Source: a virus
Taxonomy: Duplodnaviria > Caudoviricetes
Virus record (IMG/VR): IMGVR_UViG_3300021256_000102
Coordinates: 3,327 to 67,326 of that record
Length of the DNA: 64,000 bases
Reading direction: 5' to 3' (one strand)
Made by a program: the position numbers and the translations under genes. The notes beneath the pieces are model-generated. The model worked only from the letters and a program-made list of their open reading frames with translations. It made no database searches and had not been told where the DNA came from. Positions 1-64,000 of this stretch are shown here, in pieces. Position 1 is the first letter of the stretch. Each line of letters starts with the position of its first letter.

Positions 1-3
1 AAA

Positions 4-34
4 TAATGAAGGGTCAGTTTTTGGCCCTTCATTA
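4..34. terminator. Intrinsic terminator hairpin
   Basis: TAATGAAGGG...CCCTTCATTA inverted repeat just downstream of the minus-strand ORF ending at 43. Confidence 0.7.
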
Positions 35-42
35 TTTTTTAT

Positions 43-543
43 TTAAAATGTATTAATATTTCTTAATCCTAAATTAGCATTATCAGCATCTCCATTTTGT
101 CTAATTGAATAATTTAATACTTCTAATTTAGCTCTATTTTTTATACTCTCTAGCATCTCTTCATCCGTTTCAAATGGATATCCTACAGATAGTTTCAATT
201 TAGTACTATCTGTCATCTCCATTATTATTTTTTTCATTATATATTGAATAGCATATTCAATATTTTGTTCATTCATATAATTTTCAGTTTCAGGATCTAT
301 ATTATATACCTGCCATTCTAATAATGCTTGCTGTACTAAATATTCCATTAAAGCTCTAGAATCCTGTACCGAATAATTGCTCTTCTGTATAAATCTGTCC
401 CTGTCCTTGATTATTTCTGAGATCTGGTTGATCAATTTTGGTAAGTGTATTAACCTCATAGAAATTATTATCAATATACCCATCTGACCAATTAACAAGA
501 TTATCATTCCCAATATAATTACTGTGATAATAGTTGTATTCAT
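43..543 (-). CDS. Hypothetical protein with N-terminal hydrophobic (TM) segment
   Basis: 166 aa ORF, GGGGAG SD before ATG 543, hydrophobic first ~30 aa; overlaps upstream ORF by 188 nt. Confidence 0.7.
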   Translation of the reverse strand: MNTTIITVIILGMIILLIGQMGILIIISMRLIHLPKLINQISEIIKDRDRFIQKSNYSVQDSRALMEYLVQQALLEWQVYNIDPETENYMNEQNIEYAIQYIMKKIIMEMTDSTKLKLSVGYPFETDEEMLESIKNRAKLEVLNYSIRQNGDADNANLGLRNINTF

Positions 544-1234
544 TATAATCTCCCCACGATTTTATAGTATTCGAAAGTTGATAATATGGTAAATCATTAA
601 GCTCATTATTTTTTTGACAATTTTCTATATATCTTATCACTTTATATGCAATATCTATAGTTATTCCATATCTATATTTTAACAATAGCATCGGCCAATT
701 TCCGAAGGTTAAACTTATTGGTATATACATCTCTGGATTTGCATGATATAGCTGATGTGCTGTTTCTGATAGCATTACTATAGGAATATGGTTATCTCTA
801 TGCTCTTGTATAAGTAAATTTATAATATCAAAGGTAGTACATCTTCCTACAGTGTTTAATATATGCTGAGATATAAGAATAGTAATATCATATATAGTAA
901 GAAAATTATGATGTATTTCTATATCAGCCATACCATCTTGAATATTACCATTAATTTGACATCTATCTAAACCCATACTCATTAAATATGCTTTATATCC
1001 TTTATATGCTCTAGATTTTCTAAATCTATGAATACAATTATCTATAAATCTTTTATATACTTCTACATCCATTAAAGATTCTCTTGTTTGATAAAATTGT
1101 AAAGGATATTGTGCAGTAGATGAATACATAGTAGCTATTGGAATTCCTGGATTTATAAATTCTTTAGCTAAATAAATATCGATATCATTTTTATCAGCTA
1201 TTTTTGTATCTGATAAATTAGTTAACTCATTCAT
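356..1234 (-). CDS. Hypothetical protein, possible HNH-like fold
   Basis: 292 aa ORF with SD (AGAAGG); DRCQING...IEIHH segment resembles HNH-like folds. Confidence 0.7.
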   Translation of the reverse strand: MNELTNLSDTKIADKNDIDIYLAKEFINPGIPIATMYSSTAQYPLQFYQTRESLMDVEVYKRFIDNCIHRFRKSRAYKGYKAYLMSMGLDRCQINGNIQDGMADIEIHHNFLTIYDITILISQHILNTVGRCTTFDIINLLIQEHRDNHIPIVMLSETAHQLYHANPEMYIPISLTFGNWPMLLLKYRYGITIDIAYKVIRYIENCQKNNELNDLPYYQLSNTIKSWGDYNEYNYYHSNYIGNDNLVNWSDGYIDNNFYEVNTLTKIDQPDLRNNQGQGQIYTEEQLFGTGF

Positions 1235-1338
1235 ATATAATACCTTCTTTTATAATTATTAGAAAGTAAATATTTTCTACTTTTACCACTTCAAAATAAA
1301 GCATTATTGATATATTTTTAATATAGGAGAAAATAAAA

Positions 1339-2061
1339 ATGCCAACTTATAAAACAAAGAATTTTACTGAAAGGGATATTGGTAATATTATTAATCTATA
1401 TGATCTTGGTTATTCTATGGAGCAGATTCAAAATATAACTAATATAGATCTTGATATTATTAAAAAATATCTAGTTATGAAATATGACAGTAAAATTCCT
1501 GTTACAGAAGATGAGATTTGTTATTTTAAAGAAGCATATAAATCTGGAAAAGATCTTACAGATATTTCTCATTCAACAGGTAGAACTATTTCTGTAATTA
1601 GAAATTATATTAAAAATCTTATTGGTAATAGAGAAAGATCTGAAAAGGAAAAGAAAATGCAAGAATTTATAAATCATAAATCATCTATGAATGCTTCTGA
1701 TGTAATTAATATCTATTTAAATAGTGCATATACTATTCATGATATTGCAAAGTATTATAATACATCTGATAATAATATTAAAGAAATTATTAAAAAATGG
1801 GTATATAATAAAATATCTTATGATAGTTTATTTGAAGTTCCTATTGATATAATTAAAGCAAAAATTTTTAGAGATTTTTATTGTAATAAAGGAGATAAAT
1901 ATAGTATTGATATTACTACTCCTAGTGGAGAGCTTAAGAATATTGTTATTACGATAGATGAATTATATCCAAAAGTTATTACTACAGATAATGGAAGTTT
2001 TACATATAGAGATCTTATTCTTAAAGCAAAACTAGTATCTAGAAAGATTAATTATAATTGA
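1339..2061 (+). CDS. DNA-binding protein with three tandem HTH-like repeats
   Basis: Three segments like LYDLGYSMEQIQNITNIDLDIIKKYL / AYKSGKDLTDISHSTGRTISVIRNYI / SAYTIHDIAKYYNTSDNNIKEII; AGGAG SD. Confidence 0.65.
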   Translation: MPTYKTKNFTERDIGNIINLYDLGYSMEQIQNITNIDLDIIKKYLVMKYDSKIPVTEDEICYFKEAYKSGKDLTDISHSTGRTISVIRNYIKNLIGNRERSEKEKKMQEFINHKSSMNASDVINIYLNSAYTIHDIAKYYNTSDNNIKEIIKKWVYNKISYDSLFEVPIDIIKAKIFRDFYCNKGDKYSIDITTPSGELKNIVITIDELYPKVITTDNGSFTYRDLILKAKLVSRKINYN

Positions 2062-2071
2062 CATCTATGTA
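2060..2071 (+). promoter_or_regulatory. Late-type promoter (GACA-N6-TA)
   Basis: GACAtctatgTA 25 nt upstream of ATG 2096; matches AR9 late consensus AACA-N6-TA. Confidence 0.55.
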
Positions 2072-2095
2072 ATAGACCTATTAATGGAGGAATAA

Positions 2096-5000
2096 ATGGA
2101 AAAAGTAACTTTATCCAGTAAAGTATTTACTGAAAATCCATTACTAGATGAAATAGTATTTAATGCTAGACAATTAGCTACTGGAACCATATTAAAAGAT
2201 ATGGATAAAGCTAATAATGCAGAAACATTAGAATCGATACAAGCTGGAGATGTACTTATTGCTATAAAGCATGGATATACTAGATTTGAATATTTTAAAT
2301 ATGATGAAAGTATTCTTAGACAGATATCTGGACTTACAGAAGAAGAGATTACTTATTATGCTCAACATAATGATGAAATTCCAGAAGGAGATATTAGAAC
2401 TCAGCTTTTAAATATAGCAAAAGAATCATTTGAAAATAATTATGTAGAATATAATAATTATTATAGAATGCTTCATGGAGATCCTAATTATGATGAATCT
2501 GGAATCTGGGAAGGGTTATGGATAGATGCTGAATATATTGATGAAGAAACTCCAACATCAATAGATCATATTTCTACTATATATAAAGAAGAGACTGATA
2601 GATATGGAAATGTAATTTCAGATTATCAGCTAATTCATGAATTACCATTATCTAAACAACTTTTACTTGATACAAATGGTACTCTTGAAAATATTGTAGA
2701 AAATGAAGACTGGCTTCTTGCTAATAATCTTAAAAAAGATGATGTATTATATTTACTTCATATGGGAGATAAACAGATTGACTATTATGATGCAAGAGTA
2801 GCAGATAAATTTGCTATGTTATATTGTCCTTCTTGTGACTCTGTAGAAGTAAGAGCTAGATATAAAGATCTTTTAGAAGCTAATAGATTATATCTTCTTT
2901 ATACAGTATATTCTGAAGCATATAAGTATAAATCTGATTATTATGATAATTTTATGATGGTATTTTTGGTAATTCAGACAATTATTGATATGATTGTAGA
3001 ATTACCAGAATATTTGATTAGAAGAGATGTATTTGATACTAGAACTTGTAAATATATTTTTGAGTCTAATGGAGTTAAATATTTTAGAGATATTCCATTA
3101 AGATATCAAATTGCACTTGTAAAAAATCTTAATAAACTAATTAAATTTAAATCTACTGATAAATGCATAGTTGATATTATTTCATTATTTGGATTTAGAA
3201 ATATTAATGCTTTTAAATATTATATTTTAAAAGATAGAAATGTTACAAATCCAGACGACCTTGATTATTATGATAATACAAAAATTGTTACAGATGAAGA
3301 AGGATATAGAGATATAGTTTCAGATAATGATGAAAATTATGATTTAAAATTTATTAAAGTTCCATTATTAGATCCTTTATATGATAATTATGTAAGAAAA
3401 GATCAAAACTTAGTAGAATATGATGAAATTACTAATCCAGATGCATATTGGGTAGGAGATAAACAATATGATACTGTAAAATCTGGAGTTAAAGATCTCG
3501 ATTTTACTATATTAAGATCTAAATATTATACTATAGAAGCCGTAATAGATTTAGCTCAAAGAAATTTTAGCTTAGTTTATTTTATGAATATTCTTATGTA
3601 TAATAAGGTAGATAAATCTTCTCTTAGAATCGATTTACCTAATATTTCAACTACAAAGAAAGTAGAATTAGTAAATGCAATTATTGCACTTTATGCTCTT
3701 GGATATATCTACTATGGTGTAGAAGATACTATTCTTGATAGTAGATCAAAGATAGCAGAAATCCTTGGATTTAATATGGAAGCAGATTTTGCTACAATAG
3801 CAGAATATTTACATGAGCATCATAGAGGGCTTACATTAGATGAGCTTTCATATGGCCATGATGTATTACCAGATGAAAGACTTGGATTTACTATTCCTGA
3901 TGATAATAAAATTTATAGTTTTGAAGAATTAAGAGAAATATTCCTTAATAATAGAAATATCTATAGACATGTATTAGAGGTAATGGCTAATCCTCCTAGT
4001 AAAGAAGTTTATGATGCATATAGATATTTATATAAAACTTTATTTATTATGAATAGAAATATGGAATATTTCCTTGTAGGAGATAATGATATTGTAGATC
4101 AATACAAATCTGATGGATATACTACAAAATTTATTAATATTCCAAGACCAGAGAATTATCAAAATCCAGAAGTATATGAATATGATATGAAATGCTTACT
4201 CTCTACTTGTAACGAAGAAACTTTATATTTTGAAATGAGAGATGATTTTGATAATACTCATAAATTTGATCTTTATATCTTTGATGGGGAAGAATTAGTT
4301 TCACTTAATGAAACTGCTCAGATGGCTACTACATATACAGAATTTATGAGATATAAAGATGCTAATGTATATAGATTCTTAGTTCAAACTGCAGCTATTA
4401 CAGATGAAGATAAGAGACAAGAAACTTGTATAAATGCTATTCAACAAATTATTGGATATATTAAAGATTATGTAGATGAAGATAAGACTGAGGTATATAT
4501 GGATGATGTATTCTCTGGTCTTCCTTCTGTATCATTAGAATTTGTTAAATCTTATATTGAAGAAGTAATTGATTTCTTTAAATCTTTTAAAATATTTACT
4601 CATGAATCTTCCATTATGTATGTAATAGATGATAAATTTGATCAATATATACAATTAATAGATTGGATTCTTATTAAATATTTATTTGATAAAGCTGAAA
4701 TAATTAAAATAGAAGATTACATTGCTAAATCTAATATAGAACTTTCTCATGAAGAAAAGGCTAAGCTTATTGATAAACTCTGGATGAGTATGGATTGGTG
4801 GTTAAAGAAAAACTATTTTGAATATTATGAAAATAATAGAAATGGATTAGAAGATCCTGGAAAGAAACATACCTTTACATATTATTGTCCTCAGTGTGGA
4901 GCTGAGCTTTCTGCTTCAGATACAGTATGTCCAAATTGTGGTATGGAAAATAAAGTTCCTATTACATATGACAATTATTCTCAATTTAATAAAGCAATTA

Positions 5001-5563
5001 GAGATTATGCAGAAAGAGCAAGTACTTTTGAATTAAGTGATGATATATTTAATCCAGATAATCATTATATAAAAGAGCTTGAAATTTATGCAGTAGATGC
5101 AATTTTAAATATGCTAGTTACATTATATGAATTTGATAAAATTGAACCTCATGAAGAAATTGCAGAAATGACTGAAACTAAAGCTCTCAATGAATATATT
5201 AATGAATGGATTACTGATCTTGCAAATATACTTGTTACTATTACGATAGATGATGGAGAAATTTGTTGTACTAAATATTTTTGTCCTCATTGCGGTAAAG
5301 AAGTAGAAGAATCTACTTCAGTTTGTCCTTATTGTGGAGAAATTATTTTTGAACCTGAGATGAGATATCATTATACTACTAGAATTAAAGATGCTATAGA
5401 AAAAATATCAAAGTTAAAGCTTGATTATTCTATTAATTTCAGAGATGGTATAATGGGATCTGCTCAGACAATTAAACTAAATGAGCAGCTTTATAGACCT
5501 ATTGATAATTATTATAGAATAATAACTCAAGAGTTTCCTGCTCATGAATTTATAGATGCATAA
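2096..5563 (+). CDS. Large probable virion (baseplate-region) protein with two double-zinc-ribbon inserts
   Basis: 1155 aa ORF, GGAGG SD, late-type promoter; CPQCG...CPNCG and CPHCG...CPYCG near C-terminus; structural role inferred from context. Confidence 0.55.
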   Translation: MEKVTLSSKVFTENPLLDEIVFNARQLATGTILKDMDKANNAETLESIQAGDVLIAIKHGYTRFEYFKYDESILRQISGLTEEEITYYAQHNDEIPEGDIRTQLLNIAKESFENNYVEYNNYYRMLHGDPNYDESGIWEGLWIDAEYIDEETPTSIDHISTIYKEETDRYGNVISDYQLIHELPLSKQLLLDTNGTLENIVENEDWLLANNLKKDDVLYLLHMGDKQIDYYDARVADKFAMLYCPSCDSVEVRARYKDLLEANRLYLLYTVYSEAYKYKSDYYDNFMMVFLVIQTIIDMIVELPEYLIRRDVFDTRTCKYIFESNGVKYFRDIPLRYQIALVKNLNKLIKFKSTDKCIVDIISLFGFRNINAFKYYILKDRNVTNPDDLDYYDNTKIVTDEEGYRDIVSDNDENYDLKFIKVPLLDPLYDNYVRKDQNLVEYDEITNPDAYWVGDKQYDTVKSGVKDLDFTILRSKYYTIEAVIDLAQRNFSLVYFMNILMYNKVDKSSLRIDLPNISTTKKVELVNAIIALYALGYIYYGVEDTILDSRSKIAEILGFNMEADFATIAEYLHEHHRGLTLDELSYGHDVLPDERLGFTIPDDNKIYSFEELREIFLNNRNIYRHVLEVMANPPSKEVYDAYRYLYKTLFIMNRNMEYFLVGDNDIVDQYKSDGYTTKFINIPRPENYQNPEVYEYDMKCLLSTCNEETLYFEMRDDFDNTHKFDLYIFDGEELVSLNETAQMATTYTEFMRYKDANVYRFLVQTAAITDEDKRQETCINAIQQIIGYIKDYVDEDKTEVYMDDVFSGLPSVSLEFVKSYIEEVIDFFKSFKIFTHESSIMYVIDDKFDQYIQLIDWILIKYLFDKAEIIKIEDYIAKSNIELSHEEKAKLIDKLWMSMDWWLKKNYFEYYENNRNGLEDPGKKHTFTYYCPQCGAELSASDTVCPNCGMENKVPITYDNYSQFNKAIRDYAERASTFELSDDIFNPDNHYIKELEIYAVDAILNMLVTLYEFDKIEPHEEIAEMTETKALNEYINEWITDLANILVTITIDDGEICCTKYFCPHCGKEVEESTSVCPYCGEIIFEPEMRYHYTTRIKDAIEKISKLKLDYSINFRDGIMGSAQTIKLNEQLYRPIDNYYRIITQEFPAHEFIDA

Positions 5564-5577
5564 TATCATATAGGCTG

Positions 5578-5589
5578 AACATCAAATTA
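5578..5589 (+). promoter_or_regulatory. Late-type promoter (AACA-N6-TA)
   Basis: AACAtcaaatTA upstream of ATG 5622. Confidence 0.6.
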
Positions 5590-5621
5590 ATTAGTTAACA
5601 CATTATAGGAGGGTAATTATA

Positions 5622-6440
5622 ATGCCTAATAAAAATATTACATTATTCGATTCTGCAAAGTCGAATGATGATGCAAATTTTAAGAAGACATGGCTTAAAG
5701 GTGAGGTAATCTTCAAAAATATTGATACTGGAGAGCCTATCCTTACTCTTCATAATAAAGTAGTTATTGCAGGTTCTCAGTTTGTGGCTCAGAAAGTATT
5801 TGATCTTGATGAATTAGTTCATCTTCCTACCTATAATGAGTCTCTTGAACTTGAAAATTCTGCAGAAGCTGAAGCTACTCCTATTAATACTCCTAAGGCA
5901 TGCCTTTTCTGTTGTGGAACTCAGGGATGTGGTGCAGAAAACTCTCAGGTTTATCCTGTACAGTATACTAATAGAATTAAGCCATCTGGAGATCTTGTTC
6001 CCTTTAGATATCAATTAATTCAGAATGATCTTTCTGATGCTCTTAGAGAAAAATATTTTGGTAGAAAAACCATTAATGGTGAACGTATTGCTTATTATTT
6101 TAAAGCTTTTGAATCTGATCCTGTAATGTATATGAGATATACAGATGGTACTATTATTGATGCTACTCTGTATGATTCTCAGAATACTTCTGATGCAGAG
6201 ACTTTTGTAGAGTTTATGCTTAGAATTACTAAGGATGATTTTAGAGATTATTTCAGAGCAACTTCCTCTATTAATGATGCAAGAATTAACTCTATTTCTA
6301 TTCTTACTGCATGGTATAATGAAATTTCTGGATATAGATGGTATCAGGGTATTATTCCTCTTACTCAGCTTAATATTCCTAATGAAGCTCTTATTGATCT
6401 TACTAAGGGAATTGATATTACATATCATATCTACTTCTAA
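5622..6440 (+). CDS. Probable virion structural protein
   Basis: 272 aa ORF, AGGAGG SD, late-type promoter, codon usage like sheath/tube genes. Confidence 0.6.
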   Translation: MPNKNITLFDSAKSNDDANFKKTWLKGEVIFKNIDTGEPILTLHNKVVIAGSQFVAQKVFDLDELVHLPTYNESLELENSAEAEATPINTPKACLFCCGTQGCGAENSQVYPVQYTNRIKPSGDLVPFRYQLIQNDLSDALREKYFGRKTINGERIAYYFKAFESDPVMYMRYTDGTIIDATLYDSQNTSDAETFVEFMLRITKDDFRDYFRATSSINDARINSISILTAWYNEISGYRWYQGIIPLTQLNIPNEALIDLTKGIDITYHIYF

Positions 6441-6461
6441 TACTTTGGAGGTGGATAGTAT

Positions 6462-7691
6462 ATGGCTAAAAGGATATCAAAAAAGATTACAGATGGAGAA
6501 TTAAAGAATACTTTAATTAATATTCAAGAAAAGGATATTACATCATCTTTTATCTATGATCTTTTTGGCGAATTTGATGGGGTTGCTAAATGCAACCCCT
6601 ATGATTTAATTGATATTCCTGCTGGTAAATATGGTCCAGAAGGAAAGAAAAATAAAAATACTTTTACTACTACTGTAGGACTTTGGATTTTTAATAAATG
6701 GATGATTGAGCCAGATTTGTTTAATCTATTTGGTTATGTAAATAAGACTATTAATGGTGATCAATTAGATGATATGAATCAAGAATTATCTTATGCATTA
6801 ATGGAAGATAGAATTGAGGTTGATGCTCTAAAAAGATATTTAATGAAAACTCAATTAGCTATGCAATTTGTTACTGTATTAGCTCCTAATTATAATGAAT
6901 CTATTCTTACATTAACCAAAATAGTAGATAAAAGAAAAGAAGAATTAATTAAAAAGTATAAGAAAGAACTTGATGCTGGAGACACAGTTATTGCTGAGCA
7001 GATAGAGAAAGAATTATTAAAATATGCTCTTGATACTCTTAAAGATGATCCAGCATTAGATACTTTCTTATCTGGTGCAAGAAGTAATATTAATAATAAC
7101 TTCAAGAATATGTTTGTATGGAAAGGTGCTACTAGAGATCCTAATCCAGATTCTAAGCAAGAATATAGAATTGCTACCTCTAATTATATGGACGGAATTA
7201 AGAGGGAAGAATATGGGTTATATTCTAACTCTGGTATTGAAGGAGCATATTCTCGTGGTAAAAAAACTGAGCATGGTGGATATCTAGAGAATCTTGCTAC
7301 ATCTGCATTCCAAGATATTATTCTTGATGAACCTGGGACTGATTGTGGTACTGATAGATATATTGAAGATACTATTACCAAAAAGAATCTTAATAGATAT
7401 ATCTATAATAATATAATTGGTCCTAATGGAAAACTTACAGAACTTAATTCTCAAAATGCTGAAAAGTATATGGGAAAGAAGGTAAAGATGAGAATGGCTT
7501 TTCTTTGCCCTCATGAAAAGCCTTGTAATGCTTGTGCTGGTAATTTCTATTATAAATTAGGAATTAAAAATGTAGGACTTACTTTGATGCAAGTATTCTC
7601 TATTTATAAAAATAAATCTATGAAAGCTTTCCATGATAGTACAGTTCAATTAACTGAGATTGATACTATGAAAGCTTTTGGATTGAAGTAA
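6462..7691 (+). CDS. rpoC: Multisubunit RNA polymerase beta' middle fragment (probably virion RNAP, phiKZ gp80-like)
   Basis: Bridge-helix-like EGAYSRGKKTEHGGYLE, DCGT motif, zinc-site CPHEKPCNAC, trigger-loop MKAFH (cf. MRTFH) near the C-terminus. Confidence 0.85.
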   Translation: MAKRISKKITDGELKNTLINIQEKDITSSFIYDLFGEFDGVAKCNPYDLIDIPAGKYGPEGKKNKNTFTTTVGLWIFNKWMIEPDLFNLFGYVNKTINGDQLDDMNQELSYALMEDRIEVDALKRYLMKTQLAMQFVTVLAPNYNESILTLTKIVDKRKEELIKKYKKELDAGDTVIAEQIEKELLKYALDTLKDDPALDTFLSGARSNINNNFKNMFVWKGATRDPNPDSKQEYRIATSNYMDGIKREEYGLYSNSGIEGAYSRGKKTEHGGYLENLATSAFQDIILDEPGTDCGTDRYIEDTITKKNLNRYIYNNIIGPNGKLTELNSQNAEKYMGKKVKMRMAFLCPHEKPCNACAGNFYYKLGIKNVGLTLMQVFSIYKNKSMKAFHDSTVQLTEIDTMKAFGLK

Positions 7692-7693
7692 TT

Positions 7694-8110
7694 ATGGATA
7701 TCCATAAAGATGAAAGTTATTATGATTTAAATAATAATATGACTTTTGTAAGAGGGCATATTAGTCATGAAGTAGATACTGTAAAAAGGATTAATTATCA
7801 TCCAGAGATTTTTCCTTCTATTTACAGTGTTTCAAAAACTGGTCAAATATATTGTATTATGGATGATCAATATCTTAAATGGGATTTCATTGATAAATAT
7901 CCATCTGTAAATTTATTATGTAAAAAAGAAGAAGATGATATTATTTTTCCAAAGAAAAGGTTCTATATTAAAGACTTAGTAGCTTGTAGTTATATAGCTA
8001 ATGCATATGACTATTTAGAGAGAGGTTACAAAGCAGTTAATATAGATGGAGATCCAAAGAATTGTGATTATCATAATATAATATTTATTGATCCTAATAA
8101 AGAATATTAA
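7694..8110 (+). CDS. Degenerate NUMOD4/HNH_3-like protein
   Basis: YSVSKTGQIY...KRFYIKDLVACSYI...VNIDGDPKNCDYHNI mirrors VHRLVA...NHIDG.K.NN..NL but lacks the His residues. Confidence 0.55.
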   Translation: MDIHKDESYYDLNNNMTFVRGHISHEVDTVKRINYHPEIFPSIYSVSKTGQIYCIMDDQYLKWDFIDKYPSVNLLCKKEEDDIIFPKKRFYIKDLVACSYIANAYDYLERGYKAVNIDGDPKNCDYHNIIFIDPNKEY

Positions 8111-8129
8111 AAAATAAAATAAAGCAATA

Positions 8130-8156
8130 CCCAGAGGAGAATTATTCTCCTCTGGG
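8130..8156. terminator. Bidirectional terminator between convergent genes
   Basis: CCCAGAGGAGA-attat-TCTCCTCTGGG. Confidence 0.85.
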
Positions 8157-8162
8157 GTAATT

Positions 8163-8570
8163 TTAATTTTCTGGTAATAATAAATAATTTGGTGGTTCTT
8201 TTGGAAATTTTCTAAATTTATGTCTACATTCTTTAGTAGTTGCTGAACAATTATTTCCACATTCTTCTTCAAATGCTTCAATTAATTTTTTCCATCCACC
8301 ATTATTAAGAATTCTCATAAGAGATTCTTTCATATCTTTTGTTAATTTATTTTTTGTATCTATTACATATTCTGGTTTATACATAGAAATATAATATCCG
8401 AAAATATCATCATCTTCATTGGGTTCATTTATAAATGGAATATAAAAACATTCAATATTATTTGGCATATTATGTATTACAGCATAAGGTGCAATAACAT
8501 TACCATCCCTATATATTATAGATGAATTTGTATCACAATGATATTTTCTTTCATAATGTATATCTATCAT
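8163..8570 (-). CDS. Hypothetical early protein (paralog of 40150..40533)
   Basis: 135 aa; GGWKKLI...PPNYLLL resembles NIWKTII...PPDYSKL. Confidence 0.75.
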   Translation of the reverse strand: MIDIHYERKYHCDTNSSIIYRDGNVIAPYAVIHNMPNNIECFYIPFINEPNEDDDIFGYYISMYKPEYVIDTKNKLTKDMKESLMRILNNGGWKKLIEAFEEECGNNCSATTKECRHKFRKFPKEPPNYLLLPEN

Positions 8571-9026
8571 TCAATTATTCCTCTTTAAATTATTTATAAA
8601 ATCATTAATATCTGGTTTGCTTGCATGTTCAAGATTATATTGATTGGCAGTATCGTATATAAATCTCCAAATTGCATCATATACAGTCATATTAGAATAT
8701 TTCTTATTTGTAGAATTAAGCGATAATGTATTTACAATCCATTTAATAATAGAAGAATTAATTTTAAGTAAAGGTAATCCTTCATGTGAAATTGATTTTC
8801 CAGATAAAAGTTCTATTCTGGCAACTTTTGTTGCTTTTTTAACATCTGAAGCGTTATATAATTTTATATAAGGATTTAATAAAAATCCAGACTCTCTTCC
8901 AAATCCAATATCAATAGTAATACAATATTTATCATTATTATTTTTATAAATAGCATCTTCATTAAATATAAATACTTTATCATTTTCATTAAATCTTTTA
9001 ATAAATTCTTCATTAAAAATAGCCAT
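8571..9026 (-). CDS. Hypothetical early protein (paralog of 40530..40988)
   Basis: 151 aa; NPYIKLYNASDVKKATKVARI...TVYDAI vs DPYIKVYNAMNQNDATEVIRV...TVYDGI. Confidence 0.8.
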   Translation of the reverse strand: MAIFNEEFIKRFNENDKVFIFNEDAIYKNNNDKYCITIDIGFGRESGFLLNPYIKLYNASDVKKATKVARIELLSGKSISHEGLPLLKINSSIIKWIVNTLSLNSTNKKYSNMTVYDAIWRFIYDTANQYNLEHASKPDINDFINNLKRNN

Positions 9027-9059
9027 AATATTTTATTTCCTTTTAATAATACAATATAT

Positions 9060-9078
9060 TTCAAAATTATAATATATA
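9060..9078 (-). promoter_or_regulatory. Early-type promoter TATATTATAA-N3-TGAA
   Basis: Repeated motif, upstream of ATG 9026. Confidence 0.65.
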
Positions 9079-9084
9079 ATTATA

Positions 9085-9690
9085 TTATAATTTATTCTTT
9101 AATTTAAATTCTCTTCCAGTATATATTCTTACTGGATTTCCTCTAATTACATTATTTCCAATTTTCCAAGATTCATTTTCTTGGAATGCTTTATTTTGTT
9201 TTTGCTTTTCATTAAGTAAATAATTTAATTCTTCTAAGCATCTCTTTTTATTCATAAATTGAGATCTCTCATCTTGATTTTCTACTACTATTCCAGTTGG
9301 AATATGTATAATTCTTACTGCAGAATTAGTAGTATTTACACTTTGCCCTCCATTACCAGAAGATCTAAATGTTTCAATTTTTATATCATCCATATTTTTA
9401 TTTATAATTTCTACTTCTGGTATTTCTGATAAAGTAATAAACCAATTTTTTCTTTTATGCCCTTTTCTTATAGGACTTTCACATATCCATTCTATTGTTC
9501 CTACTATATTTCTAATATTTTCATCATCACTTATAAAAGTAATAGAATTGTAGTAATTTGAAAATCTAGAATCTTTCATATCGATTAATCTAATATCTTT
9601 AAATTCTTTATACAGTGATTTATAAAATAAATCTACTGCTAATGTACATTCTGGTGGCGGATTTATCCCTGCTGATATTTTAAATATCAT
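9085..9690 (-). CDS. prfH: Peptide chain release factor homolog PrfH
   Basis: PrfH-type N-terminus [36 protein letters not shown], and catalytic [19 protein letters not shown] (GGQ); abuts rtcB stop codon. Confidence 0.93.
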
Positions 9691-10896
9691 TTACTCATTT
9701 CCTCCTGCTTTAAAATTATAAATAGGCTTAAGAATTTTTGTAATTTCTACTGTAGGTTCAATTGCTTCTTTAATAAGATCTATATTTCTATAAGCAAAAG
9801 GAGCTTCATCTAATGTATCTTTAGATATTGATGTAGAATAAACATCTTTCATTTCTTTCTTAAACATTGGAAGATTGTATGATTCTTTAACCTCAGATCT
9901 TTTAATAATTCTTCCAGATCCATGAGGAGCTGAAAAATTCCAATCTTTATTTTCTTTTGCTTTTCCTATAATAATACCATCTCTCATATTAATAGGAATT
10001 ACAATATCTTCTGGATATTTATGATCACATTCATAATATATAAAAGAAGATATACATCCTTTTCTTATATAAATATTTCCATAATTATCTTCATCTATAT
10101 AATTATGAGGAATATCATAATAATCAGCATACTGATCAAAAATCCATTTCATATTATCACATATTCTTTTTACAATTATATATCTATTAAAATATGCAAT
10201 AGAATTACAATAAAATGTACATTTTAAATATTCTTCTAATAAATCTTCTTCTAAATAGGTCATTTCATAAGGAATATTAATTCCTTTTTTCTTTAAATAC
10301 TCCTGGCCTTTATCTTTAAAATATTTATTTACACATTGACCAATAAATCTACTTCCTGTATGTACAGCAATATAGTAATTATCTTCATCATCTTTATCAA
10401 TTTCTATAAAATGATTTCCCCCTCCAAGAGTACCAATATAAGATAATGCTCTATTAAGATCTAATATATGAAGATCATTGCATATATGATAGAATCTATG
10501 AATATCAGACTTCATAAAACTATTTTTTCCTATATCATGTCTATTAGATCCAGAAGGAATATATTCTCTAATTACAGAATCCAACTTCTGTAAATGCCCT
10601 TTAGTAATTTTCTTTTTATTAATTTTTACTAAAGCTATTCCACAACCAATATCAGATCCTATTAAATTAGGTATAATCTTATCTGGTTTTTTATCATAAA
10701 CAATTGATAATCCAATAGGACCTACTTTACCAGCATGAACATCTGGCATTAATCTAATTTGTGCATCTTTAAAAATTTCATTATCACAAATCATTTTAAT
10801 TTGTGCTCTTGCATACTGATCGATATCATAAATATCACTATCAACGCAAAAACATTTTGCGATATTAAATTTTCCTTCAATTAAAATTTCTTTCAT
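9691..10896 (-). CDS. rtcB: RtcB-family 3'-phosphate/5'-OH RNA ligase
   Basis: MPDVHAG, GSDIGCG, GTLGGGNHFIE, VHTGSR, IRKG, SAPHGSGR, DEAPFAY motifs all present. Confidence 0.95.
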   Translation of the reverse strand: MKEILIEGKFNIAKCFCVDSDIYDIDQYARAQIKMICDNEIFKDAQIRLMPDVHAGKVGPIGLSIVYDKKPDKIIPNLIGSDIGCGIALVKINKKKITKGHLQKLDSVIREYIPSGSNRHDIGKNSFMKSDIHRFYHICNDLHILDLNRALSYIGTLGGGNHFIEIDKDDEDNYYIAVHTGSRFIGQCVNKYFKDKGQEYLKKKGINIPYEMTYLEEDLLEEYLKCTFYCNSIAYFNRYIIVKRICDNMKWIFDQYADYYDIPHNYIDEDNYGNIYIRKGCISSFIYYECDHKYPEDIVIPINMRDGIIIGKAKENKDWNFSAPHGSGRIIKRSEVKESYNLPMFKKEMKDVYSTSISKDTLDEAPFAYRNIDLIKEAIEPTVEITKILKPIYNFKAGGNE

Positions 10897-10929
10897 TGTT
10901 TTCTCCTTTTAAATATAAACTATTTTAGT

Positions 10930-10947
10930 TTCAATATTATAATATCT
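10930..10947 (-). promoter_or_regulatory. Early-type promoter for rtcB-prfH
   Basis: AGATATTATAA-tat-TGAA on minus strand, 34 nt upstream of rtcB ATG. Confidence 0.7.
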
Positions 10948-10966
10948 TTTTGAAATAAAAGATAAA

Positions 10967-10998
10967 AATCCAGAAGAGAGATTACTCTCTTCTGGATT
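10967..10998. terminator. Terminator after terminase gene
   Basis: AATCCAGAAGAGAG-atta-CTCTCTTCTGGATT. Confidence 0.85.
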
Positions 10999-11002
10999 AA
11001 TA

Positions 11003-13240
11003 TTATAATCTATTAAATAAGTCAGATAAGTTTCCTACTAATCTAGGATCTTTATTTGGATCTTTATCATCTTCTCCATAAAAAGTTTTATTAATATCAT
11101 CCATAATATCTACATATCCTAGCTTAGATTGTTTCTCTAAATGATCAATTGGTACATGATAAGCTTTACTAATAGCTTCTCTACCATAAGGAGTCATTTG
11201 TATCTTATCTAAAGCTTTCTTTTCATCTATTACTTGTTGTTTATAAAGATCTTCGAATGTAATATTTTTTCTAGCATTTAAGATCTTTAATTGTTCTTCT
11301 ACCATTTGTGTAGAAGGATCTTCAGATCTAAATATAGATGGATCTATATCTTCTCCTTCCATATACTCTTCTTCAAGAGAATAAGAAGTTTCATCATAAT
11401 GATCATCTGTAAATATTTCTGTTTTCATTAAATGAAAACGAGTAGCAAGATCTTCTCCATGATAGAATACATAAAGAGCCCAAAGATAAGAGAATATCAA
11501 ATCATCATGAGCATCATCAGCATGTTCAGTTTTTCCATTAGGTTTAACAACCATTGTACAAAGTTCATCATAAAGTTCTTTTGTATTAAATTTGTCTCTA
11601 TGATGCTGTACTCTTTGATGAAGAAGTTCAATAAGCTGATTACGCTTAGTTTTAGAAGATACCGTACCATAACATTTTACTCTTCTAGTACGTTTTCTTA
11701 CAGAAGTACCATCAAATATTTCTTCATCAGCACGATCTTTAATTTCATAATAAAGATTTTTCTTTATAGAAGTTTTAAGAAGCATTTGAATAACTGAGCT
11801 TCCGTAACCTCCATTTGACTCGATATTTACAATTGCATTCTTAGCATAATTAGTTACAAATTGATATATTACATCAGCTAATTCTGGCATAGTAATAAAG
11901 TTATTTCTAAATGTAGCAATAACTTTTGTAGTTTCAGAATCAATTACAGTTATTGCAGAAGCATCTTTATGTATACCAGAAGATACATCAACTCCAATAA
12001 TTGGTGGGTATGTAGATCCTAATGGTATACTATCCCAGAATTTCATCTGGAATTGTCCAGCTTTACCAAAGAATAAAGTATATTTAGGTTCATCTTTAAC
12101 CATAGATCCAATCATTTCAAGATCTTCTCTATTAAATGGACTATTATCAGCCATTTTAGCCCATTCAATTAATACTTCTCTTCTTAATTTTCCCCAGTCT
12201 CCTTCAAACAACTGTGCCATCTTATCAAAATACTCAGCACCTTTACCTAACATTTGATAAGTATATCTTATATTCATAAAACTAGATTGAGTATTAGATT
12301 TAATAAGAGCGATTAATTTATCATAAGAATAATCATAATATGCTTCATTCCATTGAGTAGCATTTTCTGTAATTCTATATGCAAACTGACCTTCTTTAGT
12401 AGTAAGATCTCCAGGAGTTGTAGTAATAAGCATCCCATATGGAGCTCCATTCTTCTTAGCATTTTCTGATGCTGTAGAGAAAGCAGGTGCAGCTGCTGTA
12501 TATACTATATCATTATATGGCAAGAAAGCAAACTCATCAAAATATAAAAGAGGTACAGTAGCACCTCTTCCTGCACCATCTGCAAGAGAAGGAGTTCTTG
12601 CACCAGGAAGAGTAGATATAAGGTTTTTATTAATTGGATTTTGAAGAGTTTCTGCTGTATTTGGAACTCTTATTTGTTTACCATCTCTTCCTATAACTGA
12701 TTCCATACGTAAATAATCTGGAAGAGCTGATCTAAGATTTTTGAGAGTACGTAAATTAGATTTAGAATCATCATGCTTCTTATTAGCAAACATGATTCTT
12801 GAGTTAGTAGTACCAAAATTAAAACACCAAAGATACCAAAGAAGAGCACTTACTGTTTTGCCTTGCTGTCTGCTTATACAGACGAATTGATTTATATTAT
12901 ATACAAACATATATGACATTGCAAGATTAGCTCTTGTAAGTTGATATCTTTTTCCAGATCCTGTAGCTCCACCTTCCTCAGGTATTCTAACTACGTCCTT
13001 AAGGAAGTACCAGTAATTACTTAGGCACTCTTTTAATATTCTAAGCTTCATCTGTCTCGTGAGTGTAGGATCATATGGATTTACCCCTATCAATCCAGTA
13101 TCATATATAAGTAGAAAGAATGCATTATTCTTTATTCCTTTAGCTTTTAAAAAATAATGCATCTTTAAAAAACTTTGATTATCCGTATTATAATCATAAT
13201 GTACCTGTATTGGAACAGAAGGATTAGATGTTATTGCCAT
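11003..13240 (-). CDS. terL: Terminase large subunit
   Basis: Walker A SRQQGKT, Walker B LLYFDEFAF, LITTTPG coupling motif, RNase H-like nuclease IIGVDVSSG...HDDLIFS. Confidence 0.93.
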   Translation of the reverse strand: MAITSNPSVPIQVHYDYNTDNQSFLKMHYFLKAKGIKNNAFFLLIYDTGLIGVNPYDPTLTRQMKLRILKECLSNYWYFLKDVVRIPEEGGATGSGKRYQLTRANLAMSYMFVYNINQFVCISRQQGKTVSALLWYLWCFNFGTTNSRIMFANKKHDDSKSNLRTLKNLRSALPDYLRMESVIGRDGKQIRVPNTAETLQNPINKNLISTLPGARTPSLADGAGRGATVPLLYFDEFAFLPYNDIVYTAAAPAFSTASENAKKNGAPYGMLITTTPGDLTTKEGQFAYRITENATQWNEAYYDYSYDKLIALIKSNTQSSFMNIRYTYQMLGKGAEYFDKMAQLFEGDWGKLRREVLIEWAKMADNSPFNREDLEMIGSMVKDEPKYTLFFGKAGQFQMKFWDSIPLGSTYPPIIGVDVSSGIHKDASAITVIDSETTKVIATFRNNFITMPELADVIYQFVTNYAKNAIVNIESNGGYGSSVIQMLLKTSIKKNLYYEIKDRADEEIFDGTSVRKRTRRVKCYGTVSSKTKRNQLIELLHQRVQHHRDKFNTKELYDELCTMVVKPNGKTEHADDAHDDLIFSYLWALYVFYHGEDLATRFHLMKTEIFTDDHYDETSYSLEEEYMEGEDIDPSIFRSEDPSTQMVEEQLKILNARKNITFEDLYKQQVIDEKKALDKIQMTPYGREAISKAYHVPIDHLEKQSKLGYVDIMDDINKTFYGEDDKDPNKDPRLVGNLSDLFNRL

Positions 13241-13270
13241 AATATAATTTCCTTATATAATTTATAATAT

Positions 13271-13282
13271 TATAATTTTGTT
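13271..13282 (-). promoter_or_regulatory. Late-type promoter for terminase
   Basis: AACAaaattaTA on minus strand upstream of ATG 13240. Confidence 0.55.
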
Positions 13283-13337
13283 AAATTTTTATAATTTTAT
13301 ATACTTTTAAATAAAAATGAAATTAAGGAGACATTTT

Positions 13338-14096
13338 ATGAAAACACCAAAATTAAAACCAGGAATGAGATTTGGAAAATTAGTTACAATAAAGCAAGTT
13401 GATGATAAAATATATGGAATAAAAAATAAAAGAGTTCATGAATGCTGGCTTTGTAAATGCGATTGTGGAAATACTATAGAAGTTGTAGAATGGAATTTAA
13501 TAAATAAAAATACTACTACATGTGGATGTTATAGATTAGATAAAGAGCCAGCTACAGTACATGGATTATCTAAAACAAGAATAAATAAAATGTATAGAGA
13601 TATGAAATATAGATGTAGTGATCATGAAAATATCTCACGGGGTAATATGACATATAAAAATAATAATATTAAAATATGTGATGATTGGCTTGGTAAAGAT
13701 GGATTTATGAATTTTTATCAATATGCAATATCTCATGGTTATGATGATACATTAACAATAGATAGAATTGATCCTTTAGGCAATTACGAACCAGGAAATA
13801 TAAGATTTGTAGATAAATATACACAAGCAAATAATAAAACAAATAATAAATATATAAAATATAATGATGATAAATTTACAGTAGCAGACTGGGCAAAGGC
13901 TTTAAATCATAATGTAGAAAAATTATATAATAGAATTAAATCTGGACATTCTGAAAAAGAAGTATTACTTGGAAAAGATAATAAACCAGATATAATAAAT
14001 GGAATATATTTTATTAATTCTTATACTAATCGACCCGTTCCTCAATCACAAATAGATTCTGGTGATTCTGATCAATTTAGAACATGTTTTGAATAG
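13338..14096 (+). CDS. Free-standing HNH homing endonuclease
   Basis: GMRFGKLV...CKCDCGN...CGC...HG N-terminal domain, TIDRIDPLGNYEPGNIRF HNH core; AAGGAG SD favours ATG 13338 over 13317. Confidence 0.85.
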   Translation: MKTPKLKPGMRFGKLVTIKQVDDKIYGIKNKRVHECWLCKCDCGNTIEVVEWNLINKNTTTCGCYRLDKEPATVHGLSKTRINKMYRDMKYRCSDHENISRGNMTYKNNNIKICDDWLGKDGFMNFYQYAISHGYDDTLTIDRIDPLGNYEPGNIRFVDKYTQANNKTNNKYIKYNDDKFTVADWAKALNHNVEKLYNRIKSGHSEKEVLLGKDNKPDIINGIYFINSYTNRPVPQSQIDSGDSDQFRTCFE

Positions 14097-14126
14097 TATA
14101 AATAATAAGATAGGAGTAAACCTATT

Positions 14127-14804
14127 ATGAATGATACTTATCTTAGAATAATTTTATATATTATAATATTTATTATAGTTATAATTTCTATTATAATAAC
14201 TCATAAATTAGAATATAATAAAGCTAGAAAAAAAGTTATGAAAGAAAATACTTTTCGTATTGCTCATAAAACAGATTTTATTATTTGTATTATTTCTTAT
14301 ATTAGAGAATCTAAATTAATCAAAGATTTTCTTAATTCTGGATATTATGCTTCTTTTGACATCTTTTATGAAATGGTAAAAGATATATTAATCTCTCAGT
14401 TTAAAAAAGATTATGAATCTAATATAGAATTTATTCCAAATACAACAATAGATAATCCATTATCATATATTAATAAATTTCCATATTTTGATACACTTAA
14501 TTCTAAACTTAATGTATTTGAAGAAGCTCTTAATTCTCTTGAAATTGAAAATGAATTATTAAGAATGTATTCCTCTAGATTTGAAGAAGGAATTAGAGAA
14601 GCAGAAGAAATAGAAAAAGAAGCTATTGCTTATAATAAGACTTTTGGTAACGAACCTTCTGGAGACCCTAAATTACATCCAATAGATAATACTGAAAATG
14701 TCTCAGATGCTGAAGAGGATATTAATGAAAATGAATTATTTGATAAACTTATATCTTCTGGTACTGTAGAAGAGTTTGAAGATGATAATTTAAAAGAATT
14801 TTAA
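14127..14804 (+). CDS. Hypothetical membrane-anchored protein
   Basis: N-terminal IILYIIIFIIVIISIII segment, acidic C-terminus, AGGAG SD. Confidence 0.75.
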   Translation: MNDTYLRIILYIIIFIIVIISIIITHKLEYNKARKKVMKENTFRIAHKTDFIICIISYIRESKLIKDFLNSGYYASFDIFYEMVKDILISQFKKDYESNIEFIPNTTIDNPLSYINKFPYFDTLNSKLNVFEEALNSLEIENELLRMYSSRFEEGIREAEEIEKEAIAYNKTFGNEPSGDPKLHPIDNTENVSDAEEDINENELFDKLISSGTVEEFEDDNLKEF

Positions 14805-14816
14805 TAAAAAATAAAA

Positions 14817-14844
14817 TAGGGAGCAGATTTTATTCTGCTCCCTA
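14817..14844. terminator. Bidirectional terminator
   Basis: TAGGGAGCAGA...TCTGCTCCCTA between convergent genes. Confidence 0.85.
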
Positions 14845-14950
14845 ATTTTTAATTATCTAAATTATTATCACATATCGGATAATAATTTACTATACATTCT
14901 TCCAACTGCAATTTTATCTTCTTTATCAGTTAGAATATAACTAGTTATTT

Positions 14951-15478
14951 TTACTTCTCATCATCCTTGACACCAAAGAAGACTCTAACAAAATTATCCT
15001 TAACAACTCTAGGATCAATTTTGACTTCAAGATATGCTACTTTATCACCAGTAAGAAGCTTTTCAAACTCTTTCTTGGTAATATAATACACATCAGGATC
15101 TCCTTCAAGTCTCAAGCACATCTTAGACTGATCCATTGTCTGTGCTTTATGGCCCTTTGCTTTGATTCGGCCATTACATTTTCTGCTGCACTTATCACAA
15201 AATTCATTTGTACAGCATTCCCAGTAACAGCAATCAGGTTCAATAAGATCTGATTTCTCTTTCTTTAAACTCTGAGGCTGAGGATAAACAATTTCAATCA
15301 TGCTCGGAGTTTCTGTTACGGTGGGCTCTGGTTTCTTTTCTTCTTCAACATTTTCATTTGATTCTACAATCTGCTGCTCTTCAGTAGATTCATTGAACTC
15401 TTTTGTATCAAGTTCCTGCTCGACTTCTTCATTTGTCTTTTCTGCTACATTCAGTTCCATTTCCATGTTTTCCATCAT
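14951..15478 (-). CDS. Acidic protein with Cys-rich cluster
   Basis: Glu-rich N-terminal half then CCYWECCTNEFCDKCSRKC; AAGGAGG SD. Confidence 0.75.
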   Translation of the reverse strand: MMENMEMELNVAEKTNEEVEQELDTKEFNESTEEQQIVESNENVEEEKKPEPTVTETPSMIEIVYPQPQSLKKEKSDLIEPDCCYWECCTNEFCDKCSRKCNGRIKAKGHKAQTMDQSKMCLRLEGDPDVYYITKKEFEKLLTGDKVAYLEVKIDPRVVKDNFVRVFFGVKDDEK

Positions 15479-15538
15479 TGTGTTTCCTCCTTATTTTATG
15501 CTTTAAAATGATTGGAAATTTATATAAAAGACTAAGAA

Positions 15539-16765
15539 TTATATTCCCAGCCTCTTACACCATTCTGTATAATAATTCCAGACAAGTCTAGACCCCTTAT
15601 TTGTTCCTTGAGTTTTATGCTTGCCTGTATTATAACTGTAATAAGCATTCTGAGATATTCCCCATTTATTTACACAAATATTCATCTCATCCATTCCTGC
15701 ACGAATATTTATGTAATCATTATATTGAAGCTCATCACAGGTCAAATTATTTAAATCATAGGAACTAATTAAACCTTTCTTTTTTAAATCAGCCCAATTG
15801 CAAGAATTAACTTGCATAATTCCTAGATCTCTAGTTCCATTAGAATTATAATGAGACCTATATCTTCCAAGATCACTTTCTTGCTGCATTACACTTAATA
15901 AAAATGCATAATAATGCTCTGGATCTTGTGGATAAAACTCTTTACACAGATCATAAGTATATTTCTGAAGATCTTTACTAAATCCCCATTTCTCTACAAG
16001 ATAATCATTATAAGGAGTTTTATCAATACTCGCTTGATAATCTTTATACTCCTTTTCATTGCCTACATAATTACTAGCAATATAATATGATTTATCTTGA
16101 TACAAAATCTCTGTCCATTCTTCTCCAGCTTCTACTACTTGAACATCTTTTCCTGCATAAAGTTTAAAAGCTACATTATCTGGAGATGTTTTTGGAGACG
16201 TTCTTACATTTACATTTGTAAAAACTTTTTCCTGAACAGCATTATATTTTTTATATCCAAGCATATCTCCAATATATTCAGACTTAATATAGCCTGTTTT
16301 ATTATTTGGAGTAAGTACTTTTATCCATTCACCCTCATCATTGATAACACCAACCATTATCTTTTGATCAATAGTATCAATGATATCTGAATCCACAGAT
16401 TTCTCTGCTCTTACATTTACTTTACTAAAAGTAATATTTTCATATTTTGCACTAGGAAGTGCAGGCTGAGTTTCTACAATGGTAGTTTCAGCAACAACAG
16501 TATTTTCAAATGTTCTTTTAGATTCTTCAACAGAAGGGATCGTAGTTTCTTCTATTACTGTTGTACTTTCATTTTTAGATCCCATAGATGCTTTAATACC
16601 AAAGCAGAATAGAATTAAAACACTAACAATTATAGCTCCAAAAATATATATCATATTATCCTGAAACTTTTTCGTAATTTCTTTCTTCCTTTTAGCTTTT
16701 CTTTCTGCTTCTAAATTTCTGTTTCTAATTTTCCAGAAATTCTTTTCTCGTTCTTCTGGTGTCAT
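15539..16765 (-). CDS. Membrane-anchored SH3b x2 + SLT lytic transglycosylase
   Basis: TM helix, two SH3b repeats (VNVRAEKS..., VNVRTSP...), SLT motifs QQES and DLGIMQVNS; GAAAGGAG SD places start at 16765. Confidence 0.85.
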   Translation of the reverse strand: MTPEEREKNFWKIRNRNLEAERKAKRKKEITKKFQDNMIYIFGAIIVSVLILFCFGIKASMGSKNESTTVIEETTIPSVEESKRTFENTVVAETTIVETQPALPSAKYENITFSKVNVRAEKSVDSDIIDTIDQKIMVGVINDEGEWIKVLTPNNKTGYIKSEYIGDMLGYKKYNAVQEKVFTNVNVRTSPKTSPDNVAFKLYAGKDVQVVEAGEEWTEILYQDKSYYIASNYVGNEKEYKDYQASIDKTPYNDYLVEKWGFSKDLQKYTYDLCKEFYPQDPEHYYAFLLSVMQQESDLGRYRSHYNSNGTRDLGIMQVNSCNWADLKKKGLISSYDLNNLTCDELQYNDYINIRAGMDEMNICVNKWGISQNAYYSYNTGKHKTQGTNKGSRLVWNYYTEWCKRLGI

Positions 16766-16785
16766 TGTATAGCTCCTTTCATATA

Positions 16786-16965
16786 TCAAGCATTTGAAGG
16801 CTCGAATAATTCTCCAGTTTCTTCATCTTCAACAAAGAGAAATGGTGCAGGATTTTTTGATCTATATACTTCTGCCATTCTCATCGTTTCCCATAAGCTG
16901 TTTCCATATGGATTGTCTAAATAAATCCTTCTTCCTTTAAAAACCTCCATAAAAATCTTATACAT
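16786..16965 (-). CDS. Small hypothetical protein (59 aa, below track cutoff)
   Basis: MYKIFMEVFKGRRIYLDNPYGNSLWETMRMAEVYRSKNPAPFLFVEDEETGELFEPSNA, AAGGGG SD, first gene after early promoter. Confidence 0.7.
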   Translation of the reverse strand: MYKIFMEVFKGRRIYLDNPYGNSLWETMRMAEVYRSKNPAPFLFVEDEETGELFEPSNA

Positions 16966-17000
16966 AATTTTCCCCTTTTTGAATAAAATTATCTCATAGT

Positions 17001-17020
17001 TTCATTATTATAATATCTAT
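17001..17020 (-). promoter_or_regulatory. Early-type promoter
   Basis: ATAGATATTATAA-taa-TGAA on minus strand. Confidence 0.7.
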
Positions 17021-17106
17021 TTAAAATATCCTTTTATTAAAATGAAATATTATTTTATCAAGCACTTTTTTATAAATTAAATTTTTATATAAGGAGAGTT
17101 AATAGT

Positions 17107-17892
17107 ATGGTAGAATTTAATGGAGCTCCATTTCAATATAATCCAGCCATTACTAATGTAAATATAGATAATCAGCTTGCTGGTATTCTATCTCAATTTG
17201 GTGATGATTATGTCATGGATATTGTAAAAGATTCAATTAATAATCGATTTAGAATTTATGATTTACCAAGACCAAATATTGCTAATGCTTTTGAAATTAC
17301 ATTTAAAGATCTAACAGATGGATTTACATCTAATACAGATGAAATTCTAAATACTAGAAATAGAGTATATAATAATATTATTAATATAATTTGTGATTAT
17401 TATAATTTTACTTATAATCAAAATGATGAATCTGATACTTTTTCTTCTGCATATTGGTTGTATGAAGTATTTGTATCTAATTTTACTAATTCACTTATTA
17501 ATTTCTATACTTTATATTTAATTAGAGAATCTTCTTCTATTTATTCAGCACTTAATCTAGAAGAAAGAAATAAAATTAATGAAACTACTTATCAATATTC
17601 TAAACGGTTATTTAAAGATCCAAAGATTGCAAGTATTCATTGTAATCTTGAATATGTAATCGATCAAATTAATAGTTTTGATATTAATTTATGGACTATT
17701 TTAAATACTATATATTCAGCAAATCCTAATATTGCTAATTATATTTTAAGTATTATTAGTGATAATACAGGAGGATTCTTTAAAAATTATTATGAATCTT
17801 TTCTTTATGGAAAAGAAGCTGCTGATATTTTAACTCAAATTAAATTAAATTTACAACAACTTGGTGGTGAAATTGAACCTTTAGGAGAATAA
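17107..17892 (+). CDS. Hypothetical protein
   Basis: 261 aa ORF, AAGGAG SD, late-type CACT-N6-TA at 17063-17074. Confidence 0.8.
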   Translation: MVEFNGAPFQYNPAITNVNIDNQLAGILSQFGDDYVMDIVKDSINNRFRIYDLPRPNIANAFEITFKDLTDGFTSNTDEILNTRNRVYNNIINIICDYYNFTYNQNDESDTFSSAYWLYEVFVSNFTNSLINFYTLYLIRESSSIYSALNLEERNKINETTYQYSKRLFKDPKIASIHCNLEYVIDQINSFDINLWTILNTIYSANPNIANYILSIISDNTGGFFKNYYESFLYGKEAADILTQIKLNLQQLGGEIEPLGE

Positions 17893-17903
17893 AGAAAATA
17901 GAG

Positions 17904-18122
17904 ATGGATGATGATATTCTTAAACCTCATGAGAAAGAAGAAAGGTTTGTATGTATATTTTGTGCTATGATTTATTATACAAAAATCTATTCTGATAGAG
18001 AACCATTCAGAAAATATAGTGATAAAATTAGAGCAAAGTGTCCAAGATGCGGACTAATTAGTTATAAATCTGTAGATAGAGATAGATCAAACCCAAATGG
18101 AGAAATTAAAGATGAATTATAA
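17904..18122 (+). CDS. Small zinc-ribbon protein
   Basis: CIFC...CPRC pair. Confidence 0.65.
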   Translation: MDDDILKPHEKEERFVCIFCAMIYYTKIYSDREPFRKYSDKIRAKCPRCGLISYKSVDRDRSNPNGEIKDEL

Positions 18123-19296
18123 TAAAATTGATGAAGCATACAATAAACTTATTTCTTCTACAAATGATTTAGAAGCTTCTAAGAAAAATATAGAAGAAAT
18201 AAAGAATGATATATCCGATGAATTAAATAGTATAGAAATTGATAATTCTGAAAATAGTAGTGATGCTGTGAATACTGTTGGTACATACAATCCAATTACA
18301 GGAAATATTGCTGTAGCTGCAGCATCAGATGATATTAAAACCCTTTCTGATTATCATTTTGATAAATTTACAAATAGTAATAATCCTTTAACATTAGATG
18401 AGATTAAAGAATTAATTAATACATCTAAAATTGGATATAAAGAAACCGATGAATTACAAACTGTTTTAAAAGTAAATGAATTAATTCAGAATAAGATTAG
18501 TGGTAAAAAAGTATTATATGATGATTTACCGCCAATTTTAAAGAAAGTTGTAACTGATATTGCTGCCCAATCTGCTAATAATGGTCCAAATTTTGCATAC
18601 TTGCATAATAAATCTATATTAAATTATATTTCTAATATAGTAATTCAGCAATTAGTAGATGAATATAATAAGAAAAATGCTGGTATTGATATTGATACTA
18701 TGCTTAAAGGCTTCGATGAGTCTATTAATAAAATGCAGAATGATATGTCAAAAGAATTTGGTGATATGCTGATGACTTTTGATGATGAAAGAAAAGCAGA
18801 AATTGATGCAGCTATTGAAAGATGTAAAAAAGAAGGAAAAGAAGATTCCATTATTAAGCTTCAGAAAATGAAAGATGTGATTGATGACGCTTATAATCTT
18901 AATAAATTTTCTGAATTTTGTAAGAAAGTAAAAATTAAGAAATTTGATTTAGAAAAACCAAAGAAAGTATTTTTATCTTTTAATTCTAAATATGAAAAGC
19001 ATGCTAATAATATTAATGATATTCAATATTGTCCTATTGTATTAGATAGACATCTTGATGATCATAATAATAATCTTAAATTATGCTTAGCTTTTTGTAA
19101 ATATTGTATGAATTTCTCTCCTGATAATATTGAAGATCATACATTTATGTATTATTTTATTAGAAATATTATTCTTATTGATAGAATTAATCCTAAAGGT
19201 AAATTATATGAAACTATGGATGAAAAATCAAAAAAATTCTATGATGGATTTATTGAAAATCTTAAAAAATGCATCTCTAATTTAAATGATAGATAA
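18097..19296 (+). CDS. Hypothetical helical protein
   Basis: 399 aa ORF; start may be ATG 18112 (GGAGA SD). Confidence 0.8.
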   Translation: MEKLKMNYNKIDEAYNKLISSTNDLEASKKNIEEIKNDISDELNSIEIDNSENSSDAVNTVGTYNPITGNIAVAAASDDIKTLSDYHFDKFTNSNNPLTLDEIKELINTSKIGYKETDELQTVLKVNELIQNKISGKKVLYDDLPPILKKVVTDIAAQSANNGPNFAYLHNKSILNYISNIVIQQLVDEYNKKNAGIDIDTMLKGFDESINKMQNDMSKEFGDMLMTFDDERKAEIDAAIERCKKEGKEDSIIKLQKMKDVIDDAYNLNKFSEFCKKVKIKKFDLEKPKKVFLSFNSKYEKHANNINDIQYCPIVLDRHLDDHNNNLKLCLAFCKYCMNFSPDNIEDHTFMYYFIRNIILIDRINPKGKLYETMDEKSKKFYDGFIENLKKCISNLNDR

Positions 19297-19365
19297 TAAC
19301 ATTAAATTAAAGATGTCGTTTTGATGCCCATTTCCTTCATTATGGCAATCTTCTTTGTACTTCAT
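19282..19365 (-). CDS. Candidate small ORF (27 aa) MKYKEDCHNEGNGHQNDIFNLMLLSII
   Basis: AAGGAGG SD 4 nt before ATG; overlaps end of the convergent gene. Confidence 0.35.
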   Translation of the reverse strand: MKYKEDCHNEGNGHQNDIFNLMLLSII

Positions 19366-19446
19366 AATACCTCCTTAATTGTTATTGTGTTGCGTTTTTC
19401 TTCCATGATAATAAGATCATATGACCGTGACTACTGATCTTATTAT

Positions 19447-19479
19447 TCACAAGCATGATCTCTTGCTATCAGTGTTCAT
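19447..19479 (-). CDS. Candidate micro-ORF (10 aa) MNTDSKRSCL
   Basis: AGAAAGGAGG SD 9 nt before ATG. Confidence 0.3.
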   Translation of the reverse strand: MNTDSKRSCL

Positions 19480-19508
19480 GTATGGTGGCCTCCTTTCTTC
19501 TTATGAAA

Positions 19509-19533
19509 CCCAGTAGGTTAATTACCTACTGGG
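19509..19533 (+). terminator. Terminator hairpin
   Basis: CCCAGTAGGT-taatt-ACCTACTGGG followed by T-rich tract. Confidence 0.85.
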
Positions 19534-19576
19534 ATTTCTTTATTTTTAATATAAAACTTTATAATAATCAAACTAA

Positions 19577-22462
19577 GTGAAAGGTATGGTATGTATAAAA
19601 ATGCTTTTAGATAGTTCATATACAATCATTCCACAGATTAGATTTACACTTTCTTTTGATAACGATGTAACTAAAACTGTCAATGTGAGGCATGAAGATA
19701 CTGTATCATGTACTTACAAGAAGAATGGGGAAAAATTCTTCATTGTTGGTGTAGTAACCAAGATTGGATGTAATTTTAACTCATCTCTTGGAGCTGTTGG
19801 CACCACAGCTTATATCCAGATTGATGGATCTTCGGAATATTCTGGACAGATTATTTATGTCCAGCCTTCTCAGATTCTTGATATTAATGTAATCTCCACT
19901 TCTGGTGTTACTGAGAATATTGTATGCTCAGTAGATAATGAAGATCAAAGAATTACATTGGTTAGAGAAAATGAAGTAGGTGTTTTCCAGTACAGCTTAG
20001 ATGGTATGACATGGAATGCTGCTGTTGGGGCCCAGGGAATGTCTGCATATGAATGTGCAGTTGCTCTTGGGTTTGAAGGAACAGAAGCTGAATGGCTTAC
20101 TAGTCTTATCGGACCTAAAGGTGATACTGGAGAAGCTGGAGCTCTTGAAATCTTTAAAGTTTTCCATTCTATTTCTGAAGCAGAAACTGATAGATGTGAA
20201 GTTCCTGCTGGAAAACTTATAGCTATTGTGTTAGATGACACATACTTATTCGTTAGAAAAGATGATAGTGGCTCAAATTGTAACTGTGGTTGCGGTTGTT
20301 TTATTGATCCTGATGGAAATACAGATCCTATCTCTGTAAAGGGATATGATTATTTAGGATCTCTTACTGTTGGTCCTGAAGGACCAGAAGGTAAACCAGG
20401 TAAGTCTGCATATGAATATGCTGTTGAAGGAGGATATCCTGGAACAGAAGAAGAATTCATGCATACTCTTGGTAAATCAGCTGTAGCTGTTACTAGTTTC
20501 TTTATGGGTAAAGATCCAACATTACAGGATACTGTAATTGGACCTATTGATATGAGGGTATTTGGATATACTGATAAAGAAACCTTTAAGAGCACAGAAC
20601 TTTCTAGAATTGATATTTACTCTTCTATCAGAGAGATTAACCAGACATTATTACTTCCTGAAACTATTACTCTTAGAGCTGTTCCTACTCTTAATACTGC
20701 AGCTAAACCAAATCTTATTGTTGATGATAAGATGTATGTAGCAGATCATATTACTACACAAGATGGTAAAGTTGGAGTTCTTAGAAGAGTTAAATATATT
20801 AAATCTTATAGTGGTGAAACTATTATTTCTGATTGGATTTCTTCTACTGGAGAACTCGATTATGGTGCTGAAATTCAGTATGTAATTGATGGTGAATTTG
20901 AGGAATTTACTCCTGAAGTTCAGACTCAGTATAGAAAACTTCATACATATGATCATGTAACCACTATTGAGACTACAGCTTCTACTTATATTTCTATTGT
21001 ATATCCAATCGATATCACTAAGTTTGTGCATACTTATGTTTCTACTTATATTGATGAACATAAGGAAGAAATTATTACTCCTATTGTAAGAGAGCTTATG
21101 AATCTTCCAGAAGGAGAAACAATCTCTACATATGTAGAGAAATTAATTGATGAATCTGTTGGAGAATTACCAGAAGGATATGATTCTGTAGCTGATTATG
21201 TAAGTGATGTGGTTGGAGAACTTCCAGCTGGTATTACTTCTGTAACAGATTATATCAGATCTGTACAAAGTGAAATTGGTACACTTCCTGAAGGAGAAAC
21301 TTCTATTGTAGACTATATTCAGAATACAGTTGGAGTAATTCCTGAAGATTATAATTCTATCTCTGAATATGTAAATGCAGTAAATGGTAAAGTTGGTGAA
21401 CTTCCTGAAGGATATAATACTGTAACAGAATATCTTAATGCTGTTAATGATAAGATTGGAACTTTACCTGATGGAGTAGATTCAATAGTTGATTTTATTG
21501 ATAATACTATTGGTGAAGTACCAGCAGAATATAATTCTGTAATTGATTATCTTGATGCAGTAAAAGATTCTATAGGTACTGTACCTGATGGATATAATTC
21601 TCTTGCTGAATATATTTCTGATACTATTGGAACTTTACCTGATGGAGTAGATTCTGTAACAGAATATATTGATTCTGTTAAAAATAGTATTGGTACTATT
21701 CCAGAGGAATATAATTCGGTAGTTGAATATCTTGCTGATATTAAGAGTCAGATTGGAGAATTACCAGAAGGAACAGAATCTGTAGTTGATTTTGTTAATA
21801 ATAAACTTGGTAATGTACCTGAAGAATATGATTCTGTATCTGACTATATTGCAGCTATTAAAAATACAATAGGGACTGTTCCTGAAGGTTATAATTCTCT
21901 TGCAGAGTATATTGATGCTATTGTTGGAGAACTTCCTGAGGGTGAAGATTCTGTAGTTAATTATCTTGATCATAAAATTGGTAATGTACCTGAAGAATAT
22001 GATTCTGTATCAGATTATATTAGTTCTAATACAGAATTCCAGCAACCTTTTACAACTACTGTTGATGTAGGTGCTGTACCTGCTGGAACTTATATAGATT
22101 CTATGGATAAGGTAATTGATCTTGTAAAAGAAGCTGTAAATCCTACTGTTCCTACAGATACATTGGATATCTATATTGGAGTATCCGATGATATTCCAGT
22201 AGGACTTACTGGATTAACTAAAATTGAAGTTGCTACAGCTAGTATCATGTATGCATCTTATAAGCATTCTTATTCTTCTAATAATCAGCATCTTGTATAT
22301 GCTGCTCCTATATCTATTGGAGAATTAGATTCCATTAAAGATACAAATGGACTTGAGTGCTCTAATATCTGGTCTAGAATTGAGAAGGATAATTATTATA
22401 TTTATTATACTAATGAACCTCTTACTATCGACGACTACGACATTACATTTTACTATAGATAA
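19577..22462 (+). CDS. Tail/fibre-associated protein with short collagen-like segments and ~18-aa tandem repeats
   Basis: GPKGDTGEAG and GPEGPEGKPGKSAY motifs; many GxLPEGYxSVxxYI repeats; likely start ATG 19601; late-type AACT-N6-TA at 19555-19566. Confidence 0.7.
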   Translation: MKGMVCIKMLLDSSYTIIPQIRFTLSFDNDVTKTVNVRHEDTVSCTYKKNGEKFFIVGVVTKIGCNFNSSLGAVGTTAYIQIDGSSEYSGQIIYVQPSQILDINVISTSGVTENIVCSVDNEDQRITLVRENEVGVFQYSLDGMTWNAAVGAQGMSAYECAVALGFEGTEAEWLTSLIGPKGDTGEAGALEIFKVFHSISEAETDRCEVPAGKLIAIVLDDTYLFVRKDDSGSNCNCGCGCFIDPDGNTDPISVKGYDYLGSLTVGPEGPEGKPGKSAYEYAVEGGYPGTEEEFMHTLGKSAVAVTSFFMGKDPTLQDTVIGPIDMRVFGYTDKETFKSTELSRIDIYSSIREINQTLLLPETITLRAVPTLNTAAKPNLIVDDKMYVADHITTQDGKVGVLRRVKYIKSYSGETIISDWISSTGELDYGAEIQYVIDGEFEEFTPEVQTQYRKLHTYDHVTTIETTASTYISIVYPIDITKFVHTYVSTYIDEHKEEIITPIVRELMNLPEGETISTYVEKLIDESVGELPEGYDSVADYVSDVVGELPAGITSVTDYIRSVQSEIGTLPEGETSIVDYIQNTVGVIPEDYNSISEYVNAVNGKVGELPEGYNTVTEYLNAVNDKIGTLPDGVDSIVDFIDNTIGEVPAEYNSVIDYLDAVKDSIGTVPDGYNSLAEYISDTIGTLPDGVDSVTEYIDSVKNSIGTIPEEYNSVVEYLADIKSQIGELPEGTESVVDFVNNKLGNVPEEYDSVSDYIAAIKNTIGTVPEGYNSLAEYIDAIVGELPEGEDSVVNYLDHKIGNVPEEYDSVSDYISSNTEFQQPFTTTVDVGAVPAGTYIDSMDKVIDLVKEAVNPTVPTDTLDIYIGVSDDIPVGLTGLTKIEVATASIMYASYKHSYSSNNQHLVYAAPISIGELDSIKDTNGLECSNIWSRIEKDNYYIYYTNEPLTIDDYDITFYYR
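21100..22030 (+). repeat. Coding tandem repeat, ~54-66 nt unit (GELPEGYDSVADYI-type)
   Basis: Roughly 15 or more diverged units visible in the translation; ends approximate. Confidence 0.8.
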
Positions 22463-22479
22463 TAGGAGGGTGATTATTT

Positions 22480-23220
22480 ATGCTTAGAACAATTCAAGGT
22501 TTTGAATTAAAAACCAGAGAAGCAGTAGATAATAGACTCGTATTATCTAAAGTAGAAATGTTAAATATTAATGATAACCAAATGCCTGATATGTATTTTG
22601 CTGTATGTAGTGATGATGGTTATCTTTATATTTATAATAAAAATGCTTCTTTGATTTCTTCTGAAACTGGTAAATTTAAGAAGTACTCATATTGTAAAAT
22701 TGAGTCAATAACTATTAATGGAACAGAACTTCCTATTGATAATTTTGTTGTAGATATTCCACTTGCTACGCATGAAGCATTTGGCGTTTCTATGGCTGGT
22801 AAAGGAATTTCTGCAGTTAATGGTGTTTATAATCTCGATTTTAATACACTTGATGATAATTCTATCCCAATTGAGAAAGTTCAATGGGAGAATGCTATAG
22901 TGGTACGTGGATATCTTTATAATGGTGAATTTTACCAAGATGAAGATCATAGAATTAAATATGTACCATATGAGTATAAAATTTATGTTGATATAACCTC
23001 TTCCACTATATTTATTTATAATGGAGAGAATTATATATCTGCAATTGCAAATGTACCATTTGCTTCTGATACACTTCCTGGAATTTTGAAATTATATCAG
23101 AATACAGGACTTAATACAGATGGATCAATTTCTCAGAAAATTGTTACAGATGAATTAAATCAGAGATTTAAAATGAGTACAGATGATGCAGAAGAAACTA
23201 TTATCTTTTCGAACAATTAA
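22480..23220 (+). CDS. Tail-fibre module protein
   Basis: 246 aa, AGGAGG SD; GILKLYQNTGLNTDGSISQK-type fibre motif; context. Confidence 0.6.
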   Translation: MLRTIQGFELKTREAVDNRLVLSKVEMLNINDNQMPDMYFAVCSDDGYLYIYNKNASLISSETGKFKKYSYCKIESITINGTELPIDNFVVDIPLATHEAFGVSMAGKGISAVNGVYNLDFNTLDDNSIPIEKVQWENAIVVRGYLYNGEFYQDEDHRIKYVPYEYKIYVDITSSTIFIYNGENYISAIANVPFASDTLPGILKLYQNTGLNTDGSISQKIVTDELNQRFKMSTDDAEETIIFSNN

Positions 23221-23260
23221 ATAATCTATTAAATTTATTTCTATAAAGGAGATAATTATT

Positions 23261-24634
23261 ATGGCTTTTACACCTAGTTATGAACATAATCAGACTATGA
23301 CTAAGCTCAATGTCAATGGTTCTATCTATTGGCTGAAGGATGCTGATGTTCGTGCACTTATTGCTACTTTTGGTGATGCAGTTCTTAAGAACGTTGATAC
23401 TACCTTTACTGAGGATAGTGTTAATCTTGTAACTTCTAAGGCAATCCAGGATTGGGTTGAGGATCAGATTTCTGATCTTGTTGGTGTTATGCACTTTAGA
23501 GGCATTATTACCAAGCAGGATGAGGAGTCTGATGCTGATGCTATTGCTCGTGTTGTTACTGATCCGGCTGCTGGTGATGTTGTTATTATTCAGGGCAATG
23601 GTAAAGAGTATATTTATAATGGTTCTGCTTGGGAAGAGGTTGGTGATCAGAATATCTATCTGACCATTGCTACTGCTGCAGCTACCTATGTTCCGAAGAC
23701 CACTACTGTTGCTGGTATTGCTCTTGATCATAATATTACAGTTTCTGAGCTTGAGGCTGCTTCTGCTCTGAATCTTAAGGCTCTTGCTCATAAGGATACT
23801 GCTACTGGTACTGTTGCTACTGCTGATTCTATTGATGATATCACTGTAGCTAAGGCTGGTGAGTATACTATTTCTGGTAATACCGTTGCTGTTCCTCAGA
23901 CCTGGAATGCAATGGATGTTACTCCTGCAGGTTCTGTAGCTATTACTGCTGGTACTGCTGCTGCAGCTACCTATGATAAGGCATCTTCTGCAACAATTGC
24001 TGCTGGTGCTGTTGGTGATGGTCAGACTGCTAACTATACTCCGGCTGGTACTGTGACTCTTCCGAGCATCACTGCTGCTGTTACTCTTGGTAAAGAGGCT
24101 GTTGCTACTGTTACTGATGAAGGTACAGCTTATACTCTGTCTGATGGTGCTGTTACCAAGGCTGCTGATACTACTGCTAAGTTTGTTAAGAAGGGTGTTT
24201 CCTTTGCTATGGATGCAACTGATACTGAGCAGCTGAATCTTGCTTATGTAGCAACTACTGATACTGAGTTCTATACTGATGCTGTTACTGCAGCTGGCGA
24301 TATTACTTATACTAAGCAGACCATCTCTGGTGCCCTTCCGACCTTCGGAACTAAAGATGTTGCTACCAGTGTTACTGCAGCTACTGCTACATATGATGGA
24401 GATGCTTCCTTCTCTGGTACTGGTACTGTTATTAGTGCTACTCTTGGATATGAGACCGCTAATGCTACTGTTACTCAGCCTACCTATACTGCTGAGTTCT
24501 CTGGTACTGCTAAGTCTGTTACTCCGACTGCTGCTACTACCTCTGATGCTCTTGCTGATGGTTCTATCACTGTTGCATCTGAGACCAAGAGTCTTACCCT
24601 TAATAAGACTGATAAGACTGTTACTGTTTCCTAA
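23261..24634 (+). CDS. Ala/Thr-rich virion decoration or fibre protein
   Basis: 457 aa, very A/T-rich, strong codon bias like sheath/tube, AAGGAG SD. Confidence 0.65.
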   Translation: MAFTPSYEHNQTMTKLNVNGSIYWLKDADVRALIATFGDAVLKNVDTTFTEDSVNLVTSKAIQDWVEDQISDLVGVMHFRGIITKQDEESDADAIARVVTDPAAGDVVIIQGNGKEYIYNGSAWEEVGDQNIYLTIATAAATYVPKTTTVAGIALDHNITVSELEAASALNLKALAHKDTATGTVATADSIDDITVAKAGEYTISGNTVAVPQTWNAMDVTPAGSVAITAGTAAAATYDKASSATIAAGAVGDGQTANYTPAGTVTLPSITAAVTLGKEAVATVTDEGTAYTLSDGAVTKAADTTAKFVKKGVSFAMDATDTEQLNLAYVATTDTEFYTDAVTAAGDITYTKQTISGALPTFGTKDVATSVTAATATYDGDASFSGTGTVISATLGYETANATVTQPTYTAEFSGTAKSVTPTAATTSDALADGSITVASETKSLTLNKTDKTVTVS

Positions 24635-24671
24635 TTTAGATATTTTAGTATCAACCTTTTAGGAATACTAG

Positions 24672-24694
24672 GGGAGGGAAGATTCTTCCCTCCC
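24672..24694 (+). terminator. Terminator hairpin
   Basis: GGGAGGGAAG-att-CTTCCCTCCC plus T tract. Confidence 0.8.
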
Positions 24695-24753
24695 TTATCT
24701 TTTTATTAGATTGACATTTAATTAATCAGCACTTAAAAGTTATATTTCATAGT

Positions 24754-25806
24754 ATGGAGAAAATAAATATGAAAAATTGTTGGTTATCAATAGTGATTCC
24801 AGCACATAATTGTGAAAATACTATAGAAAGATTGTTAAATTCAATAATAGATCAGAATGATTCTAATATTGAAATTATTATTTCTGATGATCAATCTATA
24901 GATAATACAAAAGAAATAATTAATACATATAAAGATAAGCTAAATATTAAATATTATATGACAAAATCAAGAAATATTCATTGTCCATCTAATACTAGAC
25001 TTGATGGTTGGAAATATGCAACTGGAGATTGGGTATGCTTTATAGATGATGATGATATGTTTGAGCCAAATGTTCTACATATTATCAAAAAAGAAATTAA
25101 AGAATTGGAAATAGATCAATACCCTGTAATATTATCATCTTTTAGAGATTATAATTATGAAGCAAATTCTTATAATTTAACTTTTGATGGTGGAACATGG
25201 CTTCATGGTAAGTTTTATAATAGAAAATGGCTTATTGATAATAATATTGATTTTGAAGAGAATCTCTATACAAATGAGGATCTTCATTTTAATGGATTAG
25301 TATTTGCAACTCTATCAGCACAGAATAAAAATTTTAAAAAATTAGATCTTTGTACATATAAATGGACATATAATCCAAATTCATTTACAAGATCTTTTGA
25401 TAGTAGTAAGCATAGTCTTCTTGAAACATATTTCAATGATTATTGTCATGCTGCTATTGATCCATGGTTAGGAGTAATTGATAAATATCCTAATTGTAAA
25501 AATATTATATTTGAACATTGTTGTATGATGATCATGTATATGTATTTTTATATTCAATCTTTTAAATTTACTAAAAAAGAAAATTATATTAAAGAAAATG
25601 AATATCTTGTAAAAAGATATATTGAAAAAATTCTTGATAAATGTAATAAAGCAGTAGAAGACATTATAGCTCTTATATATTCCGATTCTGATTTTTATAA
25701 TGAAATTAAAAAAGATGCAGAAATCGGAAGTTCTAAATTTATAGAAATTGAAAGCTTCTATACTTATATAACAAATTTAAATATATTGAAAATAAAGAAT
25801 TATTAG
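24754..25806 (+). CDS. Family 2 (GT-A) glycosyltransferase
   Basis: LSIVIPAHN, DDQSID, WVCFIDDDD (DxD); start may be ATG 24769; GACA-N6-TA promoter at 24713-24724. Confidence 0.9.
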   Translation: MEKINMKNCWLSIVIPAHNCENTIERLLNSIIDQNDSNIEIIISDDQSIDNTKEIINTYKDKLNIKYYMTKSRNIHCPSNTRLDGWKYATGDWVCFIDDDDMFEPNVLHIIKKEIKELEIDQYPVILSSFRDYNYEANSYNLTFDGGTWLHGKFYNRKWLIDNNIDFEENLYTNEDLHFNGLVFATLSAQNKNFKKLDLCTYKWTYNPNSFTRSFDSSKHSLLETYFNDYCHAAIDPWLGVIDKYPNCKNIIFEHCCMMIMYMYFYIQSFKFTKKENYIKENEYLVKRYIEKILDKCNKAVEDIIALIYSDSDFYNEIKKDAEIGSSKFIEIESFYTYITNLNILKIKNY

Positions 25807-25837
25807 AATTTTAAAAATATTTAAGGAGGAAATATTT

Positions 25838-26011
25838 ATGCCAGATATTTCTAAACTTAAAGTAGAAGGAACTGTATATAATATTAAAGATCTTGAAGCT
25901 AGAAGCAGTGCTTCAGATGCTTTAAAAAATGATGAAATTTATTCTTCTACTCAACCTGGATCTGGAATCCAAAATGTAGGAGCATTTTGGACACAAATTC
26001 TTGAAAGTTAA
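25838..26011 (+). CDS. Small fibre-related protein (57 aa, below cutoff)
   Basis: MPDISKLKVEGTVYNIKDLEAR... resembles TKLNVNGSIYWLKDADVR of 23261 protein; AAGGAGG SD. Confidence 0.75.
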   Translation: MPDISKLKVEGTVYNIKDLEARSSASDALKNDEIYSSTQPGSGIQNVGAFWTQILES

Positions 26012-26051
26012 TTATTAAATTAGCACATTATTTTTATTAGGAGAAAATAAA

Positions 26052-27080
26052 ATGAATAAGCATGATCCAAATTCTGTTTGGTTATCAGTACTTATACCAG
26101 CATACAATTGTTCAAAAACTATAGGAAGATTATTAGATTCTATTATTATTCAGGATGATCCAGATATTGAAGTTGTTATTTGTGATGATCATTCTACCGA
26201 TAATTTTATGGATCAAGTTGTTCCTTATATGGATAAACTTAATATAAAATATTTTCAAACAATTCCTAGAGATCTTCATTGTCCTGGAAATACAAGATTT
26301 GATGCTTGGCATCATGCTACTGGTGAATGGATAACTTTCATTGATAATGATGATATGTTTGAACCTGGTGCCTTTAAAAGAGTAAAAGATGAAATTGAAA
26401 AATATAATGAAGAAAGATTTGTCTTTACTACTTTTAGAGATTATATTGTAGAAAATGATTCATACATGCAGGTTTTTGATGGAATAACCTGGATGCATGG
26501 AAAATGGTACAATAGATACTGGTTACTTGAAGAAGGAATTGATTTTAAAGAAAACTTGTATACCCATGAAGACTTATACTTTAATGATCTCGTAAGTTCA
26601 ATTTTAGTAGGTAGGGGATATAGCTATAGAAAAATAGAAGATTTTTATACTTATAAATGGGTATATAGACCCGATTCTATGAGTAGAAAATATGCTAATA
26701 TGAAAAATAGTTTTATTGAAACTTATTTCAAAGATTATATTTATGCTACTATTGAGCCTTGGCTTACTGCATATCATAGATTTCCACATATGGCAGATTA
26801 TTATTTTAGACAATTGTGTTCTATTATTCTTTATCTTTATTTTTATTATCAAAGTTTTGTTTGGTCTAAAGGTGAAGATAATGTAGTAAAAGATAATATT
26901 AATAAAATAAGATATGTGGTAAATAGAGTTTGTAAAGAATTTAATAAGACTAAGCAAGATATTATTAATTTTCTATATTCTGATCCTACTTATTATAATA
27001 GAATTAAGCATGAAGCTGAAGTTGGAAATTGCGAATTCATTGAAGTTGTCAGTCTATTTAATTTTATTAATTCATTATAA
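26052..27080 (+). CDS. Family 2 (GT-A) glycosyltransferase, paralog of 24754
   Basis: LSVLIPAYN, DDHSTD, WITFIDNDD; colinear similarity with 24754 ORF. Confidence 0.9.
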   Translation: MNKHDPNSVWLSVLIPAYNCSKTIGRLLDSIIIQDDPDIEVVICDDHSTDNFMDQVVPYMDKLNIKYFQTIPRDLHCPGNTRFDAWHHATGEWITFIDNDDMFEPGAFKRVKDEIEKYNEERFVFTTFRDYIVENDSYMQVFDGITWMHGKWYNRYWLLEEGIDFKENLYTHEDLYFNDLVSSILVGRGYSYRKIEDFYTYKWVYRPDSMSRKYANMKNSFIETYFKDYIYATIEPWLTAYHRFPHMADYYFRQLCSIILYLYFYYQSFVWSKGEDNVVKDNINKIRYVVNRVCKEFNKTKQDIINFLYSDPTYYNRIKHEAEVGNCEFIEVVSLFNFINSL

Positions 27081-27118
27081 TAAAATCTGATATTAATTTG
27101 TGAAAGGAATTAACATCA

Positions 27119-30100
27119 ATGGCTGACAATTATGTTAAAACAAAACGTCATGTATTAACAGATGATGGTTATAAGGTTCTTTCACAGTGGTCAAATGCAA
27201 ATTCTGTAGAAATGGATAATGGTAATACTGTTCAGACAGAAATTACTAATCTAAAGAATACTGCTACTACTGCTGCAGCAGGATTAATGTCTGCTTCAGA
27301 TAAAGAAAAACTTGATACTGTTGATACATCGGCAAATAATTATATTCACCCTACATATACTACAGCTGCTAATGGATTATATAAAGTAGCAGTGGATTCT
27401 ACTGGTCATGTATCATCTACTAATACTGTAGAAAAATCTGATATTACTGCATTAGGAATTCCTGCACAAGATACCACTTATGCTGCTGCAAATTCCAGTG
27501 CTGCTGGTCTTATGACTAGTGCAATGGTAAATAAACTTGCAACTATTGATACTTCTGCAAATAATTATGTGCATCCTACTTATACTTCTGCAGCATCTGG
27601 TTTAAGAAAGTTTACAGTAGATGCTACAGGACATGTATCTGCTACTGCTGCTGTTGCTAAATCTGATATTACTAATCTTGGCATTCCTGCACAAGATACT
27701 ACTTATGCAAATGCTACCACTGCTGTAGCAGGATTATTATCTAATGAAGATAAGACTAAATTAGATTCTGTTGCTGCATCTGCAAATAATTATGTACATC
27801 CTTCTTATACTTCTGCAGCATCTGGTTTAAGAAAGTTTACAGTAGATGCTACAGGACATGTATCTGCCACTGCTGCTGTTGCTAAATCTGACATTACTAA
27901 TCTTGGTATTCCTGCACAAGATACTACTTATGCTGCATTTACATCTGCTGCTAATGGTTTAGTACCTGCTGCTAAGAATGGTACAACCAACTATGCTACT
28001 ACTGGTTATGTATTAACAGGTAATGGCTGGAGAACTGGTACTAAGTATAATACAGATACCACATATGCTGCTGTAACCACTGCAGCAAATGGTCTTATGA
28101 CCAGTGCAGATAAAGCTAAATTAGATAATATTGCAGAAGGGGCTCAAGCTAATATTATTACCGGTGTAAAAGGTGATGCTGAAGCATCATATAGAACAGG
28201 AAATATAAATCTTACTCCTGCTAATATTGGTGCAATTGCTTCATCTGAAAAAGGTGCATCTGGTGGTGTAGTTCCTTTAAATGCATCCGGTACTATTGAT
28301 TCTACATATCTTCCTAGTTATGTAGATGATGTATTAGAATTTTCATCTAAAAGTGCTTTTCCTGCAACTGGAGAATCTGGAAAAATTTATGTAGATACTT
28401 CTGCTGAAGAGAATAATACTTATAGATGGAGTGGTAGTACTTATATTCTTATTGCAAAGAATACTAATACTACATATACTATTGCTAAAGATGGAACAAC
28501 TGTTACTTTGACAGGTAGTGATGGTTCTTCTACTAGTTTTGCAGAAACTGATACTACTTATGCTAATTTTACATCAGCTGTTGCTGGTCTTGTTCCTGCT
28601 GCTAAGAATGGTACAACTAACTACGCTACTACTGGTTATGTATTAACAGGTGCAGGTTGGAAAGCTGGTACTAAGTATAATACTGATAATAATACTACAT
28701 ATGCTGCTGTTACAACTGCAGCTAATGGTCTTATGACCAGTGATGATAAGATTAAATTAGATACAGTAGAAGCCAGTGCAAATAATTATACTCATCCTTC
28801 TTATACTTCTTATGCTAGTGGTTTAAGAAAGTTTACAGTAGATGAATCTGGTCATGTATCTGCCACTGCTGCTGTTACTAAATCTGATATCACAGCATTA
28901 GGTATTCCTGCTCAGGATACTACTTATGCTAACTTTACATCAGCTGCTGATGGTTTAGTACCTGCTGCTAAATCTGGTACTAATAACTATGCTACAAGTG
29001 CATATGTATTAACCGGAGCAGGTTGGAAAACTGGTACTAAGTATAATACAGATACTACTTATGCAGTAGCTAGTGCTAGTGCTAATGGACTTATGTCTAG
29101 TAGTAATTTTAGTAAATTAGCAAATATTGCTGCATCTGCTAATAATTATACACATCCTTCTTATACTTCTTATGCTAGTGGTTTAAGAAAGTTTACAGTA
29201 GATGAATCTGGTCATGTATCTGCCACTGCTGCTGTTACTAAATCTGATATCACAGCATTAGGTATTCCTGAAAGTGATACTAATACTACATATGCTAATT
29301 ATATTGGAGCTACATCTACTACTCCTGGTATTGCTGGTCTTGTTCCAAGTGCAACTACTGCTCAAAGATTATATTTCTTAAGAGGTGATGGTACTTGGCA
29401 ACTTCCAACCAATACTACTTATGCTGATGCTACTACAGCTGCACATGGTCTTATGACTACTGCAATGGTAAGTAAACTTGCATCAATTGAAACTTCAGCA
29501 AATAATTATACTCATCCTTCTTATACTTCTTATGCTAGTGGTTTAAGAAAGTTTACAGTAGATACATCTGGACATGTTAGTGCTACTGCTGCTGTTGCTA
29601 AGACAGATATTACTGGTCTTGGCATTCCTGCACAAGATACTACTTATGCAAATGCTACTGCAAGTGCAAATGGTCTTATGACTAGTACAATGGTAACCAA
29701 ACTTAGTAATATTGCAGAGAATGCTAATGCATATGTACATCCTTCTTATACTAGTGCAGCTTCTGGATTATATAAAGTATCTGTAGATGGATACGGACAT
29801 GTAAATGGTGCAACAGCAGTTGCTAAATCCGATATTACTGGTCTTGGTATTCCTGCTAGTGATACCACATATGCTGCATTTACATCAGCTGCTAATGGTT
29901 TAGTACCTGCTGCTAAGAATGGTACAACTAACTATGCTACTACTGGTTATGTATTAACCGGAGCAGGCTGGAAAGCTGGCACTAAGTATAATACTGATAA
30001 TAATACTACATATGCAGCAGTTACAACTGCAGCTAATGGCTTAATGATTGCAGATGATAAGATTAAATTAGATAGTGTAGCAGCATCTGCTAATAATTAT

Positions 30101-31609
30101 ACACATCCTTCTTATACTTCTGCTGCATCTGGTTTAAGAAAGTTTACAGTAGACGCTACTGGTCATGTATCTGCTACTGCTGCTGTTGCTAAGACAGATA
30201 TCACAGGTCTTGGTATTCCTGCTCAAGATACTACTTATGCTAACTTTACATCTGCAGCAGCTGGTCTTGTTCCTGCAGCAGCAAGCGGATCAACTAACTA
30301 TGCTACTACTGGTTATGTATTAACTGGAGCAGGCTGGAAAGCTGGTACTAAGTATAATACAGATTCTAATACAACATATGCTGTTGTTACAACTGCTGCT
30401 AATGGATTGATGAGTGCTGCAGATAAGATTAAACTTGAGTCTATTGCTGCATCTGCTAATAATTATACTCATCCTTCTTATACTTCTTATGCTAGTGGTT
30501 TAAGAAAGTTTACAGTAGACGTTACTGGTCATGTATCTGCTACTGCTGCTGTTGCTAAGACAGATATCACAGGTCTTGGTATTCCTGCTCAAGATACTAC
30601 TTATGCTAACTTTACATCTGCAGCAGCTGGTCTTGTTCCTGCTGCTAAGAATGGCACTACTAATTATGCTACTACTGGTTATGTATTAACAGGAGCTGGT
30701 TGGAAAGCTGGTACTAAGTATAATACAGATACCACATATGCTGCTGTAACCACTGCTGCTAACGGTCTTATGATTGCAGCAGATAAAGTTAAAGTAGATT
30801 CTATTAGTGGTATTTATCCTGTTAAGGGTACACAAACTGCTGCAACTGGATCTTGGACTGGAGAGATTGATGCTCCTACTCTCTATGATGGAATGATAAT
30901 TGCATATTATCTTCCATATGCTGGATCTGGTAATGCTACTCTTAATCTTACTTTAAGTAATGGTACTACTACTGGTGATATAAACTGTTATTACCAAGGA
31001 AATACAAGACTTACTACTCAATTTGGAGTAGGAAGTACTATATTATTAACATATTGGTCTGCTGGGGCTATTAGTATTTCTGGAACTGCCACTACTGATA
31101 ATAGATGGACAGCAGATAGCAGTTATAATACTAATACTACTTATGCAGTAGTAACTACTGCTAAAACTGGTTTAGTTCCAATCTTAAGTGGAGTTGCTAC
31201 ACAATATTTAAATGGTACTGGTGAATGGACTATTCCTACTAATACTACATATGCAGCATTTACCTCTGCTGCTGCTGGATTAGTACCTGCTGCTGCTAGT
31301 GGATCTACTAACTATGCTACTTCTGGTTATGTACTTACTGGTGCTGGATGGAAAGCTGGTACGAAGTATAATACAGATACTAATACTACTTATGCTGCAT
31401 TTACCTCTGCTGCTGCTGGATTAGTACCTGCTGCTGCTAGTGGATCTACTAACTATGCTACTTCTGGTTATGTACTTACTGGTGCTGGATGGAAAGCTGG
31501 CACTAAATATAATACAGATACTAATACCACTTATGCAGCTGCTACTACTGCTGCACAAGGACTTACTAAAGCATCTTATGTAGATGGAACAACTCTTTAT
31601 GTATTCTAA
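27119..31609 (+). CDS. Long repetitive tail fibre/adhesin
   Basis: 1496 aa T/A/S/G-rich protein built of recurring modules (NNYxHPSYTS...GIPAQDTTY; FTSAAxGLVPAA...GTKYNTD). Confidence 0.8.
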   Translation: MADNYVKTKRHVLTDDGYKVLSQWSNANSVEMDNGNTVQTEITNLKNTATTAAAGLMSASDKEKLDTVDTSANNYIHPTYTTAANGLYKVAVDSTGHVSSTNTVEKSDITALGIPAQDTTYAAANSSAAGLMTSAMVNKLATIDTSANNYVHPTYTSAASGLRKFTVDATGHVSATAAVAKSDITNLGIPAQDTTYANATTAVAGLLSNEDKTKLDSVAASANNYVHPSYTSAASGLRKFTVDATGHVSATAAVAKSDITNLGIPAQDTTYAAFTSAANGLVPAAKNGTTNYATTGYVLTGNGWRTGTKYNTDTTYAAVTTAANGLMTSADKAKLDNIAEGAQANIITGVKGDAEASYRTGNINLTPANIGAIASSEKGASGGVVPLNASGTIDSTYLPSYVDDVLEFSSKSAFPATGESGKIYVDTSAEENNTYRWSGSTYILIAKNTNTTYTIAKDGTTVTLTGSDGSSTSFAETDTTYANFTSAVAGLVPAAKNGTTNYATTGYVLTGAGWKAGTKYNTDNNTTYAAVTTAANGLMTSDDKIKLDTVEASANNYTHPSYTSYASGLRKFTVDESGHVSATAAVTKSDITALGIPAQDTTYANFTSAADGLVPAAKSGTNNYATSAYVLTGAGWKTGTKYNTDTTYAVASASANGLMSSSNFSKLANIAASANNYTHPSYTSYASGLRKFTVDESGHVSATAAVTKSDITALGIPESDTNTTYANYIGATSTTPGIAGLVPSATTAQRLYFLRGDGTWQLPTNTTYADATTAAHGLMTTAMVSKLASIETSANNYTHPSYTSYASGLRKFTVDTSGHVSATAAVAKTDITGLGIPAQDTTYANATASANGLMTSTMVTKLSNIAENANAYVHPSYTSAASGLYKVSVDGYGHVNGATAVAKSDITGLGIPASDTTYAAFTSAANGLVPAAKNGTTNYATTGYVLTGAGWKAGTKYNTDNNTTYAAVTTAANGLMIADDKIKLDSVAASANNYTHPSYTSAASGLRKFTVDATGHVSATAAVAKTDITGLGIPAQDTTYANFTSAAAGLVPAAASGSTNYATTGYVLTGAGWKAGTKYNTDSNTTYAVVTTAANGLMSAADKIKLESIAASANNYTHPSYTSYASGLRKFTVDVTGHVSATAAVAKTDITGLGIPAQDTTYANFTSAAAGLVPAAKNGTTNYATTGYVLTGAGWKAGTKYNTDTTYAAVTTAANGLMIAADKVKVDSISGIYPVKGTQTAATGSWTGEIDAPTLYDGMIIAYYLPYAGSGNATLNLTLSNGTTTGDINCYYQGNTRLTTQFGVGSTILLTYWSAGAISISGTATTDNRWTADSSYNTNTTYAVVTTAKTGLVPILSGVATQYLNGTGEWTIPTNTTYAAFTSAAAGLVPAAASGSTNYATSGYVLTGAGWKAGTKYNTDTNTTYAAFTSAAAGLVPAAASGSTNYATSGYVLTGAGWKAGTKYNTDTNTTYAAATTAAQGLTKASYVDGTTLYVF
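31245..31526 (+). repeat. Near-perfect 141-nt (47-aa) tandem duplication in fibre gene
   Basis: TTYAAFTSAAAGLVPAAASGSTNYATSGYVLTGAGWKAGTKYNTDTN twice, DNA almost identical. Confidence 0.85.
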
Positions 31610-31643
31610 TAATTTATTTTTATAACATTATTTTTAATAGAAT

Positions 31644-31677
31644 ATATAGGAGAGGAGTTATTCCTCCTCTCCTATAT
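31644..31677 (+). terminator. Terminator hairpin
   Basis: ATATAGGAGAGGAG...CTCCTCTCCTATAT. Confidence 0.85.
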
Positions 31678-31721
31678 TTAAAACTTTAAATTAATAATGT
31701 TATGAAAGGATAGTCAGGTCT

Positions 31722-32255
31722 ATGGGACTCATAACTACAGATAGTCAGTATTATGAAGATATTGCTGATGCTATTAGAGAAGTCAATGGTACTGATGATA
31801 CTTTTACACCTAGTGATATGGCCTTAGCTATTAGAAATCTTGGATCTGTTAAAGGTGTTAAAGGTGATTCTGAAGAAGAATATAGAACCGGTTATGTAAA
31901 TATTACTCCTGCTAATATTGGTGCAATGCCTGCAAATGCAATTCCAGCTTCATCTGAATCTGCAACAAAAGATGCTGATGGAAATGTAATATCTACAACA
32001 TATGAAAAAGTAGTTAATGTAACATCTAAAGGTGATGCTACATTACCAGTATATTTTGATGCCAATGGAGTAGCTATTCCTATTTCTAGTTATGGTGGAA
32101 ATTCTAATACTGCTTCTAAATGGCATACTCCAGTGATGATTAAAGTAGGGAACACATCTAAAGAGGTAGATGGTTCTGCTGCTATAACATATACAAAAGA
32201 TGAAATAGGTTTTATCACTGCTAATGTAGACGGTGAGACCTTAGTACTCAAATAA
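31722..32255 (+). CDS. Short fibre-related protein
   Basis: VKGDSEEEYRTGYVNITPANIGA shared with fibre (VKGDAEASYRTGNINLTPANIGA); late-type promoter 31682-31693. Confidence 0.7.
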   Translation: MGLITTDSQYYEDIADAIREVNGTDDTFTPSDMALAIRNLGSVKGVKGDSEEEYRTGYVNITPANIGAMPANAIPASSESATKDADGNVISTTYEKVVNVTSKGDATLPVYFDANGVAIPISSYGGNSNTASKWHTPVMIKVGNTSKEVDGSAAITYTKDEIGFITANVDGETLVLK

Positions 32256-32308
32256 TTTGTATTTATTTCAACTCCAATATAATGCCTATATTTGGAGGTA
32301 CTATTTTT

Positions 32309-33088
32309 ATGCCTAATTTTAAATATATCGAGATTCCACCTTTTACTAGGAGAGAAGGGGACGCTCTCTTATTTAATCAAGATGGTTATCTTGAATATTA
32401 TATACCAGAAGATTACTTTGGTGATGGTAAATCTACATCTGCAAGTATTCAAGGATCTTACATTGAAATTCTTGGATCTTTCTTATATAGAATTTATTCA
32501 GCCAATGGAACTCCTGGAAAATTGATGACTTTTTCTTTTCCAACTAAGTTTATTTGTAGACCTAGATCTATAGAAAAGAAAAAAGATATTATTCTGGAAG
32601 ATCATTTAGATGCTTCTGATTATAGGATCTTAAGATTTGAGAAAGATGATCAACTTATTACTAGATGTCATGTAGAACAGAATATTGATAATGTATCTGA
32701 ATTATTTAGATTACATATCCAGACAGGTAGAATTCCGAATAATCTTGACTATTCTTCTCTTTATAAATTTCCTTTTGAATGTATGGAATTAAACTCGAAG
32801 GGATATTCTGTTCATGCTCAAGCAATGGGTCTTATCTATTCAAAAATTTGTAGAGATCCAGATGATGTATCTAAGCCTTTTAGATTATCTAAATTAATTA
32901 ATAAACAGATGACTGGATATAAACCTGTTTCTATCAAAGAAGCAGCTAAATATATCTCACCATTCGTTTCACTTACATCTGAGAATTTGGATGAATCTAT
33001 CATGTCTTCTGTGCTTTTATCTGAAGAAGAGAAAACTGGAAAAAGACAGCATAAAGAAAGTCCATTAGAGAGAGTTCTTATGATGTAA
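32309..33088 (+). CDS. Probable RNAP beta' C-terminal fragment (virion RNAP, phiKZ gp176-like)
   Basis: HAQAMGLIYSKICR and YKPVSIKEAAKYISPFVSLTSENLDESIMSSV...ESPLERVL resemble beta' region H; GGAGG SD places start at 32309. Confidence 0.55.
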   Translation: MPNFKYIEIPPFTRREGDALLFNQDGYLEYYIPEDYFGDGKSTSASIQGSYIEILGSFLYRIYSANGTPGKLMTFSFPTKFICRPRSIEKKKDIILEDHLDASDYRILRFEKDDQLITRCHVEQNIDNVSELFRLHIQTGRIPNNLDYSSLYKFPFECMELNSKGYSVHAQAMGLIYSKICRDPDDVSKPFRLSKLINKQMTGYKPVSIKEAAKYISPFVSLTSENLDESIMSSVLLSEEEKTGKRQHKESPLERVLMM

Positions 33089-33120
33089 TTTATATATACT
33101 CTATATAGGGCTTTTTAGCC

Positions 33121-33132
33121 AACATTAGAATA
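33121..33132 (+). promoter_or_regulatory. Late-type promoter for sheath/tube
   Basis: AACAttagaaTA upstream of ATG 33193. Confidence 0.6.
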
Positions 33133-33192
33133 AATTATATATCTGATTTTAAGTTATATAGTTCTTTATAATTATAAAGGAGGATACAGCTT

Positions 33193-35082
33193 ATGTATGC
33201 TGGAACTAAAGTAAATTGGCATGAAGTGCTGATGAGCGATACAGTTACCAATACTAATAACGAATCGCTTCCTCTGTTTCTTTGTGTCTTTTCAGCAGAT
33301 AAGGGTACCGAAGAAATTACTGACTTTACTTATGCTGATTTTAAGCGTATGTATGGCAACAATGCTGATTTCTTTAAACATGGTCAGCCATTAATTCAAG
33401 CACATAAAATTCTTGCAGCTGGTGGTAGAGTTCTTGGTAAGAGACTTGTTGCAGAAGATGCTACTCTTGCTAATCTTATTATTGTTGCAGAAATTATTTC
33501 TGAGAATGTCCAGAAGAAGGATGCTAATGGTAATCCTATTTATCTTGACGAGAATGGAAATGAGACTACTACTGTAACAGAAACTCCTGCTACTGAGAAG
33601 AAGGTTACTGTTAAGTATAGCAGACAGAGTGCTGAGAATGCCAAGACTATTGATCAGGTTGAAGGTGCTGCTGCTGATATTCAGACTGCTACTAAGTTCC
33701 CTCTGTATATTATCTGTGATAATGGTAGAGGTGTTTCTTATAAGAACGTAAGAATTTCTCCTGATTATGATGCATCTAAGACTCTTGACTTTATGCTTTA
33801 TAATATTCAGGATATTGAGGGGACTACTGTTATGGAGTCTCAGAGATTCTCTGCTGATCCTGATGCTATTACTTATATTTCTAATACAAAGAGAAATATG
33901 GGTCTTCAGAGAAGCACTATGACTCAGTTTAATGTAAAGTGTTATTTAGAAGGATTCAATGCATTTATTGAAAAGCTTGCTACTGAAGCTGGATATGTGG
34001 ATGCTGATGGTAATCCTGATTTAGATACTTTATATAATCTTGATGTTTTATTTGCAAAAAATAAAAAGGGTGTTCCTCTGACTACCTTTAGCATTGATAA
34101 CTCTGATACAGATATCTCTGCTACTTATGGTTATACTCTTTCCAATGGTACTAATGGTGCATTTGGTGATGCTCCATTCCCAGGTGAGGCTGCTAGTACT
34201 GAGTGGACTAACCAGGCTGTCTCTTATTTTGGTGGAGATTTCTCTGATGAGATCTATGATCTTGACTATCATAAGATTGACTTCTGTGTAGATGCTAACT
34301 ATCCTGATGATGTAAAGCATAAGATTTGTGAGCTTGCAGATTTCAGAGAAGATTTCTTCTATTTCAGAGATCTTGGTCTTAATATCAATAACCTTTCTGA
34401 TGTTCAGACTAAGGTTAGTGATGTTGCTTGGGAGCATAGTCCATTTGTTGGTGATTATATGACCACCTATGATATCATTGATGATTTCTCCAGAAAGCAG
34501 ATTAGAGTTACTATGCTTCATGGCGTAGCTCCTCTTCTGGTTAATCATTACATGAATAATCCGAATGCTCCTGTTGCAGGTGAGTTTAATAACTTTATTA
34601 TTACTGAAGCTATTGAAAATACCCTTAATCTTATTCCTAGAATTACTCCTAGTATTGATATGAAGACTATCCTTGATGATCTTAGAGTGAACTATGCTAA
34701 CTATTCCTCTGATGATGGAATCGTTTCTGTTCAGTCTACATATACTTCTCAGGATCATTGGGGTCCGCTTAGCTTCTCCTCTAATGTCATTATCACTCAA
34801 ATGTGCATTAAGGATATTAGACGTTACTGCCCGAAGATCAGATTCATGCTTATGGATGGAAATGACTTTACTCAGTACAAGAAGCTGATTCAGGATAATG
34901 TTATTAGCTACTATGAGAAGTACTTTAAGTCTGTAACTCTTATCTATACTAGAGATGATGATATGATTGCTCAGAAGATTTTCAATGCTTCTCTGTATTG
35001 TTATTATAAGGACTTCCCGCAGGGTGAGATCTTTGACGTATTTGCTGTTGAGGGTTCTCCCGAAACGAATCCAGCATATTAA
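33193..35082 (+). CDS. Contractile tail sheath protein
   Basis: 629 aa; FKRMYG...KHGQPLIQAHKILAAGGRVLGKRLV N-terminus, LSNGTNG, FCVDANYP, QSTYT sheath-like segments; precedes tube gene. Confidence 0.85.
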   Translation: MYAGTKVNWHEVLMSDTVTNTNNESLPLFLCVFSADKGTEEITDFTYADFKRMYGNNADFFKHGQPLIQAHKILAAGGRVLGKRLVAEDATLANLIIVAEIISENVQKKDANGNPIYLDENGNETTTVTETPATEKKVTVKYSRQSAENAKTIDQVEGAAADIQTATKFPLYIICDNGRGVSYKNVRISPDYDASKTLDFMLYNIQDIEGTTVMESQRFSADPDAITYISNTKRNMGLQRSTMTQFNVKCYLEGFNAFIEKLATEAGYVDADGNPDLDTLYNLDVLFAKNKKGVPLTTFSIDNSDTDISATYGYTLSNGTNGAFGDAPFPGEAASTEWTNQAVSYFGGDFSDEIYDLDYHKIDFCVDANYPDDVKHKICELADFREDFFYFRDLGLNINNLSDVQTKVSDVAWEHSPFVGDYMTTYDIIDDFSRKQIRVTMLHGVAPLLVNHYMNNPNAPVAGEFNNFIITEAIENTLNLIPRITPSIDMKTILDDLRVNYANYSSDDGIVSVQSTYTSQDHWGPLSFSSNVIITQMCIKDIRRYCPKIRFMLMDGNDFTQYKKLIQDNVISYYEKYFKSVTLIYTRDDDMIAQKIFNASLYCYYKDFPQGEIFDVFAVEGSPETNPAY

Positions 35083-35099
35083 TAAGGAGGAAGTAAAAT

Positions 35100-36056
35100 A
35101 TGGCTGCTGGTCTTAATTATATTAAGATGCCCAGAAATGTATCTGAATACACTCTGATGAAAGGTGTCACTGATTTTTCCAATTTAAAGCAGTTTGATGT
35201 CTTTGAATCAGGATATTCCTTCCTTACTGTTGTTGGTGTTCCTGATTTTATGACTTCATTAGCTTCTCAGAATGCTGCTGTTAAGAACCTTCAAGATGGT
35301 TTTGTTCATATTATGGAAGGTGAATTCAGAGGTCTTTCTGGTATTCCGGATATTACTGCTGATGCTGGTACTATCTCTAATGGTAATAATGAAATGATGA
35401 TTATTAATAACGTAACTATGGATACTTCCATTACTGTTGAAATGACATTCTGGGAGAGATCTGGTTCTCTTATTACTAATTATCTTAACTATTATCTTAC
35501 TGGAATTAAGGATCCTTATTCTAAGGCTAAGACTTATCATGGTCTTGTTGGATCTGGTGTTTATAGCGATCCAGGTCCTCAGTATGAGGTCTTTACATTC
35601 CTGTATTATGTAACTGATAATACTATGAGAAAAGTTGAGAAGGCTTATCTTCTTGCTAATGCTCAGCCTACTATGGCTCCTAACTCTCAGCTTTATAATA
35701 GTACTCGTGGTACTATTGAGTTCCAGGAGATCAATGTTTCCTTTAACTGCTTCCCGATCATTGGTGATCAAATCAATAAGTATGCATCTATGATGCTTCA
35801 AAATGATCTTACTGTTAATACTGGTAATCCTCGTAAGATTATTCTTGATTTCAATGATTATGAGTGGGCAGTTATGCGTGGTGGATATGATAAAGATGGC
35901 AATATTAGAAATGAAGGTATTGTCGAAGATACTGGACTTGTAGGCAATGTCATGAAAGATCCTAATCTTGCTAATATTGTTGCTGAGAAGTACAGTCAGA
36001 ATGTTCCTCTTGGTGGAGCAGTAAACAACAATAGAGGAAGAATAAATACTAGATAA
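35100..36056 (+). CDS. Tail tube protein
   Basis: 318 aa right after sheath; MTFWERSGSLIT...YLTGIKDP, AYLLANAQPT, EFQEINVSFNC tube-like pattern. Confidence 0.8.
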   Translation: MAAGLNYIKMPRNVSEYTLMKGVTDFSNLKQFDVFESGYSFLTVVGVPDFMTSLASQNAAVKNLQDGFVHIMEGEFRGLSGIPDITADAGTISNGNNEMMIINNVTMDTSITVEMTFWERSGSLITNYLNYYLTGIKDPYSKAKTYHGLVGSGVYSDPGPQYEVFTFLYYVTDNTMRKVEKAYLLANAQPTMAPNSQLYNSTRGTIEFQEINVSFNCFPIIGDQINKYASMMLQNDLTVNTGNPRKIILDFNDYEWAVMRGGYDKDGNIRNEGIVEDTGLVGNVMKDPNLANIVAEKYSQNVPLGGAVNNNRGRINTR

Positions 36057-36093
36057 AAAATAAATAATTAAAAAATAAGATTATAAGAATTTA

Positions 36094-36119
36094 CCCCAGT
36101 AGGATAAAACCTACTGGGG
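36094..36119. terminator. Bidirectional terminator
   Basis: CCCCAGTAGG...CCTACTGGGG between convergent units; arms nearly identical to 19509 hairpin. Confidence 0.85.
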
Positions 36120-36126
36120 ATTTTAA

Positions 36127-36411
36127 TTAATAAACATTCATGTTAATGATTGTTAAAACTTTATCCTCTGTTGGAAGGATAAATTCATCTTTCCAATTAT
36201 TAATAGATCTAAATTCACCTGCATCAAAAATATCCCAAAGAGTATCTTTAGAAATACAGTATTTTTCAAGCTGATAATATATAGATCTTTTCCATTCATT
36301 TACTGTAAGCCAATCCATATAATCTATATACTTAAACATTGGATATTCTGCTAAAAACTGATTAAGCTTCTTTAAAGCATACATATGCTTTTTACTATCT
36401 TTTATTTGCAT
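36127..36411 (-). CDS. Hypothetical protein
   Basis: 94 aa ORF with GAGGA SD. Confidence 0.7.
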   Translation of the reverse strand: MQIKDSKKHMYALKKLNQFLAEYPMFKYIDYMDWLTVNEWKRSIYYQLEKYCISKDTLWDIFDAGEFRSINNWKDEFILPTEDKVLTIINMNVY

Positions 36412-36441
36412 AAGTTCCTCTTTTCTTACTGAACTAAAACT

Positions 36442-36882
36442 TTATCTTCTTATTGTTGCTACCCACTTTACGCAGGCATCTAGAAACTTTTCTACAACAG
36501 GAATCTCATATTCATCCATACTATCATAAACTAATGGATTAAGATCAGGAAGTTCACAAGTATCATCCTTTTTCAAGTAATAATCACTAAAACATCTAAA
36601 ATATTTTTTGTGTTGCATTAAACATAAGGCAAGCTGGCCTCTAAGTAATTCTCGATCATACTGCTTATTATTTCTACAATAAGATTCCATGAATAATACC
36701 GGAGATGCTCCATTATCTCCAATACCTTCTTCTGTACCAGATACCTGGAATCTGTAGCCTCTAAATGGGGTTACATATCCAGTTATTTTTTCTTTTCCAT
36801 TCTCATCCTTTAATACTACTGTGCACATCGGAAAGTTGCCATCTTTCATAGTAAAATTCTTAAGCTCTATAATATACTTCAT
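36442..36882 (-). CDS. Hypothetical protein
   Basis: 146 aa ORF with AAGGAG SD. Confidence 0.75.
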   Translation of the reverse strand: MKYIIELKNFTMKDGNFPMCTVVLKDENGKEKITGYVTPFRGYRFQVSGTEEGIGDNGASPVLFMESYCRNNKQYDRELLRGQLALCLMQHKKYFRCFSDYYLKKDDTCELPDLNPLVYDSMDEYEIPVVEKFLDACVKWVATIRR

Positions 36883-36899
36883 AATATCTTCTCCTTTTA

Positions 36900-37433
36900 T
36901 TAAATTTCAAAGTTATTTCTTTTTGGAATAATTTTATCTATATTCCAGATTGCAATCGAATCACAATCATATGCATAAAATAAATAAGAATTATGAAATT
37001 CATGATAATTACTACTATAATAAATTTCCATTCCATCAAATTCATTGTAGATTCTATTAAAATCAATCTCAAAATTAGAATCTATATTCCTTAAACTAAA
37101 ATCATGATTTCTTAATTCCTCATCTGTTGGAATATTTCCATTTTTATCAATCAGATAAGGAAATATATCACAAATCTCTTTAATTATTAAAATATTGGTT
37201 CCACTCTTCAACCTAAATTTAAAATATAATTGAAGAGAACTAATTCTCCAATTCTCAGCTTCTAAATAATCTCTCCAACTCCAATCTGAATATACTGGAG
37301 ATGCCCATAATACTCCATTAGGTTTATGGGTTACTGGATCAGACCAAACAGTTCTTTTTTCTGGTATTAAAATTGAACTTCCATAATGAATATAAAGTTT
37401 TCTGTTTTTATTCTTCTTCATTATTTCCTCCAA
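36900..37433 (-). CDS. Hypothetical protein (YIHYG...LWASP...W motif)
   Basis: 177 aa ORF; LYIHYG, KPNGVLWASP, YAYDCDSIAIWN. Confidence 0.75.
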   Translation of the reverse strand: MEEIMKKNKNRKLYIHYGSSILIPEKRTVWSDPVTHKPNGVLWASPVYSDWSWRDYLEAENWRISSLQLYFKFRLKSGTNILIIKEICDIFPYLIDKNGNIPTDEELRNHDFSLRNIDSNFEIDFNRIYNEFDGMEIYYSSNYHEFHNSYLFYAYDCDSIAIWNIDKIIPKRNNFEI

Positions 37434-37608
37434 TCTGTTTTGTCATGTCAATAAGCTCATCATAATCTTCTTTCTCGATTCTGTATTTCTTATTATTGTG
37501 GATAATAAAGATACAGCCACAATCAAACATGATATCGATAATACCAACAGTATCAAGATTAATTACAAGAACTCCAAGATGTGTTCTAATGCTAATAATA
37601 TTATTCAT
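37408..37608 (-). CDS. Small hypothetical protein
   Basis: 66 aa, AAGGAGG SD. Confidence 0.7.
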   Translation of the reverse strand: MNNIISIRTHLGVLVINLDTVGIIDIMFDCGCIFIIHNNKKYRIEKEDYDELIDMTKQIGGNNEEE

Positions 37609-37688
37609 ATTTACCTCCTTAATATAAGTATTATCCTTTATTTCACTTTTATATTTACTAATTGAAAATATTAACTTTTAAAAAATAT

Positions 37689-37712
37689 AGGGTAGGAATT
37701 TCTTCCTACCCT
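37689..37712 (-). terminator. Terminator after portal gene
   Basis: AGGGTAGGAA...TTCCTACCCT. Confidence 0.8.
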
Positions 37713-37718
37713 TTTATA

Positions 37719-40040
37719 TTATTCAAACTCATCTTCACCTTTAGATTTTTGTATGCTATTATCCAAAGCAATTTGATCTTTAATCTTTTCAATTTCTTCA
37801 TCACTCATATAAGAAGGAATTAATTTTCTAATTAATCTCTTTTTAAATAAAGCTTTACCTTCATCACTCTGTCCAGCCATCTCAACTTCTGTAATAGAAT
37901 CAGCATATTGTACAGCACTATTAAGAAGCTGAGTTCCTTGAGTCATACTTAAGAATGCAGGAGGTGGTAACTGAACTTCAAGAGTAATATTTTCATCATA
38001 TTCAAATCTATAAATCTTAGTAAAGATTTCAGATAAGAAATCTTCCATTTTAAGTTGTCTTTTTAATACATTTCTAAGTAATTTAGCATTAGTCATTGTA
38101 TATCTAACAGCAAAGTCCATACCTGTAGAACTATTTACTATCTCTAATGGAACCCCTGTACTATTTACAGCAGATTCTTCAAGATTAGCTTGTAAATCTG
38201 TTGGAAATTCAAACTGTTGTCCAGGCATAGTATCAAATACAATAGGAGCATCACCAGAAGGTCCCATAGGAATTACAAAATCATTAAATCTACCAACAAT
38301 ACCTAATATATTATTAACAGATTCCATCTGTCTAATACCAAAGTTGCCTTTCTTAATAGTAGTAATTACATTAAGTAAGGATTGTGCAGTATTAGTATCA
38401 AGAGACTGCTTTACATAATATACTCTTCTATCAAATCCTCTGGTAGCCCATCCTAAAACAGAAGTTAATGTTAATGTAATCCATTGTTTTGCAGGTACTA
38501 AAGCATCCCAAAGATCTGATATTCCTCTATGAGTATCTGGGTCTTCTCTAAATTTTAAATGATGAATATCATCAGAAGGAACAAATACTACATCCATATC
38601 TATAGTATGAGAAACTTGATTATATTTATCATTAAATCTAAGAATCTTATAAATTTCTTCTTTAAGATCTGTATTGGAATTAATAAATGCAGCATCAATC
38701 TTCTGTGAAATCTTTCCTGCTAAAGTTCTAAGAAGTAAATTCTTTTGATTTTCTACATCTTCATTATTATTTACTTGAGTAGCTACTTGACCATTATTAA
38801 ACATTCCAGTTATAGAATTATATCCTCTAATATTACCAGTAGCATTTATATCAATATCCTCAAACTGATTAAATCTAATATAATATGCTCCAAACATTGT
38901 ATCTTCAATATAAATAGGAATAATTCTATCATGCTTAATAGTTCTTAATACAGCACCATTAACTTTAACTTTAGTATTAGGCTTATTATTAGAATTCATT
39001 AATCCATCTGCTGCAGATTTATCATCATCTTCCCAATCTAATTCATCATCAATAGTTTTATCTAATTTTACCATAGTATGAGTTTTATCAGATTTTTCAA
39101 AATGATCTTCAAATTTATCATTTGTTTCATGCACTACAAAAGATTCAGATAATCCTTTAAGAAGATCATTGCCGGCAGCTTTTTGTAAATAAAGATTATT
39201 TTCTACTGCTTCTTTTAATACTTTAGATTTATCAAAATTAATTTTGATTATAGGCTCATTATTATCCCCAGCTTCCATAGTAACAGTTACTGGAAGTTTC
39301 TTTAATTCTTTATTAAACTCTTTTTTTGTAACAGATTCTGTAATAGAATAAGATGTACTTTGTTTTCTTCTTAATAACTGCTCTAATGCAGTAGAATAAG
39401 GAACACAATATACAAATTCTTCACCATATTTAGAAGTATCTTCATACCAAGTTTCTGCTTTATTAGAGAGATCATATTTTTTAATCATTTCTGCAATATT
39501 ATTTTGAATAGCAGCATTTCTATCGGATTGAGGATTCTCTCCTTTCGCATGAACTTCAAGAAATTCTTTAGTATAAGAATCTGAACATAATACTGCATCT
39601 CTCTTAATATCAAGAGCAGCTTGAAGTTTAGTCATATATTTACAAATAAGATCAAACTCATTATCTAATTCAGTAATCCATTTAGTTTTAGAATAGGATT
39701 CCATCATAGAAGCTATTAGATCAGAAGATTGAAAAAGAGATGAGATATCATCATCTCCACCTTTTCCAAAAGCTTTATCTAATTTAGCTTGTGCTGAATT
39801 AGAAGAGGTTGTATTTTTTAAAAGCTTTCTAAAAAGTTTGGATGTATTAGAAATATTTTTAAATTCTTCATCTTGCTGAGTAGATTTTCTAATAGCATCA
39901 TCTAATTTATCTGTAACCTGAGTTTTAAATTCCTCAGAATTGTCATTTGAATAATATGTATTATTATATAAATCATTTACTCTCTGTCTGAGTAAATCAA
40001 GAGATTTATCTATTTTTCTCTGATTTGCATTATCAGCCAT
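37719..40040 (-). CDS. Portal protein
   Basis: 773 aa; SKYGEEFVY, RGFDRRVYYV, FNDFVIPMGPSGDAPIVFDTMPGQ, LEESAVNSTGVP pattern of T4 gp20/phiKZ-like portals; late-type promoter 40070-40081. Confidence 0.75.
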   Translation of the reverse strand: MADNANQRKIDKSLDLLRQRVNDLYNNTYYSNDNSEEFKTQVTDKLDDAIRKSTQQDEEFKNISNTSKLFRKLLKNTTSSNSAQAKLDKAFGKGGDDDISSLFQSSDLIASMMESYSKTKWITELDNEFDLICKYMTKLQAALDIKRDAVLCSDSYTKEFLEVHAKGENPQSDRNAAIQNNIAEMIKKYDLSNKAETWYEDTSKYGEEFVYCVPYSTALEQLLRRKQSTSYSITESVTKKEFNKELKKLPVTVTMEAGDNNEPIIKINFDKSKVLKEAVENNLYLQKAAGNDLLKGLSESFVVHETNDKFEDHFEKSDKTHTMVKLDKTIDDELDWEDDDKSAADGLMNSNNKPNTKVKVNGAVLRTIKHDRIIPIYIEDTMFGAYYIRFNQFEDIDINATGNIRGYNSITGMFNNGQVATQVNNNEDVENQKNLLLRTLAGKISQKIDAAFINSNTDLKEEIYKILRFNDKYNQVSHTIDMDVVFVPSDDIHHLKFREDPDTHRGISDLWDALVPAKQWITLTLTSVLGWATRGFDRRVYYVKQSLDTNTAQSLLNVITTIKKGNFGIRQMESVNNILGIVGRFNDFVIPMGPSGDAPIVFDTMPGQQFEFPTDLQANLEESAVNSTGVPLEIVNSSTGMDFAVRYTMTNAKLLRNVLKRQLKMEDFLSEIFTKIYRFEYDENITLEVQLPPPAFLSMTQGTQLLNSAVQYADSITEVEMAGQSDEGKALFKKRLIRKLIPSYMSDEEIEKIKDQIALDNSIQKSKGEDEFE

Positions 40041-40110
40041 AAGTATTAATCTCCTTATATAGATTAGATTATAGTGATGTTTTCGGAGTGATGAAATAGC
40101 AAAAAAAAAA

Positions 40111-40137
40111 TAAAGAGAAGAATTAATCTTCTCTTTA
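40111..40137 (-). terminator. Terminator hairpin
   Basis: TAAAGAGAAGA...TCTTCTCTTTA preceded by A run (U tract on minus). Confidence 0.75.
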
Positions 40138-40149
40138 TTAAAATTATAT

Positions 40150-40533
40150 TTAAGCTAATTTGCTATAATCTGGTGGATTAGATGGAATTTTTTCAAATTC
40201 TATACTGGCATCTTCTTTTGTAAAATTCTCTTTTTCTATACATTTATACATATATAAAATTATAGTTTTCCATATATTTGTTGTATTTAATTTATTGACT
40301 AATTTATCTACATCTTCTTTATCTATATTTTGATTTTTATATGATGCAAGAATTTTTGGTGATGTCATAGATATATAAAAGCATTTATTTTTATTTGGTA
40401 AATTTAATCCAAATGCATAAGTGTTTTTATACATAGATACACAAGAAAATATAATAAATGTATTATCATTATTGTCTTCTTCAAATCCAAGATTACTATA
40501 AAGCATATCAGTCCATTCATAAAAATCTATCAT
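40150..40533 (-). CDS. Hypothetical early protein (paralog of 8163..8570)
   Basis: 127 aa ending PPDYSKLA; ATGA overlap with upstream gene. Confidence 0.75.
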   Translation of the reverse strand: MIDFYEWTDMLYSNLGFEEDNNDNTFIIFSCVSMYKNTYAFGLNLPNKNKCFYISMTSPKILASYKNQNIDKEDVDKLVNKLNTTNIWKTIILYMYKCIEKENFTKEDASIEFEKIPSNPPDYSKLA

Positions 40534-40988
40534 TTTTCTATATTCTCCATAAAATTAGGAATAGGATACTTAATACAAGATCCACATACTCTCATAATAT
40601 CAAAATAAATACCATCATATACTGTTTTTATATAATCAAGATAATCATTATATAAATTAGAATATTTTAACATAGCATTTTGAAGAAATTCTGCTACTTC
40701 TTTTGTAAATTTAAGTCTTTTCTTTCCTTTATCCTTACCACTATTTTTATGCTCTGTAGGCAAAGGAGAACCGGTTTTCATAGAAACTCTTATAACTTCT
40801 GTAGCATCATTCTGATTCATAGCATTATATACTTTAATATATGGATCATATTCAAAATTTCTACCACTTTGAGCATCAGAAAATATACAATATGCTATTT
40901 TCTTTTTTATTCTCTCTCCATAAACTAATTGTTCATTTATTAATTCTTCACCATAAATGAGTTTTTCATTATTAACATAATAAATCAT
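40530..40988 (-). CDS. Hypothetical early protein (paralog of 8571..9026)
   Basis: 152 aa; DPYIKVYNA...ATEVIRV; AAGGAG SD. Confidence 0.8.
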   Translation of the reverse strand: MIYYVNNEKLIYGEELINEQLVYGERIKKKIAYCIFSDAQSGRNFEYDPYIKVYNAMNQNDATEVIRVSMKTGSPLPTEHKNSGKDKGKKRLKFTKEVAEFLQNAMLKYSNLYNDYLDYIKTVYDGIYFDIMRVCGSCIKYPIPNFMENIEK

Positions 40989-41022
40989 AATAATTCTCCT
41001 TTTAAATAATACCTATTATAGT

Positions 41023-41040
41023 TTCAATATTATAATATAT
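41023..41040 (-). promoter_or_regulatory. Early-type promoter
   Basis: ATATATTATAA-tat-TGAA on minus strand. Confidence 0.7.
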
Positions 41041-41067
41041 AATTAAAAATTTATTAAAAAAAAAATA

Positions 41068-41092
41068 AAGAGAGGAATTTCTTCCTCTCTTA
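41068..41092 (-). terminator. Terminator hairpin
   Basis: AAGAGAGGAA...TTCCTCTCTT. Confidence 0.75.
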
Positions 41093-41095
41093 TAT

Positions 41096-41701
41096 TTATA
41101 CTATAATAATATTAGCAAATATATCTGATATAAGTTTAAATTTATTTTTATACATAGAATATCTGATAGTCTTTATTCTTTCATCAGATCTATTGTTTAT
41201 ATAATCATAAATTTTTAAACTTACTTTATCAGATTTATTTAAATTGGTTATACTCTTTCCAGCAGGAATCATAAAATTTCTTATTCCATTACTGACATTA
41301 ATATATCCAATATTTGTATCTTTACTTTTTATATCAAATCCAGGAATATTATAGCAATCATCTTCTGAATAAATACAATTAGAATAATTATCAATATTAG
41401 TATAGATCTTTAAATAATTCATCATATTATTATATTTAATATTATTTCCTAAATAATATATATTCTGCATTAAATTCATCATAGATTCTTCAGTTTTAAT
41501 TTTAAGAAGATCATTAATTTTTGCAGAAATTACTATATTAAATATAATAGGAATTTTTACTATATTAATAAAAGATTCATCATCAGACATCATTACAATA
41601 TATCCTGGAATATGAGATACATAACCAGTAGTTCTTATAAATCCTGCACATCCTGATACAATAGGAATTACATATTTACAGAATTCTATATAATCATTCA
41701 T
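41096..41701 (-). CDS. Hypothetical protein coupled to DNA polymerase gene
   Basis: 201 aa; start overlaps the polymerase stop codon (TAATG). Confidence 0.75.
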   Translation of the reverse strand: MNDYIEFCKYVIPIVSGCAGFIRTTGYVSHIPGYIVMMSDDESFINIVKIPIIFNIVISAKINDLLKIKTEESMMNLMQNIYYLGNNIKYNNMMNYLKIYTNIDNYSNCIYSEDDCYNIPGFDIKSKDTNIGYINVSNGIRNFMIPAGKSITNLNKSDKVSLKIYDYINNRSDERIKTIRYSMYKNKFKLISDIFANIIIV

Positions 41702-43728
41702 TATAATATAGCTCCTTTCTTAATCTCTTCTATAAGAGATTTAGCTGTTGATTCATCAAGAGCCATATCAAATATTAATCCTTCTTTACCAGAATATATA
41801 TTTTCTATTAAAGCTGGAGTTAATTTATCTTTAACAAAATAAATCGCATCATTAAGATTAGAATCTATAGAGGGTCCATTATATGAATTAAAATTATAGA
41901 ATTCCCTAATATCTGATTCTACATCATATATATCACCAAGGCCCATCCATCTCCAACCAAATTCTAAAATATTAGAAGTCATTAAATTATCCAAGAATTC
42001 TCCACCTCTAGAATATTTAGCTTCTTCATCATCATTACTAAACATATCTTGATGCTCATTACGAGAATATCTTCTAGAAGGATCTGATTCATCTTCTATT
42101 ATAATTCTACCATATTGAGTATTTGGAGCCATATTATTTTCAAGAACTATTGAAGGATAAAGTGAAGAATAATCGAAGTCTACACTATTTTCTATTAACA
42201 TAGTAGGTTTACCATTAATATGATATGTAATATCTGGATTATTATGTGTAGGATCTCCGACTTGAGCTCCAGTGAATTTTGTATTAGGCTTTTCATTATA
42301 TATATTCTTATTATTTCCTATAATATATCCATACTCATAAAAATCTTTAGCAAATCTATTTGCTAAATATACACTTTGTCTATGACATTTTGAATAAGAA
42401 GTATTATTAACAAGACATTTTGTAAATATATAATCACAGTCTGCTGTAATTTTTTCTATACATTTTTGCACAATTACATCCATTACATTATAAAAACTAA
42501 AAGTTTTAAAATCTATATAAGGAAGCATATTGATATCTCTAGTGATATTAGAATAATCTAATTTCTTAACATTTGCTACATCTTCTCCGATAGCATTCAA
42601 TGCAAAACTAGGATATGCTCCTCTTCCTTTTCTTCTAGATGCAAATGTAATCATTTGATCAGACCATACACTATATGAAGATATATTTACAAAATCTCCT
42701 CTCTCTTCAAAATTATTTTTATTTCTTTCATCTACATAATATCTTAAAAATACTGGCTTTATACTTGGATCACAAATAATCTCTCCAGCATCTCCTCCTA
42801 ACTCATATATTCTAGCCATTATATAAGTTAAGTCAAATGACATATTCCAAACATTTATGAAGTCTGGCCTTGTAATATTAATAACTTCAAATATTTTTTG
42901 AAGCATCTCTAATTCATCTTTAAAGAATAAGAGTTTATACTCCATATTATCTACACCAAACTTTACTGCTTTTTTATATCCTCCAACAGCATTAATTACA
43001 AACTGCTTTAATTCAGATATAATATCTTTTCTAGCAAATTGTCTCTTATAATCTTGCAATGCTGGATTTCTTGGATCATCAAATATAAATTGATAAGTTG
43101 TATTATTTGCTTCATCACAATAAGCTATTGCATTAATAGGAACTTCTCCAGGATCAGGAAAATCTTTTATTGCATATCTACCATCGGTTTCTATATCAAG
43201 AAATCCTTTAGCTAATTTAAATATATTATTAGGATAAGATAATCCAAATAAAAATCTATAGTAATTCTCTATATTCATATCTGACATAAATATAGATGGT
43301 AAAGTATGAAGTTTTTTATTTTCCTTATACATTTCATTTGCTACATTATACTGATAATAATCTATCATATCTGTAGCTTCTGCTATTGCTTGTAAAATAT
43401 TAGAATATTTACAAGTATAAGGCTTTACATCTTCTTTAGGAATAAAGAATAACACATAATCTGTAGGAATTATATCATCTTTTAATTTATAAAAAGTATA
43501 TACTGGCTCATATATTATATGAACATGCTTTTCTTCAGTTTTATTATCTCTAAATAAAATAGCAATATAATCCTTTTCATATTTAGGATATTTACTATTA
43601 TCAGATTCTACTTTCTTTCTTGGTATATAAGCAGTATTTATAATTGTAATATCTGAACCTTCTGGATATCCAGGAATTAATAACTTATATTGTTCATTAT
43701 TCAAAATGAAACTCTTCTGTTTTGCCAT
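41701..43728 (-). CDS. Family B DNA polymerase, N-terminal half of a split enzyme
   Basis: ExoI LDIETDG, ExoII WNMSFDLTYI, ExoIII YNVMDV, motif A DFDYSSLYPSI; motifs B and C (YGDTDS) absent. Confidence 0.9.
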   Translation of the reverse strand: MAKQKSFILNNEQYKLLIPGYPEGSDITIINTAYIPRKKVESDNSKYPKYEKDYIAILFRDNKTEEKHVHIIYEPVYTFYKLKDDIIPTDYVLFFIPKEDVKPYTCKYSNILQAIAEATDMIDYYQYNVANEMYKENKKLHTLPSIFMSDMNIENYYRFLFGLSYPNNIFKLAKGFLDIETDGRYAIKDFPDPGEVPINAIAYCDEANNTTYQFIFDDPRNPALQDYKRQFARKDIISELKQFVINAVGGYKKAVKFGVDNMEYKLLFFKDELEMLQKIFEVINITRPDFINVWNMSFDLTYIMARIYELGGDAGEIICDPSIKPVFLRYYVDERNKNNFEERGDFVNISSYSVWSDQMITFASRRKGRGAYPSFALNAIGEDVANVKKLDYSNITRDINMLPYIDFKTFSFYNVMDVIVQKCIEKITADCDYIFTKCLVNNTSYSKCHRQSVYLANRFAKDFYEYGYIIGNNKNIYNEKPNTKFTGAQVGDPTHNNPDITYHINGKPTMLIENSVDFDYSSLYPSIVLENNMAPNTQYGRIIIEDESDPSRRYSRNEHQDMFSNDDEEAKYSRGGEFLDNLMTSNILEFGWRWMGLGDIYDVESDIREFYNFNSYNGPSIDSNLNDAIYFVKDKLTPALIENIYSGKEGLIFDMALDESTAKSLIEEIKKGAIL

Positions 43729-43820
43729 ATTAAACTCCTCATATAAATTATATTAAAGTCAAAAATTCTATAAAATTTAATTTACAATACTTTTTATTAA
43801 TTAAATAGAACTAGTATTTA

Positions 43821-43838
43821 TTCATAATTATAATATAT
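43821..43838 (-). promoter_or_regulatory. Early-type promoter for DNA polymerase (late-type GACT-N6-TA also at 43749-43760)
   Basis: ATATATTATAA-tta-TGAA on minus strand. Confidence 0.6.
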
Positions 43839-43859
43839 TTTCAAAAAGGAGATTAGAAT

Positions 43860-44906
43860 ATGGATTCTATTAATTTCCCAATTCCTCCAAATAATAATGG
43901 ACAAAATAATTCATCTATGTATATGAGTCAAGCATATACTACTGATGGTAAACCTGTTCAAACAGAAACTATTCCTCCAGCACAAGAAAAAGATAAACTT
44001 TCTATTGGAGCTAATTTTTCTAAACTTATTGGAACAGATGTAAGAGCTCAAATTGTACCTATTGGAAATACTGGAGTAGTTACAGAAAAAGCAAAAAGAA
44101 AAAAGAAAGTTGTTACTAAAGATCCTACTAAAGATGGACATGATGCTGAAGTTATTGATCCTACTAATTCTAGACAAGTAGTAGAAAATACAGTGTATGC
44201 TGATTCTTATGTTGCTACTAATAAGATGGCATATAATATTATTGCTCAATCTGATGACTTACTTAGAGATTGTAAACAAGATCTTGATTTTATTAGATCT
44301 CAAAGAAATCTTAAAGGAAAATATCATTATACTAATGCCACTTTAGCAAGTATGAGTAGTCTTCTTAATACAAAATTAGCAGCTGTAAAAGAAATTAATA
44401 ATACTATTAAATCTGTTAATGATATGGAGTATCGTAGATTTAAAGACATGAGAGCTATTGATCAAGGGGATGATACAAAAGCTCTTATGGATGCTTATAA
44501 TGCATATATTTCAGCTCCTGTTGGTGGGACACCTTATTCTCAACCTAATACTATGGAAATGACAGCTGGACTTGATGGTGTTATTAGAGCAGATATGGGA
44601 TCTAACGTTACAGATCAAGGAATGGCTAATTATTTAGCAAACTTAAGTCCAGAAGAAAATTTAATGCTTCATGATAATAATCCTAATATTGAAGAAGTAA
44701 TTGTATATGATGAAGCAAGTGGTGCCAAATATTTCCAATGGGTTGATAAGAGAACTGATACTCCTATTCCTAATATGCCTGCAAGTTCTGAATTAGCATT
44801 AAATGATTATAGTGTAGATGTAAATAGAAGAATTGCAAAAAATAATAATTTAAATACTACAAAAAGAGTTATTATTAAGAATTCTACTAATATTTCAAGA
44901 TTTTAA
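43860..44906 (+). CDS. Hypothetical protein
   Basis: 348 aa ORF, AAGGAG SD. Confidence 0.8.
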   Translation: MDSINFPIPPNNNGQNNSSMYMSQAYTTDGKPVQTETIPPAQEKDKLSIGANFSKLIGTDVRAQIVPIGNTGVVTEKAKRKKKVVTKDPTKDGHDAEVIDPTNSRQVVENTVYADSYVATNKMAYNIIAQSDDLLRDCKQDLDFIRSQRNLKGKYHYTNATLASMSSLLNTKLAAVKEINNTIKSVNDMEYRRFKDMRAIDQGDDTKALMDAYNAYISAPVGGTPYSQPNTMEMTAGLDGVIRADMGSNVTDQGMANYLANLSPEENLMLHDNNPNIEEVIVYDEASGAKYFQWVDKRTDTPIPNMPASSELALNDYSVDVNRRIAKNNNLNTTKRVIIKNSTNISRF

Positions 44907-44911
44907 AAAAT

Positions 44912-44940
44912 AAAGAGGATAGGGTTTACCTATCCTCTTT
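44912..44940. terminator. Bidirectional terminator
   Basis: AAAGAGGATAGG...CCTATCCTCTTT between convergent genes. Confidence 0.85.
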
Positions 44941-45111
44941 CTTATTATAAATTGTTAGATAATCATTAATACTACATTCAATAAAATCTTCTAAGCTTGT
45001 AAAAATGTCTTCTTTATTTCTAGTAAATAATTGTTCTTTTTTATTTCCTTTTCTTATAATGATATTATAATTATCTATTATAAATATAACTAAACCTTTC
45101 TTAAAGATCAT
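44926..45111 (-). CDS. Small hypothetical protein
   Basis: 61 aa, start overlaps upstream stop; C-terminus runs into terminator. Confidence 0.5.
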   Translation of the reverse strand: MIFKKGLVIFIIDNYNIIIRKGNKKEQLFTRNKEDIFTSLEDFIECSINDYLTIYNKKEDR

Positions 45112-45443
45112 TAAGAAATCTCTTTTTCAACTTCAAAATATTTTATACCAAGAAATTCAAGAAGATCTTTAATATCATTTTGTTTCCAGCAAACTCCTTC
45201 ATATTTATCAACATAAATACCATCTTTAGTTGAAAATGTATTATTATGTACATTTTCAAAGAATTCACTTAAAGATTCTTTTGAATCATTGTTTTTTATA
45301 ATATCAAAATAAGAATCATAATCATTATTTTTAATTTTTATAGTTTTAAAAATGACTGCTATTTCATTATTATTATTATTCAAATCGAACTCCTTTAAAT
45401 GAACATATAATTTTACTAGTACTTTGTGTGTCAAATTCAACAT
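45111..45443 (-). CDS. Hypothetical protein
   Basis: 110 aa ORF; true start may be downstream of 45443. Confidence 0.6.
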   Translation of the reverse strand: MLNLTHKVLVKLYVHLKEFDLNNNNNEIAVIFKTIKIKNNDYDSYFDIIKNNDSKESLSEFFENVHNNTFSTKDGIYVDKYEGVCWKQNDIKDLLEFLGIKYFEVEKEIS

Positions 45444-48108
45444 TATGCGAACAAATAATACATTGCTCAGAATTCATAATATCTAATACACTATTAAGAA
45501 CTTGTATAAATGTAATTCTATTTCCTTGATCAAGACCACCATCAATCTCATCAAATCTAGGAATATTATATTTCAAACTACTCTTCATCATAGCTACACA
45601 AGAGAATACTAATCCTATCATACATTTTTGTGCAGTTGACCCATTGGATATATCTGGTACACCCATTCCTCCAGGACCAATAAATGGAACAGAAAATTGT
45701 TTTTCATTTATTATAGGAACATCTAGTTGAATATTTCCACCAAACATATAAGCAAGCATTCTATTACAATCAATAATAATATCACTCATATATCTTTTTA
45801 TATATTCAGATTGAATCCCCATTCCATTTCCAGGAGAACAAGCATTTCTAATAAATACCATCTTATCATAAAGATCAGATGAAGTTTTATATTCCTGCTG
45901 ATAACTTACTATATTTGTAAGATTATAAGAAATAACATTTATAGAATCATTCAATGGTTTAATTTGTTCTTCTATATAATTTAATTGGTCTTTTAATTTA
46001 TTTACAGAATCTACTTTTTCTTTTACTAAAGATATTTTATCTTTTACAGAATTAAATTCTTCTCTTAATTCAGATTTTTCTTTATTAAGATTATCCATTT
46101 TTTCTTCTGATTCTATAAGTTTCTGTAAATTATCTATAGTAGTAGAAGTCTCTGATATAACTCTTTCTAAAAAAGTACAATCTTTACTTAAAGATTTAAT
46201 TTCTTCTTCTCTTTTATTATACTCTTCTTCTAATTTAGAAATAGATTCAATAAGAGAATCTTTTATAAGTTTATTTGATTTATAAACTTTAAGATCCGAT
46301 TCCATTTCTTTTAGTTGAAGTTTTAATTTAGAGAAGTTATCATAAATGGATTTCTTTTCTATCAAATCATCTATAATAGAAAATTCTGGAAACTTATTAT
46401 GATTTAAAATTTTAGTAAAAATTTTATTGATATCAATCATAAAAGATAATTTGGAAATTTTAGTAAATATAGATTTTTTAGATATACTAAGAATAGGTTT
46501 TAATTTACTAATAATTTCTATTATAATATTAGCATTTTCTATTCTTATAGATAGATCTTTTATTTTTAATCTACTATCTTCTAATTCTTTTTCTAAATTA
46601 CTAATATCTTCTTTAGATTTTATTGTTTCTTGTAACTTAATATATTTTACAATATAAGGGCAAGAATCTATCTTACAGCTACTTGGTCTTGTAGAACCAA
46701 ATTTTTGTAAAGTTTCATAATCTTCTTTATATCTCTCAAGATCTTTTTCTGTAGATATAATAAAAGTAGATAAATTAGAAATTTCTTTATTCATTTTTAT
46801 TAAATCTTCTTTTATAGAAGATTCTTCATAATAATATTCAATGGCTTCTTTAATATTAATATTTGAATAAGAATCTTCTAATATAGAAATATCTAATAAA
46901 AATTTATCAAGATCAGATTTTAAATCTTTTAATTCTGATAAAGATACTAATTCAAGAATCTCAATTTCGCTTTTCTTAAGATATGAAGAATATAATTCAA
47001 CTTCTTCTTTTATCTGTTCTACAGCTTCTTCTATATTAATTTGAACTTCTTCTCTTGTTAAAGCTGATAATCTATTTCTATTATCCTCAAGAGTATTAGA
47101 AGTAAGCTGATTCATAGATAATAAACTAGATATTTTATTTTTATTAGATTCTAAATTTTTATTATATTCAGAAAGCTTCTCTTGAGTTTTATCATAAAGA
47201 GATTTTAAATCTTGACTTTGAGGAGTTATTCCTAATTTAAAGTATAACTTGTCTAAAACTGATTTATTTTTCTCCATTTCCAAATTAATTATCGTCAACC
47301 TATCAGAAATGGACTGATAAAGATCCTGCATTTTATTATTTGGATCTATTATCTTTACAGTAGTCTCAGCTTCAGACAATTCTTTAATAATAGAATCTCT
47401 TTCATTATTAAAATCTTTTAATTGTGTTTCTAATTGAATTTGTTTTAATCTTAATTCATTTTCATTTCCAATTTCATAAATCTTATTATTCAATGTATTC
47501 ATATAAGATTTAAGATTAGAAACCTTCTTTGAAATAATCTTAAAAATATTATTATAAGTATCAAGCGATCCAATATAATTAGCCATATATTTTCTTCTCT
47601 CAGATGGAATCATATCTACAATTCCTCTTTGTTCAGAAGATACAAATGATAAATCTAAATATACAGGATCTATTCCAAGTAAATCATCCCTTATATCTTT
47701 AAAAGAAGAAACATTTCCATTAGGATTCATTTCTTCATCATTTTTAGATATAAAAGCTTTTGTAGTTCTTCTTGTTCTTGATTCATCTACTAATGATTGA
47801 ATAAGAATTTTATACACTATAGAATTTCCATATTCATCATAATCTAAATAATGAATCTCTTTTTCTCCAGGATATTCTATAATTTGTCTATTTCCATTTT
47901 GATCAATAAATACATCTGTTCTAAAAGAATCAGAAGAATCTGGATTTGGAGTAAGTGCTTTTATAATTGTAGATTTACCAGTACCATTTTCTCCAGATAC
48001 CAATATAATTCTATTTTTAAAATTTAAAAATGGAATTATTAATTCATCTAATCCCATCCCATTAAGAATATTTATATAGCCTTTTATTCTAAAATAAGTT
48101 ATTTTCAT
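45376..48108 (-). CDS. sbcC: SbcC/Rad50-like SMC ATPase
   Basis: Walker A GENGTGKST, long coiled coils with central CKIDSCP hook-like motif, signature ISNGSTAQ, Walker B RFDEIDGGLD, terminal CSH. Confidence 0.9.
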   Translation of the reverse strand: MKITYFRIKGYINILNGMGLDELIIPFLNFKNRIILVSGENGTGKSTIIKALTPNPDSSDSFRTDVFIDQNGNRQIIEYPGEKEIHYLDYDEYGNSIVYKILIQSLVDESRTRRTTKAFISKNDEEMNPNGNVSSFKDIRDDLLGIDPVYLDLSFVSSEQRGIVDMIPSERRKYMANYIGSLDTYNNIFKIISKKVSNLKSYMNTLNNKIYEIGNENELRLKQIQLETQLKDFNNERDSIIKELSEAETTVKIIDPNNKMQDLYQSISDRLTIINLEMEKNKSVLDKLYFKLGITPQSQDLKSLYDKTQEKLSEYNKNLESNKNKISSLLSMNQLTSNTLEDNRNRLSALTREEVQINIEEAVEQIKEEVELYSSYLKKSEIEILELVSLSELKDLKSDLDKFLLDISILEDSYSNINIKEAIEYYYEESSIKEDLIKMNKEISNLSTFIISTEKDLERYKEDYETLQKFGSTRPSSCKIDSCPYIVKYIKLQETIKSKEDISNLEKELEDSRLKIKDLSIRIENANIIIEIISKLKPILSISKKSIFTKISKLSFMIDINKIFTKILNHNKFPEFSIIDDLIEKKSIYDNFSKLKLQLKEMESDLKVYKSNKLIKDSLIESISKLEEEYNKREEEIKSLSKDCTFLERVISETSTTIDNLQKLIESEEKMDNLNKEKSELREEFNSVKDKISLVKEKVDSVNKLKDQLNYIEEQIKPLNDSINVISYNLTNIVSYQQEYKTSSDLYDKMVFIRNACSPGNGMGIQSEYIKRYMSDIIIDCNRMLAYMFGGNIQLDVPIINEKQFSVPFIGPGGMGVPDISNGSTAQKCMIGLVFSCVAMMKSSLKYNIPRFDEIDGGLDQGNRITFIQVLNSVLDIMNSEQCIICSHNVEFDTQSTSKIICSFKGVRFE

Positions 48109-48299
48109 AGATATTCATCCTCTACAATAACCTGTTTAATAGAGATATCTACATCTTCAAAATTAATATTTTTATGAGTATGCTTAAAAGATTTAGTAGC
48201 ATTCATAATAGCTTTATCTTTTCCATTAGCATTTGCTCTAATAATAACAATATTTTCTCCAGTATTTTTATTAATAAAAGTCACATCATATGTTCTCAT
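48105..48299 (-). CDS. Small hypothetical protein
   Basis: 64 aa, AAGGAG SD, ATGA overlap with sbcC-like gene. Confidence 0.7.
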   Translation of the reverse strand: MRTYDVTFINKNTGENIVIIRANANGKDKAIMNATKSFKHTHKNINFEDVDISIKQVIVEDEYL

Positions 48300-48351
48300 A
48301 TTAATCTCCTTTTCAATTTATAATATGAGGTTTTTAAAAATATAAAAAATT

Positions 48352-48383
48352 AATATGAGGAGAGATTTTTCTCTCCTCATATT
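48352..48383 (-). terminator. Terminator hairpin
   Basis: AATATGAGGAGAGA...TCTCTCCTCATATT. Confidence 0.8.
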
Positions 48384-48391
48384 ATTAATTA

Positions 48392-49186
48392 TTAAAAATC
48401 TTCATCTGTAGGTTCTTCTTGAATATTTTCATTATTTATTATTTCATTTATATCTTCTTTGGATAAATTATTCATAAAATCAAAATCATTAAAATCTGTT
48501 GTTAAAAATACATCAACAGAATCTTGAATAAGATGCTCTATTGTAATCATATCAGAATAAAGTCCATTAAAGGTTCCAATATAATCATATAATAAAGAGG
48601 ATAAAGTTTTATAATTTCTAATAGTAGAAATTTTATTAGAAGGTGGATATTCATATGATCCATCTTTAAGAAAAGCAGAATATAAAACATGTTTAAAGAA
48701 TGTAAGTTCATTAAACATTTTTTCTACATAAGGAGTTAAATCTTTTATATTTCTTTTCCATCTTCCTTCATCTGTTTCAAGATTCCAATCTTTTACAGCT
48801 TTAATAAAATCATTAACAGATTTAATAATTTCTTCTCCAGATAAAAGGAAATTAATTTTAATTTCTCTAATAGGTATAGTATATTTTATTTTAGATTTTT
48901 TCTCTTCTTCATATATATCATTATATAATTTCATCTTATCTTCATTCCATTTATAAAAATGATATACTGATATTGAGAATTTAGGTTTAGAAACAGAACT
49001 TAACTTTTCATCAAGCATTTTAAATGTTATATTAAATAAGTCTGAATAATCAATAAACATAGTAGCAAGTGTAGAACTTAATTCCTGTAAAGGAATAATA
49101 TAATTATTAATTCTATCATTTAAACTTTCTTTAAATATACACTTTCTAATCATTTCTTTATCAATTTTCATTATTATTTCCTCCAT
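48392..49186 (-). CDS. Hypothetical protein
   Basis: 264 aa ORF; GGAGG SD suggests start a few codons in. Confidence 0.75.
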   Translation of the reverse strand: MEEIIMKIDKEMIRKCIFKESLNDRINNYIIPLQELSSTLATMFIDYSDLFNITFKMLDEKLSSVSKPKFSISVYHFYKWNEDKMKLYNDIYEEEKKSKIKYTIPIREIKINFLLSGEEIIKSVNDFIKAVKDWNLETDEGRWKRNIKDLTPYVEKMFNELTFFKHVLYSAFLKDGSYEYPPSNKISTIRNYKTLSSLLYDYIGTFNGLYSDMITIEHLIQDSVDVFLTTDFNDFDFMNNLSKEDINEIINNENIQEEPTDEDF

Positions 49187-49194
49187 TAATAGTT

Positions 49195-49911
49195 TTAAAA
49201 ATTATTAACAATTAAATCATTGGCATCTTTATATTTTTTATCTTTAATAAGATCAATATATTTTATCCATTCTTCACAATTCTTTTTTGATTCTTCAAAG
49301 ATTTTTTGATTAATATCATTTTTATATTTTTCATCTTTAGCAAATCTTTCAAGATCAATTTCATCATATTTTTCTTTATATACAGTAGATTCTGTATTTC
49401 CTAATAAATATTTATTAATCATTAATAAATTTAAACAAGATTCTGTATTATACTCTTTACTAATAATCACTTTATCAGAATAATTTGCAATAATTTTTGT
49501 TGCTGATATAACAGCTTTTGATAAATTTGTATCAGGATAAACTCTACAAAATACTTTATAAATATCAAATTTATCATTATCAATAATATTATTGCATAAT
49601 TTAATATTATTCCAAATATATTTAACCGTTTCTACAAAACATTCTCCTAAATATATAGTAGATTCTATATTTAAAAAATCTACTACTTCAATATACTTAT
49701 GTGAATTTTTTCTATATAATGTGTCATCATAAAATACAAAACTACATAAATCTCTAAATACATCATAATTATAGTGCTGGCTTACAGTAGTTTTTAATAT
49801 TGGAATAAATTTATCTAATCCAACATCCCCAATTAATTTTAAATATTTTTCTTTGATTTTTTCTAAAACCATTTTTTCATATTCATAATCTGTTCTTACT
49901 AAATCAACCAT
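49195..49911 (-). CDS. Hypothetical early protein
   Basis: 238 aa, AAGGAGG SD, early promoter upstream. Confidence 0.75.
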   Translation of the reverse strand: MVDLVRTDYEYEKMVLEKIKEKYLKLIGDVGLDKFIPILKTTVSQHYNYDVFRDLCSFVFYDDTLYRKNSHKYIEVVDFLNIESTIYLGECFVETVKYIWNNIKLCNNIIDNDKFDIYKVFCRVYPDTNLSKAVISATKIIANYSDKVIISKEYNTESCLNLLMINKYLLGNTESTVYKEKYDEIDLERFAKDEKYKNDINQKIFEESKKNCEEWIKYIDLIKDKKYKDANDLIVNNF

Positions 49912-49946
49912 TAAGTTGCCTCCTTAAAATAAAATACAATATATAC

Positions 49947-49966
49947 TTCATTATTATAATATCTAT
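49947..49966 (-). promoter_or_regulatory. Early-type promoter
   Basis: ATAGATATTATAA-taa-TGAA on minus strand. Confidence 0.7.
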
Positions 49967-49985
49967 TCAAAAATTAAATTAAAAT

Positions 49986-50009
49986 GGAGTAGGGATTTCT
50001 CCCTACCCC
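49986..50009 (-). terminator. Terminator hairpin
   Basis: GGAGTAGGGA...TCCCTACCCC with A run on left (U tract on minus). Confidence 0.75.
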
Positions 50010-50012
50010 GTA

Positions 50013-50258
50013 TATTAAAATCTTAGAATATATTAAGTCAATTAACCACCGGAAAATGTCTTAACCTTATTATCATAGAATTATAACTATATACATTTAT
50101 AAACCGACTATGAAAAATATATCTTTTACAAACCCATGTTTTTGGCTTGGATAACTTATCCCAATAAGATTCTACACAGTTCTTTATAGCATTATTAAGA
50201 AAGAACCTAATCTTATTTTGACATTTTTAATGACTTAATATAATTCTAAAATCTAATA
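50013..50258 (-). ncRNA. Candidate structured non-coding RNA, family unknown
   Basis: Nested stems: 50023-40/50231-49, 50053-60/50220-27, 50163-71/50209-17, 50179-85/50200-06, 50149-53/50157-61, 50073-78/50108-13; outer stem extends by G-U pairs only on minus strand; no ORF. Confidence 0.55.
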
Positions 50259-51008
50259 TCAAGCTTTCTCCCATTCTCCATATCCAGATTCTAAATCTAT
50301 TATAATCTTTGTAGTAGAATTAAACTCTAATAATTTAGTATCTATATTATCATAAAAATTATTAATATTATTATATTTTTCTTCAGCAAGTTTAGTTAAT
50401 TCCAATGGATCTAATAATTCTACTTTATTAGCATCTATATATTCCTTAGCATATTCATTATATCCAGTCATTTTCTTTACTAATTCTATATTATTAGGAT
50501 CAACATATCCTGGTTGAATAGAATTTAATTTAGCTAATACATAAGTAGCTATCTTTTGTTCATCTAATACTGTTCTAGAATATGCTTCTAATGCTTTATA
50601 TGCATCATTAAGATCTGATCTTAATCTTTCTCCAATTTTTATATAATAATTTTTAATTATTGGAGATTTTAATATTAAAATTTGTGCAATAGATAATTCA
50701 ATTTCTTTATTAGGATTAAATATATCAGGAACAGTAATTCTAAAATAAGAATTTACTTGTTCTTTAATAATAAGTAAATTTCTAAGAAGCATAATATTAT
50801 ATATAATATCAGAAAACTGATTTTTAATATTATTTTCTGTATCTATAATATTAGCACCATTTATTGTTTCATTTCTATTTTTATTATATAATGATATAAG
50901 TGCTCTAGATTCTTCTGAATCTAAATATCTTTTACTAATATCATCGACTTTTCTTTTTTGAGATTTTATTCTATTCAAAAGTTCTGTTATAGAAATTATT
51001 TCTTTCAC
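50259..51008 (-). CDS. Hypothetical coiled-coil protein
   Basis: 249 aa helical ORF (GTG start, GGAGAG SD) immediately upstream of the structured RNA. Confidence 0.75.
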   Translation of the reverse strand: MKEIISITELLNRIKSQKRKVDDISKRYLDSEESRALISLYNKNRNETINGANIIDTENNIKNQFSDIIYNIMLLRNLLIIKEQVNSYFRITVPDIFNPNKEIELSIAQILILKSPIIKNYYIKIGERLRSDLNDAYKALEAYSRTVLDEQKIATYVLAKLNSIQPGYVDPNNIELVKKMTGYNEYAKEYIDANKVELLDPLELTKLAEEKYNNINNFYDNIDTKLLEFNSTTKIIIDLESGYGEWEKA

Positions 51009-51028
51009 TTTTATTTTCTCTCCATTTA

Positions 51029-51331
51029 TTATCCAAAAGACTGTCTAAATTCAAAAATACTTTTATCATAAACAGGACTTGGTATTGGTTCTTTACATTC
51101 TGTTTTTGTACAAATATGTCCATCAATATTATATTTTATAGGACATCTATATCCACAAGATTTACATTCATATCTTATTGCTATTGGAGTACTAAATAAA
51201 TCTTTAACTAATAAATTTAATTTACCATCACAAATAGGACATGTATCATCAGAAAAAATAAAACCGATTATTGGTTTATCTTTTCTAAATTGATTTATTC
51301 CTGTAAAAGATTTACTTTGTTCTATATTCAT
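51029..51331 (-). CDS. Zinc-ribbon protein
   Basis: CPICD...CKSCG pair plus extra Cys. Confidence 0.7.
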   Translation of the reverse strand: MNIEQSKSFTGINQFRKDKPIIGFIFSDDTCPICDGKLNLLVKDLFSTPIAIRYECKSCGYRCPIKYNIDGHICTKTECKEPIPSPVYDKSIFEFRQSFG

Positions 51332-51359
51332 ATAATCACCAAAAAATAATTATTATAAT

Positions 51360-51398
51360 AATATTGGTAGAGTAGTTAAATTCTACTCTACCAATATT
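51360..51398 (-). terminator. Terminator hairpin
   Basis: AATATTGGTAGAGTAG...CTACTCTACCAATATT, 16 bp. Confidence 0.85.
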
Positions 51399-51405
51399 AA
51401 TCGTT

Positions 51406-52149
51406 TTAATCTTCCACAATCATTTTAATAAGTTCACCTTTTTCAATACTGTCTCTAACATTTCCAACACCATTTGAACCAAATTTGTTTAAAATAGAAA
51501 TTGCTTTATTTCTTATTTCTTCAGGCATTTCTTCAGATTCAAAAGATGAGAGTGTAAATTCTTCTACATCTTTATCTTTACCAAACCAGTTACACATAAC
51601 AATATTCATAAAACAAAGAGCTGCATAAATCATTTGAATATCATAACTTTTAATATCAATTTTCTTACTTTTAGCAACTCTAAGAATACCAATACTAGGT
51701 TTATATTCCATATTAGAATCTAAAGATAAAATTCCAAAATAAATCTTTCTTAAGCATTCAGATGAAGTAACTGCATCTGTATCCCTACTAAAAGCAAGTC
51801 TTGGAATTCCTAAAATATAGCCAATTCCAATTCCAGTTTGATCTTTATGGTTCACATAAATAGAAACTTTATCAATTATAGGTTCTGTAATATTGTTAAC
51901 TACTGTAACATAGATTGGATTAAAAACATCTTCTGTATCTGAAAGAATACAAATTTTGATATCAATAGGTTTATTCTTATCATAAATAACTTCTTCATGT
52001 CTTGCAATGTATCTATCAATAGATGCATATACAAATTCAGGAATAGAAGGAGACTTTCTAATTGATGATTTAGAAGGATTATTGTAATAATCACTTAAAA
52101 TATTTATTTGACCCGTAATAGTTGACATGACATGAAATATATGTGCCAT
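51406..52149 (-). CDS. Hypothetical protein
   Basis: 247 aa, GGGGAG SD. Confidence 0.75.
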   Translation of the reverse strand: MAHIFHVMSTITGQINILSDYYNNPSKSSIRKSPSIPEFVYASIDRYIARHEEVIYDKNKPIDIKICILSDTEDVFNPIYVTVVNNITEPIIDKVSIYVNHKDQTGIGIGYILGIPRLAFSRDTDAVTSSECLRKIYFGILSLDSNMEYKPSIGILRVAKSKKIDIKSYDIQMIYAALCFMNIVMCNWFGKDKDVEEFTLSSFESEEMPEEIRNKAISILNKFGSNGVGNVRDSIEKGELIKMIVED

Positions 52150-52160
52150 CTTTCTCCCCC

Positions 52161-52412
52161 TTATCTATGAGATACAGGAGTAAATACCATCTTATTTTTA
52201 TATCCTTCTGCAATTACTTTACAATCAGGATATCTATTAGATGATTTCTTAGACATTTCTGTAAAAGTCTTTTTTCTCCCATTAATAATTACTGTACCAG
52301 GAGTAAATATCCTAGATAATTTCTTTTCTACAGCAGTTCTTTCTTTAAACTGCTGTTCTGAATATAAAAAATACACATAAGAATCTTTATCTTTTAAAAT
52401 TTGGGTTGCCAT
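52161..52412 (-). CDS. Small basic hypothetical protein
   Basis: 83 aa, GAAAGGAG SD, late-type GACT-N6-TA at 52432-52443. Confidence 0.75.
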   Translation of the reverse strand: MATQILKDKDSYVYFLYSEQQFKERTAVEKKLSRIFTPGTVIINGRKKTFTEMSKKSSNRYPDCKVIAEGYKNKMVFTPVSHR

Positions 52413-52441
52413 ATTATTAATCTCCTTTCATTAATAATAAG

Positions 52442-54400
52442 TCATCCCTGTTCTTCTTCAAAAGATGTAGTAATTTCCCCAGTACCATCTTTAGAATCTG
52501 ATGGAACAATTACTGTTTCTCCAGTATCAATTACTGCTCCAATAGTGTAATCTTTCTTCCCCTCAAGATCGATAAGAAGAGGCATTAATCTATGATATGT
52601 TTCAATTGTTTCTCGAACCATATCATCTTTTACATAGTCATAAGAAAGACCAAGTTTTTTCTTAAGCTCAAATCCTTGTGTAATTCCATATAAGTCTTTA
52701 AGTTCAGATAAAGTATCTTTATAAAAGTCTTCCCAACCATTAGGCTCTTCATAATCAGAAAAAGATCCATTATATACTTTTGCCATAGGGCAAATAATTC
52801 CAGACAATCCAGGATCCGATGCTGAAGAAGAATCAAGATCAACTCTTCCTAAATGAGATGGATGAACAGATCTATAGATAATAGGTACAGCTGTACCATT
52901 TCCCTGATCGCCAAGACCAGATATTCCTTTATATGTATATGACAATGCAAGTTCTGCATCATTATCATTTACAAGATCTACATAATCTACTAAGTTAGCA
53001 GAATTGATAGACTTAAGAATATAATCTGGAGCTGTATCTATTACTCTTGTTACATCTTTAAAAGAAATATTTTTTCCTTTATCAGATATTCTATAAATAC
53101 CAGTAGAAATTTTCTTTGCATAAATTGCAGGAAGATATTCATCTGCTTTTCTTGGATGCTTTGTAGAGATATCAATATTATCTCTTTGCTTAAGGTAAGA
53201 GAATTCTCTCATCATCCATCTAAGAATACAATATGTATCTTCTTTATCTTCCATTGGTAATCTTATAGATTGCTTGATTTCAAGATCATAGATACTTTCA
53301 AGAGAATCAAGTACCGGGATTCCTTTATCAAGAGTAGCAGACTGAAAATCTGCACCAAGAACTCTATTCCAATATCTTGGATTGTAAATCTCATTAAATT
53401 TATCAAGTTTCTTTACACTCTTAAGAATAGTATAGCAGAAAGACTGAGTAACATTATCTTTATCGAATAACCTCTTAATTACAGATAAAATAATTTTACC
53501 CTGTTTATCAGAAAAATTATAAAAAATATTTGGATCAAGAGGTTTATTATCTTCAGCTTTTTGAATATAAATTCCTTCTAATCCAAGCATCTCAAGAGTT
53601 CCATAAAAGCCATATCTACCAAGAATAAACTTAATTGTATCAGTTTTCTTAGTAAATACATAGCTTGCAAATAAAACACATCTATGAGCTTGTTTATCAC
53701 AAATATCTACAAGATCATAATATTCCTTATATACCTTAATAGGCATAAATTGTGTTTTAAGTGTAATAGTCTGAGTTTTACTATTAGAAGTAGAATTATT
53801 ATAAGTACTACCATCTACAATCTGAAAGATAGGATTATAATAATTTCCAAGAATTCTAAAATAATATTTATCTACATATCTTGGAAGAGCAATAAGTACA
53901 TCAACTGTACCTTCACTCTTTTCTAATTCTCCAGTTTTAGAATCTACTCTAATTTTATTCTCAGGAATATTGAGTTTAACATAATATATTACTTTAAGTA
54001 ACATAATGTCTGAATCTCTAAGATTAATATACTCATAATTATTATCTATTCTTTTACCATTTTTAGTTTTAGAAGAATAATATTCATATAAAGTTCTATT
54101 AATCTCATTATAATCTTTAATAGTTTCAAAATTTAAAACTTTTAATACAAAATATTTATCTCTTTGACAAGATAAAATTACACGTTTCATTCCTTCAATA
54201 AGATCATCATCATTTCTCTGGAACCAATAATCATTAAATTCTTCACGATTATTCTTATTGAATTCATACATAAATTTATCAACATTTGGTCTCTCATTAG
54301 GAGAAACCATCATAGAACCAGTTGAATCTGAATAAGGATTATGATTCTGTGGCATAGGAATCTGTTGATAATTATAAGAGAAGTTTTGATCCACTTTCAA
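52442..54400 (-). CDS. rpoB: RNA polymerase beta subunit N-terminal fragment (probably non-virion RNAP)
   Basis: GNYYNPIFQI and YRSVHPSHLGRVDLDSSSASDPGLSGII (cf. [25 protein letters not shown]); TTG start overlapping upstream TGA. Confidence 0.88.
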   Translation of the reverse strand: MKVDQNFSYNYQQIPMPQNHNPYSDSTGSMMVSPNERPNVDKFMYEFNKNNREEFNDYWFQRNDDDLIEGMKRVILSCQRDKYFVLKVLNFETIKDYNEINRTLYEYYSSKTKNGKRIDNNYEYINLRDSDIMLLKVIYYVKLNIPENKIRVDSKTGELEKSEGTVDVLIALPRYVDKYYFRILGNYYNPIFQIVDGSTYNNSTSNSKTQTITLKTQFMPIKVYKEYYDLVDICDKQAHRCVLFASYVFTKKTDTIKFILGRYGFYGTLEMLGLEGIYIQKAEDNKPLDPNIFYNFSDKQGKIILSVIKRLFDKDNVTQSFCYTILKSVKKLDKFNEIYNPRYWNRVLGADFQSATLDKGIPVLDSLESIYDLEIKQSIRLPMEDKEDTYCILRWMMREFSYLKQRDNIDISTKHPRKADEYLPAIYAKKISTGIYRISDKGKNISFKDVTRVIDTAPDYILKSINSANLVDYVDLVNDNDAELALSYTYKGISGLGDQGNGTAVPIIYRSVHPSHLGRVDLDSSSASDPGLSGIICPMAKVYNGSFSDYEEPNGWEDFYKDTLSELKDLYGITQGFELKKKLGLSYDYVKDDMVRETIETYHRLMPLLIDLEGKKDYTIGAVIDTGETVIVPSDSKDGTGEITTSFEEEQG

Positions 54401-55065
54401 TCCTCCTCACTAACATATTTATCTGTTAGAATTGTTTCTATATTACTACCCATAGGATTTGCAACATCAGGGTGCTTATCACTAAGAATAAGTTTAGCTT
54501 CTATATCAAATTTATTACAAATAGAAACTAATTTATTTAAAGTAATATCATCACCTTTTAAAATTCTTTTATCATTAAGATAATTTTCTCCAAATCTTGA
54601 AGAATATCGATCAATATCCATATGTTTAGCAGCAATAGCCTGTTTAAAAGCCCTCATTGCTTCTGTTTCCCTACCAGAAATTGGAGGAATAAATATCTCA
54701 TCTGAATCAGATAAAGATAAATTTTCCATTTCTCTAACTTGACCATTTTTGGCAAGAAAATCATTAATATTATCTACATTAGAAAAATCTACAATATCAA
54801 TATTTTTCTTATTATAAGATTTTTCTTCTTCTTCAGATTCAGGAAATTTTACAAAATATAAATTTCCATCTGGATATACTCCAGGCCTATCATCAGTCTT
54901 TCCTCTAAAAGGTAATAAATAAGATTCATCTCCTTTACTAGTTTCAAGAGCTGTCATAGAACAAATAGATGGATTTTCTGAATACATTTTAAATTTCTGA
55001 GAATATTCATCCTCAGTTATTATATCCATTACTTTTCCATCAATAGGAGCACTGCGATATTGCAT
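54397..55065 (-). CDS. Hypothetical protein, possible C-terminal HTH
   Basis: 222 aa; DITLNKLVSICNKFDIEAKLIL resembles an XRE-type HTH tail. Confidence 0.7.
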   Translation of the reverse strand: MQYRSAPIDGKVMDIITEDEYSQKFKMYSENPSICSMTALETSKGDESYLLPFRGKTDDRPGVYPDGNLYFVKFPESEEEEKSYNKKNIDIVDFSNVDNINDFLAKNGQVREMENLSLSDSDEIFIPPISGRETEAMRAFKQAIAAKHMDIDRYSSRFGENYLNDKRILKGDDITLNKLVSICNKFDIEAKLILSDKHPDVANPMGSNIETILTDKYVSEED

Positions 55066-55104
55066 ACTTATGTTCCTTTCTTTAACAAATTTCTAATAGA
55101 AATA

Positions 55105-55134
55105 CAAGGGATGGATTTTATTATCCATCCCTTG
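55105..55134 (-). terminator. Terminator hairpin
   Basis: CAAGGGATGGAT...ATCCATCCCTTG. Confidence 0.8.
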
Positions 55135-55147
55135 ATTTAATATTATA

Positions 55148-55759
55148 TTAAGCTTCCTGAATAGCAGAATCATCCTTAATAAGAACTTTCATTGCTCCAT
55201 CAGGAATAATGCTCATTACAACTTTACCATTCTCAACCTTACCAATTGCCTTGAAACAATTCTCAAGAACAAGTACTGCAGGATCAGTCTGAGAAGTATT
55301 ATCTTTTACCCAATTGATAATCATCTCAAGAATAACAATCATTGCTGTAATACAAACATCAACTGCAGAGAACTTTGCACTATAAAGCTGCTGTGCTGCA
55401 GATGTGAAATAAATAAGTACTGCTGTATTACTTGCAGTCTCTACACAATCTACACCTTTCATATCCTCTTCATAACAGGTCCAAGTATAATCCCATCTAC
55501 CTGCAGAAAGATTTGTAGGATCAGCTTCATTAGGAAAATACTCTACTTTTGCACCAGCAAGAAATTCATTACCCTGAGATCTAATAATGATTCCCTTCGG
55601 AATCTGATAATTTTTAACACTTGCAAGATAATTTGAAACTCCAGTAAACAGAATATTTGCCATTCTGTATGCATGCTGAGCTCCAAGAAGAATCGACTGT
55701 TTTGCTAATGCTTTGCTGAAATCCTCAGGAATATTTGTCTCCTTAAATTTCTTTTCCAT
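55148..55759 (-). CDS. Abundant early hypothetical protein
   Basis: GAAAGGAG SD places start at 55759 (MEKKFKE); strong codon bias; early-type promoter 55822-55837. Confidence 0.75.
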   Translation of the reverse strand: MEKKFKETNIPEDFSKALAKQSILLGAQHAYRMANILFTGVSNYLASVKNYQIPKGIIIRSQGNEFLAGAKVEYFPNEADPTNLSAGRWDYTWTCYEEDMKGVDCVETASNTAVLIYFTSAAQQLYSAKFSAVDVCITAMIVILEMIINWVKDNTSQTDPAVLVLENCFKAIGKVENGKVVMSIIPDGAMKVLIKDDSAIQEA

Positions 55760-55853
55760 GATACGTTTTCTCCTTTCGGTTATAAAATATATAGTTACAA
55801 AAGACAACCCTTTTGTTGGGTATCAATATTATAATACTTTATTGTTTTTAAGT

Positions 55854-56525
55854 TTATAAAGTTTGATTTTTAGTAACTCTTTCAATATATTTTTTAAAGT
55901 TTTCATCTTCATTAAAACTCTTTTCTACAATCATTAATGATTCTTGATTTATACCATAACCTGATATAATATTAGATTGAATCACATATACCATCTGGTT
56001 TAATCCCATTGGAGGGATCATATAATTGACTGAGAATCTCTTATTATTTTTAGATCTTAAAATTCCAATATAAGATTTTACATTTTTATTTGTATCAATA
56101 GATTCAAACATTAATGTCAATGTATCAAGAAGCTCATTAATAAAGATGAAAAATTCTTTACATATAATCTCAATATTATTTATAATATTATTAAGAATAT
56201 CATCAGAAAAGATTTTTGTATCCGAATTGATATTCTTAATATATTCTATTGTATTTTTATAATCTACTGATTCTGTATTGATTTTAATATGTCCAATCAT
56301 AACAAAAACAGGATACAATTCTTTATTTTCTGTATATCTGGTTTCATGCGTTATCATTCTGATAAAAATATCTAAAAGCTGTAAAGTCTCATCTTTATCA
56401 AGAATTACAGATTCAGATTCTAAGCATTCTCTTAACTGATCAATCATATACTGAAGATTAGATTCACCTCTTACTATTAAGAGTTTATCAAAGAATTTAT
56501 TCTGTTTAATATTATCAACAATCAT
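55854..56525 (-). CDS. Hypothetical protein
   Basis: 223 aa, AAAGGAG SD. Confidence 0.75.
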   Translation of the reverse strand: MIVDNIKQNKFFDKLLIVRGESNLQYMIDQLRECLESESVILDKDETLQLLDIFIRMITHETRYTENKELYPVFVMIGHIKINTESVDYKNTIEYIKNINSDTKIFSDDILNNIINNIEIICKEFFIFINELLDTLTLMFESIDTNKNVKSYIGILRSKNNKRFSVNYMIPPMGLNQMVYVIQSNIISGYGINQESLMIVEKSFNEDENFKKYIERVTKNQTL

Positions 56526-56527
56526 TA

Positions 56528-56701
56528 TTATTTCTCCTTTCCTATTTTAGCAAAATGATCATGTAAAGCTTGTAAATATTTATTATCGTATAATCCTAAT
56601 TTATTATTAGGCTCTCTATATATTGTAACAAATCTACTTGTTATATTAGGTTCGGAAGTTACTTTAATTCCTGAACTAATATCTTCTATAATGATTTTCA
56701 T
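56528..56701 (-). CDS. Small hypothetical protein (57 aa, below cutoff)
   Basis: MKIIIEDISSGIKVTSEPNITSRFVTIYREPNNKLGLYDNKYLQALHDHFAKIGKEK fills the gap between ligase and next gene exactly. Confidence 0.6.
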   Translation of the reverse strand: MKIIIEDISSGIKVTSEPNITSRFVTIYREPNNKLGLYDNKYLQALHDHFAKIGKEK

Positions 56702-56704
56702 ATA

Positions 56705-59074
56705 TTACATATACCTTTCTACATTATTCATAATATCCTCCATAGGAACTACTGGAATATTATAACTATCAGCCATTTGAGTTTTATAACTAGTAAAACC
56801 AGGAGCTGGTACTACAACATAATCCACTTCTTTTGTTATTGTTCTATTAAAATCAACAATAAATCCATGATCTGTTAAAAACTTTACTAGATTCTTATCT
56901 CTTGTACCAGAAAGTTTGACTAATTTTCCTTTAACTGGAACATATTCTATTACATGACCATGTTGAATCATATAATCTATATCCTTATAAAAATATTTAA
57001 ATTCTCTAGCAATAGTATCTGCAGTAGTAGGACCTATTCCTTTAATAGAAGACATAAAATCTATAGCTTTTTTGTAATAATATTTACCTGGATCTATCAT
57101 AGTAAATAATTCTCTAAGCTTAGAATATTTAATCTTAGCAAGAATGGTCTCCCATGTCTTAGTAGAGATTCCTGTAAATCCAATAGCACCTAAAAGTTTA
57201 GCATCTGTAATTGGATCATTTAATAATTTAATAAGCTGATTAGCAATATTCATAGCTTCTACAGGACCAAAACCTTTATGAATAAATCTAGCAGCTCCAT
57301 CTCCTTGCTCAATCATTTCTTCAAGAAGATCTCTTAAATGATAATATCCTAACTGATTTACAGTAGCTTCTCCAAAACCTTCTAATCCTAATTTAGCAAA
57401 CATATTAACCATTCTAGCTAATTGTCTTCCACCACAATCAGGATTTATACATTTTGCAGATTTTCCAGAATCAGAAATTTCAATAGGTCCTCCACAAATA
57501 GGACACTTAGTAGGAAATACTTCTGCAGGAACTTTCTTTGCATTCTCTAAATTGAAATCATTAAATGGTTTATATACATAAGGCATAACATCATTTACAT
57601 ATTCAATAGATAAAATATCTCCTAAATGAAGATCTAATTCTTGAAATCTTGCATAAGAATGCCCAGAAGATTTAGGATGAATTGTACCATAAAATTCTAC
57701 AGGATCATAATGAATCATTGGTGTTATAGATCCATCCTGACCTACAGTATAAGTATATCCTCTAAAGATAGTTTCTTTTCTTAAAGGATTAAATTTTACT
57801 GCAATAGAATATTTATTAATATAATTCTCTCTTCCTAATTTTTGTCTAATAGATTCATCTCTATAAGATACAACAATTCCATCATACATAAATGGAACCC
57901 AAGGCCTAGAAGATTCAGCATTTTCTGTAAACATATTTATCCATGCTAAATTCTCTAAATAATTTCCTCTTATTGTTGTATATCTTAAAGGACAACCTTT
58001 AGAAATAAACTCTCTATTTAAAAATTCTATTTCCTGTACTCTATCAGAATTACAAATAGTATTGTATACTTCTTGTTCTACTGCTAAAGGTACAAGAGTA
58101 ATAAAATCTCGATATTTCCAAGCATCAGAAGAAGCTAATAATCCTACAATAGCAGATCTACAATTTTTATATTCATATCCTTTAGCTTTATTAAAGAATG
58201 GTAAATCATACTGAGTTATGATTGCTTCAAATTTAACTCCAATCATAGGACTTCCAGGAGACCTATGTGGAAATTTATATCCTTTTAAAATAGGAGTTAA
58301 ATCAGATGCTTTTCCAACTCCTGTATCACCTCTAGATCTTGCAGAAATTATTTCATCTGTACAATCTGCTTCTACAGAAATACCATCATATTTTAATTCA
58401 AGAACCATATCAAATATATCAGTAGTATTGATAATTCCTCTTTTAATATGATCTTGAATAAAATCTCTTTCTACAATTTTTACATTAGAATCTTCATAAA
58501 CACCTCTTGTAATAGCATCCCTTTCTAATACAAATTTGCATTTATCAAGAGTACCAACCAATTCTGGATGATTATGAGAAGTATCATGAAGTCTCTTTGT
58601 AATATATTCTGTAGAAATTTGATTATTATTGGAATAGAAATCTCTAGAATCTAAAAATTTAGTTTCATCAATAATAATAGATTTTACGAAATGATTTTCC
58701 TCTTCAGTAGGAATAGGTTCAATAATAAAAGCTTCTCTCATAGGTTTAATAACTTCATCACCATTAGAAGTGGAAGCTGCAAAATTTATTACTTCTGCTC
58801 CTACTTGAAAATTAGGATCATATTTTTTATATTTTTCAAGAAGAAGATCATAAATTCCATCTTCAATTGGAAGCAATTCTTTATCTGTATCATTATAAGT
58901 AATATTACAAATAAGAATTATATTTCTAAAATCTTTTAATTCATCTTGAGATAATCCAGTTTTATTATATAAAGCCATAGCATAATCATTTAAATACTGC
59001 TTATTATCGTATGCTAATTTTAAACTACCAGATCTTAAATCATTTAAGATATTACTAATCATAATATCTTTCAT
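56705..59074 (-). CDS. ligA: NAD-dependent DNA ligase
   Basis: Domain Ia (IEDGIYDLL), adenylation LKYDG, SRGD, YDGIVV, AVKF, OB fold, CPIC...CINPDC zinc finger, HhH and BRCT-like tail. Confidence 0.93.
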   Translation of the reverse strand: MKDIMISNILNDLRSGSLKLAYDNKQYLNDYAMALYNKTGLSQDELKDFRNIILICNITYNDTDKELLPIEDGIYDLLLEKYKKYDPNFQVGAEVINFAASTSNGDEVIKPMREAFIIEPIPTEEENHFVKSIIIDETKFLDSRDFYSNNNQISTEYITKRLHDTSHNHPELVGTLDKCKFVLERDAITRGVYEDSNVKIVERDFIQDHIKRGIINTTDIFDMVLELKYDGISVEADCTDEIISARSRGDTGVGKASDLTPILKGYKFPHRSPGSPMIGVKFEAIITQYDLPFFNKAKGYEYKNCRSAIVGLLASSDAWKYRDFITLVPLAVEQEVYNTICNSDRVQEIEFLNREFISKGCPLRYTTIRGNYLENLAWINMFTENAESSRPWVPFMYDGIVVSYRDESIRQKLGRENYINKYSIAVKFNPLRKETIFRGYTYTVGQDGSITPMIHYDPVEFYGTIHPKSSGHSYARFQELDLHLGDILSIEYVNDVMPYVYKPFNDFNLENAKKVPAEVFPTKCPICGGPIEISDSGKSAKCINPDCGGRQLARMVNMFAKLGLEGFGEATVNQLGYYHLRDLLEEMIEQGDGAARFIHKGFGPVEAMNIANQLIKLLNDPITDAKLLGAIGFTGISTKTWETILAKIKYSKLRELFTMIDPGKYYYKKAIDFMSSIKGIGPTTADTIAREFKYFYKDIDYMIQHGHVIEYVPVKGKLVKLSGTRDKNLVKFLTDHGFIVDFNRTITKEVDYVVVPAPGFTSYKTQMADSYNIPVVPMEDIMNNVERYM

Positions 59075-59094
59075 TATATTCCTCCTTTCTTATA

Positions 59095-59727
59095 TTAATG
59101 GTACTTTTCTATTCTTTTGTTTTTATATTCTCTTGATTTTAATATAAATTTTCTATAATATTCATATCCTCTGAATGTTATATATTTACAATTTTGTACA
59201 TCTAAACATTCATTTCCTCTAGCTAATTCATAAGTATTAGTAGATGCTATAATATAAATATTAACTCCAGACTCTTCTGCATCTGGAATAATTATTTCTT
59301 TAATTACATCAATTAATTCTGCACAATAATCTATACTTAATCCAGAATCTATAGCATCAAGAAAGATAAATAATTTTTCTTTCTCTTTTTTGTGAATAGT
59401 TCTTCCTATTTTTCTTATAATTTCTCCAATATTATAATAGATATTTTCTCCTTCTGAAGATAATAATCTTAAAGTTGCATCTTCATATTTACCATAAAAT
59501 ACAAATTCTGATATTTTATTATCTCCGCCTTGAGTAAGATTATTAAATTCTAATATATCAACAGTTTTATCATCCCTTAATTGTTCTTTCATCTGTCTAA
59601 TCATAGTAGTTTTTCCACTACCATTACAACCAACTAAAATAGTTAATCCTTCTTTAATTTCTACATAATCTTTTTTATATAAGTTTCCTTCTTGATAATA
59701 GTTTTTAATTATTTTAAATTTATACAT
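59095..59727 (-). CDS. Small ABC/AAA-type ATPase
   Basis: Walker A GCNGSGKTT, SSEGE signature-like, FLDAIDSGLS Walker B; GGAGG SD places start at 59727. Confidence 0.8.
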   Translation of the reverse strand: MYKFKIIKNYYQEGNLYKKDYVEIKEGLTILVGCNGSGKTTMIRQMKEQLRDDKTVDILEFNNLTQGGDNKISEFVFYGKYEDATLRLLSSEGENIYYNIGEIIRKIGRTIHKKEKEKLFIFLDAIDSGLSIDYCAELIDVIKEIIIPDAEESGVNIYIIASTNTYELARGNECLDVQNCKYITFRGYEYYRKFILKSREYKNKRIEKYH

Positions 59728-59752
59728 ATCTTCACCTCCATAATTATAATAT

Positions 59753-60280
59753 CTATATATTTTCAATTTTAATATCTTCTCCAATTGATACATTATAAAG
59801 ATCATTATATGATTCTATAGTGATCATATAAGTTTTCTTAATATTATAACCCAATGTAGATTTTATAAAATCGGATGGATTTTTAACTTGCTCTTTTACT
59901 GTTGAAATTTTTATTATAGATTTTTCTTTATCTAAATCCATTAATATAACCCCTGATAAAATTAAAAAACTATTATCATCATTTTTTAAGTCTTCAAAAT
60001 CATCTTCTTCAATTATATTTGCAATTTCTATAGACATATATAAATTATTTATAACTATAAAATCTATAATTTTATAACAATCAATATTTTTAAATACTTT
60101 CAGGAAATTTTCTTTGAATTGAGAATAAGAATTAAATTGTTTTAGAAAAAGATTTGCTTTAAGAGTAATTACATATTCATCTCTATTAATATCAATTATT
60201 TCATTAGAATTTTTTATTTCTATTAATTTATGTAATTTACAAGAAGTATTTCGAATTTTTTCATATAATTCAAAATCCAT
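59753..60280 (-). CDS. Hypothetical protein
   Basis: 175 aa, AGGAG SD. Confidence 0.7.
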   Translation of the reverse strand: MDFELYEKIRNTSCKLHKLIEIKNSNEIIDINRDEYVITLKANLFLKQFNSYSQFKENFLKVFKNIDCYKIIDFIVINNLYMSIEIANIIEEDDFEDLKNDDNSFLILSGVILMDLDKEKSIIKISTVKEQVKNPSDFIKSTLGYNIKKTYMITIESYNDLYNVSIGEDIKIENI

Positions 60281-60309
60281 AATTATATCTCCTATTTTAT
60301 TAAAAATAA

Positions 60310-60338
60310 AAGAGAGGGATTAATTTTATCCCTCTCTT
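60310..60338 (-). terminator. Terminator after RNAP beta-C gene
   Basis: AAGAGAGGGAT...ATCCCTCTCTT. Confidence 0.8.
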
Positions 60339-60345
60339 ATTTAAA

Positions 60346-62577
60346 TTAATCCCCATCTGGAACATGATCCAATGGTTCTTCAAATAATAATGCCTGCCTC
60401 ATAAAGGCACTCTTATCTTTAATATCTTCTATTTCAAGAAGAGTCTTATACCAATGATCAAAATCATAATCTTCTGGCATAAATTCAATTGCTTCAATTG
60501 GATCTTCTGGAGATCTTTCATAAAATTGTAATGCCGGTACTAAAAATTCATATCTTTTATGTTTCTTAATCTTCTTAAAGACTAATCTATATCCCATAGC
60601 CTTTAATCTTGTATTAAGAATTTCAGCAGATCTATTCTTTGCTTTATGATCCAACTTAATATCAACATTATAAGGATCTCCGGTAGCAGCTTCTTCTACT
60701 AATCTTCTTCCATGAGGAGATAAAGAATGAAGTAAAAGGTTAATTACTACATACTCTGTTCCCATATGGTCAAAATCTCCAGATTCCATTTGACCAAACT
60801 TAATAGGAGTATTAGAATTGGGCTCTCTATAATTCTTACTAGCCTTACTTTTAGCATTCTCATTTTTGATATTAGTAGAACTTAAGCTAGCAGCAGAGAA
60901 TTTTTCTTCAGCAAACTGTTTAAGTCTTAAACAATATATAGGAGCTGCTATCATAGGTCTTCTAGATTTTATAAATCTATAATTTCCTCTAGAATCTACA
61001 ATTGGAACCATTAGATAAGACTGGCTTATCCATGGAAAAGCTTCATATAATCTACCAAGTTTATCAATATCCATTGTTTCACTCATAGGGTTATTAGAAA
61101 TAGGAATACAAGTCTTCTGAAGCATACTTTCTAAATAATAAATCATATTCTGTATATCAAAAGACTTAATATATCTATTCATTTCTTCATACTGCTTAGG
61201 AGACTGTAACTGAATAAACTTCATTATATCTGCCATAGCAGCATCTATATCATCTCCATAATATCCAGATCTAATTCTATCAAGAATACACATAGAAATA
61301 TAATTGATTTCTAATTCAAAAATCTGTCCAGCATTCTCTCTATTATACATAGTAGAAGAATTCTTAATCATTTCTATAGGCATTCCATTAGCCATCTTAG
61401 GCATTAATTCACTCGGAACAATCTTAGAAATTACGCCTTTTCCACCATATCTATCTGCTACTTTATCCCCAACTCCTAATGGTCTGTTCTCCATAACAGT
61501 AAATTCAATTCTAATATTAGAGAACATTTTCTTCTCCATGAATTTTTTACCATTAACTTCAGAAACAGCTCTAGAATATAATTTATCCAATCTATATGTA
61601 AGCTCATATCCTTGTGCTTTATAAGGACCTACAGCATCCATAATCTCTGTACACATTCTAATTCTATCTCTATAATAAGCATAAAACTGCTGATTATATG
61701 TAGACTTAGAAATATATTCAGGATTATTACAATAAAGCTGAATATCAATTACTTTACCTTTAATAGTAATTTTATCATCAGACATCATCATCTGCTGAAG
61801 ACGAGATACAGATTGTGTATAGATTGCTTCTTCTCTCTTTTCCCTACGATAAGCAAGAAGTATTCCATCTTTAACATCTTCTCCAATATCAGGAAATACT
61901 TTATAAATAGAATCATCTCCATAAATATTAAGAGGAATATCATTCTCATTTAAGATAATTTCTACTGTACGAATAAGAGGAGCAGAAAGTTTTTGAGAGC
62001 AAGTATCAGAGATAATTACAGAATCTTCCATATTATGATCAAGAGCCATATAAGCAGTATTTACATTATATCCATCAGCTTTATTTCCATAAGCATCAAA
62101 TCCAGTAGAACGACGAAGAATAGTATGTGGTGGTATAATAGATCCAGGAAGAGAATAAGCATCCAAGGTTGAATTATTATAGAGAAATCCATAACACTCA
62201 GTCTGATACTTATATGATACTCTCTCTAATACATCGAGAGTTTGAGTATTAAGATCTTTAACTATGAGATAATAATGATGATTAGGTGCATAAGAAAACT
62301 TAGAGATCTTAGCAAGCACCTCCAGATTGGAGGTGCCTGTATCTATAATAGAAGAAGATCTCTCACCAAAACGGTTCTCAAAGCCAGTAGCAAGATAAGG
62401 AGGCTGAGCTTGTGATAATGTAAGATGATGGGAAGTATGGGTTGAATGCATCAGCTTCCTTGATCCACTATTAGTAGCTGTATTTGGTTGAATTAGACCT
62501 TTACCAAGCATTGCTTCTTTAGAATCCAAATTTGAATAAGATTCATTTACTTGATCTATAAAATTATTTGATTTCAT
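60346..62577 (-). CDS. rpoB: RNA polymerase beta subunit C-terminal fragment (probably non-virion RNAP)
   Basis: NSGSRKLM, NMEDSVIIS, VGDKVADRYGGKGVISKI, SSTMYNRENAGQIFE, PIKFGQME; both early (62644-62662) and late (62601-62612) promoter types upstream. Confidence 0.92.
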   Translation of the reverse strand: MKSNNFIDQVNESYSNLDSKEAMLGKGLIQPNTATNSGSRKLMHSTHTSHHLTLSQAQPPYLATGFENRFGERSSSIIDTGTSNLEVLAKISKFSYAPNHHYYLIVKDLNTQTLDVLERVSYKYQTECYGFLYNNSTLDAYSLPGSIIPPHTILRRSTGFDAYGNKADGYNVNTAYMALDHNMEDSVIISDTCSQKLSAPLIRTVEIILNENDIPLNIYGDDSIYKVFPDIGEDVKDGILLAYRREKREEAIYTQSVSRLQQMMMSDDKITIKGKVIDIQLYCNNPEYISKSTYNQQFYAYYRDRIRMCTEIMDAVGPYKAQGYELTYRLDKLYSRAVSEVNGKKFMEKKMFSNIRIEFTVMENRPLGVGDKVADRYGGKGVISKIVPSELMPKMANGMPIEMIKNSSTMYNRENAGQIFELEINYISMCILDRIRSGYYGDDIDAAMADIMKFIQLQSPKQYEEMNRYIKSFDIQNMIYYLESMLQKTCIPISNNPMSETMDIDKLGRLYEAFPWISQSYLMVPIVDSRGNYRFIKSRRPMIAAPIYCLRLKQFAEEKFSAASLSSTNIKNENAKSKASKNYREPNSNTPIKFGQMESGDFDHMGTEYVVINLLLHSLSPHGRRLVEEAATGDPYNVDIKLDHKAKNRSAEILNTRLKAMGYRLVFKKIKKHKRYEFLVPALQFYERSPEDPIEAIEFMPEDYDFDHWYKTLLEIEDIKDKSAFMRQALLFEEPLDHVPDGD

Positions 62578-62663
62578 TTTTATTATTTCTCCTTATTAAT
62601 TATAAAATTGTGATGCATATGATAAAAAATGAATATCATACACATCACATTTATAATATATAT

Positions 62664-63395
62664 TTAATCTTTAATTTGATCCTGAGAGATTGGCCTTCCG
62701 AATTCATCTAAAAAATAAATAGCATTAATAGGATTTCTATTATCTTCTCTTCCTCTCATTGCTTCTTCAAAATTCCATCCTCTTTGAATCCTTACCCTTG
62801 CAGTATTAGTATTAACTCCAAAAGCTCTAGTCCAATCTGTAAGAGTCATATTATGATTATTATAATTAATCATTACATTTGATCTTGTATTATTAGTTTG
62901 AACAATTCTTGGAGCCCATCTACAATTTTCTGGAGTATAATTTCCATTAGGATCTATTCTATCTAAAGTCCATCCATTTACATATGTTGGAGCCATATCT
63001 GAATAAAAATTCATAAATCCATCTTCTTCATCTAACCATCTTTGACAAACTATAATTCCTCTTCCACCATAATTCTTATAATCTTTATTTTTAGGATTAT
63101 AACATCTAGATTTCATAGCAATATAATGCATATATTCTTTTGTTTTAGATAATCCATGTGTAGTTCCAGCTGGATAGTCTTTAGCATAACATCCACAGCT
63201 AATTGTAGGTCTATTAGTTTTTGTAAGTGCATGACCTGCTACGATAGTTTCATTTCCACATTCACATCTACATTTAAACATTTTAACAGTATGTCCATTA
63301 GGTTCTCTATGAATAGGAGCTTCTTCTATTACAGTAAGTCTTCCATATTTATCTCCTATTTCTACATGTTTATATCCATTTTTATCAACAATCAT
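62664..63395 (-). CDS. Free-standing HNH homing endonuclease, paralog of 13338..14096
   Basis: GDKYGRLTV...CRCECG...SCGC...HG, RCYNP, YGGRGI, TLDRIDPNGNYTPENCRW; late-type AACA-N6-TA at 63426-63437. Confidence 0.88.
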   Translation of the reverse strand: MIVDKNGYKHVEIGDKYGRLTVIEEAPIHREPNGHTVKMFKCRCECGNETIVAGHALTKTNRPTISCGCYAKDYPAGTTHGLSKTKEYMHYIAMKSRCYNPKNKDYKNYGGRGIIVCQRWLDEEDGFMNFYSDMAPTYVNGWTLDRIDPNGNYTPENCRWAPRIVQTNNTRSNVMINYNNHNMTLTDWTRAFGVNTNTARVRIQRGWNFEEAMRGREDNRNPINAIYFLDEFGRPISQDQIKD

Positions 63396-63513
63396 AATAT
63401 TATCCTTTCTATAAATATATCTTTATATTATATTGTTGTAATGTTAGTAAAGTTTTAATAATCCAGAAATTAATGATTGATATACATTTTCATCATTAAT
63501 TAAAAAATAAAAA

Positions 63514-63539
63514 GAGGAGAGAAATCAATTTCTCTCCTC
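63514..63539 (-). terminator. Terminator hairpin (U tract on minus strand)
   Basis: GAGGAGAGAAAT...ATTTCTCTCCTC with A run on left. Confidence 0.8.
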
Positions 63540-63577
63540 ACTATTATCAATTTGTATTATAAACATTATAATATAGA

Positions 63578-63649
63578 TTATTTCTTACGTAATCTAATGA
63601 TAATGTTTGTATAGATAATATGTCCATTTGGTAGATAAACTTTAAACAT
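63578..63649 (-). CDS. Small peptide (23 aa) MFKVYLPNGHIIYTNIIIRLRKK
   Basis: AGAAAGGAGG SD 9 nt before ATG, own early promoter and terminator. Confidence 0.6.
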   Translation of the reverse strand: MFKVYLPNGHIIYTNIIIRLRKK

Positions 63650-63716
63650 TATCGCTACCTCCTTTCTTATAGACTGAATAAAGATAAAGCATTGCTGGTA
63701 CTTTATATATTCTTTA

Positions 63717-63736
63717 TTCATATTTATAATATCTAT
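63717..63736 (-). promoter_or_regulatory. Early-type promoter for the 23-aa ORF
   Basis: ATAGATATTATAA-ata-TGAA on minus strand. Confidence 0.7.
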
Positions 63737-63763
63737 TTGAAAGGAGGAAATTCTAAAATTATT

Positions 63764-63787
63764 CCAGAGGAGATTGCTCTCCTCTGG
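63764..63787. terminator. Terminator hairpin
   Basis: CCAGAGGAGA-ttgc-TCTCCTCTGG then TTTTT on plus; arms match the 8130 hairpin. Confidence 0.8.
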
Positions 63788-63802
63788 TTTTTATTATTTA
63801 TT

Positions 63803-63997
63803 TTAACTTACATAAAATAATTTAAATGAACTTATACTTCCATGCCAATAATGACCATAATTACCTTCATTATCTATATAAGCTTCCAATATAATAGTAT
63901 TATCTATTTGAGTATAAGTATTATTTGTATTTGTTAATTCTGTATCTAAATTACTATATGATTCATTTACTTAATCTATAAAATTATTTGATTTCAT
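63803..63997 (-). pseudogene. 64-codon frame starting with a copy of the RNAP beta-C N-terminus, TAA at codon 9
   Basis: 63961-64000 matches 62541-62580 at 39/40 nt; MKSNNFID*VNESYSNLD vs MKSNNFIDQVNESYSNLD, then unrelated open frame. Confidence 0.7.
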
Positions 63998-64000
63998 TTT

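Follow-up and report, generated by a model that had tools for sequence, protein, structure and literature searches.

The rtcB-prfH locus and its signals

The window that we analysed is a stretch of 64,000 nucleotides from an IMG/VR record of 67,326 bp that is around 25% complete, and it represents around 25% of an AR9/PBS1-like jumbo phage, which is uncultured and AT-rich. Two genes lie there side by side on the minus strand: rtcB (9691-10896), which codes for a 3'-phosphate/5'-OH RNA ligase of 401 aa of the 'clade A' type, neither RtcB2 nor RtcB1, and prfH (9085-9690), which codes for a tail-less peptide chain release factor H of 201 aa. The flanking genes encode the terminase large subunit, a virion protein and a split RNA polymerase beta, the latter being 34% identical to that of AR9/PBS1. 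The initial annotation had described an intact rtcB directly 5' of an intact prfH on phage DNA, and both parts of this description stand: the two reading frames are intact and lie where it had placed them, and the phage origin is borne out by the viral record and by the terminase, virion protein and RNA polymerase genes around the pair. The composition of both genes is fully ameliorated to that of the phage, and prfH bears no trace of having been imported recently from a source richer in GC.

The stop codon of rtcB (TAA, 9693-9691) adjoins the start codon of prfH (ATG, 9690-9688). Shine-Dalgarno motifs could be read from the sequence for both genes on the minus strand, AGGAG for rtcB (10903-10907) and AGGAGG for prfH (9701-9706), the second one within the 3'-end of rtcB. 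This position, together with the abutting stop and start codons, suggests translational coupling of the two genes. Megablast of the region against the GenBank phages gave zero matches, and Rfam gave nothing between 7500 and 13500 beyond a sub-threshold miRNA match of the kind expected by chance, and nothing in the relatives L002 and L003 either.

Upstream of rtcB we found a perfect copy of an 18-nt early-type promoter motif, ATATTATAATATTGAAAC (ATATTAT-N6-G; 10928-10945, minus strand), which is conserved in L002 and L003. The motif has 15 matches with up to 3 mismatches in the window where 3.2 were expected, and the 6 matches with up to 2 mismatches are all intergenic and oriented towards the downstream gene. 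Furthermore, it agrees with the early (virion RNAP) promoter consensus of phage AR9, AAATATATATTAT-(6N)-G (PMC5312081). The early-type promoter claimed by the initial annotation is therefore upheld by analogy with AR9, and because a perfect copy of this recurring motif precedes rtcB, early expression of the pair is plausible. The genes behind the other copies are almost only ORFans according to the PHROG annotation, which is compatible with early genes and is no proof of it. As a separate observation, a sigma-70 scan of the region returned fewer promoter-like sites than shuffled sequence did and is thus uninformative.

Regarding the limits of the transcription unit, there are 9 terminator-like sites between 8000 and 13400, against 1.0 expected. 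An intrinsic terminator (10967-10998, minus strand), formed by a 14-bp stem with 6 G-C pairs and a T-run, follows immediately on the TerL stop (11003); it closes the terminase (late) transcription unit and lies between the pair and the terminase gene, and the same terminase-side hairpin is present in L002. At the other end, a second early-type motif with 2 mismatches (9058-9075, minus strand) heads a cassette formed by orf151 and orf135 (8163-9026). We found no terminator from prfH to this motif, and transcription from the rtcB promoter may therefore read through. The first terminator 3' of prfH is a bidirectional one, found on both strands (8130-8156; 12-pair stem, 7 G-C pairs), and a transcript that reads through would probably end there. 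We considered orf151 and orf135 as additional members of the module and rejected them: they have no family matches, a promoter motif of their own precedes them, the relatives lack a counterpart, and the cassette is paralogous to another pair in the window (40150-40988), likewise behind a perfect motif.

Identity of the release factor and of the ligase

The PrfH of the window scored 172.0 bits against TIGR03072 (IPR017509; cut-off 166.65) and 171.4 bits on the genome, and the match covered positions 2-200 of the 200 of the model. The ArfB, RF1 and RF2 models remained far under their cut-offs (37 bits against 100 in the case of ArfB). The protein consists of a ribosome-recognition domain and a GGQ domain, without the N-terminal domain of RF1/RF2, and the motifs quoted by the initial annotation are present, including GGQ at 114-116. 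Its closest sequence match in the PDB is the E. coli PrfH (EcPrfH, 7sa4_8; E=1.3e-30), on which the AF2 model (pLDDT 89.8) superposes over the full length with TM 0.79/0.79. Against PrfH on damaged 70S ribosomes the model gave TM 0.79 and 0.77, whereas against RF1/RF2 it did not exceed 0.60. In a tree that took in RF1 and RF2 and left ArfB sequences out, the 42 PrfH-like sequences formed a single clade apart from RF1/RF2 (42/42, 100% SH-aLRT). The claim that this is a true PrfH and neither ArfB nor RF2 was thus confirmed by the TIGR03072 score, the model cut-offs and the tree, and on sequence grounds the protein is a true PrfH orthologue.

In EcPrfH, the 3'-phosphate end of A1493 and the h18/S12 region are gripped by R83, H86, R88, K89, N90, R189, P12 and S53 (PMC9304027), and the PrfH of the window keeps all of them, as R75, H78, R80, K81, N82, R183, P12 and S49. 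It differs at the positions of H85, R52 and R181 of EcPrfH, where bacteria vary too. Two changes are specific to its lineage (G11P and H184G in EcPrfH numbering) and fall on ribosome-contact positions with high conservation elsewhere, and the lineage sits on a long branch (0.68). The dN/dS of prfH is 0.19, which indicates purifying selection. The protein ends 6 residues past the conserved F195, short of the 225-250 aa with a basic C-terminal helix that define PrfH-CT. By analogy with EcPrfH, it is predicted to release peptides on ribosomes nicked in the decoding centre.

Regarding the ligase, it scored 179.8 bits against PF01139 (cut-off 27) and 346 bits against phrog_1075. All the catalytic residues that are near-invariant over an alignment of 44 RtcBs are kept (D82, C85, N161, H162, H179, H264 and H325), and H325 is the counterpart of H337 of EcRtcB1 and H294 of EcRtcB2. 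The dN/dS of rtcB against its relatives is 0.33-0.56, so this gene is under purifying selection as well.

We considered the ligase as an RtcB2 orthologue and rejected this assignment. Both RtcB2-type NCBIfam models scored it under their cut-offs (85.9 against 271.8 for TIGR03073 and 109.7 against 407 for NF007153), phmmer gave 101 bits to EcRtcB1 and 40 bits to EcRtcB2, and the tree placed it in a clade separate from EcRtcB2 with 100% support. The AU test, for a group defined with the tree already in view, rejected joining the ligase with the EcRtcB2 clade (p=6.7e-4). Therefore, of the bacterial rtcB2-prfH operon that had been recognised in this locus, the order of ligase and prfH and their adjacency hold, but the ligase is of a different clade from EcRtcB2. 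The trees against bacterial RtcB2 and PrfH that had been proposed as a check divide in the same manner, with PrfH inside its clade and the ligase outside the RtcB2 one. RtcB2 as defined by Tian (2022) ligates nicked 30S subunits and not cleaved tRNAs (PMC9304027); since the ligase of the window is outside this experimentally characterised clade, the specificity for nicked 30S is not transferable by orthology. The clade of the ligase also takes in ligases linked to PrfH in Clostridia and Bacteroidales, as well as solitary RtcBs of Herelleviridae phages, whose records call them tRNA-splicing ligases. For the major clades, the tree of PrfH is compatible with that of the ligase (p=0.13), and at least three RtcB lineages have, judging from the trees, taken on PrfH as a partner.

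Relatives, distribution and accessory status

One of the closest known systems is the rtcB2-prfH pair of E. coli ATCC 25922 (Tian et al. 2022, PMC9304027; Maviza et al. 2022, PMC9223846; 2026, PMC13166195), which has the same order, with genes that abut or overlap. The two PrfH proteins are orthologous, with 35% identity, the same fold, the A1493-3'P pocket and GGQ, although G11P and H184G are found in the lineage of the window; the catalytic histidine and the metal ligands of EcRtcB2 and of the window's RtcB are alike. However, the pair of the window is viral, is preceded by a phage promoter and has a ligase of another clade that falls short of the RtcB2-type cut-offs. The PrfH-CT of Capnocytophaga gingivalis (bioRxiv 10.1101/2025.01.09.632186; PDB 9mor, 9mq4) belongs to the same family and fold (TM 0.77), but its basic C-terminal tail also rescues intact non-stop ribosomes, whereas the PrfH of the window stops at the position where EcPrfH does and has no tail.

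The same clade-A ligase next to prfH is found in genuine Clostridia chromosomes, Lachnospiraceae among them, and in Bacteroidales (four loci of our set; Butyrivibrio WP_026520412.1), where PrfH is 39-45% identical to that of the window. These chromosomal pairs differ in their cellular context, beside YidC/Jag, an acyl-ACP thioesterase and CvfB, and we found no experimental characterisation of them in the literature searched. They likely represent a gene pool shared with these phages.

Among viruses, PrfH occurs in around 20 IMG/VR records, mostly with an adjoining RtcB, and complete genomes of 288-608 kb are among them. The pair of clade-A ligase and PrfH is present in six records of RNAP-encoding jumbo phages, with a PrfH 36-77% identical to that of the window, and metagenomes contain many further PrfH homologues (41-96% identity). 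The survey of jumbo phages that the initial annotation had called for thus shows the pair recurring in several deeply diverged lineages. Tblastn of PrfH against GenBank phages matched over the full length only with 'phage' contigs that are short (3-21 kb) and lack annotation, with no cultured phage, and no Bacillus phage among the matches listed; for phage PrfH, we found neither a cultured phage nor a paper in the literature and databases searched. Solitary phage RtcBs (Listeria LP-048 and Enterococcus vB_EfaM_A2; phrog_1075) belong to the clade of the window's ligase with 37-41% identity, and no RF-1-domain gene was found in these Herelleviridae genomes. Mycobacteriophage Bxz1 has an ArfB-like protein of 141 aa that shares the GGQ domain only and comes without RtcB. 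Neither these solitary-RtcB phages nor Bxz1 joins a PrfH-type recognition domain to a ligase.

A complete sibling genome of 274 kb, otherwise collinear, has an empty slot in this place, with neither rtcB nor prfH; therefore, the cassette is an optional, accessory indel. Patchiness is typical of conflict genes, and the patchy presence fits an accessory gene of this type, without pinpointing the threat itself.

Proposed function and its alternatives

The function of the bacterial RtcB-PrfH system is experimentally established (PMC9304027, PMC9223846, PMC13166195), and by analogy with it we lean slightly towards the view that the phage cassette works in the same way. The 16S rRNA of the host would be nicked in the decoding centre between A1493 and G1494; PrfH would then bind the empty A site and read the new 3'-phosphate end, and its GGQ loop would hydrolyse the peptidyl-tRNA, after which the ribosome could be dismantled. 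The break, with its 2',3'-cyclic-phosphate and 5'-OH ends, would be closed by RtcB through a His325-GMP intermediate. Because the pair has its own early-type promoter and probable translational coupling, the phage would have both proteins available from the outset of infection, and the ribosomes of the host would thereby stay usable for the phage. The damage might come from a host abortive-infection RNase or from a ribotoxin of a competitor. An optional cassette behind an early-type promoter suggests that ribosomes of the infected host are repaired by the phage, and an anti-defence role is inferred. The stronger proposal, that the cassette is a dedicated counter-defence, the first case of a virus rescuing and religating host ribosomes, by means of an RtcB lineage that is partnered with PrfH and is not RtcB2, is a tentative one and we hold it to be doubtful. 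We know of no host anti-phage defence that nicks rRNA, and the papers that our search listed showed none.

The substrate of the ligase is where the first alternative enters. The clade-A RtcB could belong to a general RNA-repair kit that reseals tRNAs cut by anticodon nucleases, or other RNAs, while PrfH just clears the ribosomes jammed as a consequence. The ligase groups with the solitary Herelleviridae RtcBs, for which tRNA resealing is assumed, and it is nearer to the tRNA-active EcRtcB1 than to EcRtcB2 in the phmmer scores; the recruitment of PrfH by several RtcB lineages and the broader reading of RFH-RtcB proposed by Burroughs and Aravind (PMC6514570) point in this direction too. However, the pocket for the A1493 3'-phosphate end is kept residue for residue, EcPrfH is inactive on intact ribosomes (PMC9304027), and the basic tail that lets CgPrfH act on intact ribosomes stalled without a stop codon is missing here. 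We regard this explanation as unlikely.

The biochemistry could also be as proposed and the threat external, if the pair guarded the infected cell during the long jumbo-phage cycle from ribotoxins of competitors (bacteriocins, contact-dependent or secreted ColE3-like toxins) and not from host immunity. The only known makers of this nick are inter-bacterial toxins, namely ColE3, CdiA-CT(ECL) and E3-like proteins (PMC9304027), and bacterial hosts of the same clade have the pair on the chromosome; nevertheless, the early promoter and the patchiness among sibling phages equally fit a threat triggered by the infection, and we give this explanation a low probability. Finally, a passenger from a Bacillota host without a lytic role, or the repair of damage from the phage's own host-shutoff RNase, is very improbable: that the cassette is an indel and that the Clostridia pairs are its nearest bacterial homologues would suit a passenger, but purifying selection, full compositional amelioration, the phage-type promoter and terminator and the recurrence across deeply diverged jumbo phages speak against it, and the ColE3-type RNase domain PF09000 was absent in 5 phage records (2 of them complete), a weak negative with no positive control.

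Phage T4 is known to repair the tRNA-Lys cleaved by PrrC with Pnkp/Rnl1 (reviewed in PMC7824862). The logic is shared with ribosome repair by the cassette, as a phage mends translation RNA of its host after a cut meant to abort the infection, but T4 uses an ATP-grasp ligase and a kinase/phosphatase on a tRNA substrate and has no ribosome-rescue factor. To date, the RNA repair that phages are known to use as counter-defence concerns tRNA, as in this T4 case, and a virus-borne PrfH with its ligase would carry it over to the ribosome. A further prediction would be a host immunity, still undiscovered, that cuts the decoding centre, or an inter-bacterial attack that is relevant to infected cells. 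Since at least three RtcB lineages are paired with PrfH, the repeated evolution of specificity for nicked 30S becomes testable. Furthermore, what is new here is that the cassette is an indel missing from a complete sibling genome, and sibling genomes with and without it offer a ready natural comparison once the host is found.

The PrfH of the window

Both genes of the pair were taken from a six-frame ORF listing and lie on the minus strand, rtcB at 9691-10896 (401 aa) and prfH at 9085-9690 (201 aa). The two genes abut: the rtcB stop codon immediately adjoins the start codon (ATG) of prfH, which has an AGGAGG 11 nt upstream, within rtcB. The rtcB product is an RtcB ligase by its matches to PF01139 (179.8 bits) and to the 'tRNA splicing ligase' family phrog_1075 (346 bits). 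In GC and GC3 neither gene departs from the average of the phage, and no trace of a recent import from a GC-rich source was seen. The dN/dS against the two closest relatives was 0.19 for prfH and 0.33-0.56 for rtcB. Judged from their sequences, both genes appear to be functional and long resident in the phage.

Regarding the identity of PrfH, the window protein matched the NCBIfam equivalog TIGR03072 over model positions 2-200 of 200 with 172 bits (cut-off 166.65), and its scores on the RF1, RF2 and ArfB models were far under their cut-offs. Its best sequence match among solved structures was E. coli PrfH (7sa4 chain 8, E=1.3e-30, window residues 9-195 against 9-201), followed by the C. gingivalis PrfH. 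An AlphaFold2 model (pLDDT 89.8) was closest to PrfH on damaged 70S ribosomes (TM 0.79 for 7sa4_8 and 0.77 for 9mor_A, against at most 0.60 for RF1 and RF2). A tree of 59 sequences united the 42 PrfH-like proteins, 17 of them from viral contigs, in one clade apart from RF1/RF2 with 100% SH-aLRT. The initial annotation had called this protein a PrfH and had named an RF2-like placement as the contrary outcome; lying inside the PrfH clade, it is a true PrfH and not RF2-like.

The residues of E. coli PrfH (EcPrfH) which grip the cleaved A1493-3'-phosphate and touch h18/S12 have been tabulated by Tian et al. (PMC9304027), and we transferred them to the window protein via an alignment of the 42 PrfHs. 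Ec R83, H86, R88, K89, N90, R189, P12 and S53 are kept as window R75, H78, R80, K81, N82, R183, P12 and S49, and so is the GGQ (G114-Q116). The window PrfH differs at Ec H85, R52 and R181, where bacterial PrfHs also vary, and two changes are peculiar to its lineage (Ec G11 to P and H184 to G). A basic C-terminal tail is absent from the protein, which places it in the EcPrfH-type subfamily and not in the dual-activity PrfH-CT type.

The lineage of the ligase

The window ligase is conserved at every near-invariant column of an alignment of 44 RtcB sequences. Among these residues are C85, D82, H162, H179, H264 and the nucleophile H325, the last aligning with H337 of E. coli EcRtcB1 and H294 of EcRtcB2. 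The pair had been described initially as standing in the bacterial rtcB2-prfH order, but its ligase is no orthologue of RtcB2. It reached 86 and 110 bits on two PrfH-associated RtcB models (cut-offs 272 and 407), phmmer gave 101 bits to EcRtcB1 and 40 bits to EcRtcB2, and an AU test rejected its grouping with EcRtcB2 (p=6.7e-4, the groups being named after the tree was seen).

The RtcB tree contained four clades, namely RtcB1, the EcRtcB2 clade (Pseudomonadota, Thermodesulfobacteriota and Planctomycetota), a long form from Bacteroidota and, with 100% support, a clade that we named A. The members of clade A are the window ligase, seven further viral ligases linked to PrfH, PrfH-linked ones from Lachnospiraceae, Clostridia and Bacteroidales, and the RtcBs that stand alone in Herelleviridae phages of Listeria and Enterococcus. 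A single clade for all PrfH-linked ligases was rejected by the AU test (p=3.5e-7, groups again named after the tree was seen).

PrfHs with a clade-A partner, held as one group in the PrfH tree, were not rejected (p=0.13), and finer congruence between PrfH and ligase was marginally rejected (p=0.034). These results suggest that the pair travels largely as a unit within the clade-A gene pool, with some partner shuffling. The closest relative, contig L002, illustrates the latter: its PrfH is 83% identical to that of the window and the adjoining RtcB (L002:2791-3987) only 50%, so this ligase seems either to have been swapped or to be evolving much faster than its partner.

On the Clostridia side the loci belong to genuine chromosomes, the neighbouring genes being YidC/Jag, acyl-ACP thioesterase and CvfB. 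A NADAR-family gene of the DarT1-associated antitoxin type adjoins the Clostridia pair (L039:2016-2672), and NADAR/DUF1768 genes come immediately downstream of the solitary RtcBs in Herelleviridae phages of Enterococcus and Listeria (L130:5033-5551 and L131:4530-5033). RtcB-NADAR is a recurrent neighbourhood.

Transcription signals and genomic setting

Directly behind the end of the terminase gene (11003) there is a terminator with a 14-bp stem (10998-10967), then ATATTATAATATTGAAAC (10928-10945), and then rtcB with its Shine-Dalgarno sequence. This arrangement of terminator and motif is kept in L002 and in the related contig L003, the latter with a 111-aa ORF intercalated. The 18-nt motif, ATATTATAATAWTGAAAC, has three perfect copies in the window (10928, 16999 and 41021) and three with two mismatches (9058, 49945 and 55820), all on the minus strand; the six are intergenic and oriented to the downstream gene. 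With up to 3 mismatches there were 15 matches against 3.2 expected, and the motif looks phage-specific and promoter-like. The genes behind it are nearly all ORFans.

The experimentally defined early (virion RNAP) promoter of AR9 is AAATATATATTAT-(6N)-G (PMC5312081). Since the motif shares its ATATTAT-N6-G form, the early-type promoter proposed initially is a fair, if putative, reading by analogy. Upstream of the terminase there is an AACA-N6-TA element of the AR9 late type.

No terminator was found after prfH. The motif copy at 9058-9075 (minus) heads orf151-orf135, a two-gene ORFan cassette (8163-9026, minus) ending at a bidirectional terminator (8130-8156). We took it as separate from the rtcB-prfH unit: it has its own motif, a diverged paralogue at 40150-40988 (minus; 31% and 27% identity) behind a perfect motif copy, and no counterpart at the matching site in L003 and the sibling genome G029.

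The window comes from a 67-kb IMG/VR record (G000:C1:3327-67326; completeness ~25%) and has a GC of ~27%. The flanking genes code for the terminase large subunit (TerL), HNH endonucleases, a virion protein and a piece of a split multisubunit RNA polymerase beta. Among cultured phages this polymerase is nearest to those of Bacillus phages AR9/PBS1 (34% identity), then to those of Listeria and Staphylococcus jumbo phages; therefore, the phage is a jumbo phage distantly related to AR9/PBS1, and its host is probably a low-GC member of the Bacillota. The record of a close relative, G011, has 287,868 bp and a completeness rating of 100%.

TerL is a single 745-aa ORF in the window (11003-13240, minus). 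In the relatives G011/G012, G029 and G034 an insert of 330-360 bp, in an identical position each time, divides it into pieces of ~506 and ~261-277 aa (L003:1700-4329, L149:8188-10891 and L150:817-3520); an Rfam search of L003 found no intron family. The HNH gene adjoining TerL (13317-14096) is present in the window only, as compared with these relatives.

Distribution and biological meaning

The cassette is accessory. Neither PrfH nor RtcB is present in G029 (274,241 bp, with terminal repeats and a completeness rating of 100%), a genome whose terminase shares 79% identity with that of the window. By tblastn synteny its gene order is that of the window (virion protein, p272, RNAP beta, HNH, opposite-strand terminase), with only ~50 bp where the window has orf135, orf151, prfH and rtcB, and the fragment G034 has the same empty site.

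Pattern scans of IMG/VR gave 22 confirmed loci with a PrfH relative, one of them (L027) a 24-residue fragment only. A clade-A ligase and PrfH are paired in six RNAP-encoding jumbo-phage records of 136-292 kb (G011, G012, G013, G014, G018 and G022), two small ORFs separating the genes in G013. Four records, including a complete 608-kb genome, carry an EcRtcB2-type pair. PrfH stands without an adjacent ligase in seven huge-phage records of 45-376 kb, with six distinct sequences (L016, L018, L019/L021, L022, L025 and L026); the 376-kb record has an RtcB ~300 kb distant, and in that of L022 RtcB is apparently split in two ORFs. Of 20 records examined for a terminase, 11 had one, among them all 4 complete records.

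The bacterial RtcB-PrfH system is well characterised (PMC9304027, PMC9223846, PMC13166195), and a role in inter-genomic conflict has been predicted from gene neighbourhoods (PMC6514570). We found no report of a phage-borne PrfH in the literature searched; a 224-genome jumbo-phage survey names RtcB, Rnl1/2, PTH2 and Pth1 and not PrfH, and no RF-1-domain gene occurs in the cultured phages whose RtcBs are closest. Mycobacteriophage Bxz1 lacks RtcB, and its only protein of this kind is an ArfB-like GGQ protein.

The case for an rRNA target gains from the conservation of the PrfH pocket and from the absence of a tail, but it is weakened because the ligase lineage is uncharacterised and includes solitary phage ligases. 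A search of five of the phage genomes, run without a positive control, found no ColE3-type domain. On the most economical view, the phage would carry a working rescue-and-repair kit for decoding-centre nicks, expressed early in infection; the damage may come from host abortive-infection effectors, as proposed initially, or may be due to ribotoxins of competitors.

Follow-up and report, generated by a model that had tools for sequence, protein, structure and literature searches.

Several described RNAs of bacteria and phages bear on the element reported here. Type II 3'-UTR-derived bacterial sRNAs, such as CpxQ and SroC, consist of a seed region of 50-100 nt and a terminator. The pRNA of phage phi29, an early packaging RNA, has a multi-helix junction that is closed by a 5'/3' helix, and it forms part of a ribonucleoprotein (RNP). 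RNase III processing sites in the early region of phage T7 consist of one hairpin each, about 60 nt long, and long interrupted double-stranded RNA rods are cut by RNase III. To our knowledge, covariation-supported RNA classes of about 250 nt without known relatives are uncommon; earlier classes of this kind often proved to be ribozymes, RNP cores or regulators.

We analyzed a window of 64,000 nt (positions 3,327 to 67,326 of IMG/VR virus record IMGVR_UViG_3300021256_000102), in which an RNA domain of about 248 nt occupies positions 50012-50259 of the minus strand, the gene strand. Like the type II 3'-UTR sRNAs, this element stands directly after a stop codon, lacks a conserved promoter of its own at its 5' edge, and shares the terminator of the mRNA, which is conserved and lies directly 3' of it. 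Unlike them, it is phage-encoded, measures about 250 nt with at least six helices and a closed 5'/3' rod, and has no complementary target that we could find. With 6S RNA (RF00013) it shares its size class, a long interrupted closing helix that joins the ends, and a place beside transcription genes, and like 6S RNA it is plausibly stable and protein-binding. However, no 6S covariance-model match was obtained at E<=10, and the rod of the element opens into a multi-branch junction that has only 2-3 nt on its 5' side, in place of a rod with a large central bubble. Like GOLLD (RF01998) and ROOL (RF03087), the element is phage-borne and covariation-supported, and it apparently comes from rumen or gut metagenomes, to judge from the record names; in contrast to both, it is two to three times smaller, matches neither model, lies away from the tRNA cluster and has no promoter of its own. 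The closing of a multi-helix junction by a 5'/3' helix in an early phage RNA recalls phi29 pRNA, although there is no Rfam match and the phage type is unrelated. Like the T7 RNase III sites, the element has a long imperfect double-stranded stem where an early cistron ends, but it adds to that stem a conserved junction domain of 190 nt.

Location and folding of the element

The gap between the upstream gene for a 249-aa protein (50259-51008, minus strand) and the downstream 238-aa gene (49195-49911, minus strand) measures 347 nt (49912-50258). The original prediction, made by a model that read the bare sequence, had described it as a large ORF-free gap folding into nested stems just before a terminator, with G-U pairs pointing to the minus strand. 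Neither strand of 49912-50258 contains an ORF of at least 20 aa. For the minus strand of 50005-50265 the minimum free energy (MFE) of folding is -59.9 kcal/mol, versus -42.8 +/- 4.0 kcal/mol for 200 dinucleotide-preserving shuffles of the same region (z = -4.26), and 0 of the 200 were as stable; the region thus passes the comparison with shuffled sequence that the original prediction had put forward as a check. The opposite (plus) strand reaches an MFE of only -42.2 kcal/mol. The 5' end of the domain is the last base of the UGA stop codon of the 249-aa gene, and its 3' end lies 2 nt ahead of the terminator stem. At the DNA level, an imperfect inverted repeat of 34 nt flanks 180 nt at the element, in a region that is AT-rich.

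Conservation and covariation among relatives

Database relatives of the 249-aa protein number 13, with 50-99% identity. Two complete jumbo-phage genomes that carry the element, G001 (287,868 bp) and G002 (274,241 bp, with direct terminal repeats), came from two further scans, one guided by a profile and one with a DNA pattern. The IMG/VR record from which the window is taken measures 67 kb and has a CheckV completeness of 25%. The clade is a small group of uncultured jumbo phages of about 270-290 kb, distantly related to Bacillus phage AR9 and known from metagenomes only. A scan of prokaryote genome contigs with the 249-aa profile returned no relative, and hence no host clue.

In 16 of the 16 loci that reach the gap, a count that includes one contig (L012) ending inside the element, the RNA lies between the 249-aa gene and a conserved terminator; 12 distinct sequences make up the alignment. 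Wherever contigs extend far enough, they share a gene order of RNAP beta-like, 83 aa, 247 aa, the ~100-aa zinc ribbon and ~250 aa, followed by the gap of 323-357 nt, genes of ~240 aa and ~256 aa, and then an SbcC-like gene. Nucleotide identity to the window copy is 61-86% for the RNA and 65-87% for the adjacent gene, so that the constraint on the element is comparable to that on coding sequence. The element is single-copy in its own record and in both complete genomes, and nhmmer --max found no second copy in the genomes searched. Small ORFs inside the element vary in frame, start and length among relatives.

RNAalifold applied to the 12 sequences gave 55 pairs, with the 10-bp terminator counted in. 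Standard pairs fill 97.5% of the 647 pair cells, versus 37-46% when the 3' partner is slid by 1-3 columns, and two-sided changes are found in 21 pairs, versus 1-3 in six slid registers. None of 500 column shuffles matched the observed pairing values; a measure of further pair types did not rise above the column shuffles. The alignment holds 43 G-U cells and no A-C cells, with 97.5% pairing on the gene strand versus 90.9% on the other, and selection therefore acts on the gene-strand RNA. The nested stems of the original prediction are present in the window and conserved in the relatives, and their assignment to the minus strand holds strongly; covariation in homologs, proposed at the outset as a check, is present as compensatory double changes in 21 of the 55 pairs. 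We conclude that a conserved RNA structure almost certainly exists at this locus.

Architecture of the RNA

The overall shape is an interrupted rod of about 29 bp (P1-P1b-P2) that joins the 5' and 3' ends and opens into a multi-helix junction, where the P3/P3b arm meets a small dispensable hairpin, a block of 28 nt with almost no variation and an AU-rich arm that varies. All coordinates below refer to the minus strand. P1 has 16 bp (5' strand 50244-50259, 3' strand 50012-50028) and corresponds to helix 1 of the alignment, with 16 pairs, five two-sided changes and 97.9% pairing; its outermost pair uses the A of the UGA stop. The outer part of P1, 6 bp plus one G-U pair (AUAUUAG / UUUAAUAU), is invariant, and the inner pairs covary. 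P1b (helix 2; 7 bp, 50231-50237 with 50034-50040) has compensatory changes in five of its seven pairs, and P2 (helix 3; 6 bp, 50220-50225 with 50055-50060) in three of six. The GC-rich bulge CCGGUGG, singled out in the original prediction, is present in the window, but its sequence differs among relatives.

The P3/P3b arm (50163-50217; helices 4 and 5) comprises 8 + 5 pairs, of which five are compensatory, and is 99-100% paired. P3 itself has 8 bp (50210-50217 with 50163-50170) and four compensatory pairs, and P3b has 5 bp (50203-50207 with 50178-50182) and one. The two are separated by a conserved asymmetric internal loop (UA / GYGWAGW), and the apical loop is variable. P3c (50149-50162; GGGAU..AUCC), a small variable hairpin seen in single-sequence folds, is present with a changed stem sequence in about six lineages and is deleted in the L009/L011/L223 lineage.

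The most conserved stretch, here called block B (50120-50148, consensus ACCAGAAACAUAGGUUUGUAAAUAUAUA), is defined by invariant alignment columns; its approximately 28 nt are almost invariant even where the flanking protein is only 50% identical. Within it, an invariant ACC/GGU mini-hairpin can form (50144-50146 with 50132-50134). In single-sequence folds, the GGUU of block C, an invariant GGUU(A) identified in the alignment at 50062-50066, is an alternative long-range partner for the ACC of block B. The ACC thus has two partners, a GGU 9-11 nt downstream and the distal GGUU, and because both are invariant, covariation is undecided between them. The AU-rich arm or arms of the central domain (50067-50119) are variable, with folds that differ between relatives, and RNAalifold found no consensus helix in this stretch across the 12 sequences.

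The domain is followed by an intrinsic terminator (49986-50009; helix 7) with a 10-bp G+C-rich stem, a GAAA loop and a U-rich tail. The claimed position just before a terminator is borne out, since this terminator was found by a scan and covaries: three of the 10 stem pairs are compensatory, and the GAAA loop is present in 11 of the 12 sequences. Terminators of like sequence type (GGAGTAGGGA-GAAA-TCCCTACTCC) also occur at about 37684-37741 of the window and at 247861-247917 of G001, and this recurrence suggests that the type is a preferred terminator of the phage polymerases.

Searches against known RNA families and sequences

The whole window was searched with Rfam 15 (4227 models, including 6S, Y RNA/YrlA, pRNA, GOLLD, ROOL, HEARO, ribozymes, riboswitches and group I/II introns), a scan that the original prediction had put forward as a check, and there were 0 matches at the gathering score. 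At E<=10, the window region and seven relatives gave isolated matches at chance level, with no family recurring. The claimed absence of tRNA and tmRNA signatures agrees with ARAGORN, which reported 0 such genes in the window. The complete relatives each have five clustered tRNA genes (Pro, Met, Gln, Lys, Leu), at 33.9-36.0 kb in G001 and 0.36-1.5 kb in G002, more than 100 kb from the element.

A blastn search of the region against cultured phages returned only a 64-nt chance match in Lactobacillus phage LP65. An exact scan of viral contigs with a 17-mer of block B found 25 unrelated loci. A gapped block-B pattern found 62 viral and 120 metagenome loci among the matches listed, and nhmmer confirmed one of these only, L055, which is G001. 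Searches of the literature turned up no account of an RNA like this. As neither an Rfam match, a close DNA match in cultured phages nor a paper on it was found, we class the element as a new RNA family, and the original proposal of a novel phage ncRNA is upheld by a covarying gene-strand structure of this kind that is kept at 50% identity of the flanking protein.

Further candidate classes were rejected. For Y RNA/YrlA, no Ro60 partner was detected: Pfam searches of G000, G001 and G002 found no TROVE domain, which was detected in control genomes. A retron, DGR or DRT ncRNA was discarded, since no reverse transcriptase was detected beside the element or in the three records (no RVT_1 match; no reverse transcriptase signature in the neighboring proteins). 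An RNase III cassette was set aside because Pfam searches detected no RNase III domain in the complete relatives. A base-pairing sRNA was rejected for want of a conserved complementary target: RNAduplex runs of block B over the three genomes gave matches at noise level, and the sole pair of matches in orthologous genes is antisense to a coding region and explained by conservation of the gene.

Transcription context

Early promoters of phage AR9 read AAATATATATTAT-(6N)-G, that is, ...ATATTAT-(6N)-G, and its late promoters read AACA-(6N)-TA/G, where transcription starts at the last base; internal late promoters occur within early operons (PMC5312081). The early consensus of the present clade, (A/T)A(G/T)ATATTATAAT-AWT-G, with the short form AGATATTATAAT-N3-G, is an extended version of that of AR9. 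About 32 canonical copies occur in each complete relative, and almost all of them lie on the strand of the local genes. Sites in the window lie at 49949-49964, ~55835 and 59743-59754 on the minus strand, and at 10936 and 17007.

The site at 49949-49964 (minus strand; AGATATTATAATAATG), conserved in all relatives, sits right after the terminator of the RNA, fits the AR9 early consensus and serves as the early-type promoter of the next transcription unit, with the G of AGATATTATAATAATG as the likely +1 position. At ~55835, the variant TATTATAATATTGA precedes a 219-aa gene that heads the string of genes running to the RNA. Canonical early promoters were seen ahead of the operon and beyond the terminator but nowhere between, and the final ~40 nt of the 249-aa gene, which vary among relatives, hold no conserved promoter motif. 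Between the 247-aa and 100-aa genes, at 51352-51399 (minus strand), a hairpin of 15-17 bp (ATATTGGTAGAGTAG..CTACTCTACCAATAT) is immediately overlapped by a sigma-70-like promoter, TTAACT-16-TATAAT (~51352-51379), that precedes the 100-aa gene; both are conserved in all relatives. This feature may combine a terminator with a promoter of host type, or it may serve as a site of processing.

The 5' strand of P1 belongs to the RNA, because P1 columns 16-22 covary, and the lack of a conserved promoter motif at the 5' edge indicates that the RNA would be the 3' end of an early mRNA. These motifs and alignments make it most likely that the RNA is transcribed as the 3' portion of a polycistronic early mRNA and shares its terminator.

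Neighboring genes and their products

The stop codon of the 249-aa gene abuts P1. Its product is a helical protein (AlphaFold2 model, pLDDT 86) with no sequence match in Pfam, NCBIfam, PADLOC or PDB and a weak C-terminal match to a PHROG annotated as tail fiber. The model matched generic helical folds only, the matches in BFVD were uncharacterized phage proteins, and the ESM Atlas returned nothing informative. The 100-aa gene (51029-51331, minus strand) encodes a zinc-ribbon protein with an invariant CPxC...CxxC motif; no family matched it, and its AlphaFold2 model (pLDDT 54) is too poor for fold comparison. Neither protein matched a known RNA-binding family or fold. Both genes strictly co-occur with the element, in what is predicted to be one transcript.

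Farther upstream, a 652-aa gene encodes an RNAP beta-like protein that matches PHROG 2943 and shares 29% identity with AR9 g105; in the annotation of the AR9 record, g105 is the N-terminal part of the beta subunit of the non-virion RNAP. Further relatives of this protein are found in PBS1, Staphylococcus phage S6 and Yersinia phages.

Proposed role and alternatives

We tentatively favor, with somewhat less than even confidence, a nuclease-resistant RNA carried on the 3' UTR, whose junction core would bind a protein; in the early phase of infection such an RNA would serve in trans as a scaffold or decoy. The early polycistronic mRNA 219aa-222aa-RNAP beta-like-83-247-100-249-RNA would be made first, starting from the early-type promoter near 55835, from the promoter at ~51352-51379, or from both. 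The closed-end rod and the terminator may then let the RNA outlast the coding part of the mRNA; alternatively, a host RNase specific for double strands could cut the RNA domain free. The invariant unpaired core, comprising block B, the P3 internal loop and GGUUA, would offer the binding surface, and in such an RNP the bound protein might come from the host or be one of the two co-transcribed products of 100 aa and 249 aa. The original prediction had likewise named an RNP with these two proteins, or a decoy RNA, as possibilities. At least six helices and an almost invariant 28-nt block, kept despite a flanking-protein identity of 50%, argue for more than a stabilizing hairpin. The RNA is kept as carefully as the adjoining protein gene, and a giant phage that brings its own transcription machinery presumably expresses it as soon as infection begins. 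It is a compact and well-delimited candidate for work on partners, processing and three-dimensional structure.

The strongest alternative, which we nevertheless regard as rather unlikely, is that the element acts purely in cis, protecting the mRNA from 3' exonucleases, aiding or insulating termination, or providing an RNase III-type processing site. Such a role would agree with the extension of the element from stop codon to terminator, with the lack of a conserved promoter motif at its 5' edge, and with the long interrupted rod, which is of the type generally known as an RNase III substrate. Because the stop codon is where P1 starts, the helix must be melted by ribosomes that terminate there, and this fits a cis role equally well. 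However, other unit ends in the same phage use a plain hairpin, the element occurs once per genome of 274-288 kb, and a stabilizer needs neither a nearly invariant unpaired 28-nt block nor a conserved internal loop.

Block B might also act as DNA, as an internal late promoter for the non-virion RNAP (nvRNAP), so that a late transcript of about 135 nt, spanning the 3' half and the terminator, would be made besides the full-length early form. The AACA-N6-UG at 50140-50129 (minus strand) equals the AR9 late consensus, and AR9 offers the precedent of internal late promoters in early operons (PMC5312081). AACA-N6-T(G/A) is found in nine of the 12 lineages, and in six of eight relatives scanned it is the only such motif in the ~1.5 kb from the promoter of the 100-aa gene to the start of the next gene. 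We find this composite arrangement quite improbable: AACA is broken in three of the 12 lineages (AATA in L013, AACG in L008 and L224), the motif arises by chance about 0.5 times per kb, a promoter leaves the conservation of the N6 spacer GGUU and of the flanks unexplained, and covariation demands that the 5' half be in the same molecule.

A related possibility, very doubtful in our judgment, is a 6S-like promoter mimic that would titrate the phage multisubunit RNAP or a specificity factor at the early-to-late switch, with the early core GAUAUUA displayed in the invariant outer helix and the late motif in the junction. The operon is shared with the RNAP beta-like gene, the outer part of P1 is invariant whereas the inner part covaries, its GAUAUUA equals all seven core bases of the clade early promoter, and block B fits the late consensus. 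Both motifs are nonetheless short and common in an AT-rich genome (about 0.55 per kb for GAUAUUA and 0.5 for the late motif); the chance of finding both in 250 nt is a few percent, in a comparison made post hoc. Rfam gave no 6S match, and the shape is branched, not a rod with a bubble. Moreover, a report on the AR9 nvRNAP describes recognition of template-strand UUGU (PMC9209446); the enzyme does not read AACA. If true, the promoter-mimic reading would give the first example of an RNA that regulates a viral multisubunit RNAP.

Very little probability attaches to a transcription attenuator or riboswitch that would govern read-through of the terminator into the 238-aa gene, as a complex folded domain immediately 5' of an intrinsic terminator might suggest; a conserved early promoter that belongs to the 238-aa gene itself lies between the terminator and the start codon, no conserved alternative (antiterminator) pairing of the domain with a terminator arm was seen, and Rfam gave no riboswitch match. 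A purely DNA-level feature, either a MITE or other mobile insertion or an inverted-repeat replication origin, would account for the 34-nt imperfect inverted repeat and the AT-rich surroundings, but its probability is close to negligible, and it is rejected because selection acts on the gene-strand RNA. A MITE is further contradicted by the single copy in three genomes and by the same site in 16 of 16 related loci, down to 50% flanking-protein identity, and a replication origin by the lack of a cumulative GC-skew inflection at the element in the complete genomes.

Additional observations in the operon

At the end of the 249-aa gene, TGATATTAG (50253-50261, minus strand) contains the in-frame tandem stops TGA TAT TAG, and in some relatives a TAA stands before them. 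This 9-mer has 12 copies in G001 and 22 in G002, versus about eight expected. The start codon of the 652-aa gene (TTG or GTG) overlaps the stop codon of the upstream 222-aa gene at window positions 54393-54400 (minus strand), which suggests translational coupling of the two. An AACA-N6-TA motif lies inside the 222-aa gene, 27 nt ahead of the 652-aa start.
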